Source: Guillardia theta CCMP2712 (lineage: Eukaryota > Protista > Cryptophyta). From it: 64,000 bases of DNA. The stretch spans positions 1 through 64,000 of the forward strand of contig NW_005434587.1 in assembly GCF_000315625.1 (NCBI RefSeq). Direction: 5' to 3'. Shown here one piece after another: positions 1 through 64,000 of this stretch (positions are counted from its first letter, which is position 1; each line of letters begins with the position of its first letter). The notes below the pieces were generated by a model. It did not search any database and had not been told where the DNA came from. It saw only the letters and a list, made by a program, of their open reading frames with translations. Both the position numbers and the translations under genes were made by a program.

Positions 1-519
1 GAGAGAGGGAGAGGGAGCAGGGAGATCGAGGAGGAGAGCGAGAGCGAGAGGGAGGAGGAGCGGGAGGACCCGCCTCGGCTTCTGGTGTGCTAAATTTTTA
101 AGATGAGAAAAGTTCATCTTGAGATGCCGAGACACCATCCAACGCTGTAGTTTCTTTCACGGTTCGCCGCCCTTTCTGCCAAGACCCAGAGAAAGCGCAA
201 AGAATCGTCCTGCAGGAGGCCATCAGTACTCGCAATGATGGGATGGAAAGCTGGGCATACGCGAGGCGATGATCTCGAATTTTCCGTTGAGCTGCAGCAG
301 CCGACTTCCGTCTTGCGCGATGGGGTGAACTTTGCTCGTCGAACCCGTGTGACATGCTGAAGTAATGGATGCGATAATGTCGTTTGGAAGATTTTCGGTG
401 AGATCACGGTCTTTACTAGTTCCTCAAGAAGGGAAAAAACAAGGAAAACTGACTCATCAGCAGGCGCACCCGAGGGGTCGACTAATAATAACTTTTCAGG
501 GAGTTGTTCTGCTGATGTC

Positions 520-983
520 TTGGTGGATGACAATACAAAGGTGTTGGAAAGTGCATGCTTATGGGAAGAAACCAAGGAATTTTCTATATATCTTTATTTG
601 TCAAGGGCGCGACCTAAAGGATCGGACATAGTAAATATATTATCGTGTATGGATACAATAACCAAGGGTAGCAAATTCATTTCAGAATATGAAAAGGAAC
701 ATGGCAAGCTTGGCAAGCATCGTAAGCATTTGAGCATGATTGGAACATTGTTGGCATTGAGAGGCCAGGGCATTGGTTCAATGTTGATGAAATACACATT
801 AGACAGAGTAGACTCGTCAAACGGTGCAGTAGTTGATGATTATCATTATCTGGAGAAGAGCAATCCCAAGAATGTGCCTTTGTATCAAAGACATGGATTT
901 TAACTGTTGGAGAGTTGGGAATCATGGGTGGCATGGTAACCTTTATGATTCGTAGAAGGGAGGCAAACAGAATCCCAGAATAA
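520..983 (+). pseudogene. GNAT-family N-acetyltransferase, frameshifted near the C-terminus
   Basis: Acetyl-CoA motif A LSMIGT...RGQGIGSMLM and motif B YLEKSNPKNVPLYQRHGF. A TAA follows GF, while the expected tail TVGELGIMGGMVTFMIR...* continues in another frame to 983. Start uncertain. Confidence 0.7.
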
Positions 984-2419
984 TCTTACAGTAGTACAAA
1001 ATCGACGCAGGGTGGCAGAGGATTCTTCAAGGTGGATTCATTGATTATGTCTTGTGTTTGAGATGGTATCCGCTTTGATATTGAGTTATAAAAGCTCTAC
1101 CTTTCTGTTTCCAATAGCTGCAGCTCATTTTTCCTTGGAAACATGAAGGAAGGTTGCGCTATCAACAGGTTTTGGTTTTGTTTCTTTCTACGGCGTATAT
1201 GAACTGAACAATGAGCAAGAATACCTGAGAACTATGCAAAATATCTTATTGCTTTGTAAGAATGATGCCCGGATGCGATGCACAGAGTGGCACAGTATCA
1301 TATCAATCAAGTACATGTTTAGGAGATGGTGTAGCTTATTGATGATAATCATCTTTGAGACCGTTTGATCTGAAATAAAGTCTATTCACGGTCACTGTGG
1401 CGGCCTTGGCGTACGGTACCGTAGCGGCTCAACGGTTCCGNNNNNNNNNNNNNNNNNNNNNNNNNNNNNNNNNNNNNNNNNNNNNNNNNNNNNNNNNNNN
1501 NNNNNNNNNNNNNNNNNNNNNNNNNNNNNNNNNNNNNNNNCGGAACGGGAGACAGCGTGGGGTCAGTGCCGAGCGCCAGTCGCACAGTCACCGGTTGCCA
1601 TCGTGTCTGAACNNNNNNNNNNNNNNNNNNNNNNNNNNNNNNNNNNNNNNNNNNNNNNNNNNNNNNNNNNNNNNNNNNNNNNNNNNNNNNNNNNNNNNNN
1701 NNNNNNNNNNNNNNNNNNNNNNNNNNNNNNNNNNNNNNNNNNNNNNNATGCAATCAGGCTTCTGGAACTTCGGAACCGAGCTGCAGCATGGTGATCGGCC
1801 CTGGGGTAGCCGCTGGAAGGGCTTTGGCTGATTCATCGTAGGTTTCCTTCATTTGATTTTCTTTCGAGCTAGTTCCTAATCACCGTTTCAGACTCTGTGA
1901 CGAGTCAATCATGCGTTGTTACGAGGCATGGAGGGATAGGTCACGATTCTTGCAGACCTCAGGATGAAGCAGCCTACTAGGAGGCTGATGAAGGGAGAGA
2001 ACGTTTTGAGATCTCCCGGCAGCGACATCACGTCCAAGCATCGACTTTGCTCAATCTTCAGCCAAAGGGGGATTACTTCGTATGGCATGCGAGCAACCAC
2101 AGATGAAGAGACGAGTGCTGGACAAATAGACAAATGACACGAGGTACAAGTGCACCTGCTTACTGTGTCATCAACTTGCTCCATTCAAGTGGCCGTGGAC
2201 TCGTCAGTGGGATGCAGGTTCAGAGATCACAAGTATCATTTGCACATCTTTTTATGAAGCCATACTAAGTCCGTGCTACATCAGGTGTGGAGTGAAGCAC
2301 TAGTATAGAAAAGCAAAAGCAAAAGAAGCATCTACATATTCATTGAGTTCCTTGCAGTCAAATGTCATCCTATGGTATGCTATGCGATGCAACCGTTGCA
2401 TTGCACCGTGATTGCAAGT

Positions 2420-3116
2420 TTAGCCCTTCTTGTTGCCGACGTCCACATACTTCTTCAGGTACAAGTTCTTTTTGAAAACCTCGTACATGGCATCTGCAAC
2501 ATCCACGTCTATGGACTTGTAATNNNNNNNNNNNNNNNNNNNNNNNNNNNNNNNNNNNNNNNNNNNNNNNNNNNNNNNNNNNNNNNNNNNNNNNNNNNNN
2601 NNNNNNNNNNNNNNNNNNNNNNNTGAACTCGAACGGGCGGAGGATCGTGAAGTCCACAGTGCCCCTGTATTCTTTTCGAAGCCACGTCTCAAACACCTCG
2701 ATGTCTGCATAGATGTTGTTGAGGATGCATGGCTTCACAAACCTTCGGAAAAACCAACCGGCGTTGGGGTGGTCGTGGCAAGAGGTGATTGCGATCAGCC
2801 TCTTGACCCCTTTTCTCTCCATCGCCTCTATAATGCGCGCGTACCCCTGTGAGAATATGACCGTCTTCTCTTTGATCCCGTCGGATCCTGTACATCCAAA
2901 CACCACGTCCTGCCCGACCAGCGCGTCCTCATAGGTCTTGGGGTCCAAAGCATCTGCCTTGATCCACTTGATCTTCGGTTGCTTCTTCATAGCAGCTTCA
3001 GGGTTGCGGGTCACGCCGGTGACCTGGTGTCCTGCTTCAAGGCACTTGTTGACGACCAGCTGGCCGATTCTTCCCGTTGCTCCAAAGACCAAAACATGCT
3101 GATTGCTGCTCGCCAT
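2420..3116 (-). CDS. NAD(P)H-binding Rossmann protein, flavin reductase/BLVRB-like (copy 1, spans an N gap)
   Basis: MASSNQHVLVFGATGRIG (GxxGxxG), GQDVVF, GVKRLI, DFTILRP. Identical to 3932..4591 where sequenced. Confidence 0.85.
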
Positions 3117-3931
3117 GGGCAAGTTGCACTGTGTGTTAGGTGCTGCCCTCCGAGGCTTTTTATGCGTGAGGTGCTGTCTACGACACCGGTGGTATTTCCA
3201 TTCAAATCGGCTATAAGGTGCGGTGGGGTACTTCGAACTCTTGGGGGGATGACTGCTGGCTTTACCAGCGGGGCCCTGAAAGATAGCTTTACTACTGAGT
3301 TGACGCCAAGGCTCTCGCCCCCTCTCATCCCCGTGCATCCCCTCCTGTCCCACTGCAGACATTGCTGCAGCTATTGACATTTGCTGCAGATTGCTGCAGA
3401 CATTGCAGCTGCAGCAATGTCTGTTGCATTGAGTAGTAAACCAATACTTTTACAGTAGGCTACAATGCCACTGATGCTGTGACTGTTCTATGGTACAAAA
3501 AATAACCCCCCTCCCCACCCCCCCGTCTTATATATAGAAGAAGTAAAGAGTAGTAAGCGAAATCGAATTTTCCTGGTACTAATTTTACAACACAGGGGAT
3601 TTCTATCAAAAGTCAATAATAAACAATAATAAACAAAATCTTTTGCAGAAACATACCAGCAGGGTCCTGAAGTGGGACAGGAGGGGGTGCAGGAGTGGGA
3701 CAGGAGGGGGTGCACGGGGATGAGAGGGGGCGAGAGCCTTGGCGTCAACTCAGTAGTAAAGCTATCTTTCAGGGCCCCGCTGGTAAAGCCAGCAGTCATC
3801 CCCCCAAGAGTTCGAAGTACCCCACCGCACCTTATAGCCGATTTGAATGGAAATACCACCGGTGTCGTAGACAGCACCTCACGCATAAAAAGCCTCGGAG
3901 GGCAGCACCTAACACACAGTGCAACTTGCCC

Positions 3932-4591
3932 ATGGCGAGCAGCAATCAGCATGTTTTGGTCTTTGGAGCAACGGGAAGAATCGGCCAGCTGGTCGTCAAC
4001 AAGTGCCTTGAAGCAGGACACCAGGTCACCGGCGTGACCCGCAACCCTGAAGCTGCTATGAAGAAGCAACCGAAGATCAAGTGGATCAAGGCAGATGCTT
4101 TGGACCCCAAGACCTATGAGGACGCGCTGGTCGGGCAGGACGTGGTGTTTGGATGTACAGGATCCGACGGGATCAAAGAGAAGACGGTCATATTCTCACA
4201 GGGGTACGCGCGCATTATAGAGGCGATGGAGAGAAAAGGGGTCAAGAGGCTGATCGCAATCACCTCTTGCCACGACCACCCCAACGCCGGTTGGTTTTTC
4301 CGAAGGTTTGTGAAGCCATGCATCCTCAACAACATCTATGCAGACATCGAGGTGTTTGAGACGTGGCTTCGAAAAGAATACAGGGGCACTGTGGACTTCA
4401 CGATCCTCCGCCCGTTCGAGTTCAAGAAAGGGAAGGGCGGCAAATACGTCATGGCGGAGTCCTACACCGCAGAGTCGACAGGCTGGAATTACAAGTCCAT
4501 AGACGTGGATGTTGCAGATGCCATGTACGAGGTTTTCAAAAAGAACTTGTACCTGAAGAAGTATGTGGACGTCGGCAACAAGAAGGGCTAA
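3932..4591 (+). CDS. NAD(P)H-binding Rossmann protein, flavin reductase/BLVRB-like (copy 2, 219 aa, intronless)
   Basis: ATG at 3932 just before the GATGRIG motif. Atypical SDR pattern ending SIDVDVADAM...KKG*. Confidence 0.88.
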   Translation: MASSNQHVLVFGATGRIGQLVVNKCLEAGHQVTGVTRNPEAAMKKQPKIKWIKADALDPKTYEDALVGQDVVFGCTGSDGIKEKTVIFSQGYARIIEAMERKGVKRLIAITSCHDHPNAGWFFRRFVKPCILNNIYADIEVFETWLRKEYRGTVDFTILRPFEFKKGKGGKYVMAESYTAESTGWNYKSIDVDVADAMYEVFKKNLYLKKYVDVGNKKG

Positions 4592-5949
4592 ACTTGCAAT
4601 CACGGTGCAATGCAACGGTTGCATCGCATAGCATACCATAGGATGACATTTGACTGCAAGGAACTCAATGAATATGTAGATGCTTCTTTTGCTTTTGCTT
4701 TTCTATACTAGTGCTTCACTCCACACCTGATGTAGCACGGACTTAGTATGGCTTCATAAAAAGATGTGCAAATGATACTTGTGATCTCTGAACCTGCATC
4801 CCACTGACGAGTCCACGGCCACTTGAATGGAGCAAGTTGATGACACAGTAAGCAGGTGCACTTGTACCTCGTGTCATTTGTCTATTTGTCCAGCACTCGT
4901 CTCTTCATCTGTGGTTGCTCGCATGCCATACGAAGTAATCCGCCTTTGGCTGAAGATTGAGCAAAGTCGATGCTTGGACGTGATGTCGCTGCCGGGAGAT
5001 CTCAAAACGTTCTCTCCCTTCATCAGCCTCCTAGTAGGCTGCTTCATCCTGAGGTCTGCAAGAATCGTGACCTATCCCTCCATGCCTCGTAACAACGCAT
5101 GATTGACTCGTCACAGAGTCTGAAACGGTGATTAGGAACTAGCTCGAAAGAAAATCAAATGAAGGAAACCTACGATGAATCAGCCAAAGCCCTTCCAGCG
5201 GCTACCCCAGGGCCGATCACCATGCTGCAGCTCGGTTCCGAAGTTCCAGAAGCCTGATTGCATCCACTAAAGAGCAACAACTTCGGATGCTGTCTGCGAT
5301 TCTTGCACAGCCGTGGGCGCTTCCTCGTTTGAGAACTTTCTGACGGTTCACTTATCTCAGCCGCTCGCCGCAAAGTTGCCAGCGTGCTCGCAGCCTATGT
5401 TCAGACACGATGGCAACCGGTGACTGTGCGACTGGCGCTCGGCACTGACCCCACGCTGTCTCCCGTTCCGGCGCCGGAATCGGACCTGGCGCCGGAACCG
5501 TTGAGCCGCTACGGTACCGTACGCCAAGGCCGCCACAGTGACCGTGAATAGACTTTATTTCAGATCAAACGGTCTCAAAGATGATTATCATCAATAAGCT
5601 ACACCATCTCCTAAACATGTACTTGATTGATATGATACCTGTGCCACTCTGTGCATCGCATCCGGCATCATTCTTACAAAGCAATAAGATATTTTGCATA
5701 GTTCTCAGGTATTCTTGCTCATTGTTCAGTTCATATACGCCGTAGAAAGAAACAAAACCAAAACCTGTTGATAGCGCAACCTTCCTTCATGTTTCCAAGG
5801 AAAAATGAGCTGCAGCTATTGGAAACAGAAAGGTAGAGCTTTTATAACTCAATATCAAAGCGGATACCATCTCAAACACAAGACATAATCAATGAATCCA
5901 CCTTGAAGAATCCTCTGCCACCCTGCGTCGATTTTGTACTACTGTAAGA

Positions 5950-6301
5950 TTATTCTGGGATTCTGTTTGCCTCCCTTCTACGAATCATAAAGGTTACCAT
6001 GCCACCCATGATTCCCAACTCTCCAACAGTTAAAATCCATGTCTTTGATACAAAGGCACATTCTTGGGATTGCTCTTCTCCAGATAATGATAATCATCAA
6101 CTACTGCACCGTTTGACGAGTCTACTCTGTCTAATGTGTATTTCATCAACATTGAACCAATGCCCTGGCCTCTCAATGCCAACAATGTTCCAATCATGCT
6201 CAAATGCTTACGATGCTTGCCAAGCTTGCCATGTTCCTTTTCATATTCTGAAATGAATTTGCTACCCTTGGTTATTGTATCCATACACGATAATATATTT
6301 A
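5950..6301 (-). pseudogene. Second GNAT copy, 5'-truncated, with the same frameshift
   Basis: Reverse complement of 632-983. The upstream coding segment is missing. Confidence 0.7.
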
Positions 6302-6729
6302 TTACGTATGCTGTTGCAGCAGCACTAATTGGCAGTGGTTTTCCTTGTTTTTTCCCTTCTTGAGGAACTAGTAAAGACCAAGAGGCTACGTACGCTGGCG
6401 AGGTGTATAATGCTAGAATCGAAGATGTGTACTGGACGTAGACGTACGGTACGTACAACACATTGGTATGATTGAAGCATGACAGTGAGGCTGTATAAAC
6501 CGACACACATGTTTACTCATTGCTGTATTACGGGTTAAAGCCTGACCTCGACATACTAGTAAGCAACCCATCTTAGACGTTGGCCACGTCACGAGTCGTC
6601 AGAATGGGATTGCACGAACATTGACGTGTGTTCTCTTACTGCTGTACGGATGATAAACAAATCTAGCTTCATTGTTCATCTGTTCTACTCCTAAGTGCAC
6701 TATCGCTCAGGCAAGTTGCTGGACTATAG

Positions 6730-7165
6730 TGGTGACCCGGACCGGCATCACTGGCCCGGCTCGGACCCCGGACCGGGCCGGGCCCGGCCCGGCCGGCGGG
6801 CCGGGCCGGAGTCCGGGTCGGAGGCTCACGGCCCGGTCACTGTTCACCGTGCCATCATGGCATGTTGGGCAAGTTGGGCGGCCTTCGGCACGGTCAGTGC
6901 GGCCGCGGTGAGTCGCCGCACTGCAACCTTCAGGCTTCCGGACTCCAGAGTCGGACGGTCCCGGGTCCCGGGCCCGCCCGGGCCCGGCGGCCTGGCCCTC
7001 AGCAGGGCCCGCGGCCCGGAGTCCAGTCACAGTGGACCGTCGGTCGGTCACGGTGTCGGACCGGGGCCGCTCGGGCCGCCGGGGCCGGGCGGTCCGATCC
7101 GAGTCACTGACGTGACTCGGAAGTGCGCCTCCCAGCGGCCGCACCGTCCGTAGGCCGCGTAGTAT
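6730..7165. repeat. GC-rich palindromic dispersed repeat
   Basis: Dense gggcccgg/ccgggccgg, gtgaccg/cggtcac and gactc/gagtc motifs, shared with other intergenic patches in this window. Confidence 0.7.
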
Positions 7166-7339
7166 TACTAGTATCATTATCATTGCAAGTTTACTTCACA
7201 TCATGGCTCGGGCCCATGTTTTAGCACCAGGTTTGAAGCTGAGCCTACTAGGGCTGTCCGGTATGACTCAATGAGGGAAGGCCTTCAATCAAGGGTTAGG
7301 ATTGCAATCATTGTGCATGTAGTTCTGATGCTTCGACTG

Positions 7340-8140
7340 GCATTCTATCGTCCTTCCTCCTCCATTTCCCGTTGCCCCATCGTGCCAGGTTCCTGAGGAG
7401 GCCTGAAATGGAGAGATTGGCCCCAGGTAATCCACGCCATCCGTCGCATCGCCCTGTTGAAAGAGAATGACTCAGTACAGAAATCAAACAGTGCAAAACT
7501 GATTTCCAACTCACATCAGGACCGACGCCCCACTCATCATGAAGAGATTGCAGTGCTCTGAGCTTTGTTGCCAACTCTGTTCAAGTGCCACTAGTCACAT
7601 ATATCATTCGATTACATCGCAAAATGACAAGCAGCCGTCACTTAGTGATTCACGAGTTTGAAAATATCAGCTGAGTTGCTGCACTTGTTTGTCCAAGGAA
7701 TGGGAATAATACTATGTACTTGCAAAGATACTGATGAGAATACAATGTTGTGTTGGACAGTGATAGAACACTGCTGAGAGGGTTGTGGAGAGTAGAAGGA
7801 ACTGAGGCACAATCTTCTCTTATAGGCACATGAAAGGCAAACTTGGAGGGATATAGGTCTGCATGAACTTGAGTGCTCGAACTCAATCATTGTCTCATGA
7901 CTCTGATTTGCAAGCCTGCAGAGGAAGGAAGGGGGTTGGGTTGGTTCAACGGTTTGCGTTTGACAGGTTTCAAGGTGAGGACACCCAGTAAGACTGAGCT
8001 CAGAGTGCCCCGAGGGGAGCAGGTGAGAGCAGCCAGGGGAACGAGAAGAAGAGAGCATGAGAGCCACGAGGAGGAGGGATTGAGGTCATCGGAGGGCCCC
8101 AAGAGGAGCATTTCAATCTTCTCACCGAACATCCCCATGG
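7340..8140 (-). CDS. Possible multi-exon hypothetical protein
   Basis: Several short minus-strand ORFs with plausible splice sites. No recognisable domain. Confidence 0.3.
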
Positions 8141-8549
8141 TGATCGCCCACCGTCCGCGAAAATATCTTGACCCGCTTTTCAATAATTTTTTTTTGAAGG
8201 GGATGTGTCGGCTCTCATCCGGGTCCTCTCCCGGCGACGGCGATCAGTACCTCAGTCTCGACTCTCAGCAGTCACTCACAGTCGGAGGGCCCTACGGCCC
8301 GGCCACGGCGCCGCGGGTGTAACAGACTGACTCAGCGGCCCTTGAAGGCGGCGCCGTCAACGGTTGCCCTCGTGTTTACTCAACTTGAGTTCAGCACGCG
8401 GCGGCGGGGCCCGTTTCAAGTTTCATTTTTGGCAAAGGGCCTGCGGCAGTCTCATCCAAGATTTACTCACTGGCAAACTTCCCGGCAGATCATACTATCA
8501 CCCCAACAAACATAACCTCTACAATCACTATCACGACTGAGACTCTCAT

Positions 8550-9848
8550 TCACCACGTTTCTGTCCTGCATATTACATCTTTCCCCCGGTTTCTCGTCCC
8601 TCGACTACCCCATCGGAAATAGCTCACACACCCTGATTGCTTCCGTCTCCACGCCTCTACCTCCTCCAGTAGCTCCTCCGCCCTCGGCCGATCCTCCGCC
8701 CTCTCCGCCCATGACCGCTTCATCACCTCCTGTAGCTCCCGAGGCATCGTCCGATCGCTCGGCACAGCAGGACGAAAATTGTGCGTTGCTGCCATCCTCG
8801 CTATCATGTAGCCGTCGATATTACAAAATGGATGGTCGCCAGCGAAGATGAACCACATCACCAGGGAGAACGAGTACACGTCCACCGCCGACGTGTACCG
8901 AGCCTCTTCCCGGAAGATCTCAGGCGCCATGTACCGGTACGTCCCCGTCGTCCCCGTCAAGTCGTATGACGAGCTTGCCTCATGGTCCGACGACAAGAAG
9001 TCTTGGTAGCCCGTGCGTCCACCCGGTGTAAGCGGCGCCTTCGGCGACGCGTGCGGACACATGCGACTAAGCCCGAAGTCCCCGATCTTGACCGTCCTCC
9101 CGTCCCCCGTCAGCAGCATGTTGGCCGGCTTGATGTCTCGGTGGATGACCGGCGGCTTCTGAGAGTGCAAGTACGCCAGCGCGCTCAGGATGTCCTCCAC
9201 CCATGCCACCGCCCTCCTCGTCTTGGGCTGCCAGCGTCCGTCGCGTCGAGAGTGCTTCTTGGCCTCGTAGTACTGCTCCAGGCTCCCCCCGGGCATCAGT
9301 TCCATCACCAGCCAAGGCAGCCCGTCATGCTCGTAGATGCCGTGAAAGTCCACGACGTTCTTGTGCCGGAACGCGTGGCTCATCATGCCGATCTCCTTGA
9401 GCAGGTCCTTGCCCTCCTCGGAATGGACGTCGAGCTTGGAGCACAGGGTCTTGACGGCGACGACGGTTCCGTTGTAGAGGGCACTCCTAACCTCACCAGA
9501 GGAGCCTTGGCCGAGGATGTCTCCGACCAGGAGGGAGGACTTGCGAATGGCGAAGGAGCCGCAGCGGTCGAGGTCAGGCTGTTTGAAGACATTATGGTGG
9601 GAGGCGAGCTGAAGAAAGACAGGGCATTCTTCTTCCAGTGAACATGGGCGAGCAAACTTGATTTCAGGTAAGGAATTATCTCCGCTTGTTGTTGATCCCA
9701 GAATTACGGGCAAATTTTCATCAGTGATTTCGATCTTGATGTCATTTTTTCTTAAAACGATATCCTCCACGCTCAGAGATCTTTTGACGTCACGAGAGGA
9801 ACTGATCTTTTCGTCGCTTTTTTGTCTCGCTTGATCGCTATGGCGCAT
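8550..9848 (-). CDS. TKL/Raf-like Ser/Thr protein kinase, apparently intronless (432 aa)
   Basis: GQGSSG, VAVK, HRDIKPAN, DFG, GTYRYMAPE, DVYSF motifs. Confidence 0.93.
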   Translation of the reverse strand: MRHSDQARQKSDEKISSSRDVKRSLSVEDIVLRKNDIKIEITDENLPVILGSTTSGDNSLPEIKFARPCSLEEECPVFLQLASHHNVFKQPDLDRCGSFAIRKSSLLVGDILGQGSSGEVRSALYNGTVVAVKTLCSKLDVHSEEGKDLLKEIGMMSHAFRHKNVVDFHGIYEHDGLPWLVMELMPGGSLEQYYEAKKHSRRDGRWQPKTRRAVAWVEDILSALAYLHSQKPPVIHRDIKPANMLLTGDGRTVKIGDFGLSRMCPHASPKAPLTPGGRTGYQDFLSSDHEASSSYDLTGTTGTYRYMAPEIFREEARYTSAVDVYSFSLVMWFIFAGDHPFCNIDGYMIARMAATHNFRPAVPSDRTMPRELQEVMKRSWAERAEDRPRAEELLEEVEAWRRKQSGCVSYFRWGSRGTRNRGKDVICRTETW

Positions 9849-10284
9849 CCTCTTCTCTTCTCAGGTGAAGAGCCCTCTTTTACCCCAGCATCGTTGTTCA
9901 ACTGATGTGCTTGCGGGGGAACACAGAACTGAAACTCGAGCCTGGTCTCAAGTCAAAGAGGTTGAGGTCATTGGGTGGGGGTTTCAGATACTAGAATGGG
10001 GGGGTGGAGGCCTTCCCCGAAGTTTACTACACAAACTTAATCGGAGATGGGGTGAACAGGGGTGATTTACTGGTAAATAACAGGGGTGGGGAGTGGGGGG
10101 GGGGGTTCCAATTCCTGAAGTTAATACGGCGGCTCTTGGGAGTAAAGTGGCACTTCGGGGTGGGACGTGAGCGATAGAAATACCTTTGAGACACGTACCC
10201 AGACCTGTGGGAGATATCTTGAAGTACCTACCCTACCCTCCAGCCTCCCCGGGATTACACTGCCGCACTACCGTGCCCCTTCAG

Positions 10285-10590
10285 TCGTCACTGAGTTCCG
10301 AATCGGAAGTTCTGATCAGTCCGATCCGGCCCGGCTCGAGTCCGACGCCGGTGCGGCGGGCCGGGCCGGGCGGGCCGGGCCGGGCGGTTCCCGGGCCCGC
10401 TCGGGCCAGCCGGCGGTCACGGTACCGTAGTACCCGGTGACCGGACCTGAGAGTCTGTCGCAGTGCTGTCCGGCCACAGCCCGGAGTCCCGGTGCCAACT
10501 CGCGGCGGCGGCCCCCGGTGCCACTGGCTCGCGGCCGCGCACGGTGCCGCTTGCCGGGCAACCGTTGAAACGGTACGGTACTTGCCAGGC
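10285..10590. repeat. GC-rich palindromic dispersed repeat
   Basis: Same motif set as 6730-7165. Confidence 0.7.
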
Positions 10591-11269
10591 CGCTTACTCA
10601 GTAGCAGGCGGCACTGAAAGAAATGAGACTCTGAGGCATGATACATAGTCAGGAGATGGGCGGAAGTGATATGTGTTAACATCCGAGATTTAGTACTACA
10701 TTTTATTCAATATTGCGAGGCACTAACAGATGGATGACTCTGACCGAGGCAAGGGTGCTGGCCATGCCAAGTGATGGTTGCCCGACAATCAGTTGTTGCT
10801 AGCAGGTCAAGCGCCGGGCGAGTCTTCCAGAGGTGAGAGAGAGAAAGAGAGGGGAATATAGGGGGGAAGGGACGGGGGATTTGGGAGGGGGACTTGTTAG
10901 TAGAGGATCTCAGTTCTTTCAGGCATCATGGTCCTCTGTCAAACTCCTGCCCTCGGCGTCTTGCCTTTGTGCCACAGCGGTGGTACCTATTCCATGCGAT
11001 CAGAGCAATAATTGAAAATGAAACTAACCTTTGACAAGTTTGGATCTGCTTTCCCCTGCATCTGCTGCTGCTTAATTTGGATAGGGACCGGATCCAGAGA
11101 ATGTCTCCATCTGTGTGGGGAAAGGTTAAACGGATGCACGTACTTGTTATATAGAACCTGTCGTCCCCAGTCCTGGATGAATCAAAGACGCTATCCCTGC
11201 TGAAAAGATGGATACTATGTTCGTGCGAAGGAGTGGAATCACCTTCCAGAGTACAAGCTATCATTCCCA

Positions 11270-12599
11270 TCATTGTTTGCTTCCTCCTATATCAGCACCA
11301 ACGAGTCAGGAGCTCATGCAATGATACAATATCCTTAACACTCATACCTGCTCGCATGCATCCACGATCATAGACGCCAAGAGGATCAGTGCAACGTCCA
11401 CAGAGGCGGCAACATGAACAAAGTAGGAGTCTTTTGGCAGAGATGCGCTTGAACAAGCAGTCAATGACCAATTCATCTCATCCAGGGTAAGTGCTTACCT
11501 TCCGTCCACATTCCTTTCGACTCTTGCTATTCGCCTTTGGTCCCGTGATCGGAATTCATAAAACCTAGAAAAGCAATTTCAGCAAAAAATCTTCACAGTA
11601 GATTTGTGTTGATCGAGACAACAAGTTTCTCAACGAAACACACGGCAGCAAAAATTGATCACCAGTAATCACAACTGCTAAAGTCGCCGCCTATAATCAG
11701 CCTTGGTTCGGTACATCCGGCGTGATCCTCTGACGTCTATAAGACATGTCAAACCAATGAAACAAAAACTCGGCGAGGTTTGAAATACGAATCCCTGAAG
11801 ATTCTTGTACAAAACATTCAACATATCCATCATTTCATTTACATGTTGTCCTTTTGAGCTCTCCTTTCTTCTGAGCTAAGAAGAAAATCCTGCACCCCTT
11901 CTCACATGAACGAACTGGTCTAGTTTTCCTCACAGCCTGTCTTCCTGACTTCCTGCTCACCCCTCCGTTCATCTTCCCATCTCTGTATAAATGCTATAAA
12001 GAATCAATTTCGGCGGCATTTACCTTTGAAGGAAAGGGCGCGTCATGGAGGTATACGTGATACGCTGGTCGGCCTTCAACATTCTGTAAAGGACATTTAG
12101 GACGTCTCTATGCGTAGTTGCCATTACCTCACGCCTTAGCGTTACTCTCCTTTCATGTGATACATAAATATGCCAGACACTCGAGCTCTTTTTCTCAATT
12201 TCACAATGTGGCGCTCCAGTATTCAAGACAAGCTTCTTTTTCCCCGTCCACTGTCGATACAAAGATATCATTACAAGACACATCTCTTCTGCTCTTCCCA
12301 ATGTTTTGTATCCACACAAATTCCACATCATAACAGACTGCAAAAAAAAAAAATCCACAAGCTACTCCATTCATTACCTGCGCATCCTTGCCCTCGAGCT
12401 TGAACCAGTCGTTTCCAGCAACATCCTTGACGTCATATGACTGACTAGAGTGCCAGACACGTTGACGCATGATAAAAAGCTCAGGCTGTTCGGGCTGGAA
12501 GGTTACATACTGGTTCCCTAGAGCACTGATCGGCTTCGAGGGCATGGCGGGCGCGTCAGGCGGGCGTCTCTTGCCGCAGCAGCTCTCGACCGCGCCCAT
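11270..12599 (-). CDS. LURP-one/tubby-C (scramblase-like) protein, multi-exon, probably N-acylated
   Basis: Exon 1 reads MGAVESCC...FIMRQRVWHSSQSYDVKDVAGNDWFKLEG. Later exons read IIGGDF, RIARVER and DSYFVHVAASVDVALILLASMIVD. 3' end approximate. Confidence 0.7.
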
Positions 12600-13175
12600 G
12601 TCTTGTGGTGGATTCTGGAGGACCCCCTGAAATTACTACGGCGAGTGCTACGGGGTCATGACCTCCCTAGTACATAGGGGGGTAGGGGTCTTCAATGGAT
12701 TTTGGCTGGTGGGGGGTACAGGGTGGATTCATGGGGTGGTGGATGGGAGGGGGTACGGTAGAGAATATCTCAATTGTACGACTGGTGAAGACCCAAAGCT
12801 CAAGGTAGGGTGGTTTCGTTGAGACCGGGTAGGGTCATCGTGATATGAGTGAGAAGCATAGGTAGGTCGTCTTCACAATGGAGGGGTGGGGTGACTGCCA
12901 GAGGATGGTATACCATAGGGTGGGTCATCTTAGAGGGGGGGTAGGGATGAATGGAGTTCTATTTATGGGGGGACCTCAGAATTTGTAACGGCCGGTCTGT
13001 GCGGGCCCGGCATTTTTGATGAGGCGAGCCCGACGACCGGACTAAGTAACTAATAAGTTTGAGAAATCTGATGAGGCGCCCATGTAGTCGAGTGGGCGAG
13101 GGCCATGGACGATCAGCGATGGGCAGGATGCCGCGGGGCATTCATGCTGACGATGTCGAAGTATGAGCAGCACTG

Positions 13176-14916
13176 ATGAGAACTATGAGGTCGAGGAACA
13201 AGAGGCCTCGTTCGATCTACAAGGATCTTCTGCACTTTGCTGCAGTCTTCATCTCAGCACTGGTTGTTTCCTCCTTCTATGCGTACATGATAAGCAGAAC
13301 TTTCGGCAATACCTACAAGTTGGAGACCGAAGAATTGGAAATTATTCTAAGGACTTACCGCTCCTCTCAAGAAATCTCAGGCGAACCCAACACGGTGCCA
13401 AGAACATCAGAAAGTAAATCTTACTTCCTTGCTGTTGCGTTTGTGATGTTTCTTCCCACTAGACGGAAACCAGTTACCATCGAGTTTGCCTCCAAGTCAG
13501 AACGAAGTGAAGAAGGCGGAGATCACTGTACCGCAGGCATATCAGGTGCCACCTAGCTTGGGACCTATCAAGCATGTCCAGCAGGCATATCAGGTGCCAC
13601 CTAGCTTGGCACCTATCAAGCATGTCCAGCAGGCATATCAGGTGCCACCTAGCTTGGGACCTATCAAGCATGTCCAGCAGGCATATCAGGTGCCACCTAG
13701 CTTGGGACCTATCAAGCATGTCCAGCAGGCATATCAGGTGCCACCTAGCTTGGGACCTATCAAGCATGTCCAGCAGGCATATCAGGTGCCACCTAGCTTG
13801 GCACCTATCATGTATGAAGCGAAAAAGCCGCCCACTATTGAACCGCGCAGAGCCGGATTGAGGATTGCAATCTTAATAGCCTCAGATCTGAACTACATTT
13901 CAGGGCAGTACCAAAACCACTTTGAGTCTGCACAGTGCTATGCTCAGAAGAACGGATACTCGCTCATTCATGAGGAAGATGGCGACCTGTTTCGTCGTCA
14001 CCTCGCTGTGAAGAAACATCTCGTTAATTTTGACTGGATCTACCAAGTAGATGCCGATGTCATGTTCGTGAACTTTGACAACAAACTTGAAACGTACATC
14101 ATGAGGGCTGGAACTGCCGACATCATCTATCCTATGAGAATAATCAATGGAGAGATAGTTGCTGGTGGGTACCTTGTACGAAACTCAGAGTGGTCACGAA
14201 ACTTTCTTGAGGAATGGGGCACGAGAGGAAGCAATCATCAGTTCCTAGCTATTCGTAACTCGGTAGTCGAAAATGCTGATAATGGTTTCTTAATGCAGTT
14301 GCTGACATTCAAATTGTTTGTGGAAGAAGAGACAGGAGACATGAAGGAGAATGGGAAACGGTGCGTGGAGCTGTTCAACCAGGAATACAATCGTGGAAAA
14401 TGCTGTCTCTCCTCCTTGATGGCAAACAGACGGCGTTTCAAACATGTCTGGATTCTACGACGTGGCTCTGGATTCTTCAGGGATGACTTCGTTGGATCCT
14501 TCTTCTTCAAGGAAGATCTTTCGATTCACCACAAGGGCAGGTGGAAAAAGGAGATGGGATCAAACTTCTTTATGGATACAGCGAAACAGTGCAGGAACTT
14601 CAGTGGCGCTGTACTTCCCAACCTTGTCTTGAGCGGAGCTTTCAGAGATCGCCTGCTGTGCGAGACTGATTTCACCTTTGCTCAAGCAGGACATGCAGGG
14701 CAGTTCAATCCAGACATTTACCAGTGCTTTCCTGATTGTCCCGATGAGGTTCCAAGAAACCTTCACATACCGACGATGCAGGTAAGACCTTCCCCCCCCC
14801 GAATAACAAGGCAGACTGAACATTTGCATGTAGGAATGCAGCTTTCTGTCAAACTTCAACCCTCCTCTTGCGAACCCGTGCAAATCTATCCATTGGAAGG
14901 TGACTTCTCGAGATAG
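13176..14916 (+). CDS. Type II membrane glycosyltransferase, GT34 (GMA12/MNN10)-like
   Basis: N-terminal TM (FAAVFISALVVSSFYAY), intron at ~13414-13462, CYAQKNGY, DWIYQVDAD (DxD), IVAGGYLVRNSEWSRNFL, DNGFL. Confidence 0.8.
13533..13810 (+). repeat. Coding minisatellite, 48 bp x ~5.8 (QQAYQVPPSL[G/A]PIKHV)
   Basis: Contiguous, nearly identical units with no spacers, in the stem region of the glycosyltransferase. Confidence 0.95.
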
Positions 14917-15943
14917 TGATCTCTACACGATTTACCGAAGTTTTGTGGCGGATGGAACCATGTGGTCATTGTTCTGATGGAGCACAGTTTCGCTTCAAGT
15001 TCTTCTGGAGTGTCTTCGCGAATGTAGCAGTATTGAAACAGTATTTAGTATATTTCCTCTTCCTTTCTACTTCCTTTAACACAGAGTTGTGAAGCTTTCA
15101 AGTCATCGGATCTTGTACGCTTTCACTTGCTGTCTTGTTGGTTCCAACCGTTTTCGCTTTCTTCCCCTCGCCCACACCAACACCGTCCTGTAGATCTCCT
15201 TGTTACAAGTTCAACAATACATGGTCAACAACACATGATGAAACTGGGTTTTAACTGCTCTCTTGTATTTCACCCCAATCAGTGTTGTGCCGTTCAGATC
15301 CCTGTTTACGGCATTGGACACAAATTGTTACGGGGGTCGTGACAAAGGGGGTCGTGACAAAGGGACGTGACAGGCAGGAAAATCTTGCAGGTTCCTCCTG
15401 CTAGAAAGGGGCAGAAGTGCGAAGATGGAGGAACGGACGAGGACGAGGAAGCGGCGGACGTGGAAGCAGAGAGGAGGAGGAGGAGGTGGCAACGAAGGAG
15501 AGAAGGACGGGAGATGAGGACGCAAAGGGTGTTGTAGAGGACTCGAGCAGGGAAAGGGGTTGAAGGAGGAGGAGAAAAGCGTCAGACGATGAGCAAGATT
15601 AGAACTCCGACGAGAGGAAAAGGAGGGAAGAGGAGAAGGAGGGAGGGGGGAGGGGAGGGGGAGGAGGAGGGGANNNNNNNNNNNNNNNNNNNNNNNNNNN
15701 NNNNNNNNNNNNNNNNNNNNNNNNNNNNNNNNNNNNNNNNNNNNNNNNNNNNNNNNNNNNNNNNNNNNNNNNNGACAGATGAGCCGGTCAGAATGAAGAA
15801 AAGAGGAGGGTGGGCGAGGAATGGGACTAGAGAAGACACAAGAATTCGCAGTCTCTTGGCTACCGACTGCTGTGCTTGGCTGACTTCTGATGTTCACATT
15901 CTGTTCTGTTTGTGGGAACAATCCTTGTAGCATTTTCAAAGAG

Positions 15944-18900
15944 ATGGTTGCCGCTTTCCCTGCAGCCCCTGCTGTTGATATTCTGCCCATACATGGCATT
16001 GATTTGTTCATGCATCCCGGCCTTGCGGCTGCTCATTGCTTCTTAACGAGCATACGAGGTTCTGAGATGAGATGCAGGAGACGATGGAGAGAACATGGCT
16101 GATAGTAGCCATGTCGATCTCACCTCTGTTCGTGTATTACATCCTAAAAAAGATAAGGAAAGTTGTGATCCAATGGGCCCTGAAGCATGCGTACAAGGAC
16201 AACCGACATGCGCTGCTCGCTCTCAAGTTGTTGGGAGGAAAGAACCCGCCTCTTGACGAGTTTCAAAGTTTGCTCCCTTCCCTCCCGGTTCCTAAGTTGA
16301 GCTCGACTCTGAAGCAATGGCTGGAATCCGTTCGTCCATTGGTGTCCGAGGAAGCGTTCCGGCGGGCGGAGGAGGCGGCGAAGGAGTTCGAGAGCTCCAA
16401 GGAGGGAAAGGATCTTCAAGTGCAGCTGGTGAAGCGATCGAAGCAGTGCAGCAACTGGCTGGAGGACTGGTGGGTCCAGTTCGCGTACCTGCGGCAGAGA
16501 GTTTCTCTCATGACCTATGTCAACTACTTCTGCACCGACAGCTCGGATTTTATCTTCCGTGAACCGTACACGTCTGACCCGATCAGGTATGGTCTAGTCC
16601 GTAGGTGGAGCACGAGGGACAGGAGCAGTAGTTGGAGGACGAGCTTGTAGTGGTTGGAGCTCAGGGAGAAGGAGCACGAAGCGGGACGTGGAGTGCATGA
16701 CACTTTGTTGCAGGAGAGTTGTAGATTTGATCGAGTCTGCTCTGGACTTCAAGCATCGGGTGGATCACAACACTTTGCGCCCGCTGAGGATCAAGAACGT
16801 GCTGCCTGTCTGCATGAAGGGCATGAACAAAGTGTTCGGCACAACTCGATCCCCGGGCGATGATTGCGATGAGCTCAAGACGCACATCGTTCCCGAGGAT
16901 GGCGATGCGCATGTGCTGCTGATGGTGGGAAGCAGCATGTTCAAGCTCCCCGTGCAGGTGGGAGGCAAGAGAGTGTCAAACTCGAGCATCGAGCAGGCGA
17001 TCCGCGAAGCCACGCGAGCAGCAGACTCGCAAGGGAAGAGCGAGTGGGGAGAGGGGAGGCATGCTCAGCCCCACGTCTCTCAGCTCACTGGATTGTCGAG
17101 GAACAAGTGGGCGAGCATGTACCGGGAGATGGTCAACTCGCACGAGGCGAACAAGGAAGGCATCCGGACGATCGAGGAAGCGCTCTTTGCCGTCTCCCTG
17201 CTGGAGGACTCGGTTGACTCCGGTGACCTCCACCAGTATGTCAACATCTGCTTGCACAACAGGGGCAGGCAGATCTGGTTCGACAAGTGCTTCACTATCC
17301 TCGCCTTCAAGGACGGGAGGGTCGGCTGGCATTACGAGCACACATACGCTGACGCTCCTGTCCCCGGGCTCATGTGCGAGCATGCCATGGTCAACGGCAA
17401 CCCCAGCTCAGAGGACATCCGCTGCTATCCTCGCCCCCTGCTCGCCTTCTCCGATGCTCCTGTCTCCGCGTCCCCAATCCGCTGGCAGTGCGACGCCCTG
17501 CCTGGCATGAAGCAGTGGCTGCGGGAGGCGGAGGAGGAGACTCGTTCGCTGCTCTCTGACTTTGACATCCGACCCTTCTACTGGCGCAACTTCGGAGCTG
17601 ACGTCATCAAGAAGTGCTCCATGAGCCCTGACGCCTTCTGCCAGGCTGTCTTGCAGGCAAAATATTCTACACCCCTAGCCTTCCTTGTCTCTCCCCTCCT
17701 CTCCTCTGCTCTCATTCCCTCCTCGTTTCTTCCTGCTAACTCTCTTCTCCTTCCCTCCTCTTGTGCTCTCCTCTTCTCCTTCCCTCCTTATTCACTGTCT
17801 CCTCTTGACCTTGTGGACCCACTGCATCCTACCTCCTCCAGCTCACCTTCAGCTGGACTACAACTGAGACTAGACGGTGCGGCAGGTGGTGTCGACCAGG
17901 TACTGGGGCCGGGCGGTGCTGACGTACGAGAGCGCATCCTTGCGAGTCTTCGAGGGGGGGAGGACGGACACGATCCGAAGCGCCACGAGCGAAGTGTGCG
18001 AGTTTGCGCGGGAGTTCGTGAAGGAGAAGAGGGTGATGGGCTGCTGGGTCGCTGCTGGGGGAATTTGACAGGGTGCAGGAGGTGGAGGAGAAGGAGCTAG
18101 CGGCGAAGCTGCGGAGGGCTGGACAAGTTCACTCGAAGATCACGAGGAATGCGTGCAGGTGGGAAGGGAGGAGGACGAGGACGAGGACGAGGCGTTGGGG
18201 GATGGAGGGGGGGGGGGGGGGGGGTTTTTCGAGTAGGGAAGGGAAGGACGTCATAGGGACCCGGAACAATGAGGGGGTTGAACACNNNNNNNNNNNNNNN
18301 NNNNNNNNNNNNNNNNNNNNNNNNNNNNNNNNNNNNNNNNNNNNNNNNNNNNNNNNNNNNNNNNNNNNNNNNNNNNNNNNNNNNNAGTAGATCGACATCT
18401 GCTGGGACTCAAGGTCAAGTCTGACAATCCTCCTCCTCGTCCTCCTCGTCCTTCTCATCCTTCTCCTCCTTGTTGTTGTTGTCGCCTGCCCCCCCCCCCC
18501 CCCCCCGCTCCCCTACCTCCTTGTGCTCCTTTGTTCTCCTCTGTCTTTTGTCCTTTGTTCCTCCTCCTCTGTCCTCCTTTCTCCACCTACCGTCTGCCTT
18601 CCTTTGCCTACTTCTTTTCTCCCTCTACCGTCCACCTTGTATCTCCTCCTCCTTCTGTTTTCTTTGTCTGTCACTGCTGACTCCTACTGCTGGCAGATCC
18701 TCGCTCTTATCAACGGCATGCCCTTGCCGAAACTCTTCCAAGTAACTCCTTGCCGCTGCTGCCATTCCTTTCCCTCCGTCTTCCTCCCTCCTTCCTCCTC
18801 CCTCCTCCCTCCCTCCTCCTCCCTTCTTCCTCCTTCCTCCTTCCTCCTCCTTCTCACTCCTCGTCTCGTTCTCCTTCTCTTCATCCTCCATATCTTTGTC

Positions 18901-19501
18901 CTCTCTTCCTCATCTCCTTGGGCAGGAGGAGGCCTACAACCTCGAATTTCAGCTCGCCACCTCCCAGAGCCCCATCGTGCAGGAGCACGAGAAGGTGACG
19001 GAGAGTTTGCGGGACCAGCCCAACACTGACTGCAGCTAAAGGTTCCCGTCGAGCTCATGACACTTGGAGGAGGGTTCGGGCCGATCACGTCTCCGGTCAG
19101 TGCGGGAGGAGGAGGAGGAGGAGGAGGAGGAGGAGGAGGAGGAGGAGGAGGAGGAGCAAGAATGTGGTGAATGTTAGTGACATTGATGGGAGGGTGAGAG
19201 TGGCTGAGGGTTGACGTGCATGCAGGGGCTCGGAATTTCTTATCACATCCTCCCCGACCGTCTCTACTTTTATGTTTCAGTGCGATCGAAAGATGCGGAA
19301 GAAGACAGCAAGAGGTGACGAGGACGAGGAGTAGGAGGAGGAAGTGACGGGGGGAGGAGGAGGAGGCGATGGAGCGGAGAAGAAGTGGGAGTAGAGTGAT
19401 GATGGTCGGGGTTTGTCAGGTGCGTCGAGTACATCCAGCAAGCACTGGAGGATCTCAAGGGCCTTCTGCTCCGTTGCCCTCCAGAGAAGAAGAAGAGCTG
19501 A
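15944..19501 (+). CDS. Carnitine O-acyltransferase (CPT1-like), multi-exon
   Basis: LPSLPVPKL, NWLEDWW, WFDK, catalytic-His motif YEHTYAD, SPDAFCQ, TYESAS..F..GRTDTIRS, DRHLLGL, LATSQ, GGFGP. N-terminal TM. Start uncertain. Confidence 0.88.
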
Positions 19502-19798
19502 GCAGCCAAGGAGGAGGAGAGCAGAGAGCAGAGAGCAGAGAGCAGAGAGCAGAGAGCAGAGAGCAGGAGGTGAGAAGAGCAGTGCATGAGGAATAGGAGA
19601 AGGAGGTCAGAAGACAGCGAGCGAGGGTATGGAGGCAGGCAGAACCGAAAGAGGTGGGTGAGGTGATTGTGTTGGTGATGAGTGAAGTGAGTGAAAAAGT
19701 AGAAGGGGAGGAGCAGGATCAGAGTGTGAAGGGACGGATGAAATCCTCCTTGCTCGTTCTAATCACATTCTTTGTTACTCATTATCACACTCTGCTTC

Positions 19799-22654
19799 TT
19801 AACTTGACAGAGTCTCCAGCCTGTTGAGCATTCTCTGCCATAGCCTGCTCCCCGTCCCTTGCACAACATCGTTGAGCTCCTGCCTCTCCTTCTCTTCCAA
19901 CTTCTCCAGCGTGCCCAGCACTTCCTGCAAGTTCGTCTGCCAACCTCCCGCACTGCTCTCCTGGCTCTCCTCCTCCTCCCTCCGCACGCTTCCTCCGTTG
20001 AGCACCGTCAGCAGCTGCTTCAGAGCGTCTGCTAGAGGAGCAGGGAGCGAACTCCATCCCGGCAGCTTCCCCGTGGAGACAACCGAGAGGAGGAGGCGAG
20101 AGGCCGCACGAGGGTCGACCAGCGCGTCTCCTGCTACCAGCGTCGCCGCGTCCTCTCCTAGCGCGCTCTTGATCAGATCGACGAGGGAGATGGCGTAGAG
20201 TTCCTCCTCCCTCGTCAACTTGGGCGCCACAACCTCCAGGAGCTCCTGGGGAGGGCGCAAGACGGGCTGGGGAGTTCCGCTGGCGGTGGGGAGGAGGAAC
20301 ATGGTGGGGACTGTCTCGGGGGAGGGGAGGAAGGAGGAGATGAAGGGAGGGCGGGGGAGGTTGTTGAGGAAGGCGCTGAAACCCTTGCGGAGGCTCTGGC
20401 GGAGGAGAACGTCTGCAGCGTTCTCAACCTGCGGGAGGGTGTCAGGGTGGTGGAGTATGGAGGAGGAAGGAAGCGAGAAGAAAGGGAGTAGCATCAACGG
20501 AAAGAAGATGAGGGGTAAGAAGAGAAGAATGGATACGCAGAGGAGAGGGAGGAGAGGAGGGTTGAGAGAAGGAGGAGAGGAAGGAGGAGGAGGAGGAGGA
20601 GGAGGAACAGGGAGTAGCAAGATGTAAGGAGGAAGGAAGAAGGAAGAGAGAACGGTGACGTCACCTCATCTGCGAGGATATTCCGCAAGCTCCTCGCCTT
20701 GTCGCTCAGGAGGTACTTGATCGCCTCCTCCAACGGGACTCCCTCCTCCGGGATCGAGTCGAAGTCGATGAACGCTCCTCCCTGGGTCCTCGCCACCACC
20801 CCGAGGGCCCCGTTGAGGAGGACGGAGAGTCTTGAAGTCTTCAGCCCTCCTCCTGCATACAGCACCTCCTGCAGAGCCCTCTGAACCTCCGGCCGATCCT
20901 CCCGGAGGAGCTTGCGGGCAACGAAGGGGTAAGCCTCCATGACGAGGCCGTAGGAAGGGTCTCCTATCAGCGCCACCCCCTCCAGCGTCACGACAGCGCG
21001 GGCGATGAGGGCGAAGTAGGGGGGGATGGTGAAGGGGATGTCGTTGAGGACTGTCAGCGCGTCCTGGGTCATGGCCTGGAAGCCGCCGATGGCGGCACCG
21101 GACGATCCGTCCATGCCGTACATCCTCTTCAGCTCCTCCTCATACTTCTTTGCTCCTCCTCCCTTGACGTAGGGGGAGAGGGCCTTGTCCATCAACGGGA
21201 TGACCTTGGGACGGTCGCAGTCAGGTGGGAGGATGCCGAGCGAGATGAAGTCGTCGACGAGGGCGGGGTAGTCCTTGTTGGCAAGGTGGATGATGGCGTT
21301 GACGATCTGATCCATATCTTCCTGCTGCAGGCAGGCCACCAGCCCGAAGTCGATGAGCGCGATCTTGCCCTTGCTCTCGTCGGACATCCGGATAATATTC
21401 CCTGGATGAGGGTCGGAGTGGAAGAACCCAACTTGCAGCAGCTGCGTCAGGAAGCTCTCCTGCCCGATCCCGATCACCTCCCTGATCTCCTCCGGCGAGC
21501 ACTCGGAGAGTTTCACGCCGTCCACCCACTCCGTGACCAGCAGCCTCCTCGTACAAAGCTCCTCGTATACCTCAGGCACGTACATCCCCTCCACCATCTG
21601 CTCCTCCAGCAGGCCCTTCAGCTTCTTTTGGTTTGCGCACTCGTTCATGAAGTCCAGCTCTGTGTAGAACCCGACGGCCCACTCGTTGAGCAGCGCAACG
21701 TAGTTGGTCCTCTGCTGGGGAGCAAACCTGTCCATGAGCCCCTGGTACACCTCAGCTGCTCTCCTCAGCACGTAGAGGTCCTTGCTGACCACTGAGAGCA
21801 CGTCGGGGCGCTGAACTTTGACCGCAACCGTCTCTCCTGTCACCAGCTTCGCCTTGTAGACCTGAGCAAGGGAGGCTGCGGCCACCGGCTTCTCGGAGAT
21901 CTCGCTGAAGTACTTGCCCAGCGGGGCCTTCAGCTCCTGCTCAATCATCTCAACCGCCACCTTGGTGTCGAAAGGCTTCACGGAGTCCTGCAGGTAGGCC
22001 AGCTCGTCGAGCACGGGCTGGGGGAGGACGTCCGGCCGAACTGTAGCAGGAGACACACAGTGAGATGCTAGTGCATACTCGCAAGCAACAAGGGATACCT
22101 GACATCATCTGCCCGGCCTTGATGTACGTTGGCCCGAGCTTCTCCAGGTTCTGCCTCGCTTCCCTCGCGAGGTCGACCTCGTTCTTCTTCAGCTCGTCCA
22201 CTCCTCCTCTCACCAGCATCGTAATCATCTTGGTCAGGAAAGGAACCGAGACTGAGAGGAACTCTCTCCACCGCTTCTGCAGGGCCCCATCCTGCTTCCT
22301 CCAATACGCTTCAATGAGCTCCTTGTCGTACACGATCGGCAGCCCCTCCTCGTCAACAGCTCCCTGCCTCTCCTTGTCCTTCACGATGTATGTCTTGTCG
22401 ACGTCCGGTGCCTCCAACTTCCTCATGCTCACAGCAGCGTTGACAGCTGCGGCAGCGATGGCTGCCGAGGTTGCGAGGCTCTGCGATGCTGCCTCTGTAG
22501 GCGACCGCACTTGCATCCTCAGGGATACCGGCGAGGTTCGTCTCGCGCCATTGCTTGAGGGTCGCAAGAGGTAGGAGGGGCGAAGGCTGAAGGAGACGAC
22601 ATGCGAGCAGAGGACGAGGAAAACCAGGCACGACGCAAGGTTCGATGACGCCAT
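19799..22654 (-). CDS. ABC1/UbiB atypical kinase (ABC1K), plastid-targeted, multi-exon
   Basis: LGPTYIKAGQ, AAASLAQVY, VAVKVQRP, FFHSDPHPGN, IDFG. Leader MASSNLASCLVFLVLCSHVVS-F followed by an S/R-rich transit peptide. Confidence 0.92.
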
Positions 22655-23687
22655 AGTTGGTTCGGGGAATGAGCGATGAGAATTCGGCACTTACTGTGTT
22701 GCTGATAGCTCTGATTTCATGAAACCTCTGCTGCTCGTTCCTTGTTGACCTTTGTTCCTTGTTCACTATGTACGAGTGTTTCGACTACGAAAGAAAGGCC
22801 CTTTTCGAAGCTTGACTGTCTGTGTCAAACGGTTTTCTCGCTTTCAATTCGTATTTCCTCTCTCCTCTCCTCTCTTCTCTCCTCTCCTCTCCTCTCCTCT
22901 CCTCTCCTCTTCTGATCTCTCCTCACTACTGCTTCTCCTTCACGTCGCTCCGAGCGGTCTCGTTGCTTTGTCTCTATCTCGACCTTATAAGACTCTCCCT
23001 CCCTACCCCCCACCCCCTCATTAAGAGTCCTACCCCATTTGAAACATTTACCACCCGTACAAGACACTAACCCCTACCTCCTTATCTCGATGATTTTCAG
23101 GGCCAAGGTACCCTCCAGATGTACCCCACCCTCAAGCATATCACCGGACCCTGCCCCACCACCTCTCCCACAAGTTACATTCCACCCCTCCATACTTCTC
23201 GACAGACCACTGCCACGCAAAGTTGAAGAGAGGGGTGGGGTCATCGGTCAGCAAGCAGGGGTCCGAATATCCTGGGAAATTCAGAGCAATTTTGAGTAGT
23301 ACAGGGGGGTAGTATGCCAAACTAGATCAAATCTCTGGGGTGGGGGTAATCATATGAGGGGAGGGGTAGAGAGAACATGCATCTTACCACCCCTTCCTTT
23401 GATATAAGAAATTGGGGTGGATGGTGAATTGACCTTCACCCCTGTTTTTGTCTTTCAACAAGGTGGTGGGGGTTATTAAAATACATACCACCCCCTTCCA
23501 GACTTCTATTGGCACGGGTAGTTGATTTACCCCAATCTACCCTAAAAACTCAGATGATTTGGACGGGTGATATGTATTATGAAGTACCCCTTCATCAAAG
23601 GGTTAATTTGGGGGTAAGAGCCTCTATGAGAAATCCCAGAATACCCCCACTTTCTATTGGATACGGAACGGTAGGGGTGGTTGGGCC

Positions 23688-26600
23688 ATGGCTGCGTTCG
23701 GCCTTATGTTGGCGGTGGCTGTAGCAGCAGGGGAAGGAGGAGGAGGAGGAAGCGGTGGAGGGATCAGAGGAGGGGGTCTGAGTGGAGGAAGGGCGGGATG
23801 GTTCGGAGAGGAGATGATGCTGGCCATAGACTGCAAGAAACTGTCAAGAGGACATTTGGGGGCAATTTGCGAAGCTGAAGTAGGAGAATCGAGAGATGGG
23901 AGAATAAGCCATGGATTTCATTGCCGGTGGAAGTCAATGGCAGACAATTTGATGACGGAAAAGAAAGGGATGGAATGGAGCAAGCTGAGGTTGAGAGGAG
24001 GCGGGGACGCAACCGACGACGAGCTCATGCAAGAGGAAGCCAGAGCTGCTGGAGACGATGATGAAGAGTTTGTGGAGGTGGTGATTCAGAACTTGTGCTT
24101 CGGGAGGAATGAAGAGCTGCACATGACGCTAGATCTTCAAGCGCCCATATCCGAGATCAAGAAAGAGATCTACATGAAGTACCCCTCCTGGGTATGCCCA
24201 GCGGATCAGATGGAATTGATATGGAGGGGTAGAGAGCTATCAGGAGTCAACCACGAGACTCTGCAGCAGCACGGGCTCAAGTGTGAGGAAGGAGAAACGC
24301 AGATCCGAATCATTCTTCGGCAGAAGTTCCTTGCGGCTGACGCCATGGCAGACCAGGTCTTTATCACGTGCTCTCTCCCTCCTTCCGTGCCTGACCGCTG
24401 GGCCAGAGGATGCGCAAGGCCGCGAGCGACTTTCCTTCGATGATGATGCCAGGCGCACAAGACTCGAAGGTGATCATGGAGCTGCTGAAGTCGAACCCGC
24501 AGCTGCAAGCGATGTGGAACTCGAATCCTCAGGTGAGAGCCGGTCTTCTTGGTTGTTCCCCCCACCGTAACGTTGCTCCCTCCCTTTTCAGATCCGTCAG
24601 ATGCTGAGCAATCCCGAGAATCTCCGACAGATTCTCCCGCAGCTTGCCAACGCAGGCCTTATGTGAGTTTGTCCTCCCTGATTCCGTTGGTTGTTGCAAG
24701 CGGTGTAACGGCGCAACAGTCCGGATCAGGAAGACATGATGAACATGCTTGGACAAGGTAACTTGTGTCAGGAGGACGATGACGATTCTCTGAATTGTCT
24801 GCAAGATGAAGATATGAACTCGATGATGCAACCAGACTTCGGGTATGAAGACGAGGAGCAGAAAAGGTCGGGTGCAAGCTCGGGATGCCATGGGTTTTTA
24901 ACGCTGTGTAGGAGTAAGATCGCGAGCCAGGAGGAGATCATGGAGTTGGCAAAGATGGACGCAGCGGTCTCTTCTTCCTTATTGATTCCAATCGAGTGCT
25001 GACGTGGACGTCAAGGAGCTGAAGGAGAAACTTAGCTTTAGATCAGAATCCTTCAAGCGAGCAGTGATGGAGGTGGAGCCTTACTCACCCAATCCTTTTC
25101 TCTCTCCTTATGCTGTCCTTTCTCTCCTTCTCGTCCCTCTGCCTCTGCATTATCAACCCATTACTCTCCTACTTGATCCATCCGTCCTGTCTTCAGTCGC
25201 TCTCTTCCCCTTGTCCTCCCTCCTGCACTCTCGCTCTTCCCCCTGACCGTCGTCTCCGCATCATCTTGACTCGCAGGCACGCGAAAATCTCTTCGAGGCA
25301 ACGGAGGGCTGGGACAGGAAGACCTTTCGTGAGAGCTTGAGGACAAACGCGACGCTGGCGAGGCAGTATGCGCAGCTCTACACCGAGAGGGGGAGCCTGG
25401 AGGAGGTACGCAAGGCCCTTATCTCCAACAGGACCTTAGCCCTCCAGTACGTCCATCTCTCCACTCTCCTAAACTGCAAGAGGAACGTCTCCGCTGCCGT
25501 GCAGCCTCGACTCGAGCAAGGAGGGTCCACGAGGAGCTCAGCAGAAGCTCACCGCGGGCTCCCTCTGGAGCAGAGGGGCCTGAGTCCAGCTGGGCTCGTC
25601 GCCGGGGATGGAAACGCCAAGGGCATCACCTTTGGCAGCCTGCAGGCTGCGCTGGAGCAGGCAAACCAAGAGCTGAAAAGACCTGCTGCGACATCGGGTA
25701 TATCAAGTCTCCTCTTCCCCTCCCCTCCCTCCCCTCCCCTCCCTCCCTCCCTCCCTCCCTCCCTCCCTCCCTCCCCCACTGATGTCTGCCTTCCTTCGTA
25801 GCGGCCGCTTCTGTCCCTCCTCAACCCTCACGACGCTTTCATCCTCACCATCATGTCAGGGAGCAAGAGATCGTTGGACGAGATCTCGGCGCAGACAGCG
25901 GAAGAGGTCAGGGGGTTAGGAGGGATGCCATCAGCGAGTCACAGGAGCGAGGACGTGAGCACGAAGAGGAGGAGCGATCAAAGCTCTGGAGCAGCACAGA
26001 GGGAGGAGATGGTTAGAGCCGTTCCTCAGCTGAACAGGGATCAAGAGACTCCAGCTCGAGAGACTCCAGCTAGCCCCGAGCAGTCACTTCCTGCCCTTCT
26101 GGAGCGAATAATCTCAATGTTTTCGACTCAGGGGAAGAACTCGAAACGAGCTGGAGAAGAGGACGAGGGGCTGAAGGTAGACTTTGGGGAGCAGCGCTTC
26201 CAAATCAACGAGGTAGGAGGAAGACGAGGAGATGGAGATGAAGGATTGAGGGAGACGATAGAGGAAAACAGGAGGCGGAGGAGGGGCTTGAGCAGAGACA
26301 GGGGATGAAGGCGGGTTGAAGGAAGGTCTCGATTGAAGTCCTTTGGCAGTTGGCGAGGAAGGAGGAATCGCTTCTCCGGATGCTCCGAGGAGCTCGACGG
26401 ATCGTGAAGGTGCTGAAGGAGACCGGGGAGGTGCTGGCTGCGAGGAGGCGAGTGCGGGTGAGCACGTGTTGATGACGGAGGTCAGGAGCTGAAGAGTCTC
26501 GCAGGAATGCTTCATGCTCCTCCGCGGCCTCTCGGAGGCAGCATGCTTGCGGGAGCTTCGCAGACTCTCAGATCTTGTGTCCTCCTTCGAACCGCTGGAG

Positions 26601-27140
26601 GCTTCAGATCGAGCCGTCCTTAGTGAGATCGGGTCGTTCCTTCAATCCCGACCTATCGCAGACGATGCCGACGAGGTGGAGGAGGTTGAGGGGGAGCAAG
26701 GGCCGAATGATATGATGGAGGAGGAGGAGGAGCAGAGGAAGAGGGAGAGGAACTGGGCAGAGTGCCGCACTTGGCTGGAGATCATGATCTTCAACCACGA
26801 GTTCTCGAAGCAGATCAGGACGCTGCACCAGGAGGACGGGAGCGACTGCCCCCAGCTGTTGATCAATTACGCGAGGATGAACGGAACGGAGATGAGAAGG
26901 CAGCTGGAGGAGGACGACCTGCCCTACGAGGAGATGGAGCAGGCGTATAAGGAGGAGATGGAGGAGGAGGAGGGGGGGGACGGGGAGGAGGAGGCTGCTG
27001 CGGTCGATCCGAGAGAGAAGTATTCCTCGCAGCTCCTGCAGCTCATCGAGATGGGGTTCGAGGACGAAGAGGCGAACCTGCTGGCGCTTATCGACACAGG
27101 AGGGAGCGTTGAGAACGCTATCACCAAACTTGTTTCATGA
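23688..27140 (+). CDS. UBL/STI1/UBA ubiquilin-like protein with an N-terminal leader, multi-exon
   Basis: Hydrophobic N-terminus, LRLRGG, UBL-like ISEIKKEI...QMELIWRGREL...TLQQHGL, STI1-like KSNPQLQAMWNSNPQ, C-terminal UBA PREKYSSQLLQLIEMGFEDEEANLLALIDTGGSVENAI. Confidence 0.8.
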
Positions 27141-27165
27141 AGTCTCCTGCTCCTGCTCCTGCTCC

Positions 27166-30120
27166 TTATCTTCCAAACCACGTGTTCTTCTTCCCGCTAC
27201 TGCCGTCCTTGCCCGCCTCCAGCTTGCCCTGCTGATCCTGCTTCGCCTCCGGCTGCTCGAGCTCCTGCTTCATGGGCGGCAGCCCAAGGATGGCTCGCAC
27301 CTCGTTGCCAGTGAGCGTCTCCTTCTCAATCAGCTCCTGCGCCAGCAGATGAAGCTTGTCCTCGTGCTGGGTCAGGATCTTCTTGGCGTTGCTGTACGCC
27401 TGTGCTCACGATGGAGTAAGAGACAGGAGGAGAGGAGAAGAGAAGCGGGAGAGCGAGGAAAGGGAAAGACGAGGAAAGGGGAAGATGAGGAGGCAAGCGG
27501 AAGGGCAGAGAAAGGAAGGGAACGGCAAGAGAAGAGGAGGGAACGAGCTAGTAGGGGGACTATAACTGCATGGACTAGACTTCATCCCGACCTGAGACGT
27601 CAGCCGTTTGATCTCCCCGTCGATCGCTGCCCGCACCTCCTGCCCCATGATCGGCTCGCCGTCCCCTCCCGTCAGGTTCTTGTAGCATACGGTGCCAACT
27701 TTGTCGCTCATCCCCCACCGCTCAACCTGCCACTTGGCGTCAAGGAGAAGAAAATTTCTCCAGCTACCCTTCCTCCTTCTCTGCTTGCCGCTCCTCTTCC
27801 CCTTGCTCCTTTTTCTGCTCCTCCCTTCGTGCTCTTTTCACTTCCCCCTCACCACTCCCTGCTCCTCTCTTCCTGCTCTTCCGCTGCTGCTGCTCCCGCT
27901 TCCCCTCCCTTCCTGCTCCTCACCATGTTCGTTGCGATGGACGTCGCTTGCTCGAAGTCGGAGGAGGCTCCGCTCGTCACATTGTCAGTCCCGTAGATCA
28001 GCTCCTCTGCCACTCGTCCGCCCATGCACACGTCCATCTTTGCCAGCATCTGCCTCCTGCTCCAGCTCGTCTCGTCCCCGTCGGGCAGCTGCATCACCAT
28101 GCCCAGCGCAGAGCCACGAGGAACGACCGTCGCCTTGTGGACAGGAAGTGCCCCGTCCGTGAAGGAGGCGACGATGGCGTGGCCGGACTCGTGATAGGCT
28201 GTCAACTTCCTACTTTCTTCCGTGATCACCTGAATCAAAACTCAGAACCACGTCAAATCTCACCCCATCCCTCCCTGCCTCCTGGCCTCTCCCTCCTCCA
28301 CCTCTTCCTCGCTTCCCGCTCTCTTCTCTCACCGCGCTCTTCCTCTCCACCCCCATCATGATCCTATCTTTGGCGAACTCGAGGTCGCGCATGTCCACTG
28401 CCTTCTTGTTGTCGTTGCTCGCCTTGATCGCTGCGATGTTGACCAGGTTCGCGAGGTCCGCGCCTGAGAACCCTGGAGTCCCTCGAGCAAGGATCGACAC
28501 GTCAACGTCTGCGTGCTTGGGAACTTTGTCGAGGTGCAGCGACAGGATCTGCTTCCTGCCCTTCACGTCAGGGTTGGGCACCACAATGTGCCGATCGAGT
28601 CGTCCTGGACGGGTCAGAGCCTTGTCCAGCACCTCGGGGAAGTTGGTAGCTGCGATCACGACGACCCCCTGGGAAGAGGAGAAACCGTCCATCTCAGCCA
28701 GCAGCTGGTTCAGCGTCATGCGCATGTACTGCTGGTCCTTGGGGTTTCGGGTGGCTCCGATGGCGTCGATCTCGTCCAGGAAGATGATGCAGGGGGCCTT
28801 CCTCTTGGCCGCCTCGAACAGGTCCCGCACTCTTCTCGCTCCTACTCCCACGTACATCTCCTCGAACTCCGACCCCGAAGCGTAGAAGAAGGGAACACCA
28901 GCCTCCCCTGCGATTGCCTTCGCAAGCAGAGTCTTTCCCGTCCCAGGAGGCCCCATGAGGAGGACGCCCTTCGTCATCTTCCCTCCCAGCCGTGTGAACT
29001 TCTCCGGCTTCCTCAGGAACTCGACGATCTCCTGCAGCTCTGCCTTCGCCTCGTCCACTCCCACAACGTCCTTGAAGGTTTTGGTACTTTCTGCAGGCTT
29101 CACTGCCTCATAGTTCGACATCATCCCGCGGGCGAGTCCCCTCTCCTCCATGATGGTGGTCAGGCCCAGGAGAAACAAGTAGGCTCCTGCAAGGATTCGG
29201 ATGGTTCGCCACACTTGATCCTTGGCCGAAGGCTCTGCCATGGCCACATGCACAGTTTGCCTTCCAGACTGGGAGCCCATTCCTCTGCGGGCTGATCCAT
29301 CCATCATCGAGGGATGCATCGTAGGGTCCTGGTTGTCATACGACCGTGAGTGAAATCGTCTATCTTCGTCGTCGTTTGTCCTCGTGCTGCCGTCAGCGTC
29401 GCTTCTTGAACTCTGGTACATCTTCTTCTTCTCCATCTCAGCTCGCTTCAGCTTCAAGGCCTTCACGTACTCCTGCAGGATCTCTTCTGTGATCACGCTC
29501 GACTTCATTCCTTCAATCCAGCTGATGACTCGCTCGGGCATACTCTCTTGGTTAAGTTGCTGAAGGAAGACGAGTTGCCTGCAGCAAGTCACGTGAGGAC
29601 GCACCATTGGCAACGGAGGGGCGGCGAAGTCACCTTTTTGAATCAAACGTGTACTCTTTTGCATCTTTCTCCAAACCTTTCAAGCTCATATATTTCATTT
29701 GCAGAGTGCTTGCTCTGATCGACATTGAGTGAATCGCCCAAACACCACAGTGGGGTCTCACCTGCCGGACATGCCGCGCACCAAAATTTCGCTCAGGTGA
29801 GAGTGAAGACAAGAGTTAGGCTGCCCATCACAATGAGTGCTGTTCGAGTAACATATACAAGCAGATGCAACCTTCGTGTATCTTGAGAGATGCAAAGCGC
29901 TTTGTTCGCTCAAAATTCCTCTGGTGAACCTGCTGCTGCAATACCTGGCACCATTCCTTCCATAGAGTCTTTGATCCGAGGCTAGAGGCCGAACTCCTCT
30001 GCAAGCCTCAGATCCCATGAACTTCGCTCCTCCAACCATCATACACATCCTCTTCTCCCCTACCGCCATGCCCCTCATCTTCGCCCGCATGCTCGCTATG
30101 TCCCCGACAAGGCGCTGCAT
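27166..30120 (-). CDS. ftsH: ATP-dependent zinc metalloprotease FtsH, YME1/FtsH4-like (probably mitochondrial)
   Basis: Single TM, Walker A GPPGTGKT, Walker [21 protein letters not shown], zinc motif [16 protein letters not shown]-rich N-terminus. Confidence 0.95.
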
Positions 30121-30467
30121 GCCCCCCTCCTCCACTACCCCTACCCCGCTCGTCTCCTTTTATATGCTACCACCAGTCCTCCACTACCCCACCCACACTT
30201 AGACTGAACATTTTCAGCTCAAACAGACCCGTAGTATCCACTCGGCGAAGCCGGGCCCGCCGCGGTCAACTATCAAGGTAGCGGTTACGTTCGTTTTTCC
30301 GTTACAGATCACCTACAAGAACAAAGACACGCTGAAATTTTTACATGGAGGCTGCGACCCACGAGGGCGGCGGGAAGTGTGCGAGGATGCGGAGAGGAGG
30401 GGGAGGAGAGAGGGAAGTGACAAGGGATTTCAGAGGAACGAGACGAGGATTCTGTCCACGTACGAAC

Positions 30468-31027
30468 ATGATTATGCAGTTGATGGCAGTGCTCCTCTTT
30501 GTGATATGTGGGACATCCGCCGAAATCCTCCCCACCTCTCCTGCCTTGCATGAGCAAGTGCGTCAAGGATCATACACAGGCACCATCAGGTTACGGGGAG
30601 GTGGGGGAGAGCGAAAATTCGAGGTTGAGCACAGACTGTTTGTTGCAAATTTGCCAAAAACCCTGAATGATGAAGGGTTAAAGAAAGCTTTCGAGCCTTT
30701 CGGTAAAGTGCTCGAGGCGAAGGTACATTCTTATCAAGATCAATCCAAATGTATTCTAAGAATTTTGAAGGTGATGCTTGATATCGAAACCGGGATGTCG
30801 AGACGAATGGGATACGTCAAGTATGCTGATGGTCGTTCGGTCCTCGAAGCGATTGAAGAAATGCACGATGCGGTGATTTCGCGTGGCTGCTTGTGACTTG
30901 GTTACAGTTGCTGTGCTTACTGATCTTTGTTATCTAGGAATTCTGCGCCCCTGCGACCAAGGGCTCCCCTGAGATCTGTACCAAATTACTGGTGACTGAA
31001 GCGAAGCCTCCAAAGCAAACTTGGTGA
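30468..31027 (+). CDS. Single-RRM RNA-binding protein with a signal peptide
   Basis: Signal MIMQLMAVLLFVICGTSA, IRLRGG, RNP2 LFVANL, RNP1-like RMGYVKY. Two short introns. Confidence 0.85.
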
Positions 31028-31115
31028 CAAACAGAAAGGAATGCTCTTTCAACAACATAGTAATCAACACGATTTCTTTAAAAGAATAAAGTCCTATCAG
31101 TCTCTTTAAGACCTT

Positions 31116-31845
31116 TTAAAATCTAACAAATCCCCCCCTCCTTGGGGCAAGGCAGACTGCTGACACGAACACCAGATGGGCCCCGGCGGTAAGACACAGC
31201 ATAGGTGTCATCGGTCTGCAAGAAGATGTTATCGCTCTTACATTATACTGGCGAATATGAATTACCTGCATGTACCCTCCATGTCCACCAGGAGCATACT
31301 TGTTTGCGACTCTTGCCAATGGTATGCTCCCCGAGGAGGGATCAAACAACTGCCAAACATCAAGAACGATCAATTCATCGCAAGATGACTCAAACGACGA
31401 ATGATGGGGTGAATTCACACATGCACAACAGGATACCAAGGGCCACACTTTGCTGCAACATCAACTTCAATCAGCATCACTTACATCGCCTCCAGTCCCA
31501 GCGCCCCAATATTGTGAGTTACCACCACTGCCATTCTTCCAACCTGCGGACATAACAATCAAGACGATGTTTTTCATATAATTCTTGGTCAAAATCTTGA
31601 TTGCGTGAGACTTGTTGTCGGTGAGTCGACGCATCACAGGCAACTCAGTTGTTGAGCGAATATTCTCTTCCCATTCATGATGCACAGAAACCCACAACCC
31701 GCAAAGATGCAATCATCGCATGAGAGCTCTCTAAGAAACAGTGGAAGAATTCGATAGATGCTAGATGCCATGTTCGCTCACCGTCAGGCAGCAGATTGCG
31801 CGTCCATGAGCCGCTTGATGGCGTGTACGACAACAGCTCGAACAT
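31116..31845 (-). CDS. Hypothetical multi-exon protein
   Basis: Chain of minus-strand ORFs with plausible splice sites. No domain recognised. Confidence 0.35.
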
Positions 31846-31914
31846 GGTGATAAATCCGGCAACCTCACCCCCACCCACCCACATCCATGAAAATAACCCT
31901 ACCCTTCCGTCGGC

Positions 31915-32175
31915 TCTGCCGGGCCGCCGGGCCGGGCGCGGCCGGTGGGCCGCCGCAGCCGGGCTCCGTTGCCGGCCCGGGGCCCGCGTGACTCATCCGC
32001 CATGATTCAGTTGGCTGGCCGCTGCGGAGCCACTGACAGTGAACGGCGGGCCTCTCTGTTGACTCGCCGCCGCTCCCGCACTCTGCGGCGGCGCGAGCGG
32101 CCTCAGGGCTTCCCCGCGGCGAGGTTCGCACCGGCGCCGGGCGGCATACGTTACACAGCCTCAGCGCCGCAGCAC
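31915..32175. repeat. GC-rich palindromic dispersed repeat
   Basis: ccgggccgccgggccggg, ggcccggggcccg and gtgactc motifs. Confidence 0.6.
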
Positions 32176-32269
32176 TGGGGATAGGGCATTGAGCAGTGTC
32201 ACGGTGATGTTTCTTGCGGCAAGTCAATCATGACAGTTTTGGGTTGTGGAAAAAAAATAGAAGGCAAGA

Positions 32270-34392
32270 TCAAAATCCAAGCTCAGTCCATCGTGCAACG
32301 TTTTTGTCCAGCTGCTCCAAGCACTTCTGACATCGGTCCTTGATCTCTGGAATTGCGTTGACGCAGAGGTGGAACCTAAAAGACAAGCATAAGCTCACTC
32401 AGACATTTCTTGCATCAACTATCGTACAAGGGTCGAACAAATCCGATAAAAAAATTCTTCTGCGCTGTTCGTCCACAGCTCGCATTTCGATCCAGCATTG
32501 GGATGACTTCCAAGCCCATCTCTCTCTCAAGATCGCCCTGTTAAGACGCAGAAGCAAAGTGAAATTCAAAGGATTATCCCACATTCCTACCTGAGAGAAG
32601 AATTCTGCAAGAATCGCGTGAGTCCACTGCACATGGATATTCCATGGCTTGCAGGGGTTTGAGAGGTCTGCCGCGTGAAGCAGAGTCTGCAGGGTGAACT
32701 TCCTGTCTTCAGGGTCGCTCAGGTCCATGTTCTTTGTATGGGCCTGCGCCTTTGAAACATTCAATTGCAAGGTTGGCAAGATCAGACAAGAAATGAAAAC
32801 CTCCTCGAGGCGCTTGATGATCTTGTTGTGCAGAGACAGGTCTGTGTGCAATACCTGAAAGGACAAGTTAAGGATAAACATCAACTTGAGTATCGACATA
32901 CCAGCTCCTTCAAATAGTGCCGTAAATAATCCTTTCGCTCGGCACTAAGAAATGACAGCACGTCCTTGTCCGGTTCCGCCATAAGGTCTAGAGCTAACGT
33001 CGCATGATGGGTTTCCAGAACAGAAGTATTATTGTACTTGATGGCAATCTGTCAAAGAGAAGGGTAAGAGAAAAACTTTGTGAGAGCAAAGCTTCCTTAC
33101 AGGATGCTGCTGCTTGATCAGAAAAGCGTTATTCACTCCAGGATGTCCAATGTCATGAGCTGGACCAGCCAAAAGAGTAATCTGCAAAAACTAAGAACTG
33201 AAACGAACTACAGCAGCGATGGCTTACAAAGAGCTCATCTGGAGCAATGCTTTCTTCGATTTCTCCACGGACAAGGTAACTTAGGGCTTGCATGACGTCG
33301 GCAGCATGCATGGGATTGTGGTACATGCAAGTGTTGTACATGTCTTCGAAGGCAACTAAATATCTGAGACCGACTCAGAAGCAGGAGAAGAAATTGTCTT
33401 TACCTTTTCAAGACTGTCTCGTCAATCTTCAATTTCGTCATCAGGCCATGCATGTGTATCAAAGCAAAAGCAAGCACAGCAAGCGGCCGCCCCTTCGTCA
33501 ACTGCTCACCATGTCAGCGCGGTCAGATCAAGACACACCCGGTGATTAGCTGACCTCATTCAAGCGGAAGAGATCAAAATCCCAGGAGGAAATTGATTCG
33601 GGCGACAAGAGCTTCTCCAGCTCATCAGACATTTCCGGCCAAGAGAACTGTTTCCTGTGTTCATCGTCCTTGAACTCAGCACCGAGCCTTGCGATGTGGT
33701 GCTGCAGCATATCAGGTGGTGTTGCATGACCCAGCAGCAAAAGCTCGACTCCGTCGAAAACTGGTCGCTTGCCTGCACCATTCTCTGGGAAAGGAGGAGT
33801 TGTGGTCGCAGTCATCTCCTGCACGAAAGGACCCTCAATTACATCATCACGAACAGAAAGAATTGACTTGCACTGTTGAGCTGCAGAGAATTGCAGGCCA
33901 ACGAAATACAGTGCAAAAAGGAAACGAACGAAAGTTTGTTGCGAAAGGGTCAATGATTTGTAATCCATCTCATCAGGCACATGGAAATCGCAAAATTCCT
34001 GACATCACAGTCACAAGTATCATGTTGTAAAATACAAGGGGAAAGGCTCTGGGGAGATTGAAAAGGTTATAAAAAACACATCCAAGCTGGAGATGAAGAT
34101 TCTATATTGCATGATGGTGACAATGCAGTGCAAGGCAACAGGCCAAATTAGCAGGAAAAACATGATTCTTATCCCAGGCATCAGCCCCGCAGTGACTGAC
34201 GAGCATTCACAGGACAAAATAAACATAGAGCAGACATTGAGCAACGATGATCAGTGAAAACTATCATCTTCTATCGGATCGAAATACATGATTCATCGCT
34301 TCCTCCTTCGTTCCCACCGCTACCTCCTCCTCCCCTTCACCGACGCTCCTTTGTGCATGAGGAGAAGCCAGCAATTGCTCGGAACCGGTCAT
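32270..34392 (-). CDS. Class I 3',5'-cyclic nucleotide phosphodiesterase with hydrophobic N-terminal segments, multi-exon
   Basis: WDFDLF, YHNPMHAADV, HDIGHPGVNNAFL, SVLETHH, HTDL, LHAADLSNPCKPW, EFFSQ/GDLE. Start approximate. Confidence 0.9.
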
Positions 34393-35075
34393 GCTTCCAC
34401 AGATTGCTTAAATTGATAGGGTGGGTACAATTTTCTACCGGTACTTTCCTGATATAATTTGATTTCTAGGTACCAGGTACTTGAAGCATTAAGGGGGTGG
34501 AGTACCCCATGGGAGGGGAATTGAGAATTGAGAGTCCGTGACCTGGTCCGTGCTTGCTGAGCACTTTTTGGTATTTTATATTGTACGGCGTTGAGGACGT
34601 TCATAGCAGATTTTAGGATATGGGTCATCCTGCAGTACTTCTTCCATGTAAAAACTAATATTCTTTTGTAAAATGCAGTACCACAAGTTCAAAATGTGTT
34701 TTATACGGGGCCATCCAGATGCAGGGGTAGCAGTAAAACCCCAGGTGAGGGGTGGGGTTGTTTGACGGTCACCAGTAGGGGTGCGGGTTGCCTTATCCTT
34801 TAATCGACAAAAGGACTCCCGAAGGAGTCCTGGACCAGCATGACAGGGGTCATTGATAGGTTTCAATCACCCATCCAATGGGGCTGTATGAGGGTCTTAA
34901 AAAAGAAAAAAAAAAAAACTTCCCGCCTCCGACGGAAAGTTTGTGGCACTGCTCGTTTCATCTTCCCGCCATTACAGAGTTTGCGGTCCGACAATACACT
35001 GAAACGATGGTAATGAAAAAAATGTAGCGACTACCTGCTATCTAACATGGTTTCGCCAGACTAACATACTATAAC

Positions 35076-37137
35076 ATGCCGAGGAAGAGAAAACGAATTA
35101 CAGATGATTCAGACAACGGTCAAGAAATAAGTTATTCAAAACCATTCACGAGAGTCGTCAAATGTGGGTTATACTCGAGACTCAAGGTAGAGAACAGATC
35201 GATTTTAGACGTGATCGACAGATGGGTATTACATATCAGTCAGATCACATCAAGAGGCAGTATGATATTCAACTGTTTTCTGATATGGGGCAGGGATACA
35301 GGGAATTTACGATATGTAGTAGATGAAATCAAGAGAGCCAAATCGACCTTTTTCTGGAATGTTTTTACACTTGGAATGGAACAACATAGCCGTACAGATA
35401 ACAAGTATCCAACTCTACAACGTTTCTGGTCAGAGAAAAGACATCTTTTCGTTGATTTATGTAGAATTCGAGGAGACTCGCAAGCTATTGTATTCGCTGC
35501 AAATCAATATGGAACGAATTTCTACCAAGACCTGAAAGCAAATTTTACAAACCGATTGGAAAAGTTCATTGCCGAATTCTGCAAAGGAGAGTTACATATT
35601 AACCATCAGCAAGAAATCGAAGACGTGAAGAATGTATTGTTTCAAAGGAAAGATTACGAGTTGACGACAGAAGTGTTTAACAGGAATAATTCACAGCAGA
35701 TAGGAACCTTCATCGACCATATGAAACAACTAATTGGATTATCGGGGGACGAAGATCTTTTTAGTTTCAAATATGACAAATTTGATCATAGGTTGCAGAA
35801 AAATCTGTTTGAGATAATCGAGACACACATGTTCATGTTGAAGTTCTTCGAAGATCGTGGTCTCTCGAAAAAAACATTCAAGGCAGCACCAATGTCGAAA
35901 TTCGGCAGAAAACATCTAACAATCGATAATGATGTGATGTATTACATTTTGAAAGAAGCGAACAGTTTGAAACCGGGAGAAGATAAAAAATCGTTCATGA
36001 GAATAGATCAAACTTTGGAGAACTCTAAGAATTTCAGAAGGATTTTCGACTGTTCGAATCTGTTCAGAGATCAGAGAGAGGAGATTACAAGTATCACGAC
36101 AGACGGTGTATCGGTTTGTTTTCGCTTCACGTTAACTGTCAAAACAATCGATGGACTCGAACAGGAACCTTCATTGCGCACTACCAAATGGCTTGCCGAT
36201 AGAAAAAGGGCTGAACGGAAATCGGCGAAGAAGATATCAATATCATACAAAGTATTACATGAAAATTCAGAATACCAAAGAGAGATCGAAGAATGTAAAA
36301 ATTGCCCAAGGGTAATTGCGATCGACCCTGGGAGGAGCGTCATTATATCGGCCGTCGAACAATTCAGAGATGATCAACAAATAATCAGAAAAAGATTTCA
36401 GTTTTCGAGAAAACAATATTATCACGAGTCACATCTGAATCGCAATAAAAAGAAAAGAAAGACGTGGGATCAAGATATTCAATCGACATTGCACTATCTC
36501 AAGGGGTTCTCGAGTAAGTCTGGCGGCAGTCTATCAAGATTCGAAGACTATCTTCTTGCAGTTACAAGTCATTGGGAGGAGTTAACTTCGCATTATTCAA
36601 AGCGAAAATACGCCAGGATGAAATTCGACATCTACATTTCGAAACGAAAGTCAGTCGACAGGTTTATCCGTACAATGAAAGGAAAGGGAGAAATAGAACC
36701 TGTTATCGCATATGGAAATGCAAGGTTCCCGTCTACAGGACGTCGAGGAGAAAGGCCTGTACCGGTCAGGTGGATAAGAAGAAGATTCGAGAATCACTAC
36801 AGAGTCGTAGATGTTGACGAATACCGTACTACCAAGTGCTGTAACGATTGTGGTTCTGAGCTCGATGTGCTTCGACGGATTGAAAATACAGGGAAAGAAC
36901 CAGACGAGACCTGTAGGTTGAAAACAAGGAAAAGTGAAGTACGAGGATTGAAATTTTGCAGATCATCGAGGTAATGTCAAGTTTTGTATACTCCTGTAAT
37001 TCACCTTTTCATCTAACTGTTATCGTGACAGCTGTAAAGGAAAGCCGATCAAATCCAGGGACTTGAATGCTGCACTGAATATACTCACTTGTTTCAATGT
37101 GTTTCCTGAAAGACCGAATCACCTACGTCGCCCCTGA
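35076..37137 (+). CDS. Fanzor (Fanzor1-like) TnpB-family RNA-guided endonuclease; exons 35076-36970 and 37032-37137, 666 aa
   Basis: RuvC-I VIAIDPG (D417), TDGVSV, IAYGNA, VDEYRTT (E582, shifted catalytic Glu), zinc finger CNDC...CRSSSC, and RuvC-III SRDLNAALNI (D642) in exon 2. N-terminal PRKRKR. Confidence 0.93.
36971..37031 (+). other. 61-nt GT-AG spliceosomal intron in the Fanzor gene
   Basis: AG|GTAATG donor, CTAAC branch-like motif at ~37013-37017, GACAG| acceptor. Splicing restores the frame into CKGKPIKSRDLNAALNI. Confidence 0.88.
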
Positions 37138-37139
37138 GG

Positions 37140-37545
37140 TGAATTCAATGATTGTTGTCGCCCCCTCCCTACCCAGACTGCGTCCCTCGGGACTCGATGC
37201 CTAATTCCCTGCCTGCCTGCCTGCCTGCCCGGTGCCTGCCTCCATTATGATCCGATGTTTACGACATGTGATCATTGAAGTGACTGACTGGCATCATTTG
37301 GTAGGATTCATGTAAGGCTCCAACAACATCCGAAGACAATTTGGCAAAAAAAAAAAACTGCCGTTGTATGACGGAGAGTCGCGGCTCTCAATCATACGAC
37401 GGCAGTTCTGTGCGAAAACTTAGTTCGTCGTTCAGAAGGGTATTCACATATTCCGTCACATCATGTCACATCATGAGGGAGAGTACCCGTGGTAGATAGA
37501 TTCGTGGCGTTTATCTATTATTGTCTTCCCTAATCGCTGATTGTC
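37140..37545 (+). ncRNA. Candidate omegaRNA (scaffold plus 3' guide) of the Fanzor
   Basis: Lies immediately 3' of the ORF and has many complementary segments, including a 16-bp stem 37356-37371/37392-37407 with one G-U pair. Exact ends unknown. Confidence 0.7.
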
Positions 37546-37624
37546 CTCGTACTGATTTTTAACTTAACTTTGAGTAAAGAAAGGATCAGTATCTCCCTGC
37601 CTTGACGTATGGGTGTGTAGTCAT

Positions 37625-37830
37625 TGAGCCTCTCGGGTCCGACGGTCAATTCCCGTAGTAGCCACCGGGCGCCGCGCGGCGGTCGGACGCCGGGCGGGGC
37701 CCCGCCGCGCGGCGGCCGGGCCGACTCCCGGTCACCGGGCCGCGGGTTCCATACTCCGAGGCAGGCTACAGTACGGTAGTACTGACGACCGATACGGTCG
37801 GACTCAAGCGCGGCCCGGCCGGCGCGAAAC
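37625..37830. repeat. GC-rich palindromic dispersed repeat
   Basis: Same motif set (ccgggcc, cggtcac, gactc, acggta). Confidence 0.65.
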
Positions 37831-38254
37831 TGAGGCCTTTCCGAAGTTGGGCCATAATGATGATCGACGATCGTCACTGGCACCAAGATGGCCCGCCGTC
37901 CTGAAGAAGCACAAGTTTGTTAGACTTGTACTAGTCCAAAGTCACGCAGATATCACATCGACCTTAGTTGTAACAAGACAGTTTTTCCGAAGTTCAAGTT
38001 TGCTCAAGACCGAGTTTAATGCACACAAAACCAGAATTGAGGAGCACATGAGAGATAGACTGTATGCTAGGATGTGAAACCCAAGCATCCAGACATGAGA
38101 GGACCTTAGCAAGACGGCTAGGAAAGCCCCCTCTTCGTCCCACACGCTACATCGGCGGCGCCTTGACACGTAGTAAGTCGTCTTGGTTTACAGGAGAGTT
38201 TTTGTTAAGGCTCGGCGCTATCTGACTGGCACGGCTGGCATACGTTCCATCACG

Positions 38255-38385
38255 TCCCCGGTCTTGGCGGCGGCCAGCGGCTGCTGTGAGCGGCCCGCCG
38301 CCCGGCCGCCGGCGGCCGCCGGGCTGACCCGCGCCCGGGTTCAAACTTCGCGGCCGCCGGGCTCTCCCGTCACTGTCATGACCGT
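38255..38385. repeat. GC-rich palindromic dispersed repeat
   Basis: gcggccgcc/ccggccgccgg arrays. Confidence 0.55.
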
Positions 38386-38545
38386 CCTTGCCTATCAGCG
38401 GCTTCCCTCCGGCCCCTGCTCCTTCCTACCCCCCCCGCCCTGAGCCAAGCCTCCCCGCCTGGGTCATAGTATCGGCACTCGACATTTATTATCTTCATCA
38501 ATCTTCGTCTACTTTACACGCCGGTCCCTCCTTCAAACCGGTCCT

Positions 38546-38821
38546 TCAGTCCCACACTGACGACAGCCAGTCCTCCTCTTCCGTCCCCACGTCCCCGACG
38601 TCCAGCGAGATCTCCCCTCCTCCGAACAGCGCCTCCATCATCGTCTTGCTCGCCTCCGCCTTCTCCTCGCTCGGCCCGTCTATCCCCCACCACCCCTCCA
38701 GCTCCTCGCCTGGTCGCGCTTGGTCGCCCGAGGCGGGCGAGCTGGCGGGCTCGGGCTCCTGGGCCTCCGACGCCTGGTCGAGAGCCGCGCGGTCGACTGA
38801 GGTCTGAGCCTCCCCCGCGTC

Positions 38822-38853
<32 letters not shown>

Positions 38854-39080
38854 GATCCCGCGTGTAGGGCCATCGATCCAGCCCCAGCCTCCGGCAGGCC
38901 GTCTTGAGGGAGGTGAGGGAGATGCCGAGGTGATGGGCCGCCTCTTGCTGGCGGAGGTGGAAGGGCTGCGAGAGAAGGAGGCGGCTGAGCTGCACGGTCT
39001 CGCGCTTGTTGGAGTGACGAGGGCGAGCCTGGACGGCGATACGCTGGAGGATGGTTGGGGAGGAAGGGGAGGAGGGGGAG
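38546..39080 (-). pseudogene. RWP-RK domain gene copy 1 (no in-frame ATG; possible pseudogene)
   Basis: FHLRQQEAAHHLGISLTSLKTACRRLGLDRWPY. 5' deletions relative to copy 2 remove the ATG. L>P change just before the domain. Confidence 0.65.
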
Positions 39081-40148
39081 GAAGGAGACGGAAGAGGGTG
39101 AGGGGGAAGGAGGGAGGGGCAGGAGAGGGGAGGAGAGGAGAGATGACAAAAGGCAGGGAGCTAGCACTGCCCCTTTTAAAAGCTTCTGGCATGTTTCCCC
39201 CAATCACGGTCAGCTCTATAGCCCGTCACGTTACCTGCGCATCATGTTCTATAGCCGGCCAGACAGCCCAGTGCTGCCCCACATACGAGTGCGGGATTGA
39301 GATAGGAGGAGACTATCTTCCTCTTGCTGCCCCCGGGTGGCGTGACCAGGGCTCCGGTCCGTGGGGTTGACGTGCTGTGCCTCGAAGGCTGTTCCGTGAC
39401 CGTACGGTTTTCTTTTGCTCGAGTCATCCGAGCGACTCCCTAGTCCGGGAGCCGGCCGGGGCACTGCGCCGGGCTCTCGGGCTCAAGGTATCTCTCCGAA
39501 ACGGGCCAGCCCAGCTCGGAGTTGAACTTTGGACGCCGCTGTGATCATCGGATCGTCGGATCAACGTGACTCCGATGGCCGCCGCGCTTGACGGATCAAC
39601 GTTCGCACGGCGCCGCCGCGCGGCAATCGGCAAGCATCCGAGCGCCGGATGTCAGCGGTCCGATCACGAGTCTCAGTCTTCAACTAGTATTCATGCCAGT
39701 GTCTCAGTCTTCAACTAGTATTCATGTCTGGGAGGTCTCAGGAGTTTAACATAACATTAAAAGCCACACCACAACTGCGAAGGAGAGAATGCCGGGACTC
39801 GTGACAAGCGGTAGACGTAAGATCTAGTTCAGTGCTAGCGGCGATTTCGTGGAACCATTGAATAATGCTAGGGCTGATCGGACAGGGGAATCCAGTGAAG
39901 CCCCGGGCCGGCTCCGAGTCCCATCGGACGACAAGCCTGTTGACCTACAACTACATCCGCTGCATATGAAATAGATCGTTGAAAAAAGAAGGCTGAGGTC
40001 TACAATCAACTGCCCTGACATGAAAGATGCCCTCCTCCTGCCTGTCCCTGCTCCAGCCTCCCCGCCTGGGTCATAGTACCGGCACTCGACATTTATTATC
40101 TTCATCAATCTTCGTCTACTTTACACGTCCCTCCTTCAAACCGGTCCT

Positions 40149-40424
40149 TCAGTCCCACACTGACGACAGCCAGTCCTCCTCTTCCATCCCCACGTCCCCG
40201 ACGTCCAGCGAGATCTCCCCTCCTCCGAACAGCGCCTCCATCATCGTCTTGCTCGCCTCCGCCTTCTCCTCGCTCGGCCCGTCTATCCCCCACCACCCCT
40301 CCAGCTCCTCGCCTGGTCGCGCTTGGTCGCCCGAGGCGGGCGAGCTGGCGGGCTCGGGCTCCTGGGCCTCCGACGCCTGGTCGAGAGCCGCGCGGTCGAC
40401 TGAGGTCTGAGCCTCCCCCGCGTC

Positions 40425-40456
<32 letters not shown>

Positions 40457-40817
40457 GATCCCGCGTGTAGGGCCATCGATCCAGCCCCAGCCTCCGGCAG
40501 GCCGTCTTGAGGGAGGTGAGGGAGATGCCGAGGTGATGGGCCGCCTCTTGCTGGCGGAGGTGGAAGAGCTGCGAGAGAAGGAGGCGGCTGAGCTGCACGG
40601 TCTCGCGCTTGTTGGAGTGACGAGGGCGAGCCTGGACGGCGATACGCTGGAGGATGGTTGGGGAGGAAGGGGAGGAGGGGAAGGAGGGAGAGGAGGAGGA
40701 GCAGGTAGAGTCAGACCAAGGCGAAGACGGAAGAGGGTGAGGGGGAAGGAGGGAGGGGCAGGAGAGGGAAGGAGAGGGGAGATGACAAAAGGCAGGGAGG
40801 GCGTGATGGGCGAGCAT
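40149..40817 (-). CDS. RWP-RK domain transcription factor copy 2 (222 aa)
   Basis: ATG-initiated ORF containing LFHLRQQEAAHHLGISLTSLKTACRRLGLDRWPY and an acidic tail. Confidence 0.85.
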
Positions 40818-41801
40818 GATGCTTGGACAGAGGCGAGCCGCGGAGTGTGTGGCAGGTGTAGGAGGATGGAGAAGTGTAGAGTAGCACTGCCCCTTTTAAA
40901 AGCTTCTGGCATGTTTCCCCCAATGTCAGCTCTATAGCCCGTCACGTTACCTGCGCATCATGTTCTATAGCCGGCCAGACGGCCCAGTGCTGCCCCACAT
41001 ACGAGTGCGGGATTGAGATAGGAGGAGACTATCTTCCTCTTGCTGCCCCCGGGTGGCATGACCAGGGCTCCGGTCCGTGGGGTTGACGTGCTGTGCCTCG
41101 AAGGCTGTTCCGTGACGGTTTTCTGTTGCTCATCCGACTCCCTAGTCCGGGAGCCACTGCTGCGCCCGGGCCGGGCTCTCGGGCTCAAGGTATCCGAAAA
41201 ACCAGCTCAGCTCGGAGTTGAACTTTGGACGCTGATCGTTGGATCAACTTGTGACTCCGATGGCTGCTGCGCGCTTGACGGACTCCTTGTCTGAACGTTC
41301 GTCGGCGGCGCCGCCGCAATCGGCGCCGAGCATCCGATGCGAGCGATCGATGTCAGCGGTCAGATCACGAGTCTCAGTCTTCAACTAGTATTCATACATC
41401 AACATTAAAAGCCACACCACACTGCGAAGAAGAGAATGCCGGGACTCATGACAAGCGGAACAACGGTAGACGTAAGATCTAGTTGCTAGCGGCGATTTCG
41501 TTGAATAATCATGCGGCTAGCGGCTGATCGGACAGGGGAATCCAGTGAAGCCCCGGGCCGGCTCCGAGTCCCATCGGACGACAAGCTGTTGACCTACAAC
41601 TACATCCGCTGCATATGAAATAGATCGTTGAAAAAAGAAGGCTGAGGTCTACAATCAACTGCCCTGACATGAAAGATGCCCTCCTCCTGCCTGTCCCTGC
41701 TCCAGCCTCCCCGCCTGGGTCATAGTATCGGCACTCGACATTTATTATCTTCATCAATCTTCGTCTACTTTACACGCCGGTCCCTCCTTCAAACCGGTCC
41801 T

Positions 41802-42017
41802 TCAGTCCCACACTGACGACAGCCAGTCCTCCTCTTCCGTCCCCACGTCCCCGACGTCCAGCGAGATCTCCCCTCCTCCGAACAGCGCCTCCATCATCGT
41901 CTCGCCTGGTCGCGCTTGGTCGCCCGAGGCGGGCGAGCTGGCGGGCTCGGGCTCCTGGGCCTCCGACGCCTGGTCGAGAGCCGCGCGGTCGACTGAGGTC
42001 TGGGCCTCCCCCGCGTC

Positions 42018-42052
<35 letters not shown>

Positions 42053-42329
42053 GATCCCGCGTGTAGGGCCATCGATCCAGCCCCAGCCTCCGGCAGGCCG
42101 TCTTGAGGGAGGTGAGGGAGATGCCGAGGTGATGGGCCGCCTCTTGCTGGCGGAGGTGGAAGAGCTGCGAGAGAAGGAGGCGGCTGAGCTGCACGGTCTC
42201 GCGCTTGTTGGAGTGACGGGGGCGAGCCTGGACGGCGATACGCTGGAGGATGGTTGGGGAGGAAGGGGAGGAGGGGAAGGAAGGAGAGGAGGAGGATGAA
42301 TCTGTATCAGAGAGGATCAAGATTGCCAT
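41802..42329 (-). CDS. RWP-RK domain transcription factor copy 3 (175 aa; 20-aa in-frame deletion, distinct N-terminus)
   Basis: ATG at 42329 (MAILILSD...), same domain, lacks ELEGWWGIDGPSEEKAEASK. Confidence 0.85.
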
Positions 42330-43760
42330 GGTTGTATCGAAAGGTTGAACGGAACGTGGCGAGAGCAGCAGGGCAAAGGAATGCGGAGCAGGAGCGGAAT
42401 GGCTTGTTAAATACAAGAGCTGAATGGAGGAATATCTTGAGGGCCGCACCTCCCACCCCCTACCCCCACTGATATATGGAATAACTACCCGTTTATTCTT
42501 AAGACTTTTTGCGTCTAGCCGGCTACAGAATGAAATCACTTGTTTTCGCTGTTTTTAATTTTTCAGTCAATGTCAGCGAATGGCATCCGTGAACAGAGTG
42601 GCACGTCAACACAGTTCTGGTACTAGAATTTACTCAACTTTTTGGGCCGTCATGCCCCCCCCACCCCATCGGTGCCGACGGAGAGCTCGAAACTCCGAGG
42701 CTCAAAACTTTGGTTCGAAAGTTTCAAAGTCTGCCACAAACTTTCAAGTTACTGGGAGTCACTTCAGTGTTCTACTCGGAGCCCTGTCGGAGTTTCTCTC
42801 AGCGGCCCCGGAGGCTGATGTTCTCGCCGAGCCCGCTCCGGTTTCTCACTAGCAAAACTTTTTAACTTAACTTTGAGTAAAGATAGAGCCGGACCGGGTT
42901 GAGTTAAGTAAAACATCAGTACCAGGACAAGCGGGAGAGTAGGAGGGGGGGAGCGGGGGGACAAATAAGAAGCACATCGTGCACGTGCAGTATTTGTTCA
43001 GCACAGTGCGACCGAGGACGGGCGGCAAAGAGCTTCGGCAGGGTCAGTTTGTCAGCCAAGGTAATCAGCAGTCGACATGAAGGATAGCACAAAGATATCA
43101 GCATGTTGTGGAATGACGAAATGTGGATTCCCCTTCGTGAAATCGTATGATCGATCTTCCACATCCGTTACAATTTTCTCTCTGACTGCAACTGATATGT
43201 TCCTCTCCCTGGGCCCCTTGCAGTTTCTTTATGTGACTTTTCTTTTTGAGCAGATTTGATCTCAGCTGAACACCAGCATCAATCCCATGAGCCTGGATAG
43301 ATGATGATCGGTACTGGGGTAAGTACTCACCCTAGCACCCCACATGCACCAGTGTTGGCCTGTTCAATGAGGAATCAAACAAATTCACAGACCTGTTCCG
43401 ACTATTTCATGAGGATTAGATTGTTTCGATGATTCTCTGAGGACATTCTCACTGCTTGCAAACTAAGTGAACTTTGTTGGCCTTCCTTCACACTTTTGTT
43501 TCGCAGGTCAGAACCAACTGAGAGGGACCCCCGCAAAGATTCGTGAAACTCTTTCTGTATGATACACCCCATGTAGAAATATTCGCTCTTTATTGTTTAC
43601 TGTACATGTAGAAATGTTCGCTTTTATTGCTTAATTTAGATGTAGAAATATTCGTTCTTAATTGTTTCTTGTCTATACATCACAGATGTCATCAAAGATC
43701 AAGTGATCCTCTCGTGTCCTGGTTGACATACGTACCGGGAATGTACCTCCCACTCGAGTC

Positions 43761-46180
43761 CTATCGCTTCATGAGCTTGATGAGCCTTTGCATTCCGAAC
43801 CTTGCAAGAGGGTGCGAAACCATCCTGTCACAAAGTTCTGAAACTGAGGACTCCAAGGGACGATTTTTAGACCTGACTTGACCATCCATAATCACTCTCA
43901 TCTCCCCACAATCTGCGCACAAGCATTCTGTCATACAAAGGGAGATTAAGACCAAGGCCATCAGGAGGAGAAGGGCAAAAGGGTAGCGGCAAGAGCAATG
44001 AAAACGACAAACGATATTTCATACCATCATGTGTGAACAACTTGTTGGAGATAAGCTCTCTTGGTGAAGGCAGAGCCCTGCGGCGTTGTCATCGCTGTCC
44101 GCAACACACTCAAGAAAGAAGACTTGATGTTCTTGGGTTGCAGTGATCGATCTCTCTTGAGAGCAGGGGGTGCTTGACGCATGCGTTTCAGCAGAGAGAC
44201 GACATATTGGCCGATCCCCAGTGAAGCGCTAACACCGGTGGAACGAATTCCAGCGACCGTGATCCAGTTTTCATCTGCAAGCATTTAAAAACCCTCTGAT
44301 GATCAGCGAAAACACCTTCACTGCCTTTGATCTGATAGTCTCGAAACTCGGTCGCAGGTCTGAGACCTGTCAAGTCTCGTCATCAGATATTTCATCTGCA
44401 TCGTCGTGAAAGGTACCAGCGTAACTTCCAGCCACATCCATGTCTTGTAGTGATGGCACAAGTTGACGTGCATACTTCACCAGGTTGGCAATCGTCGTCG
44501 AGCAAGTAGTTGGCTCGTCTCTCTCGCTGAATCATCATTACGACCATAAAGAACAAGATGAATGCTTACTCTACATCCTCGGCCGTTGGTCCACAGACAA
44601 TGTTGCCATAGCTGCAAAGATTTCGCTTCACGCGAAATTTTTTTCTTGATATCAAATGATTACACTGATTGAAATATGTAGACACCCTTGGTTTCAGAGG
44701 AAGGAATCTGAAGAGTAGAGAGGAATGAGCCTCCGAACGAGCAGAGCCGATACTCACAGGCTGAAGCGGAGGAAGAAAGCTTACATCTTCACCATCATGA
44801 CCTGCAAATACAGCATACTGTCGATCCACAACTTCAGTTGCATTCAGCTGCATAGAGTCTGCTTGACCTGACCTCGACGAGGTCGGATTGTAAATGGAAC
44901 TTGTGAACCTTGTGGGTATCGCAGTGTCTCGACCTGTCGGAGAAATTTCGTTATTCCAGTGGTGAAACGTAAAAAAAGACTTTGACACCTTGTCAGCAAA
45001 ATTTCCAGCTGCATTGATGACGAATTTTGTTCGAAAAGTTTGATTTCGATCCGTCAAAAGCTCCCTATTTCGCAATTCTCATCACGTTTCCAATCCAGAA
45101 ACCGTCCGAAAGGACAAGTCGATACCAGCCAACTACCTTCGAATCTTGATCTTTTATTCTGCATACTTTCGAAATCCTTGCATTTTGCACAATTTCAGCT
45201 CCGTGCTGCAAAGCTGAGTTTGCAAGCGAAAGGACGTAAAACCAGGAGTCTAAAACTGTTTCTCCTGGCACCAACAGCGCCCCCTTGCAGTTGATGCGGT
45301 CATTCGAGCAAGGCAAACCGAAAGCAAACCTTCGCTCCGCGTCTTATCCGACTCTCTCTCTCATATAGCTCTTCAGCAGACAAGATCCTGGCGCCAGTGT
45401 CTCCGATGTCCAGGTTGTCTTGAAGCAACTTCGGGAGGAGCTCCCTTTCTTCGTCCTTCCACGCTATTACCATAGCACCTGATCTCACCTGTAGAGCAGA
45501 CATCACCGACTGTCTCCCCTACTTTTCTGGCCATCTTACAGCTGGACAACACATTTGGTCTACGACTTCATGCATCTCGCTCATGGACAATGACAGGCAG
45601 TGTCTCTCCAAACTGATCAATTCTCACAATCCCATCCTCGCAACTGCACTCGAAGGTAACTTCACCTTCCCTCAGGAGCATCATATCCTGAATGTTCCGC
45701 ATGTTGATCAGAGGGAGTAGATCAACAGCTTACCGACTTGCCTGTACACAAGATTCCTGAGTTGCCGGAGCTTGCTCCCATGCAGATATCCTCCTGAACG
45801 CAATGAGACGAGATTGGAGAAGCAAATGGTATAGACTTTTGCTTCAAGGCAAATCACTTTTAATCCGTCGTAGCGACAAGTCAGTTCACGAAGAATTGCC
45901 ATCCCAACAACCTGAAACAGACTTCATTCATTCTAATCTTCCATTTCCCTTCATTCCTTCCCCCCTGAGTTTTAGCATCGAATGTATTCTTTCCTGTTCT
46001 CCATCTGACCTGTCCCTCCATCCTTCCTTCCCCTCTCCTTTCTCTGTGCATCTGTCCTCTCCTCCCTGTTGCTGCCCTGCTCCTCTCCCTCCGCTCTCCT
46101 CCCCTCCTCTCCCTCCCCTCTCCTCCCCTCCTCCCTCCTCTCACCCCTCCTCCAATGATCGTCACGTCGCAATCCGCCAT
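43761..46180 (-). CDS. FAD-dependent oxidoreductase (DAO family; L-2-hydroxyglutarate oxidase/glycerol-3-phosphate dehydrogenase-like), many introns
   Basis: MADCDVTIIGGG, GASSGNSGI, FVINAAG.FAD, CGPTAEDVE, GLRPA, VAGIRSTGVSASLGIG. Confidence 0.85.
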
Positions 46181-46254
46181 GGAACCTGCCGCAAACTCGC
46201 TTGTTCCAGACAAAAAATCGTTCTAAAGTTGATCCAGATTTTGTTCCAGATTCT

Positions 46255-46420
46255 CGCCAGTGGGCCCGGGGCCGCGTGACTGACCGTCGTACCAGGGAGG
46301 CCCGGCGGCGATCGGACCGGGCAGTTGCTCTGACCGGACTTGAATCGGAACCCGGGCATCGGCCCAGTGACTCCCAGTGACGGTGACTGAGCCCGGGCCC
46401 GGGGGCGGGGGGTGGGGGGG
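46255..46420. repeat. GC-rich palindromic dispersed repeat
   Basis: gggcccggggcc, gtgactgaccg, cagtgactc, gcccgggcccggg. Confidence 0.6.
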
Positions 46421-46465
46421 AAGACAACTGGCAATCCTTACTTTGTTAAGCAACAGCACATCAAT

Positions 46466-48057
46466 TCATTCAGAGACTGTCTGGTTGACGTCAACTGGAT
46501 CACTGCTGAATGACCCTGCGGAGTCTTCTATCATCGAAGAATGAATATTCTCACATAATGGGTCATCGTCGTCGTCGAGCTGAGAATCCAACTTTCGACA
46601 TTCAGACCTCGGGATTTTCATTTTGCGAAGGAATTTTGGAATGTAGTCAAGAGTATCCTGCAAGAAAGTAGGTGATTTTACAGTGATTGCAACAAAGCAG
46701 GATGACCCTGGTAACGTTGGTGTAGTTGCTGAAATCCATTGGTTGTCCTCGCTGGACCCTGTAAAGTAGAAGTATATAGCTGATTAGCATCTCCAACACA
46801 TTCAAAGGTAGCAATCATTTCTGAAGTTGAAGATCCAAACACAACACAGGGAGTGTTTCCTTACATATCGTGCGCCTTCATTGCCCATTCCGTCATTGAG
46901 TCTGAGAAATTTGAAGAAGCAAGGTCTTCAGGACTCTCTCAGAAGAACTTCGATACAACCTACGGAGCTTGAACTTTCAGGCTTTCTAATCTGAGACAGT
47001 CCAGCCCGCTTCAATACCTGTCAAGAAGGTAAAGAGGTCGAAGACACGGAGCAGAGCAGAGGACCTCGTTCTGTTCTTTCCGCACTCTCTCTATCTCATC
47101 AAAATCTGCGGGACTCACTCCAAAATAGCTCACCTGCCATATTGTAAGTCAACAGTGATGCCTCCTGTAGCAATCGACGCTCACCGCATACGCATTGCTC
47201 TCGCTTTGCTTGGCATACTCTAGAGCCTTGCGCTTTCTTTCCAAGTAGTGCTTTCCTTCCGGTGTGTCATACCTGATTCATGTCAGAGTTGCAGATTCCT
47301 CTTGCACTTACCATTTCCGTCCATAGACATCCGATAAATCTGCACTCAGGATACCACCTGCATGCAAGCTCTGTCATTTGACGTAGATCGAGGAGCAACT
47401 TTGTCGTGCCTTTGTCATTGTCACCAAACAGATATTCCAAGTAGCTCATCAGATTCATGTCTTCCGCTCTTTGTGACTCCTGCCACCAAGACTGCACGTC
47501 AGGATAGCAACTTGTGCGCAAGATTCTCATTGCCTTGGTTTGTATCTTCTGTTCTCTCTTGGTTCCATGCTGAAGTTTCTTCAGCGTAAAGGTTCTGTTC
47601 ACACTGTATTTGCCATAATATCGCGATTGTGTGTGTTTCCTCTTAGATCGCTCACTCCGTCGATCGAACAGCAAATCCAACACCCGCCACCTGTTCACAC
47701 CTCACTGAACCAGCTCTGATCATGCGGGAGGTACCATGCCGCTGTCTCTTCGTTGGGCAAGTCCTTGTACTTTCCTGTGAGCAGAGTGGACCTTGAATCG
47801 CTATTCGACTTCTTAAAGACGGATGATGAAGCCTGCTCTACTCTGCCTGATTTCTTTTTCGAACCTCCTCCACGAAGGCGATGGCAACAGACCGTCTGTG
47901 AAGCGCTCGCTGGCACGACGTTGGCTGGAAGAAACAAGAGGAAGAGACAGAGGAAGAAGACAAGCACGCGGCAGGGCGAGAGAGGAGAAGAGTTTGGATT
48001 TCTAGGAGTTACAGCAACAGCGCGTGACAAATCTTTAGGAGTCAAAACGATGTTCAT
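46466..48057 (-). CDS. Hypothetical multi-exon protein with a signal-like hydrophobic segment and RLRGG
   Basis: VLVFFLCLFLLFLPANVVPASA...HRLRGGG, followed by short spliceable exons. Confidence 0.6.
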
Positions 48058-48430
48058 CGGAGCGTGAGAGCTATGAAGCGAGCAGATGAGAAAGAAGCAG
48101 GACAAGGGTAGGATGAGGATGAGGGAGAAATGAGGGAGGGGGTGAGGTTGAGAGCGATGGGGAGGAGGGAGAGGAGGGAGAGGGAGAGGAGGACGACAAG
48201 GAGGAGGAGGAGAAGAAGAAGAAGAAGGAGGAGGAGAAGAAGGAAGAAGAGGAGGAGGTGGTGGTGGTGGGGAGCTGGATCATCGCCATTCAATCCGTCC
48301 CATCACCACCATGTTCAGTGTTAGTGTGTCGGGGAGCAAACTTTGAAACTTTCAAGGTCAAATCTTTGAGGGCAAATTGTATTATTAGAAAATTATGGGG
48401 AAGTGAAAACTTTGAAGGCCATGGGGCGGC

Positions 48431-49306
48431 ATGGATACGGCGAGGATGGCATGTAAGAATGTCCTTGATCCGGCCTACCCTTCCTCCTCCTCCTCCTCCT
48501 CCTCCTCCTCCTCCTCCTCCTCCACAACCACCACCACCACCTCCTCCTCCCCGCCTACTTTTCCCTCCTCTCTGTCTCCTTTCCAGTGTCCTCGACAAAC
48601 CTGTACTTGTCCTCCCCCCTGCCCACCCTTAGTCCTTGTCTGGTGCTCGTCGTTCCATGCTTCCTTGGTATCCTTCCGCTGTCGTAACGTGCATTTCTGT
48701 GTTCTCTGCATTATGACCGTCATACCCAGCTATCCTGCTGCCCGATCATTTATCATTCACGCTAGCTATGCGCTAATGATCTTTCCTTGCTGCAGCAACA
48801 GGCAGGACAAGTCCATCTCCGGCATAGGAGGGCGGGGAGGAGCACCGCAGTTCACAGCATACGTCCCCAAGTTCTTGAGGGAGCTCGGGGGAAGCAGTGC
48901 CCCTGAAGGATCCATCGCAGGGAGGAAGCGCTCGCAGCAGGCAAAATTCGGTCCAGTGGACCAGGAGGAGGAGAGCGAGGAAGAGCGGGACTATGATGGC
49001 CTTGCATCTAAGATTCAACAGGATGGAGGAAGCATCGTGCTTCCCGAGGAGCTGGGCAGGAATGCGCGAACGATCAAACGAACCAAACGAGCTGGGGACA
49101 AGGAGGCAGCGGTGACTGAGGAGAAGAAGGATGAGGGGAAAGCCAAGGAGGAAGAGGAGGAAGAGAAGATCGAGTACGACGAGCACGGCAACCCTAAGAT
49201 AAAGTTCAAGAAGAGGGAGAAAGAGGCAAAACCACCCACCAAGAGCAAAGGAAAAGGTGTTAAGAATGTCAAACTCCTGTCTTTCGACGACGAAGAAGGT
49301 GAATGA
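48431..49306 (+). CDS. KIAA1143/DUF4604-like small charged protein
   Basis: YVPKFLREL near the start of the main exon (~48796) and C-terminal KNVKLLSFDDEE. The 5' part of the ORF is probably intron. Confidence 0.65.
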   Translation: MDTARMACKNVLDPAYPSSSSSSSSSSSSSSTTTTTTSSSPPTFPSSLSPFQCPRQTCTCPPPCPPLVLVWCSSFHASLVSFRCRNVHFCVLCIMTVIPSYPAARSFIIHASYALMIFPCCSNRQDKSISGIGGRGGAPQFTAYVPKFLRELGGSSAPEGSIAGRKRSQQAKFGPVDQEEESEEERDYDGLASKIQQDGGSIVLPEELGRNARTIKRTKRAGDKEAAVTEEKKDEGKAKEEEEEEKIEYDEHGNPKIKFKKREKEAKPPTKSKGKGVKNVKLLSFDDEEGE

Positions 49307-49395
49307 GGGGCGATGAAGCGGATGAGGAGGGATGGGAGACGGTCGAAGGAGGAAGAACCATCGTGTAAGTCGAGTTCACTGTCAGTACAGTATTG

Positions 49396-52300
49396 CTAAG
49401 ATTTTGTGACGTCCTCAACCTCGATGCCAGAAATGGTTCCAGTCCCTGCTGGGAGTGAAGTGAGGGAGAGGAGGAGGCTTGCTCTTGCCCGGGGTCGCCG
49501 TTGCCATCTTCTGCGGGCGGAGAGGTCAGGGGAAGATCTAGCAGCAGCAAGTTTCACCGTGAGCGCCTCATGCATCCTCTTGTATGGCCCGCGACCTGAG
49601 GAAGAGACTGAGCAGAGAAGTTCCAAGGAGAGGGAGGGAGGAGGGCGGAGAGAGAAGGGGAGAGGGAGGAGCCGGGGGAGGAGGGAGGATAGACCTGTAT
49701 CTCGTCGCAGGGCATCTTCTAGACCGCGAGGAAGGTTTGCATTCTAGACATACTCGTCAGCCGATCGCGACGGCTCACAAGGACAGACCTGAGTGTCTCC
49801 TCCGCTGCTTCGCTCCCTCCTGTCCCCCTCTTGCGAGGAGATCCTCTCACGCCTTTCATCCCCCCGGTCTCCCCTCCCCATGTCACTTCCTCCCTCCTCC
49901 GCCTCCCTCCTCGTCCGCCATCGCCCTGCAGGAGCCTCTTCTTCATCATCTCTCTCTCTCCTGCTAGTCATTCTGTCGTCCCTTCCTCCCGCTCCTCCCT
50001 CGCTCCCTCGCTCTCCCTCGCCGTCCCTCCTATCTTCCCTTCCTCGCCCGCCAGCCCCTTTGAAGTTCACGTCCTCGTTCTGCAGCATCACGTCAGCAAG
50101 AGGAAGCCGAGAGGGCAAGGCTCCTCGCCTCATAGCCGGATCGATACGCCTCTGCCAGCGCTTTCTTGAAGTTCTCCTGCTTGCACGTGAGGATCGTGGA
50201 GGAAGGAGGTGCGGGAGGAGGAATGCAGTCAGAGAAGGAGAACAAAGTGCAGAGACGAGAGGAAAGGTGGAGAGACAGGGGCGAGGGGAACAGGGCGGAG
50301 GAAAAGTAGGAAGGAGGAGGAGGAGGAGGAGGTCCAGGAGGACGGAGGAGGCGGGAAGGGAAGCAAGAAGGAGGAGTGGGCTACTTCTCTTGTACTGTAA
50401 TGTCCATCCTCCTTCAGTCTGTGATCGAGAGGCCCTCCAGCCGCTCGCTCCTTCACGACCTTCATCACCAAGTCAATAAGAGGGCGGCACAAGGAGGAGC
50501 AGGAGAAGGAGCAGAAGAAGGTGGAGCAGGAGAAGGTGGAGGAGGGAGGGGGGGGGGGGGAAGGTATCATCACCAGATGGCCATTCTCGGCCTCTCCGAC
50601 CCTATCGCTTCCTCCTCCCCTCCTCTACCTCAAGGACTTGGTGGTGGATTTTTGTCGCCTCATCCTTCAGCTTTCCTATCTGCAAAGGGTACCATGTCAG
50701 TCGTTCCCCTTGCCCCCCGTCTCCTCCACCACCTTCTCGTCCACTTCAGGAGCTTCGTCGTTTTCCTGCGACAGGATTTACATCACAACGGGAAAAATTC
50801 ACTTTCACCTCCTCTTCTCTTCCCCCTCCAGCCTTGCGTTTCAGATCTTCAAACGCCCTCTTTGCATCTCTGACCGCGTTCTCCTGAATCACGAGGTTCA
50901 GCAACGGAACACAACTCCAAGAACAACAAGTTGAATGCAACAAGTCAACAGCACAGAGTCTTTGTCGCCAGCTTCACATGTCCCATCACAGAGTTCTCAC
51001 CTTCATCTTCACGTTGTTGATCCCGTCGTTGACCGTCGCCTCAGCCTCCCTCTCCTCTCCGATGTCACGATTGAGCTGATCCTCCGCCTGCCCCGTATTT
51101 CTCAGCTCCTCCCTCCCTCTCTCAGTCCCTCCATGTTCCCTCTCCTCTTCCCCCTCCTCCCCTCCCCTCCCCTCCTGTGACCTTCTTGGCCAATCGAGCC
51201 TTGGCAGCTGCCAGCGCCGCCAGCCTGAGGGACATCAAAGGGACATTAAAGGACGAGAGCAAAGCCTCCTCCTCACTTTTGTGCCTCCTTGGCCGCCTCT
51301 TTGGCTGCCTTCTTCGCGTACACCTTCAGGAAGAGCTTTCAGGGATGACAGTGACAGCTGGGCGAGGAGAGGAGGAGGGAGGACGAAGGGAGGACGAAGG
51401 GAGCCAGCGAGGGAGGGAGCGATGGAGGAGGGAACATAGAGCAGGAGAATCATGGTCCACACAGATTTGACGGGAAAAGGGAAAGATGTTTGGAGTGTAA
51501 ATACAGGGGGGAGGAAAGGGCTGAGGGAAGGAGCAAGCGCAATGGAGGGAAAAGAAAACTCACCTTCTGCCTGGAAGCATCCTGCTCTTTGGTGTATAAC
51601 ATCTTTGTCTTCTCTTCAAGGATCGAGATCAACCTGGTAAGAATTGAGCGATCATGTTCCCTCTCAACATCTCTCATCGTCACTTCTTCCGGATCATATG
51701 AGCTTCTCTCTCCTTCTCCTCCGCAACTTTGTCCAGTCGGAAAGCTTCCTCCGACTGCCCGAGCCCGTCAAGATGGAGAGAGGAAGGGAGCAAGGGGAAC
51801 CTTTCTCTTCGAGTCCTGCATCTTGTTTCTCGCAACCAGCTTCAGCTTGTCAGCTTCATCTTCAGCATTCTGCACGTGGAGGTTCAGCAAGGGAGCTGAC
51901 ACGAGCAGTCATGTTCTCACTCGCGCAGACTTGAAGAGCTCTGGTATCTTCGCTGCCTCTTTCGCCGCTGCTGCCTTCACTAGCACGATCTTCTGCTCCT
52001 CCTCCTGCGCCTTCTCGTTGAAGGTTCCCTGCGCTCTGCCATGATGGAACGTCGCAGGGGTCGGAGGGTCAGACTCACTGCTTCGCTCTCCAGGTTCATG
52101 ATGTCTTCCTTCGCCTTGTCGGCCTTGGCGCTGTCGTTGTCGCTGGTGGAGCTCGAAGTCTGAGGAGGAGTCAGGTGCCAGTAGCAAGCTCTCCCCCCTA
52201 CCTTCTCCTCCTCCTTGATATGTTTCAGCTCCTTCTGAGCGTCCTGCACTGCCTTGTCTGCCTTGTCGAGATCCTCCTGCCGCCTCCCCAAGATCGCCTT

Positions 52301-52618
52301 CTTCTTCAGCAGCTCCGCCTTCGTCTGATCCTCCCGCGCCGAGCTCGACAGCTTCACGGCATTCACCTTGTGCGAGAGCGCATGCATCTTTCGCTTCGCC
52401 GCGTCCACGAGCTGCCGCTCGGCCTCCTTCTGCATGTCTTGCATGGACGAATCCGACCCGACGCTGCTTGACTGTAGCTCCACTTGGAGGTTCTCAGAGC
52501 CATGGTCGTGGAGGACAAGCATCGCAACGATGATCATAGAAAGGCAGGAGAACGCGGCAACATGCGCTGCCGACCTCGAACCAACTTGTTGAAAAGCGTG
52601 AGACGAATGAGTTTGCAT
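49396..52618 (-). CDS. Long coiled-coil protein with an N-terminal TM anchor, multi-exon
   Basis: TM VAAFSCLSMIIVAMLVL, then A/E/K-rich heptad exons joined by GT-AG introns. Confidence 0.6.
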
Positions 52619-52966
52619 ATTGAGAGTGATCAGAATCACCTCTAGTTGACATGATGTTTTCTTGAGCCAGCGGGTGTGTCTGATCAGAAGGCAAAGAGAT
52701 TCGAGCGATAAGACATCTGTCTCCAAAGTCACTGACTGATCGGTCACTCCGATGACAAATTCGTCCTTGATTGATCACATGCCACGATCACCTTGTTCAT
52801 ACTCATTTGCTCTCTCACGCATATGTTTTCTCTTTCCTTTCTATTTCTGCCTTCAGTCGTGCTCTGCTCGCCAGTGTGATTTCTTCCCTTCCTTTCCCTC
52901 CTTTCCCTCTCTCCCTCCCTCCCTCCCACTTCTATCTTTCGCTCTTCTCCCTTGCTCTTCTCTCTC

Positions 52967-53050
52967 CTGTCCTCTCCTTCCTGTCCTCTCCTGTCCTCTC
53001 CTGTCCTCTCCTGTCCTCTCCTGTCCTCTCCTGTCCTCTCCTGTCCTCTC
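52967..53050 (+). repeat. 10-bp minisatellite (ctgtcctctc)n
   Basis: About seven consecutive copies. Confidence 0.9.
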
Positions 53051-53539
53051 CTCTTCTTCTCCTGCCTTCGTCCTGATCCTTGTCCTGACCGTCGTCCAGA
53101 TCATCGTCATCATCCAGATGGGCATGAGCGGGGAAGAGGTTTTCAGTGGATGAGCGGGGATGTGGTCATAGCTCTGAAAGCGGCAAATTCTTAGGTGCAT
53201 GCAGGGGGAGAGGGAGAGGAGGAGGAGGAGGAGGGGGAGGAGGAGGGGGAGGAGGAGGGGGAGGAGGGGAAGAAGGATAGAAGTAGTTGGAAGGGCAAGA
53301 AGATGTTGAGCCAGGAATAGAGACGAGAAAGGGCCTCTGAGAGGAGTCTGTGGTTTGCGCTTGTGAGTGCTGGAACGTTACGGTTATTCTTGAGTGTGCA
53401 AAGCGTGAAGAAGGCAGCGATATGGAGTGTGTTTGTCTGATGGACGATTCTTTCATTAGATTATGCATGGTTTCGTTCCAGTGTATTCCACTCGATTCCC
53501 TAACGCACATTCATCCAGAAACTGTCTTGTGTACCTGCC

Positions 53540-54503
53540 ATGGTAAAGATCAGTTCGTATTCCTACTCCTGGACGGGCTCAAATGTGGTGATGAAACGTT
53601 TCGCGTTCAAACCCAATGATCAACTAACGAGCAATGAGCAGAGCCCCGATGTGACAGCAAAAGAAGAAGCGCCTGACAAGTTGGAACCGAAGCTGGAGAA
53701 GCTTCATGGCACCATGTTGCAAGAATTTCTGATTCTTCAGGCGAAACGAGCGCAAGCAGAGACGGAGCAGGTGAAACGAGCGCTGGCCGTAGCAGAGAAG
53801 GACAGGAACAGGCTCTATCAAGAGAACAACGAGTTGCTTGTGCAGCTTGAGAGTACAAGGGAAGAGCTCGGTGATCTGCAACAGAAGTATTCAAACCTGA
53901 GAGAGTGGGCGGCGATCATGTATGCAAACCTGCTCAAAGAGGAAGTAGAGGACGCGAGACAGTCTCGTGAGTTCTCTTGCTCCTGCTCTCCCATGTCCCT
54001 GACAACCAGTCGCAGACGTCAGCGAGGACACGCTAGAGCGGACGAGGCAGTGGGTCATAAGCAGCAGTCAGGCGCAGTTGGAGGAGGAGGAGCGTGCGAG
54101 AGGACTATGGGAAGGAACTTCACGGGCATCACTTGTCGAGGAGCTGCTGTCTCTCCCTGCAGACTCGTCAGCGGCATCGCAAGGGGAGGAGGAGGAGGAG
54201 GAGGAAGAGGAAGTGAAGACGTGGGGGGTCAGGGGAGCGAGCTCTGTGTGGGATGTAGAGTGTGTACAGGACGCGGCTCATCGCGTCGCGTCCAACGACG
54301 CGGACGGGCTGGCATGCCAGGGAGATGGGAGGAAGCCATACAGGGAGGAGGTGACGAGTCACTCGCAGCAGGAGAAGTGGAAGGCAAGGAAGGAGACTGG
54401 CTCTAGCCTCACTGCCCCGACGCTGCTGCGAAGCTTGATGGAACGTCAGTTCATCCCTAAACCTCGAGGAGAAACTTCCATGGATGCGATCGGATACTTT
54501 TAG
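53540..54503 (+). CDS. Hypothetical coiled-coil protein, two exons
   Basis: Heptad-rich exon to ~53966, GT-AG intron to ~54016, second exon in the frame of ORF 54078..54503. Confidence 0.55.
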
Positions 54504-54549
54504 TGAAGCTCCTCCTCTATCTCTGCTCTCTCCTCCGTCTCCTTCTCTA

Positions 54550-55008
54550 CTTGGCCTTCCCCTTTCGCCCGACAGTCCTGCGGAATCTGATCAGAAGAAG
54601 CATGCAAGGAGAGGAGAGGAGAGGAAGAAGGTGAAGGAGGACGGGAGAGGAAGAAGGAAGAGAGGAGAAGAGTAGGGGGAGGTAGTTGTACATGTTCAAA
54701 CTGCGCAGCCACATCTCGTAGTTGGGGAAAGTCATCAGGCTGTTCTCATCATGCATGATTTGCGTGTAGCCGTAGAGAGAGTCGGACAACTTCCAGTCCT
54801 ACGGGCAAGTTAAGTTCCTTCTTCTCCTGCTACAACTTTACAGTTCCTTCTTCTCCTGCTACAACTGTACTCCCTTATCAATCCCTCTCTTGTTCCCTCT
54901 CCTGACCAACCTCACCTTCACAATCTCCAAATTCCTCTCCCTCCCTCTCCATCATTGTATCAGTGTCATCATCTGCTGCTCCTGCTCCTGCTCCTGCTCC
55001 TACTCCTA

Positions 55009-55083
<75 letters not shown>

Positions 55084-55436
55084 ATCGATTGTTCGTGTTC
55101 AAACCTTGATCCTCTCCATCTCATTCACTTCGTCGTTGTACAAGATGCGCATCTTCCATTCAGTCAGCGCTCGCAACAATACCTCCGCCTGCTCCCACCT
55201 GCCGCTCGGGATCGATATGGCCGTAAAGCAGGTACTCGTCGTCCTTCTCGAGACGAAATCGGACGCGCTAGGCAGGGGAAAACCAGGTGAATGAAAGAAA
55301 GAGAGGAGAAGGAGTTGGTGGCAGTAGGGGGAGCAGGAGCAGGAGCAGGTGGAGCAGGTGGAGCGGGAGCGGAAGGGGGAGGGGGAGAACGAGGAGGATT
55401 AAGAGCAGTAGGAGGAAGAGAAGGACAAGGACAAGG

Positions 55437-55469
<33 letters not shown>

Positions 55470-57978
55470 TGGTGGGTGGAGAAGGAGGAGGAAGAGGAGG
55501 ACGATGACGACGACGACGAGGAGGAGGAGGAGGAGGGGGACGAGGAGGAGGAGAACGAGGAGGAGGAAGAGGAGAACGAGGAGGAGGAGGAGGAGGAGGA
55601 AGACGAGGACGAGGACGAGGAGGAGAACGAGGAGGAGGAGGAGGAGGAGGAGGAGGAGGACGAGGAGGAGGACGAGGAGGACGAGGACGAGGACGAGGAG
55701 GGGAAGGAGGACGAGGAGGAGAACGAGGAGGAGGAGCAATACCCTGAAGAGTTTCTCGATGTCGTACATGGAAGTTTGCTCATTGGGGTCTCCAGCTGAG
55801 ATGTAAAGGAAGTGTTTGCTTCCACTCTGCTCCCACTGCGTCAGAAAACTTGCGATCCCACTTGTTGTGCAGCTCACTTTCCCCCTCAGACAGTCAGGAG
55901 AATAGTAAGAATCGTCCAACTCCTTCCACTCATAGTTGGTGATCTGTACAGGAAAGAATCATCGGACAAGAGAAAACGTTTCGCCGCAAAGTCTCACCCT
56001 GTCCTTCTCTCGGACAGCTTTCCTCATCGAGAGAGCAGAACGAAAATGGCTCACGTCACACACAAACTTCTCCCTCCTCCTCCTCCTCCTCCTCCTCCTC
56101 CTCCTCCTCCTCCTCCTCCTCCTCCTCCTCCTCCTCCTCCTCCTCCACCTGTCACGAAATTCTCCGAGGCCTGCGCAAGTCTCAGCAGCTACACGATGAC
56201 TGGCAATCAGCAGCACCTCGACGCTCCCTTTCAAAGATTGTTTGATGCGGAAGCAGGCGGGAGTTATCAGCCCAGCTTCGATCAGCTCCCTGCTCCATCC
56301 TTATCCTCTGCCTCGCTCCTCCCCCATCCTTACCTGTAGGACAGGAAGAAGTTTCTCCCACAGCCGTACAGATCGCAAACTTCATCCGCTTCCTCTTGTG
56401 TCTGGCGACTTGTGACGATGGTGAACATGAAGTCAAAGTCCTTGCCTTGAAGACAACCGTAGCCCATCGAGATGAGATCGGCCGCCCTGTCTCACTGTTT
56501 GCCAAGAATTACTATGACCTCATCATCATAATCATCGTCGTCGCCATCGTCATCGTGATTTTTATCATGATCACAATTTGCAATATCATGTTTTTTCAGA
56601 CCTGTCCGGGAAGAACTTCCCTTCATTTGCAGCTCCACTGTTGCAAATGAATATCACGGACTCGAGGCATTTGATCCAAGAAGTATGGGAGAGGCAGCAG
56701 AAGCAGATGTGAGAAGGAGGAGCAGGAGCAGGAGAAGGAGCAGGAGCAACTTGTCAACGCCCTCGCATATATACAGAGAAGGAGGAGCAGGAGCAGGAGG
56801 AGAAGCAGGAGGAGGAGGAGGAGGAGGAGCATCAGGAGAAGCTTTCAATCTGTTGACACCTGGCGAAGACTTGAACAGAAACGATTGTTCTGGCATCATG
56901 ACGTCACTTCAGGCATCTAATTGAATGCACGTTACCTGTTGGGAACATCCGCTGAGCGATTGGGATTCTGAGAGAGAAGGAGTGAGGAGAGCAAAAAAGT
57001 GAAGGAGGAGGAACTACAAATTTCGACAGAGCGATGTGCTTCAAGACACTTCGTCTCGCAGAGATCTGTTCGTCTAATCCGCAATTCCGAAGATGCTGAA
57101 CACAAGTGACAGTCAGAGAATGAAACAGCTGGGCAGAGAGGCTGAACGAAAAGCTGGGAAAAGGGAAACAAGACAGGAAGAAGGGAAGAAAGCAAACACC
57201 AGACGAGGAATATGGTATGAAAATGAAGAAAAGACTTGACCTGATTGACAAGATCCAAGTTTTTCTTCCATTCTTCAGCCGTCTCGTTCAAGTCTTTGTC
57301 CTTCATCACCCTCTCTCCTCTCGAATTCTCAATCTCAGCTATTGTATTGACGTCGACCTGTTTTCCTTGAGTTGGAACAAAAAGTCAAACGTAGCTCTTA
57401 CCTTGAGCATCTCCATGAAATACTCTTTGAGGTATTCTTTCAGAGTGTAGTCATCTGCAGCCTGTCATACTTGGAACAAGACGAAGTCAAGACGCACCGA
57501 GCAAGAAATTCCCTGCTTCATCTTTGCCATCAGGGAGGTTTTGCACATAAACCTGCCAACACGATCAGTGTTTCAGCATATCAACTAGTTTCTGTCCACA
57601 AGGCTGTCGGATGTTTGTCACCTTGTTTGGAATGACATGTCTCCACTGAAAAATTGATACATCTCTGCCTCCTACACTGATGACATAATCATCGTCGTAA
57701 GTGAACCTGGCGTCCATAACCTGCTCTCACGTGAGAAACAGGAAGTGATTGATACACGTTCAAGTGTGCATACATGCGATCCATGGCCGAGGTAGCTTCG
57801 AAATGCTTGTTTGAAGCCGAAAACCGGATACCTGTCAAAATTAGAACTGAAAACAAGGGCAACAAAACAATGGCAAGGAAAAGTCGTCCTCGACATCATC
57901 ATGATGATAATCATGATGATAATCATGATGATAATCATGATGATAATCATGATGATGATGATGATGATCATCATCATC

Positions 57979-58033
<55 letters not shown>

Positions 58034-58496
58034 TGATCATGATCATCATTGTGTATCTCCATGTCAAACTTCATTGCAACTCTCATCTGCAGTAATTGCA
58101 TTTACCGGAACAACTTCACACGTCCATCATCCTGAGCGCTGACCAACACCTTGATTATGTATCGTCATCTCACAGACTCGCAATCATCTTCATCTCCTCC
58201 ACCTGATGACCCCAAGTAGGGTTGTCGCCCTCGCCAGGGTAGATCGGAGTCAAGTGCTTGTCGATGGGAATGCTGAGAGAAGAGAACATGTGTCATTGTC
58301 ATGGTATGACAACCAACATCATATCAAGAACATCAACAGACTTGTGGTGGACTGTCTTATGTCTCAATTACTTCACCTCGATGCTGTCGGAACATATCCA
58401 GGCGTCCACGGCCATGGCGAAGGATTCGGTCCGCCATGGCAAGGCGCCCATGGAGGAACCTGACATGCACATATATAAGTAGCGGCGGCGGCGGCA

Positions 58497-58527
<31 letters not shown>

Positions 58528-61500
58528 TGCATATCACTCACTCTTGACTTTGAGAGGTCAACAGTGTTGATGTCTGTTGCGTTGGAGCCGCAAGCCCAGA
58601 TACTGTTGGACCAAGATGTCAAAACTTGACTTGTTCTCGATGCAGCGCACAGCGATTTACCTCTTCACCGACCATCCGAGTTTGCATGTTTGAGTTTGAA
58701 ACCTTTTGACAGAGCACTCCTGCGTCGATGTGTTCAACTTGCCGAGGGGAAGTTGCCCAAAAAGAATCTACAAGTTGATTTCAGATGTTTGTTTGATGGC
58801 TTGTCAGATGTTTGCTTCAGTAGGATTCAAAACAAGTTCTACCAACCTCATTGGACGCGCTGACCGATCTGAATATTGTGCTTTCAACATCGAAATCGAC
58901 AGCGAAAACCTTGCAGAACGACTTCAATCAGATGCAGGGAGCTTGCATGGGATCGATGATACCGCGCTTGAATGATCGTTGAAGCAGCCAACCTTTATCA
59001 AAACTATCAGTCAAAAGTGGAACTAAGGCTCGATTACCCGCTTGTATGGAACACAATCTTGCACTCGAATCTCTTCATCCGTGGCGCCTGCAGCAAACAC
59101 AATCGTCAAAGGACCCGACACAGCAAGACCTAAGACACACACAGACTCTATGGGCACGAATACACATGAAAGATAGGAAAAAGCAGAAAGGAAACAAAGA
59201 GAAACAGGTGCGAAGCATCACAAACCAAGTCCTTTCAGCTTCGACTTGTACAGCATCCCATCCCTCGCAGGAATCGAATCGTAAGGAACAATCGCATGCT
59301 CGTAGATGTCGATGCAACTAAGAGAAGGTTAGACAAAGTTGCTCAAGTACAAGACATCAGACTTGTCTCCGAGGCCAGCAGCCAAATATCTGCCATTTGG
59401 GGAATAGCGAACGCAGAAGGCCTGCATGAAATGTTGGTGAGAAGACAAGAGAAAGACGGAATGAGCAACAAGGGGGGGTTGGGGCAAGATGAGAGATCGA
59501 GAAGGAAACAAGAAGGCGAGAAGAGAAAGTTGGTGGAACAAAGAGGAGAGGAACAATGTTTGTTGTCTATCAGCAGCCATACCTGCTCGGACGATTTACG
59601 ATTGGGTTCAGCCTTGGCAACCTTAACAGGGAGGAATCAGAGGAATGAACATCTTGTGTTCGGCTCTTCACCATTCTTGGCAACGGGTTGATACAACACA
59701 GTTGAATCTTGCCGAAGGCATCTTCGGGGTTGTAGAAAGGATCATCTTCTGATGCATTCTCGTCCTGTCCAGCTGCCTCCTGAGAGTGGGGTAGAGGCAG
59801 TGGCAGGAGCAGGAGCAGGAGCAGGAGACAGGAACGAGAGTGTGAGAGGACAAAGTTCAACCATAAAGTGCATTCACCGTTGAGTTGATCTCCATCCTCC
59901 ATATCGAGATGTTTCCATTCTCGTGGCCGACCTGAAGACAGGGATGTCAGCTGATCGTCGTTGCCTTGAGTTCTCACAGTAAGAATCGGCTGCTTCTTCC
60001 CAAAGACTTCCTCCTCGACCACAGGCCCATCCTGCACCCTATCACATCCACATGTACGGTAGTGCAATCCTGCCTTCTTACTCTCGTTTGTTTTGACCAC
60101 CATGTGATACTCCGACAGGGATAGTATGCGTAGAAAGAATCGATCATCTCCTGCGAGGTTTCGACATCGATACGGTTGTCATGGCAGCGAAAGATGATCT
60201 CCAGGTCATACCTGGTCGTTGATGTCCCACAGTCGTACTGTGCAGTCCTTGCTCGCAGTGGCAAAGATTCTCTGGGAGAATGGTGATGAGGAGAGGTCCC
60301 CGACAAGGCACAAACCTGGTTCGGCATCGGGGCAACAGCATCGACATCGCACATGTGGCCATTCATCAAGACTTTCTTTCCACAAACAGCAAGCTGACGA
60401 CATTGATTTCATGTTAAAGACGAAGAGAGAAAGAAGTTTTCTTTACCTGCCACGGGCATGTGATAGCTGAAGACTCGTTTCCAGATTTCTGCGCATGAAG
60501 TGAACAACACATAAAGGAAAGGATTGCGAGAAACAGACATGTCGATATCCCGGTTGCGAGGGATCGAAAGCTTGATAGGAGTAAACAGCAACCGGAATGT
60601 GACCTGAACAGGAGACAGTTTTTGTCAAACATTATCATGTGTGGTTGTGACCGCAGCACCTTTGGCAGCGCCATTCTTCCCTTTGAAAGCTTCCACTTTC
60701 TCATGTTTCCACCTTGACATGTGCTTTGAGATTTGACCTCGATGTTCATCTTCTTCTCACCATATTTGATTGCTCAATGAACCCTTCTCAGTGTTGGCAG
60801 AGTAACCTTCGATCTTAGAAAGGCAGATCAGCTTGAAAGAACTATTTGAAAGAAGATTGAACAAAACTATTCACCTGATAGTCTCCTCCAAGGCCTTTGC
60901 TAGCCCATGAACCATTCTTAGCGACCTATTACGCAGCGTCAACTCCAATCCCACCTTACAACCATGTTCGATGTCGCATTCATATCATCATCAAACCGTT
61001 TTCTATCGCCAGTCATCATTTTCACCATCATCTCCTTCATCGCGTCCTTTCTCATCATCATCGCTATAACTTGTATTCTCATCATCTCAACCTTGACCGC
61101 TACAATCATCTCCACTCCCTCCCATCATCATCATTTCCATCATCTCATGACGAAGAGCACCTTCGCAAATCCCAGCGCCAGGATGGAATTCATGGTTGTT
61201 CCCAGGAGCAGCACGCCTTCGCATTTGAGGTCTGCAAAGCTCATATGTGTGGCAGGGGCTCCACAAACTCCTCTTTCGTCCTGTGGGAAGATCACGCACA
61301 CAGGTAATCATGATCTCAGGTGTTGAGGACCCTGTTCTCGACGAAGGCATCGTCTGTCATCTTCTTCAAGATCTCTGGCGAGGTTGTCCAGTCCATGCTC
61401 CGACCTGCGATCATGATGAGACGAGGAGGAGGTGAGGCACAGCAGCGGCACCTGCCAGCTTCTTCAAGATGTTTGGAGATCCTTTCGTATGGAATGAGTT

Positions 61501-63555
61501 TAGATCGATCACACAGATGGGTTTCCTTGTATCTTTCAACTGATGGACAAGGACGATTCAACTTGGCATGTCCACAATGGAACAATCACCTCTGGATCCC
61601 AGACTTTCAGCAGTCCACCGAGCCCACAAGTGAAGAGACCGATCCCTTCCACCCACTTCACTGAGGTTACCTGCAAGGTTTTGACATCAGGGGAGCTGAT
61701 AGCAAGCATTCCAGTTCAGGACAAACCATCGTCTTGTGCGCTTTCTCAATCTTTGCATTCACAACCCCATTCGACCAGATGTAGATATCGCCGTTCTCAA
61801 CCCCAGAGATGGTGTTTCCTCGGGGATGAAACGTCATGCACTTCTGCGACAGAGTCTCTCCCAGATCTCCGAAAAGTCCAACGGCCATCTCGACCTCAAC
61901 GTCTCCTGCACATTTCTGTCAGGAAATTAGAGCTCTGCACGAGCAATCGGGAACAACCCATCTCCCAGAACTTGAGATGCTTTTCTCCGCAAGACGCGAA
62001 GGCGCGGTCGCCGTAGGGGTTGAACAAGAGGCAGTCAACAAGGCCTCCATGGCCTTTGGCCTCTCGAACGACTTCCTCTTTCCTCCAGTCGAAGACGAAG
62101 ATGGAGTGATCGAGATCCTCTGAAAGAGCGCAGAGGAATTTTCCTGTCCCATTGAAGGACAGCGCTGACACCTGGCGTCGCTTCCTGCCAAGTGAGAGTT
62201 TTGCGAGCACTTGATTTGAGAAGTCAAAGTCTCCACGATACAACGGGATCCTCCAAACATAAATCCTCGGGTTGCGGCCCATCTGACCACTTGCAACGAT
62301 ACACCTGCTCGCTATCAGCAGGGAACTTCTTCAATCTTCAAATCGTGCATGTATCACCTGTTCGGGATGTCCCATGTCCTCCAATCGTACGGCTTCCCGT
62401 CCTCACCCTTGTTGGGGAATTCATCAGTGTGGACAGGCAGGGTCCTCATGTCGGGACTCCAAGATTTCTCAGAGGGGATGTGAATTCCCTTGTTGTAGGT
62501 GAACCAATGGCTCCACTCCATCAGGGCGTCTGGTCCCAGCGGCTTGTCCAACTCTATCCAAGACCCGTCTCCCCTTTGATGCATCCTGACAAGAAGAGCC
62601 ATGGAGGTCACGTCGTCGCTGTGATAGAAGAAGCGTTGGATGTTGTTGAACACGTCGTAAACCACCACTGTGGCTGCGGTGAAATACACAATCTCACCGC
62701 TGTACTTGCAGCGATTGTCGATGGTGTCAAAGTATTCCACAAAGTTGAGATTGTTGAGTCCTGGTCCGATGCCGAACAAGTCCCAATCCCAACTCGAAGC
62801 CCCGTGATACCCATAGACGAAATCCAGAGCAAGATGACTAGAAGGCTCTCGCTGCCACTGCGGATCGGTGTAATCATAGCCATGAAACTGAGCTGGCGCA
62901 AAGACAGAGTTAACGCAGGGACGGTACTTCTCGAGGCCAGCATTTTGAGAGTTTTCCTACCAAAGGATCAGGACATCGGGTCAGTTTCACACAGATCACT
63001 TCACCCATGATTCGATCTCGTCAATCCTGCTGTAGCCAATCTCCCCTTGCTTTGGGACAGCCTCCTTGTCATCGCCAGTATCCAACCCGAGCATGACTTT
63101 CGTCAGACCTGTTTCTGTGTGCTCCACGGGCTGAAATCGCTTCACGATCCTCTTCTCATATTGGTCACGAATCATGTCCTGCTTCTTTTTGTCTGCTGTT
63201 TGCTCCTCTAAAGACGCTTTGAAAGCCGAGACAAATCTTGAGTTCTTGACATTCTTATCCACTTTCTTGCGAAAGTCGCCGAGCAAGAACACCTAGACAG
63301 CAGGCTGTTAGTATGATCGTTCCCATTTTCACCAATATCAACACACACCGGCTTGCCCTTCACCTTCACTGAGAAGGTAGAACCCGTTAAGTAGTCATAG
63401 TCGATCGGTCTGTGCCTGACCCCAGCGCTGCTCGGCCTTGGGGCAGGAGCCGAGCCGAAAGGTCTGGAGCTAGCTGGTCGAGATATCGGACGTTGGAAAG
63501 TAGGTGTTTGTCTACGGGTTGTGTCTGCCCTTGTCACCGTTTGTGGCCTTTCCAT
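54550..63555 (-). CDS. EML (echinoderm microtubule-associated protein-like) HELP/WD40 protein, many exons; 54550-57400 may be a C-terminal extension or a separate gene
   Basis: HELP-like LALDFVYGYHG...GEIVYFTAATVVVYD...QRFFYHSDDV, and WD repeats IYVWR, IFVFDWR, SCGEKHLKFW, ISGVENGDIYIW, TASKDCTVRLWD, VRYSPNGRYLAAG, SIWA...TDINTVD. Confidence 0.8.
54975..55740. repeat. Intronic simple repeats (ctcctg)n, (gga/gac)n
   Basis: Long hexa- and trinucleotide tracts between exons. Confidence 0.85.
57895..58050. repeat. Compound microsatellite (catgatgataat)n-(gat)n-(caa)n
   Basis: Read directly from the sequence; lies within an EML-like gene intron. Confidence 0.9.
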
Positions 63556-64000
63556 CTGTAGAGCTTTGTCAGAAACAGTCTGTTCAATGAAGCCTTGCTA
63601 TGTATAGTTCCCTCGCAGGAAAAAAATGAGCTTTGGCAGATGGAGCTGATTGAATTAGAGAGCATGGGCTCAGGGCAACTGGCCTACGGAAGGGCTGGAA
63701 TGCAGTTCCAAGAAAGGAATGAGCAGAACAGCACTGGACAGGAAGGAGAAGCAGTCAGGCAAAGGCAAGGGAGGGAGGCAGAGGAACAAGAACGAGCACA
63801 AGCGCATAGAACAAAGAGCACAGCGAGAGCGGCATTGGCCGAGAGCATCACAGGCTGCCTTGGCCAAGGGCGGACGGTTTGCGCGGTTGGGGTCCACAGC
63901 ATTTTGAAACAATATTGAATCAAAATTTGAAATTCGAGAGAAGAAATTGAACATGCAGAAGAAGAGTAGTGAGCCCCCGATGACTAGCCGTGTCAAATTC

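Follow-up and report, generated by a model that had tools for sequence, protein, structure and literature searches.

To our knowledge, Fanzors are the only eukaryotic RNA-guided DNA nucleases known; few of them have been characterized, and their natural function, like their relation to transposases, is an open question. Every Fanzor1 tested so far binds RNA from a 3'-end position. The sole tested relative from the genome of the cryptophyte Guillardia theta is GtFz1 (PDB 9CER-9CET; Saito et al. 2023; Xu et al. 2024), whose guide begins directly after the terminal TAAG of its scaffold (Xu et al. 2024; Saito et al. 2023), whose measured TAM is TTAAN, and which failed to edit human cells. SpuFz1 of Spizellomyces punctatus (PDB 8GKH, 9CEU-9CEZ) belongs to an element with many copies, whose 3' terminal repeat encodes the omegaRNA. 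According to a 2026 review (PMC13565253), Repbase lists piggyBac elements that carry a Fanzor, and the 5' duplication is a component of the TAM, so that an association of piggyBac with Fanzors is not in itself new. Finally, for TnpB a restorative role at the emptied donor site has been shown, and the same role has been proposed for Fanzors.

The window analysed here (64,000 nt of G. theta CCMP2712, positions 1 to 64,000 of contig NW_005434587.1, our scaffold C87) holds the gene of a new, uncharacterized Fanzor family member with a canonical D-E-D triad, distinct from GtFz1. All positions are those of the window, and features lie on its plus strand unless stated otherwise. The gene occupies 35076-37137 and specifies a protein of 666 aa from two exons separated by a 61-nt spliceosomal GT..AG intron (36971-37031). 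The uninterrupted open reading frame (35076-36974) would yield 632 aa and has the 3' end AG/GTAATG; splicing from AG/GT at 36970/36971 to AG/C at 37031/37032 extends it in frame to 666 aa, ending in RRP and the stop codon. Exon 1 (35076-36970) encodes residues 1-631, ends two bases into codon 632, and carries a basic PRKRKR motif at residues 2-7 (a putative nuclear localization motif, read from the sequence), the WED/REC region, D417 of RuvC-I, E582 and the first three zinc ligands. Exon 2 (37032-37137) supplies the last zinc ligand, C633, together with R641-D642 of RuvC-III and the stop codon at 37135-37137.

Several lines of evidence indicate that the coding splice is real. Low-depth coverage of the gene comes from contigs of three RNA runs and from the raw reads of a fourth, and one contig, from run X1, lacks precisely the 61 nt of the coding intron (joint 36968 to 37030, with GT..AG ends). 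The intron is present in all 12 aligned genomic copies of the sequence, a search of the G. theta genome for an intron-less DNA copy found none, and 66 homologues are collinear across the exon 1/exon 2 junction. In a paralogous family of the same genome, which we call family B, the corresponding sequence runs uninterrupted, with no intron at this position. We conclude that the Fanzor gene is transcribed and is spliced as predicted.

By its predicted fold and its family alignment, the 666-aa protein is a Fanzor1. The catalytic triad consists of D417 (IAIDPG), E582 (VDEYRTT) and D642 (SRDLNAALNIL), and the zinc ligands are C589-x2-C592 and C628-x4-C633, the latter pair being split by the coding intron. 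D417, G547, P563 and E582 are invariant in a family alignment of 67 sequences; once exon 2 is added, R641 is found in 65 and D642 in 64 of the 67. The AlphaFold2 model (pLDDT 84.8, pTM 0.85) comprises exon 1 only (631 aa), so that RuvC-III is supported by alignment only and the geometry of the triad lies outside the model. The best seven Foldseek matches to this model are all Fanzor1 structures, aligned over ~610-740 columns with E values from 1e-19 to 2e-15: SpuFz is at the top (9CEU, E 9.5e-20, full length, TM 0.63-0.66), followed by PpFz and then GtFz (9CER, E 3.1e-16). Cas12f, Cas12h, Cas-phi and TnpB-like chains appear as weak matches at E values of at least 2e-4. The one sequence match of phmmer against the PDB is likewise SpuFz (8GKH, E 9e-7), in which DEYKTS aligns with the DEYRTT of our protein. 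SpuFz1 shares the canonical D-E-D triad, with the glutamate in a DEY[KR]T motif just before the zinc finger; it differs in sequence (17% identity), in its TAM (CATA, against a TTAA-like one here) and in belonging to another type of transposon.

An exhaustive HMMER search collected 1,389 relatives at E values of 1e-3 or below, the best non-self match being a protein of the cryptophyte Hanusia phi at 35% identity, and a word-indexed protein search returned 2 non-self matches only. Neither search found a named public protein of similar length that clusters with the 666-aa Fanzor, and a Pfam scan gave just a sub-threshold TNB match (PF07282, E 0.033). A preliminary description of this locus had called a Fanzor nuclease from a spliced 666-aa protein, D417, E582, D642, a CxxC...CxxxxC zinc finger and a gene more AT-rich than its neighbours. 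The protein and each of the residues stand as described, the GC content is 0.36-0.40 in the gene and 0.44-0.68 in its flanks, and two of the checks that the description had proposed, structure prediction and alignment to SpuFz1, gave the Fanzor1 matches reported above.

The same description had been undecided between GtFz1 itself and an uncharacterized paralogue. An identity with GtFz1 would agree with the shared organism and with the TTAA-type flanks, and we looked for the GtFz1 locus directly. The native 30-nt GtFz1 guide, taken from the oligonucleotide list of Xu et al. (2024), matches the G. theta assembly (87.1 Mb, 669 contigs) once, at C7:896590, in agreement with the published placement of FZID83 (GtFz1) on NW_005434667, 896451-896603, GUITHscaffold_7 (Saito et al. 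2023). The gene there (C7:894431-896503; L022:1932-4004) encodes 690 aa without an intron and has N658, as published, where our protein has the canonical D642. It thus lies on another scaffold than the Fanzor under study. BLASTP aligns the two proteins over 51 aa at 35% identity, and a genome search with a profile of the clade of the 666-aa protein does not detect the GtFz1 locus. Scaffolds 7 and 348 are the only ones to which the supplement of Saito et al. assigns G. theta loci. We therefore reject the identity outright: of the two options, the paralogue stands, and the sequence comparison makes the 666-aa Fanzor a distant paralogue of GtFz1. The two share the genome, the fold and a TTAA-type TAM or flank. 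They differ in that an intron interrupts only the gene described here and in that neither inverted repeats nor a transposase link has been reported for GtFz1, whereas the present gene is multi-copy with defined ends.

Closer kin occur in two further Fanzor families of the same genome, B and C (e.g. C26:575141-577063 and C72:356513-358402, respectively). Both belong to the clade of the 666-aa Fanzor and share its C-terminal motifs, at 48% (B) and 34% (C) protein identity. Unlike our gene, both lack an intron before RuvC-III, and their 3' regions measure 161 nt (B) and ~34 nt (C); the 5' region of family B also contains tandem repeats of ~90 bp. A left end of family B was not found within the flanking DNA examined, and its right end has a core, GTCGTTTA-NCTA, in common with the right end described below.

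The Fanzor gene is the only gene of an element of 2,721 bp (34797-37517), whose limits are set by the positions at which genomic copies begin and cease to agree. The preliminary description had delimited the system as 35076-37545; the gene does start at 35076, and the right limit moves to 37517, followed by TTAT at 37518-37521. At the left end (34797-34830), a terminal repeat, CCTTTAATCGACAAA, is followed by a subterminal hairpin, GGACTCC-CGAA-GGAGTCC (34813-34830), and the 5' non-coding region as a whole (34797-35075), a putative promoter and 5' UTR, is 92-100% identical in 11 copies; the run X1 contig starts at 35076. The right end (37503-37517) is a degenerate terminal repeat with the core GCGTTTA, whose outermost four bases are TCTA rather than AAGG. 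Left ends number 11 in the genome and right ends 16, corresponding to about 11-16 copies that are 98-99% alike, and there is one diverged left-end remnant (on C63) that is adjoined by neither a Fanzor nor a transposase. The spliced coding sequence is intact in four copies (on C87, the window copy, and on C111, C23 and C29), which differ by 4-11 nt in 1,998 (>99.4% identity). The element is thus young and multi-copy, and the window copy is intact.

Identical tetranucleotides flank nine of the 11 two-ended copies, TTAA in six and TTAT in three. The window copy is among the latter, with TTAT at 34793-34796 and again at 37518-37521. As TTAT pairs occur in different subfamilies, the tetranucleotide points to a target-site duplication, and its left copy, given the TTAAN TAM of GtFz1, is the presumptive TAM. 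The assembly contains no empty site corresponding to the window copy.

Genes for PF13843 transposases are present at at least 10 loci in the G. theta genome. One of them, on C8, lies in a piggyBac-like element of about 2.9 kb, whose two ends both read CCTTTAA[A/T]CGACAAA and which is flanked by a duplicated ATAA (= TTAT). The first 15 nt of the left end of the Fanzor element, together with the preceding TTAT, are identical in 19 of 19 positions to the C8 end that lies 5' of the transposase gene, and the C8 end continues with a similar GGACTCC...GGAGTCC hairpin. The right end of the Fanzor element departs from an inverted copy of the left end in its outer four bases. The right ends of our element (family A) and of family B nevertheless retain the core of the repeat (TAAACGCC and TAAACGAC, respectively), TAAACG[A/C]C standing at the same offset as in the piggyBac-like repeat, while their outer four bases are TAGA and TAGC as against CCTT. 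Judged from these end sequences, the most fitting reading of the element is a piggyBac-type, non-autonomous transposon whose right end has been remodelled; that a piggyBac-type transposase recognizes this right end is an assumption of ours. The Repbase piggyBac-Fanzor elements (PMC13565253) resemble it in having a TTAA-type 4-bp duplication, a Fanzor as cargo and one terminal repeat in common with a PF13843-encoding element. What sets our element apart from them is that the four outermost bases on its right side are changed and that TTAT is used besides TTAA.

Between the stop codon and the right end lie 380 nt, as against 86 nt in GtFz1. This region begins with a second intron of 166 nt (37139-37304, GT..AG), which starts just past the stop codon and holds a (CCTG)n microsatellite; runs X1 and X2 both show its joint. 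A diverged copy of the element, L044, keeps the splice sites of this intron, and the (CCTG)n interior is expanded there. The preliminary description had seen a densely base-paired non-coding 3' region, and shuffle tests agree: the 3' region folds better than every shuffle, with z scores of -4.1 for 37138-37520, -4.5 for 37305-37520 and -7.1 for 37350-37521, next to -6.2 for the validated GtFz1 scaffold, whose 3' terminus is base-paired right up to the guide. A candidate omegaRNA scaffold (37350-37517) would comprise hairpins at 37357-37406, 37407-37436, 37438-37488 and 37489-37521, a layout like that of GtFz1, with a paired 3' terminus adjoining the guide and, as would be expected, the guide RNA at the 3' end. 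The window copy has a 10-nt tandem duplication, GTCACATCAT (37455-37474), inside the third hairpin, which is absent from most copies.

Conservation of this region is concentrated at the right end. L044 has 2 changes in the last ~50 nt, one of which replaces U.G by C-G in the terminal stem, and the ~60 nt upstream are heavily diverged. Between families A and B, alignment of the 3' regions is confined to the terminal ~19 nt and one weak stretch further in, the former with 15 of 19 positions identical in the face of 48% identical proteins. Such conservation of the right end is equally expected of a transposase-binding end. Within family A there is almost no covariation, the copies being near-identical in the 3' region, and an Rfam scan of 34700-37700 gave no match. 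The closest of the outside relatives, L061 and L062, are single copies on giant-virus-like contigs, have no definable ends, and their 3' regions show no obvious likeness to that of the element. RNA contigs and reads include none that runs through the right end into the flank; depth over 37427-37527 is 0-2.9, and contigs break at the edges of repeats. On the strength of the fold and the L044 pattern, an omegaRNA within 37350-37521 is plausible. By analogy with GtFz1, the guide would start at 37522 and would consist of copy-specific flanking DNA read through the right end, which in the window copy predicts 37522-37541; positions 37522-37560 differ in every copy. The locus had earlier been described as a complete OMEGA system. 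Its Fanzor1 half, with an intact D-E-D triad, is there, and the omegaRNA half, in view of the missing right-end RNA, the missing Rfam match and the scarcity of covariation, stays a candidate. The span first proposed for that RNA, 37140-37560, does not hold, as its first 166 nt are the intron at 37139-37304 and its last ~25-40 nt are flanking DNA.

The RNA data also contain transcripts of the opposite strand. Four joints with CT..AC ends, that is GT..AG on the minus strand, span 36211-36275, 36327-36564, 36632-36699 and 37032-37088 and are seen in up to three runs each. The 68-nt joint at 36632-36699 occurs in three runs, and 7 further raw reads carry a loose end there; a genomic deletion as its cause was rejected, as the genome contains no such DNA. 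Spliced transcripts of the antisense strand are no less visible than those of the sense strand. Since GT..AG joints of the sense strand and CT..AC joints are both present, we conclude that both strands are transcribed and spliced.

We consider it likely that the window holds an intact copy of a young, non-autonomous TTAA/TTAT transposon that carries Fanzor1, relies on a piggyBac-like transposase in trans, specifies an omegaRNA and is maintained by restorative homing; binding of an omegaRNA, RNA-guided nuclease function, a TTAA/TTAT TAM and piggyBac mobilization are here what we infer rather than what we have shown. Under this model, a piggyBac-like transposase supplied in trans would move the element, and the Fanzor would bind, as its omegaRNA, a transcript that runs through the structured final ~170 nt (37350-37521) and on into the flank. 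Seamless excision would leave TTAA or TTAT, serving as TAM, followed by the flank that matches the guide. The Fanzor RNP could then cut the emptied site, and repair from a filled copy would restore the element. More tentatively, the locus may reflect a natural piggyBac-Fanzor partnership, in which the right repeat has been remodelled (outer AAGG to TCTA) to act both as transposase substrate and as 3' stem of the guide RNA, the TAM is the transposase target TTAA/TTAT, and excision makes the very site that the element's own RNP cuts, the whole possibly being held in check by spliced antisense transcripts. If true, this would be a eukaryotic DDE-transposon version of the restorative homing of TnpB.

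Other explanations of the locus deserve consideration. The Fanzor1 could be intact in an element that is no longer OMEGA-functional, because no omegaRNA is made or bound, for instance through antisense silencing or because the right end is a transposition signal only; the 3' structure would then be that of a UTR and a transposon end. This would account for the lack of transcripts through the right end and for the four minus-strand introns, each seen in up to three runs. It would also fit the finding that 8 of the 12 aligned copies are broken by frameshifts or deletions, and that dN/dS among the intact copies is 0.3-0.8, a value that rests on only 4-11 differences and reveals no clear constraint. 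We nonetheless judge it unlikely, given that four copies at >99.4% identity have kept a 2-kb frame and all catalytic residues, that the sense splice is seen, that the last ~50 nt of L044 are far better kept than the remaining 3' region, and that the Fanzor1s tested to date have all bound RNA from the corresponding 3' position.

Two further alternatives concern the form of the RNA and the mode of movement. A long, two-domain omegaRNA (37140-37560) made from the unspliced 3' region would be in keeping with the fold of 37138-37520 (z -4.1) and with one contig of run X3 (37099-37465) that is unspliced across 37139-37304. We think it improbable: two runs show that stretch spliced out as a GT..AG intron, the microsatellite inside it varies and has expanded in L044, family B makes do with just 161 nt from stop to right end, and 37522-37560 are different in each copy. 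Movement by something other than piggyBac, such as IS200/IS605-style single-strand transposition via subterminal hairpins, with the right TTAA as part of the element, appears highly improbable to us, even though true terminal inverted repeats are absent, hairpins lie near both ends (34813-34830 and 37489-37521) and Fanzors descend from the TnpB of IS200/IS605-type elements. The element encodes no Y1 transposase; three copies of different subfamilies have TTAT on both sides and others TTAA on both sides, as for a target duplication; and the left end is the 19/19 match to the piggyBac-like repeat, with the core kept at the same offset on the right. The preferred reading, a piggyBac-type element with Fanzor1 as cargo, does share with TnpB of IS200/IS605 (ISDra2) the RuvC and zinc-finger core, a right-end guide RNA (a candidate here) and a proposed role in homing. 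It departs from TnpB in being a eukaryotic gene with introns, a basic N-terminal motif and a much larger REC/WED region, and it would be paired with a DDE transposase, not with one of the Y1 type.

The element does not change existing knowledge of the Fanzor/OMEGA system, of which it is a further example. What it adds is a second Fanzor family in G. theta. GtFz1 has an unusual D-E-N triad and no recognized transposon context; the second family offers a compact (666 aa) enzyme with a canonical D-E-D triad, naturally intact copies, defined ends and a plausible TTAA/TTAT TAM, and a candidate transposase partner is encoded elsewhere in the genome. This makes the element a reasonable choice for biochemical work and for the question whether restorative homing of DDE transposons is a task of Fanzors; as four of its copies are intact and its host can be cultured, the piggyBac-Fanzor partnership is open to direct testing.

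Transcript joints place an intron (37139-37304) directly 3' of the Fanzor stop codon in the window copy, and this intron, which contains a (CCTG)n microsatellite at 37200-37241, was spliced out in two runs and kept in a third. The 3' region also contains a 10-nt tandem duplication, two units of GTCACATCAT at 37455-37474, that is common only to the window copy and the copy on scaffold C13; most copies have one unit. Immediately outside the element lies a dispersed repeat of approximately 44 nt (37537-37580), and the window copy's predicted guide runs into it with its final 5 nt. Through a whole-genome search we identified 736 occurrences of the 35-nt core of this repeat, on both strands and most of them exact. 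The repeat reaches a summed depth of 2,000-3,200 in transcript contigs, with flanking sequence that varies on each side, and transcript contigs frequently end ~10-13 nt or less from it.

Elsewhere in the genome, two other copies of the element, L004 (C29) and L007 (C30), have their right flank in common and differ in their left flanks, and the left side of L007 lacks TTAA. This flank pattern suggests that copies recombined with one another or that an insertion went into a different repeat. Remnants of the element ends were found as well: a solo right end of 30 nt followed by A (TTAA) at G000:C36:78962-78991 (L056), and a diverged left end (74% over 258 nt) at G000:C63:372705-372955 (L057), near which there is neither a Fanzor nor a transposase.

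A second Fanzor family, family B, comprises ~10 copies (L023-L031, e.g. C26:574400-577225). Its gene encodes a 644-aa Fanzor and has no intron, ~90-bp tandem repeats lie 5' of the gene, and 161 nt separate the stop codon from the right end. Copies of a third family (C72 and C201) cease to resemble one another ~34 nt past the stop codon. The closest relatives outside cryptophytes, at 33-35% identity, are L061 (on an 18-kb ERZ27297441 contig) and L062 (on a 7.8-kb SRR28423930 contig). Both contigs look like giant-virus DNA, given their dense packing of genes and neighbours that include a dsRNA-binding protein, a YqaJ exonuclease and a faint histone match.

The Fanzor gene of the window copy is also crossed by spliced transcripts from the minus strand, with four CT..AC joints in the transcript data (36211-36275, 36327-36564, 36632-36699 and 37032-37088). 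One of these joints was found in three runs as well as in raw reads, and a check of the genome revealed no deletion variant that would account for it. Such antisense spliced transcripts could reflect regulation or silencing of the Fanzor element.

Follow-up and report, generated by a model that had tools for sequence, protein, structure and literature searches.

A four-hairpin block at the 3' end of a Fanzor1 element in Guillardia theta as probable omegaRNA scaffold

The window, i.e., the whole stretch of 64,000 nucleotides of Guillardia theta DNA that was analysed, contains a block of four hairpins on the plus strand (37357-37521) which probably represents the scaffold of a Fanzor1 omegaRNA. 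This scaffold would comprise about 165-215 nt, depending on a start at 37357 or already at 37305, and would be located in the 3'UTR of the Fanzor gene. The position of the block, its end point, its strand bias and its size class, together with the precedents of GtFz1 and Cre-1, argue for a scaffold at 37357-37521, possibly from 37305. As expected for an omegaRNA, the block lies on the same strand as the Fanzor gene and directly 3' of it, it stops at the right end of a mobile element beyond which the copies differ (two distinct right flanks), and its stable structure is specific to the sense strand (z −5.82 vs. −2.43). An earlier note, made from the letters of 37140-37530, had proposed a two-domain omegaRNA scaffold for this locus. 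Its second domain corresponds to the structured, strand-biased block 3' of the Fanzor gene that ends where the copies diverge, whereas its first domain has to be removed from the scaffold. Otherwise, the biology is as the Fanzor literature leads one to expect, and the locus adds one more case, shorter than proposed and rather typical, to a known system.

The Fanzor1 gene and its mobile element

The gene adjoining the hairpin block is, as read from its translation, an intact Fanzor1 gene on the same strand. Its first coding exon (35076-36970, plus strand), assigned by translation as well as by structure and profile matches, lies within an open reading frame at 35076-36974 (plus strand), the product of which has 632 amino acids. 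It is followed by a coding-sequence intron of 61 nt with GT..AG borders (36971-37031, plus strand), which is documented by a joint 36968->37030 (cut +2) in two contigs of the run X8 and was not found in the DNA run X1. The last coding exon (37032-37137, plus strand), translated in frame 2, contributes the RuvC-III motif SRDLNAALNIL and ends with the stop codon TGA at 37135-37137. By manual count, the spliced product comprises 666 amino acids, starting with MPRKRKR. Exon 1 encodes this N-terminal PRKRKR motif, one half of a zinc finger (CCNDCG), the RuvC-I Asp within VIAIDPGRS and the RuvC-II Glu within DEYRTTK. Thus, all D/E/D motifs of RuvC are present, with an Asp at the third catalytic position, and D417 and E582 are invariant among the homologues compared.

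The best match among PDB entries was SpuFz1 (8gkh, E 9e-7), and a profile search built on three sequences reached SpuFz1 with 8.9e-14 and GtFz1 with 2e-4, while Pfam returned only a weak Cas12f1-like TNB match. A protein word search with the full exon 1 revealed an identical protein and two relatives at 25-30% identity, and nothing else. The same search with the C-terminal 200 amino acids, aimed at fragments on short contigs, gave no match, and neither did a scan of JGI metagenomes by protein. The position of the coding intron, after EVRGL(K/R), is common to the gene in the window and the homologue P0003, the intron of which (L004 1972-2029) consists largely of two adjacent palindromes. The three distant homologue loci L003-L005 offer 221 nt (L003), about 146 nt (L004) and less (L005, which is shorter) of 3' sequence beyond the gene and are too diverged for a comparison of guide-RNA structure.

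The Fanzor gene is the sole gene of a multicopy mobile element of 2.7 kb (34797-37517, plus strand), which was delimited by copy comparison and word depth. Two ENA metagenome contigs, L001 and L002, carry the identical 632-amino-acid product and match the window from 34788/34791 to 37520 at 99.3-99.4%, being unrelated to it beyond these positions on both sides. This comparison covered three distinct flanks on the left and two on the right (the right one is common to L001 and L002), and the ends of the element fall at about 34793-34797 (left) and 37520/37521 (right). In the DNA run X1, the summed word depth was about 53-75 inside the element and about 4.4-5 in the flanks, with a drop from about 55-60 to about 5 at the right end. 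This contrast, which is one of word depth and not of copy number, indicates that the element is some tenfold more abundant than the DNA around it; as a rough guide, the depth suggests a dozen copies or so. Within the window, no second or ORF-less copy was found. A scan of JGI metagenomes with a 30-nt pattern of the right end gave no match. As the hairpin block shows the same depth as the ORF, it does not constitute a repeat of its own with a higher copy number, nor is any excess of ORF-less copies indicated.

Both junctions feature a TTAT or TTAA motif. On the left side, the copies diverge leftward of TTAT at 34793-34796, a candidate target-site copy and candidate TAM; the flanks read C-TTAT in the window, C-TTAT in L001 and C-TTAA in L002, each followed by the common sequence CCTTTAATCGAC from 34797. 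On the right side, the copies are alike through ...TATCTA-TTA (37520) and continue with T in the window and with A in L001 and L002. TTAT at 37518-37521 (TTAA in L001 and L002) is the candidate right copy of a 4-bp target-site duplication. The resulting junction pairs are TTAT/TTAT in the window, TTAA/TTAA in L002 and TTAT/TTAA in L001, which may be a chimeric assembly of two copies. As judged from these three contigs, the pattern fits a 4-bp TTAA-type target-site duplication, short of proof. With regard to a piggyBac-like TTAA cut-and-paste element, TTAA and TTAT junctions are mixed among the three contigs, and no terminal inverted repeat was found between the left and the right end. The element contains no transposase gene.

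Further features of the element include a 7-bp hairpin at its left end (GGACTCC/GGAGTCC, 34813-34830) and, in the same left-end region (34797-34925), a long A-run at about 34899-34919 whose length varies between copies. Besides, a diverged subfamily of the element was recognized by contigs with 5-7% differences over 36737-37128 (8 in 147 nt, 6 in 108 and 7 in 99). This subfamily is transcribed, one such contig featuring the spliced coding junction, and no contig of it could be placed at the hairpin block.

The hairpin block at the right end

The structure of the flagged stretch was assessed by MFE folding against dinucleotide shuffles, with 100 shuffles per strand for the whole stretch and 200 for sub-stretches. 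For the whole of 37140-37530, folding energies of −126.3 kcal/mol on the plus strand (z −3.72, 0/100 shuffles as good) and −124.6 kcal/mol on the minus strand (z −2.96, 1/100 shuffles as good) were obtained. The second half (37305-37521) reached −71.8 kcal/mol on the plus strand (z −5.82), an energy that none of 200 shuffles attained, and −58.8 kcal/mol on the minus strand (z −2.43, 2/200 shuffles as good).

In the MFE structure, the terminal exon starts with a mostly unpaired part (37305-37356, plus strand), in which 37330-37344 forms a weak hairpin of 5 bp, followed by an A12 run at 37346-37357. The latter reads A9CAA in other copies, position 37355 being C in L001, in L002 and in all X1 depth. 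The four hairpins, all given here on the plus strand, follow in close succession. H1 (37357-37406, 15 + 6 bp) is by far the most stable with −34.3 kcal/mol on the plus and −30.0 kcal/mol on the minus strand (z −8.4 and −7.4, respectively), and its sequence is identical in three copies. H2 (37407-37436, 11 bp) is weak (−6.7 vs. −5.5 kcal/mol) and alone not significant (z −1.5). H3 (37438-37488, 17 bp with an 8-bp base) amounts to −15.1 vs. −10.5 kcal/mol, with z −2.6 on the plus and −0.2 on the minus strand. Finally, H4 (37489-37521, 12-13 bp including 5 G·U) shows −9.4 kcal/mol on the plus and −2.2 kcal/mol on the minus strand, and the terminal bases of the element together with TTA(T/A) make up its 3' arm. 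The entire block 37357-37521 follows the stop codon at a distance of 220 nt in the genome and of 54 nt in the spliced RNA.

These hairpins largely reproduce what the earlier note had read from the letters. All six perfect pairings that it listed are found in place, and the imperfect pair 37438-45/37481-88 is present as well, its single mismatch being a G·U. MFE folding recovered the long stem at 37356/7-37406/7, capped by GAGAG/CTCTC, as well as the hairpins 37407-37436 and 37489-37521. The impression that several mismatches are G-U compatible holds for the second domain, as the MFE structure of 37305-37521 features 10 G·U among 62 pairs vs. a single A·C opposition (a G·U on the other strand), and four of four hairpins are more stable on the plus strand.

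Between copies, differences occur outside the stems, namely in the A-run, in the distal part of H3 and in an intronic microsatellite. The distal H3 is affected by a 10-nt indel at about 37455-37465 in L002, X1 and X8 and by a 4-nt-shorter version with two substitutions in L001, its base being unchanged in all variants. Among these copies, which are about 99% identical, no stem substitutions were found, and L001 folds alike, H4 included. A search of the whole window against Rfam at gathering thresholds gave no match.

A structured block in this place could also be a transposon-end or mRNA 3'UTR feature that lacks a guide function, e.g., a set of subterminal binding sites, DNA hairpins for a trans-acting transposase or a 3'UTR element for stability or termination. 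Its location at the very end of a mobile element which encodes no transposase would suit such a role, and so would H1, a near-perfect palindrome of nearly equal stability on both strands. Nevertheless, H3 and H4 form well on the sense strand only, and G·U pairs clearly outnumber A·C oppositions. Moreover, the left end carries no matching inverted copy of the hairpins, and a guide RNA occupies the same position in every characterised Fanzor/TnpB. A block unrelated to guide RNA is thus regarded as unlikely, and a scaffold remains the preferred explanation.

A non-canonical AC..GG joint (37325-37375) was observed within the same exon in a single contig of either RNA-derived run (X8, X13) and not in the DNA run X1. 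It skips 49 nt, comprising the A-run and the 5' arm of H1, and could reflect a deleted copy, a jump of the reverse transcription at a strong hairpin, or processing.

The 3'UTR intron and the limits of the proposed scaffold

The first domain of the earlier note is an ordinary spliceosomal 3'UTR intron of 166 nt with GT..AG borders (37139-37304, plus strand). It starts one base past the stop codon, the flagged stretch 37140-37530 starting three bases past it. Reads and contigs of four runs (X1, X8, X13, X22), of which X1 is a DNA run, were mapped over 34500-37900. The joint 37136->37303 (cut +2; 37138|37305) was found in two contigs of X8 and in two contigs of X13 and not in X1, a contig of which spans 36854-37520 unspliced. 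Since contigs of X8 and X13 carry joints missing from X1, both runs hold RNA-derived sequence. The intron contains the whole first domain except for its outer 3' halves, as ggtagg straddles the acceptor and caacaa lies in the next exon. It also includes a (GCCT)n run, which is one unit shorter in L001 and L002.

The scaffold of up to 390 nt suggested in the earlier note would imply that an unspliced RNA of 380 nt (37140-37521) with a folded first domain is the functional form. The pairings proposed for this domain do exist, and an intron-retaining RNA may exist too, as the depth of the intron persists in the contigs of X8 (5.5 vs. 10.9 at the joint) and X13 (4.1 vs. 7.4). These runs therefore also contain unspliced RNA or carried-over DNA, and the residual depth could stem from pre-mRNA or from such DNA. 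Against a two-domain RNA, canonical splicing removes the first domain in two independent runs, a length-variable microsatellite is located within it, and known Fanzor1 guide RNAs have 75-150 nt. Furthermore, this domain folds no better than shuffled sequence, with −37.1 kcal/mol for the intron 37139-37304 (plus strand, z −0.48, 63/200 shuffles as good) and −46.2 kcal/mol for the full first domain 37144-37326 (plus strand, z −1.14, 29/200 shuffles as good). The comparison with shuffles which the earlier note had called for thus came out in favour of its second domain and failed for its first. The excess structure of the flagged stretch resides entirely in the second half, and a functional two-domain scaffold appears very improbable.

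The limits of the second domain require correction as well. As the element ends at 37520/37521, the outer stem of this domain in the earlier note (37332-40/37520-28) makes use of flank DNA, i.e., it pairs the element with a copy-specific flank and is not supported as part of the scaffold. The flank of the other copy offers a complement to 37332-40 of at most 5 nt. A 9-nt complement between flank and scaffold is rare by chance (92/20,000 random 15-mers) but absent in the other copy; it is treated as copy-specific and was rejected as a functional feature. Likewise, neither of the two guide starts considered before agrees with the copies: 37489 is where the conserved last hairpin H4 begins, and 37531 lies about 10 nt inside the flank. 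Conservation drops at 37520/37521, so that a guide, if any, starts at 37521/37522.

That the structure arose by chance in repeat-rich, low-complexity sequence is hardly credible: it is known from one sequence family only, without covariation, and the window is rich in simple repeats, but 0/200 dinucleotide shuffles reach the observed energy, H1 alone attains z −8.4, and the block stays intact in independent copies while adjacent indels accumulate.

The intron might nevertheless take part in guide-RNA biogenesis: splicing would put the scaffold into a short last exon of an RNA made by Pol II, and spliced and retained forms would divide the transcripts between use as mRNA and as guide RNA. This idea is quite doubtful. 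If true, it would constitute a eukaryotic spliceosomal counterpart of the interplay of intron and omegaRNA in bacterial IS607 elements. In IS607 TnpB elements, a group I intron and the omegaRNA overlap at the transposon end (PMC10690162), and in both cases an intron adjoins the guide RNA, a candidate one in the window, at the end of a transposon. As intron and guide RNA are encoded side by side in IS607, a single transcript may serve for splicing as well as for the production of guide RNA. The IS607 intron, however, belongs to group I, splices itself and spans a transposon of bacteria, whereas the intron in the window is a spliceosomal GT..AG intron in a eukaryotic 3'UTR.

Transcription, candidate guide and known Fanzor systems

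The plus-strand joint 37138|37305 in X8 and X13 demonstrates sense transcripts which enter the terminal exon. One contig of X8 covers 37303-37520 and then continues for 195 nt into the flank of another copy; hence, the right end is covered in X8, with sequence running on into the flank. Such contigs give neither the ends of the RNA nor its strand beyond the splice joint. In the raw-read RNA run X22, of which about 6% was read, there was essentially no usable coverage of 37365-37536. Two signals of this run were considered as guide RNA and rejected: at 37345-37364, the plus-strand signal consists of partial reads piled up on the A-run, and a hyper-abundant repeat located outside the element accounts for the depth at 37464-37577. 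In addition, four CT..AC joints on the minus strand (36210->36276, 36326->36565, 36631->36700 and 37031->37089), present in contigs of X8 and X13 and in a few X22 reads, point to a spliced transcript that runs antisense across the coding region of the Fanzor gene (36210-37089). Nearly all ORF coverage in X22 has the direction of these joints. As antisense spliced transcripts cross the element, part of the RNA signal over the right end could be antisense.

Under the scaffold reading, transcription would start inside the element, pass the coding intron and then the intron at 37139-37304, and run through the right end into the flank. We infer that a discrete small RNA with a 5' end of its own, presumably trimmed to scaffold plus guide, is subsequently bound by the Fanzor protein. 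The flank from 37521/37522 would provide the guide, with the stem of H4 running right up to the TTA(T/A) junction. In the window, the candidate guide is the copy-specific flank at 37522-37541 (plus strand), the length of which is assumed from known Fanzors and the layout of which is drawn by analogy with GtFz1, SpuFz1 and Cre-1. This flank differs wholly from that of L001 and L002 from 37521 on. The Fanzor complex might then cut TTAA/TTAT plus flank sequence, which is equivalent to an unoccupied or excised insertion site, and TTAA/TTAT beside the left end would be the motif (the putative TAM) that defines the empty site together with the flank. With a truly duplicated TTAA, TAM and target would be present at the right junction of the occupied site as well, which presents a self-targeting problem for the omegaRNA reading.

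For GtFz1, the omegaRNA scaffold has 139 nt and folds into four stem-loops, with TTAAN as the TAM (Saito et al., 2023, PMC10432273; Xu et al., 2024, PMC11423790). Like the block described here, this RNA is encoded in sense orientation at the 3' terminus of a Fanzor1 locus and features four stem-loops, and the GtFz1 TAM resembles the TTAA/TTAT flanks of the window element. The terminal 10 nt of the GtFz1 scaffold are complementary to an upstream 10-mer; their counterpart in the window would be the 3' arm of H4, which is paired up to the guide. Furthermore, SL3 of GtFz1 is disordered and dispensable, and H3 is the part of the block that varies between copies. Nevertheless, scaffold and protein show no recognisable sequence similarity by eye, the GtFz1 chain being reached by profile only (E 2e-4), and peptides of the window Fanzor are absent from the supplement of Saito et al. 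The GtFz1 omegaRNA overlaps the last 17 codons, whereas the block in the window is set apart from the stop codon by the 166-nt intron. GtFz1 has Asn instead of Asp at the third catalytic position, its SL1 comprises 7 bp compared to 21 bp in the first strong hairpin of the window, and its loci were reported to lack clear ends, whereas the ends of the window element are sharp.

A second precedent is the guide RNA of the HERMES/Fanzor Cre-1 of Chlamydomonas reinhardtii, which lies in the 3'UTR and starts about 100 bp past the coding end (Jiang et al., 2023, bioRxiv 10.1101/2023.06.13.544871). In both cases, the guide RNA, which is a candidate in the window, belongs to the 3'UTR of an intron-containing Fanzor mRNA at some distance from the coding end. 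Conserved among the copies, the Cre-1 guide RNA extends past the end of the element and into the target-site duplication, which resembles the layout proposed here. In contrast to the window element with its TTAA/TTAT flanks and no terminal repeats detected, the Cre elements belong to the non-autonomous Helitrons and have asymmetric terminal repeats. The Cre-1 RNA was detected by small-RNA sequencing, whereas the candidate scaffold in the window is known from sequence, folding and long-RNA contigs.

The closest solved protein relative of the window Fanzor is SpuFz1 of Spizellomyces punctatus. Its scaffold spans the right end of the element, with a variable guide of 14-15 nt beyond, similar to the layout proposed for the window. 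However, the SpuFz1 scaffold has 75 nt and two stem-loops compared to at least 165 nt of the block in the window, its element ends in 30-nt inverted repeats of which none were found here, and it is accompanied by many ORF-less 'ghost' copies, an excess of which is not indicated by depth for the window element.

For a second Fanzor1 family, which features the canonical D-E-D active site and is closer in sequence to SpuFz1 than to GtFz1, the analysis offers a scaffold that can be tested (37357-37521, or from 37305), together with a position at which the guide would start (37521/37522) and TTAA/TTAT as candidate TAM. Besides, nearly half of the apparent scaffold turned out to be an intron; the prediction of eukaryotic guide RNAs from sequence thus needs evidence on splicing.

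Some repeats in the neighbouring sequence deserve mention. A 43-nt sequence at 37537-37579, 16 nt past the end of the element, occurs once in the window and is hyper-abundant elsewhere, with a word depth of up to about 36,000 in X1, compared to about 5 for the neighbouring DNA, and a very high depth in the RNA-run contigs as well (about 12,800 in X8). As contigs return on this sequence with variable inserts of 3-40 nt between the units, it forms arrays with variable spacers elsewhere. Near the start of the window (626-6307), inverted-repeat arms of 644, 146, 72, 776 and 731 nt, which are 100% complementary, together form one large palindrome of about 5.7 kb that is almost perfect and represents either a genuine foldback or an artefact of assembly. 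Finally, three tandem units of about 1.6 kb with 97-100% identity occupy 38448-42300, starting about 0.9 kb to the right of the element.
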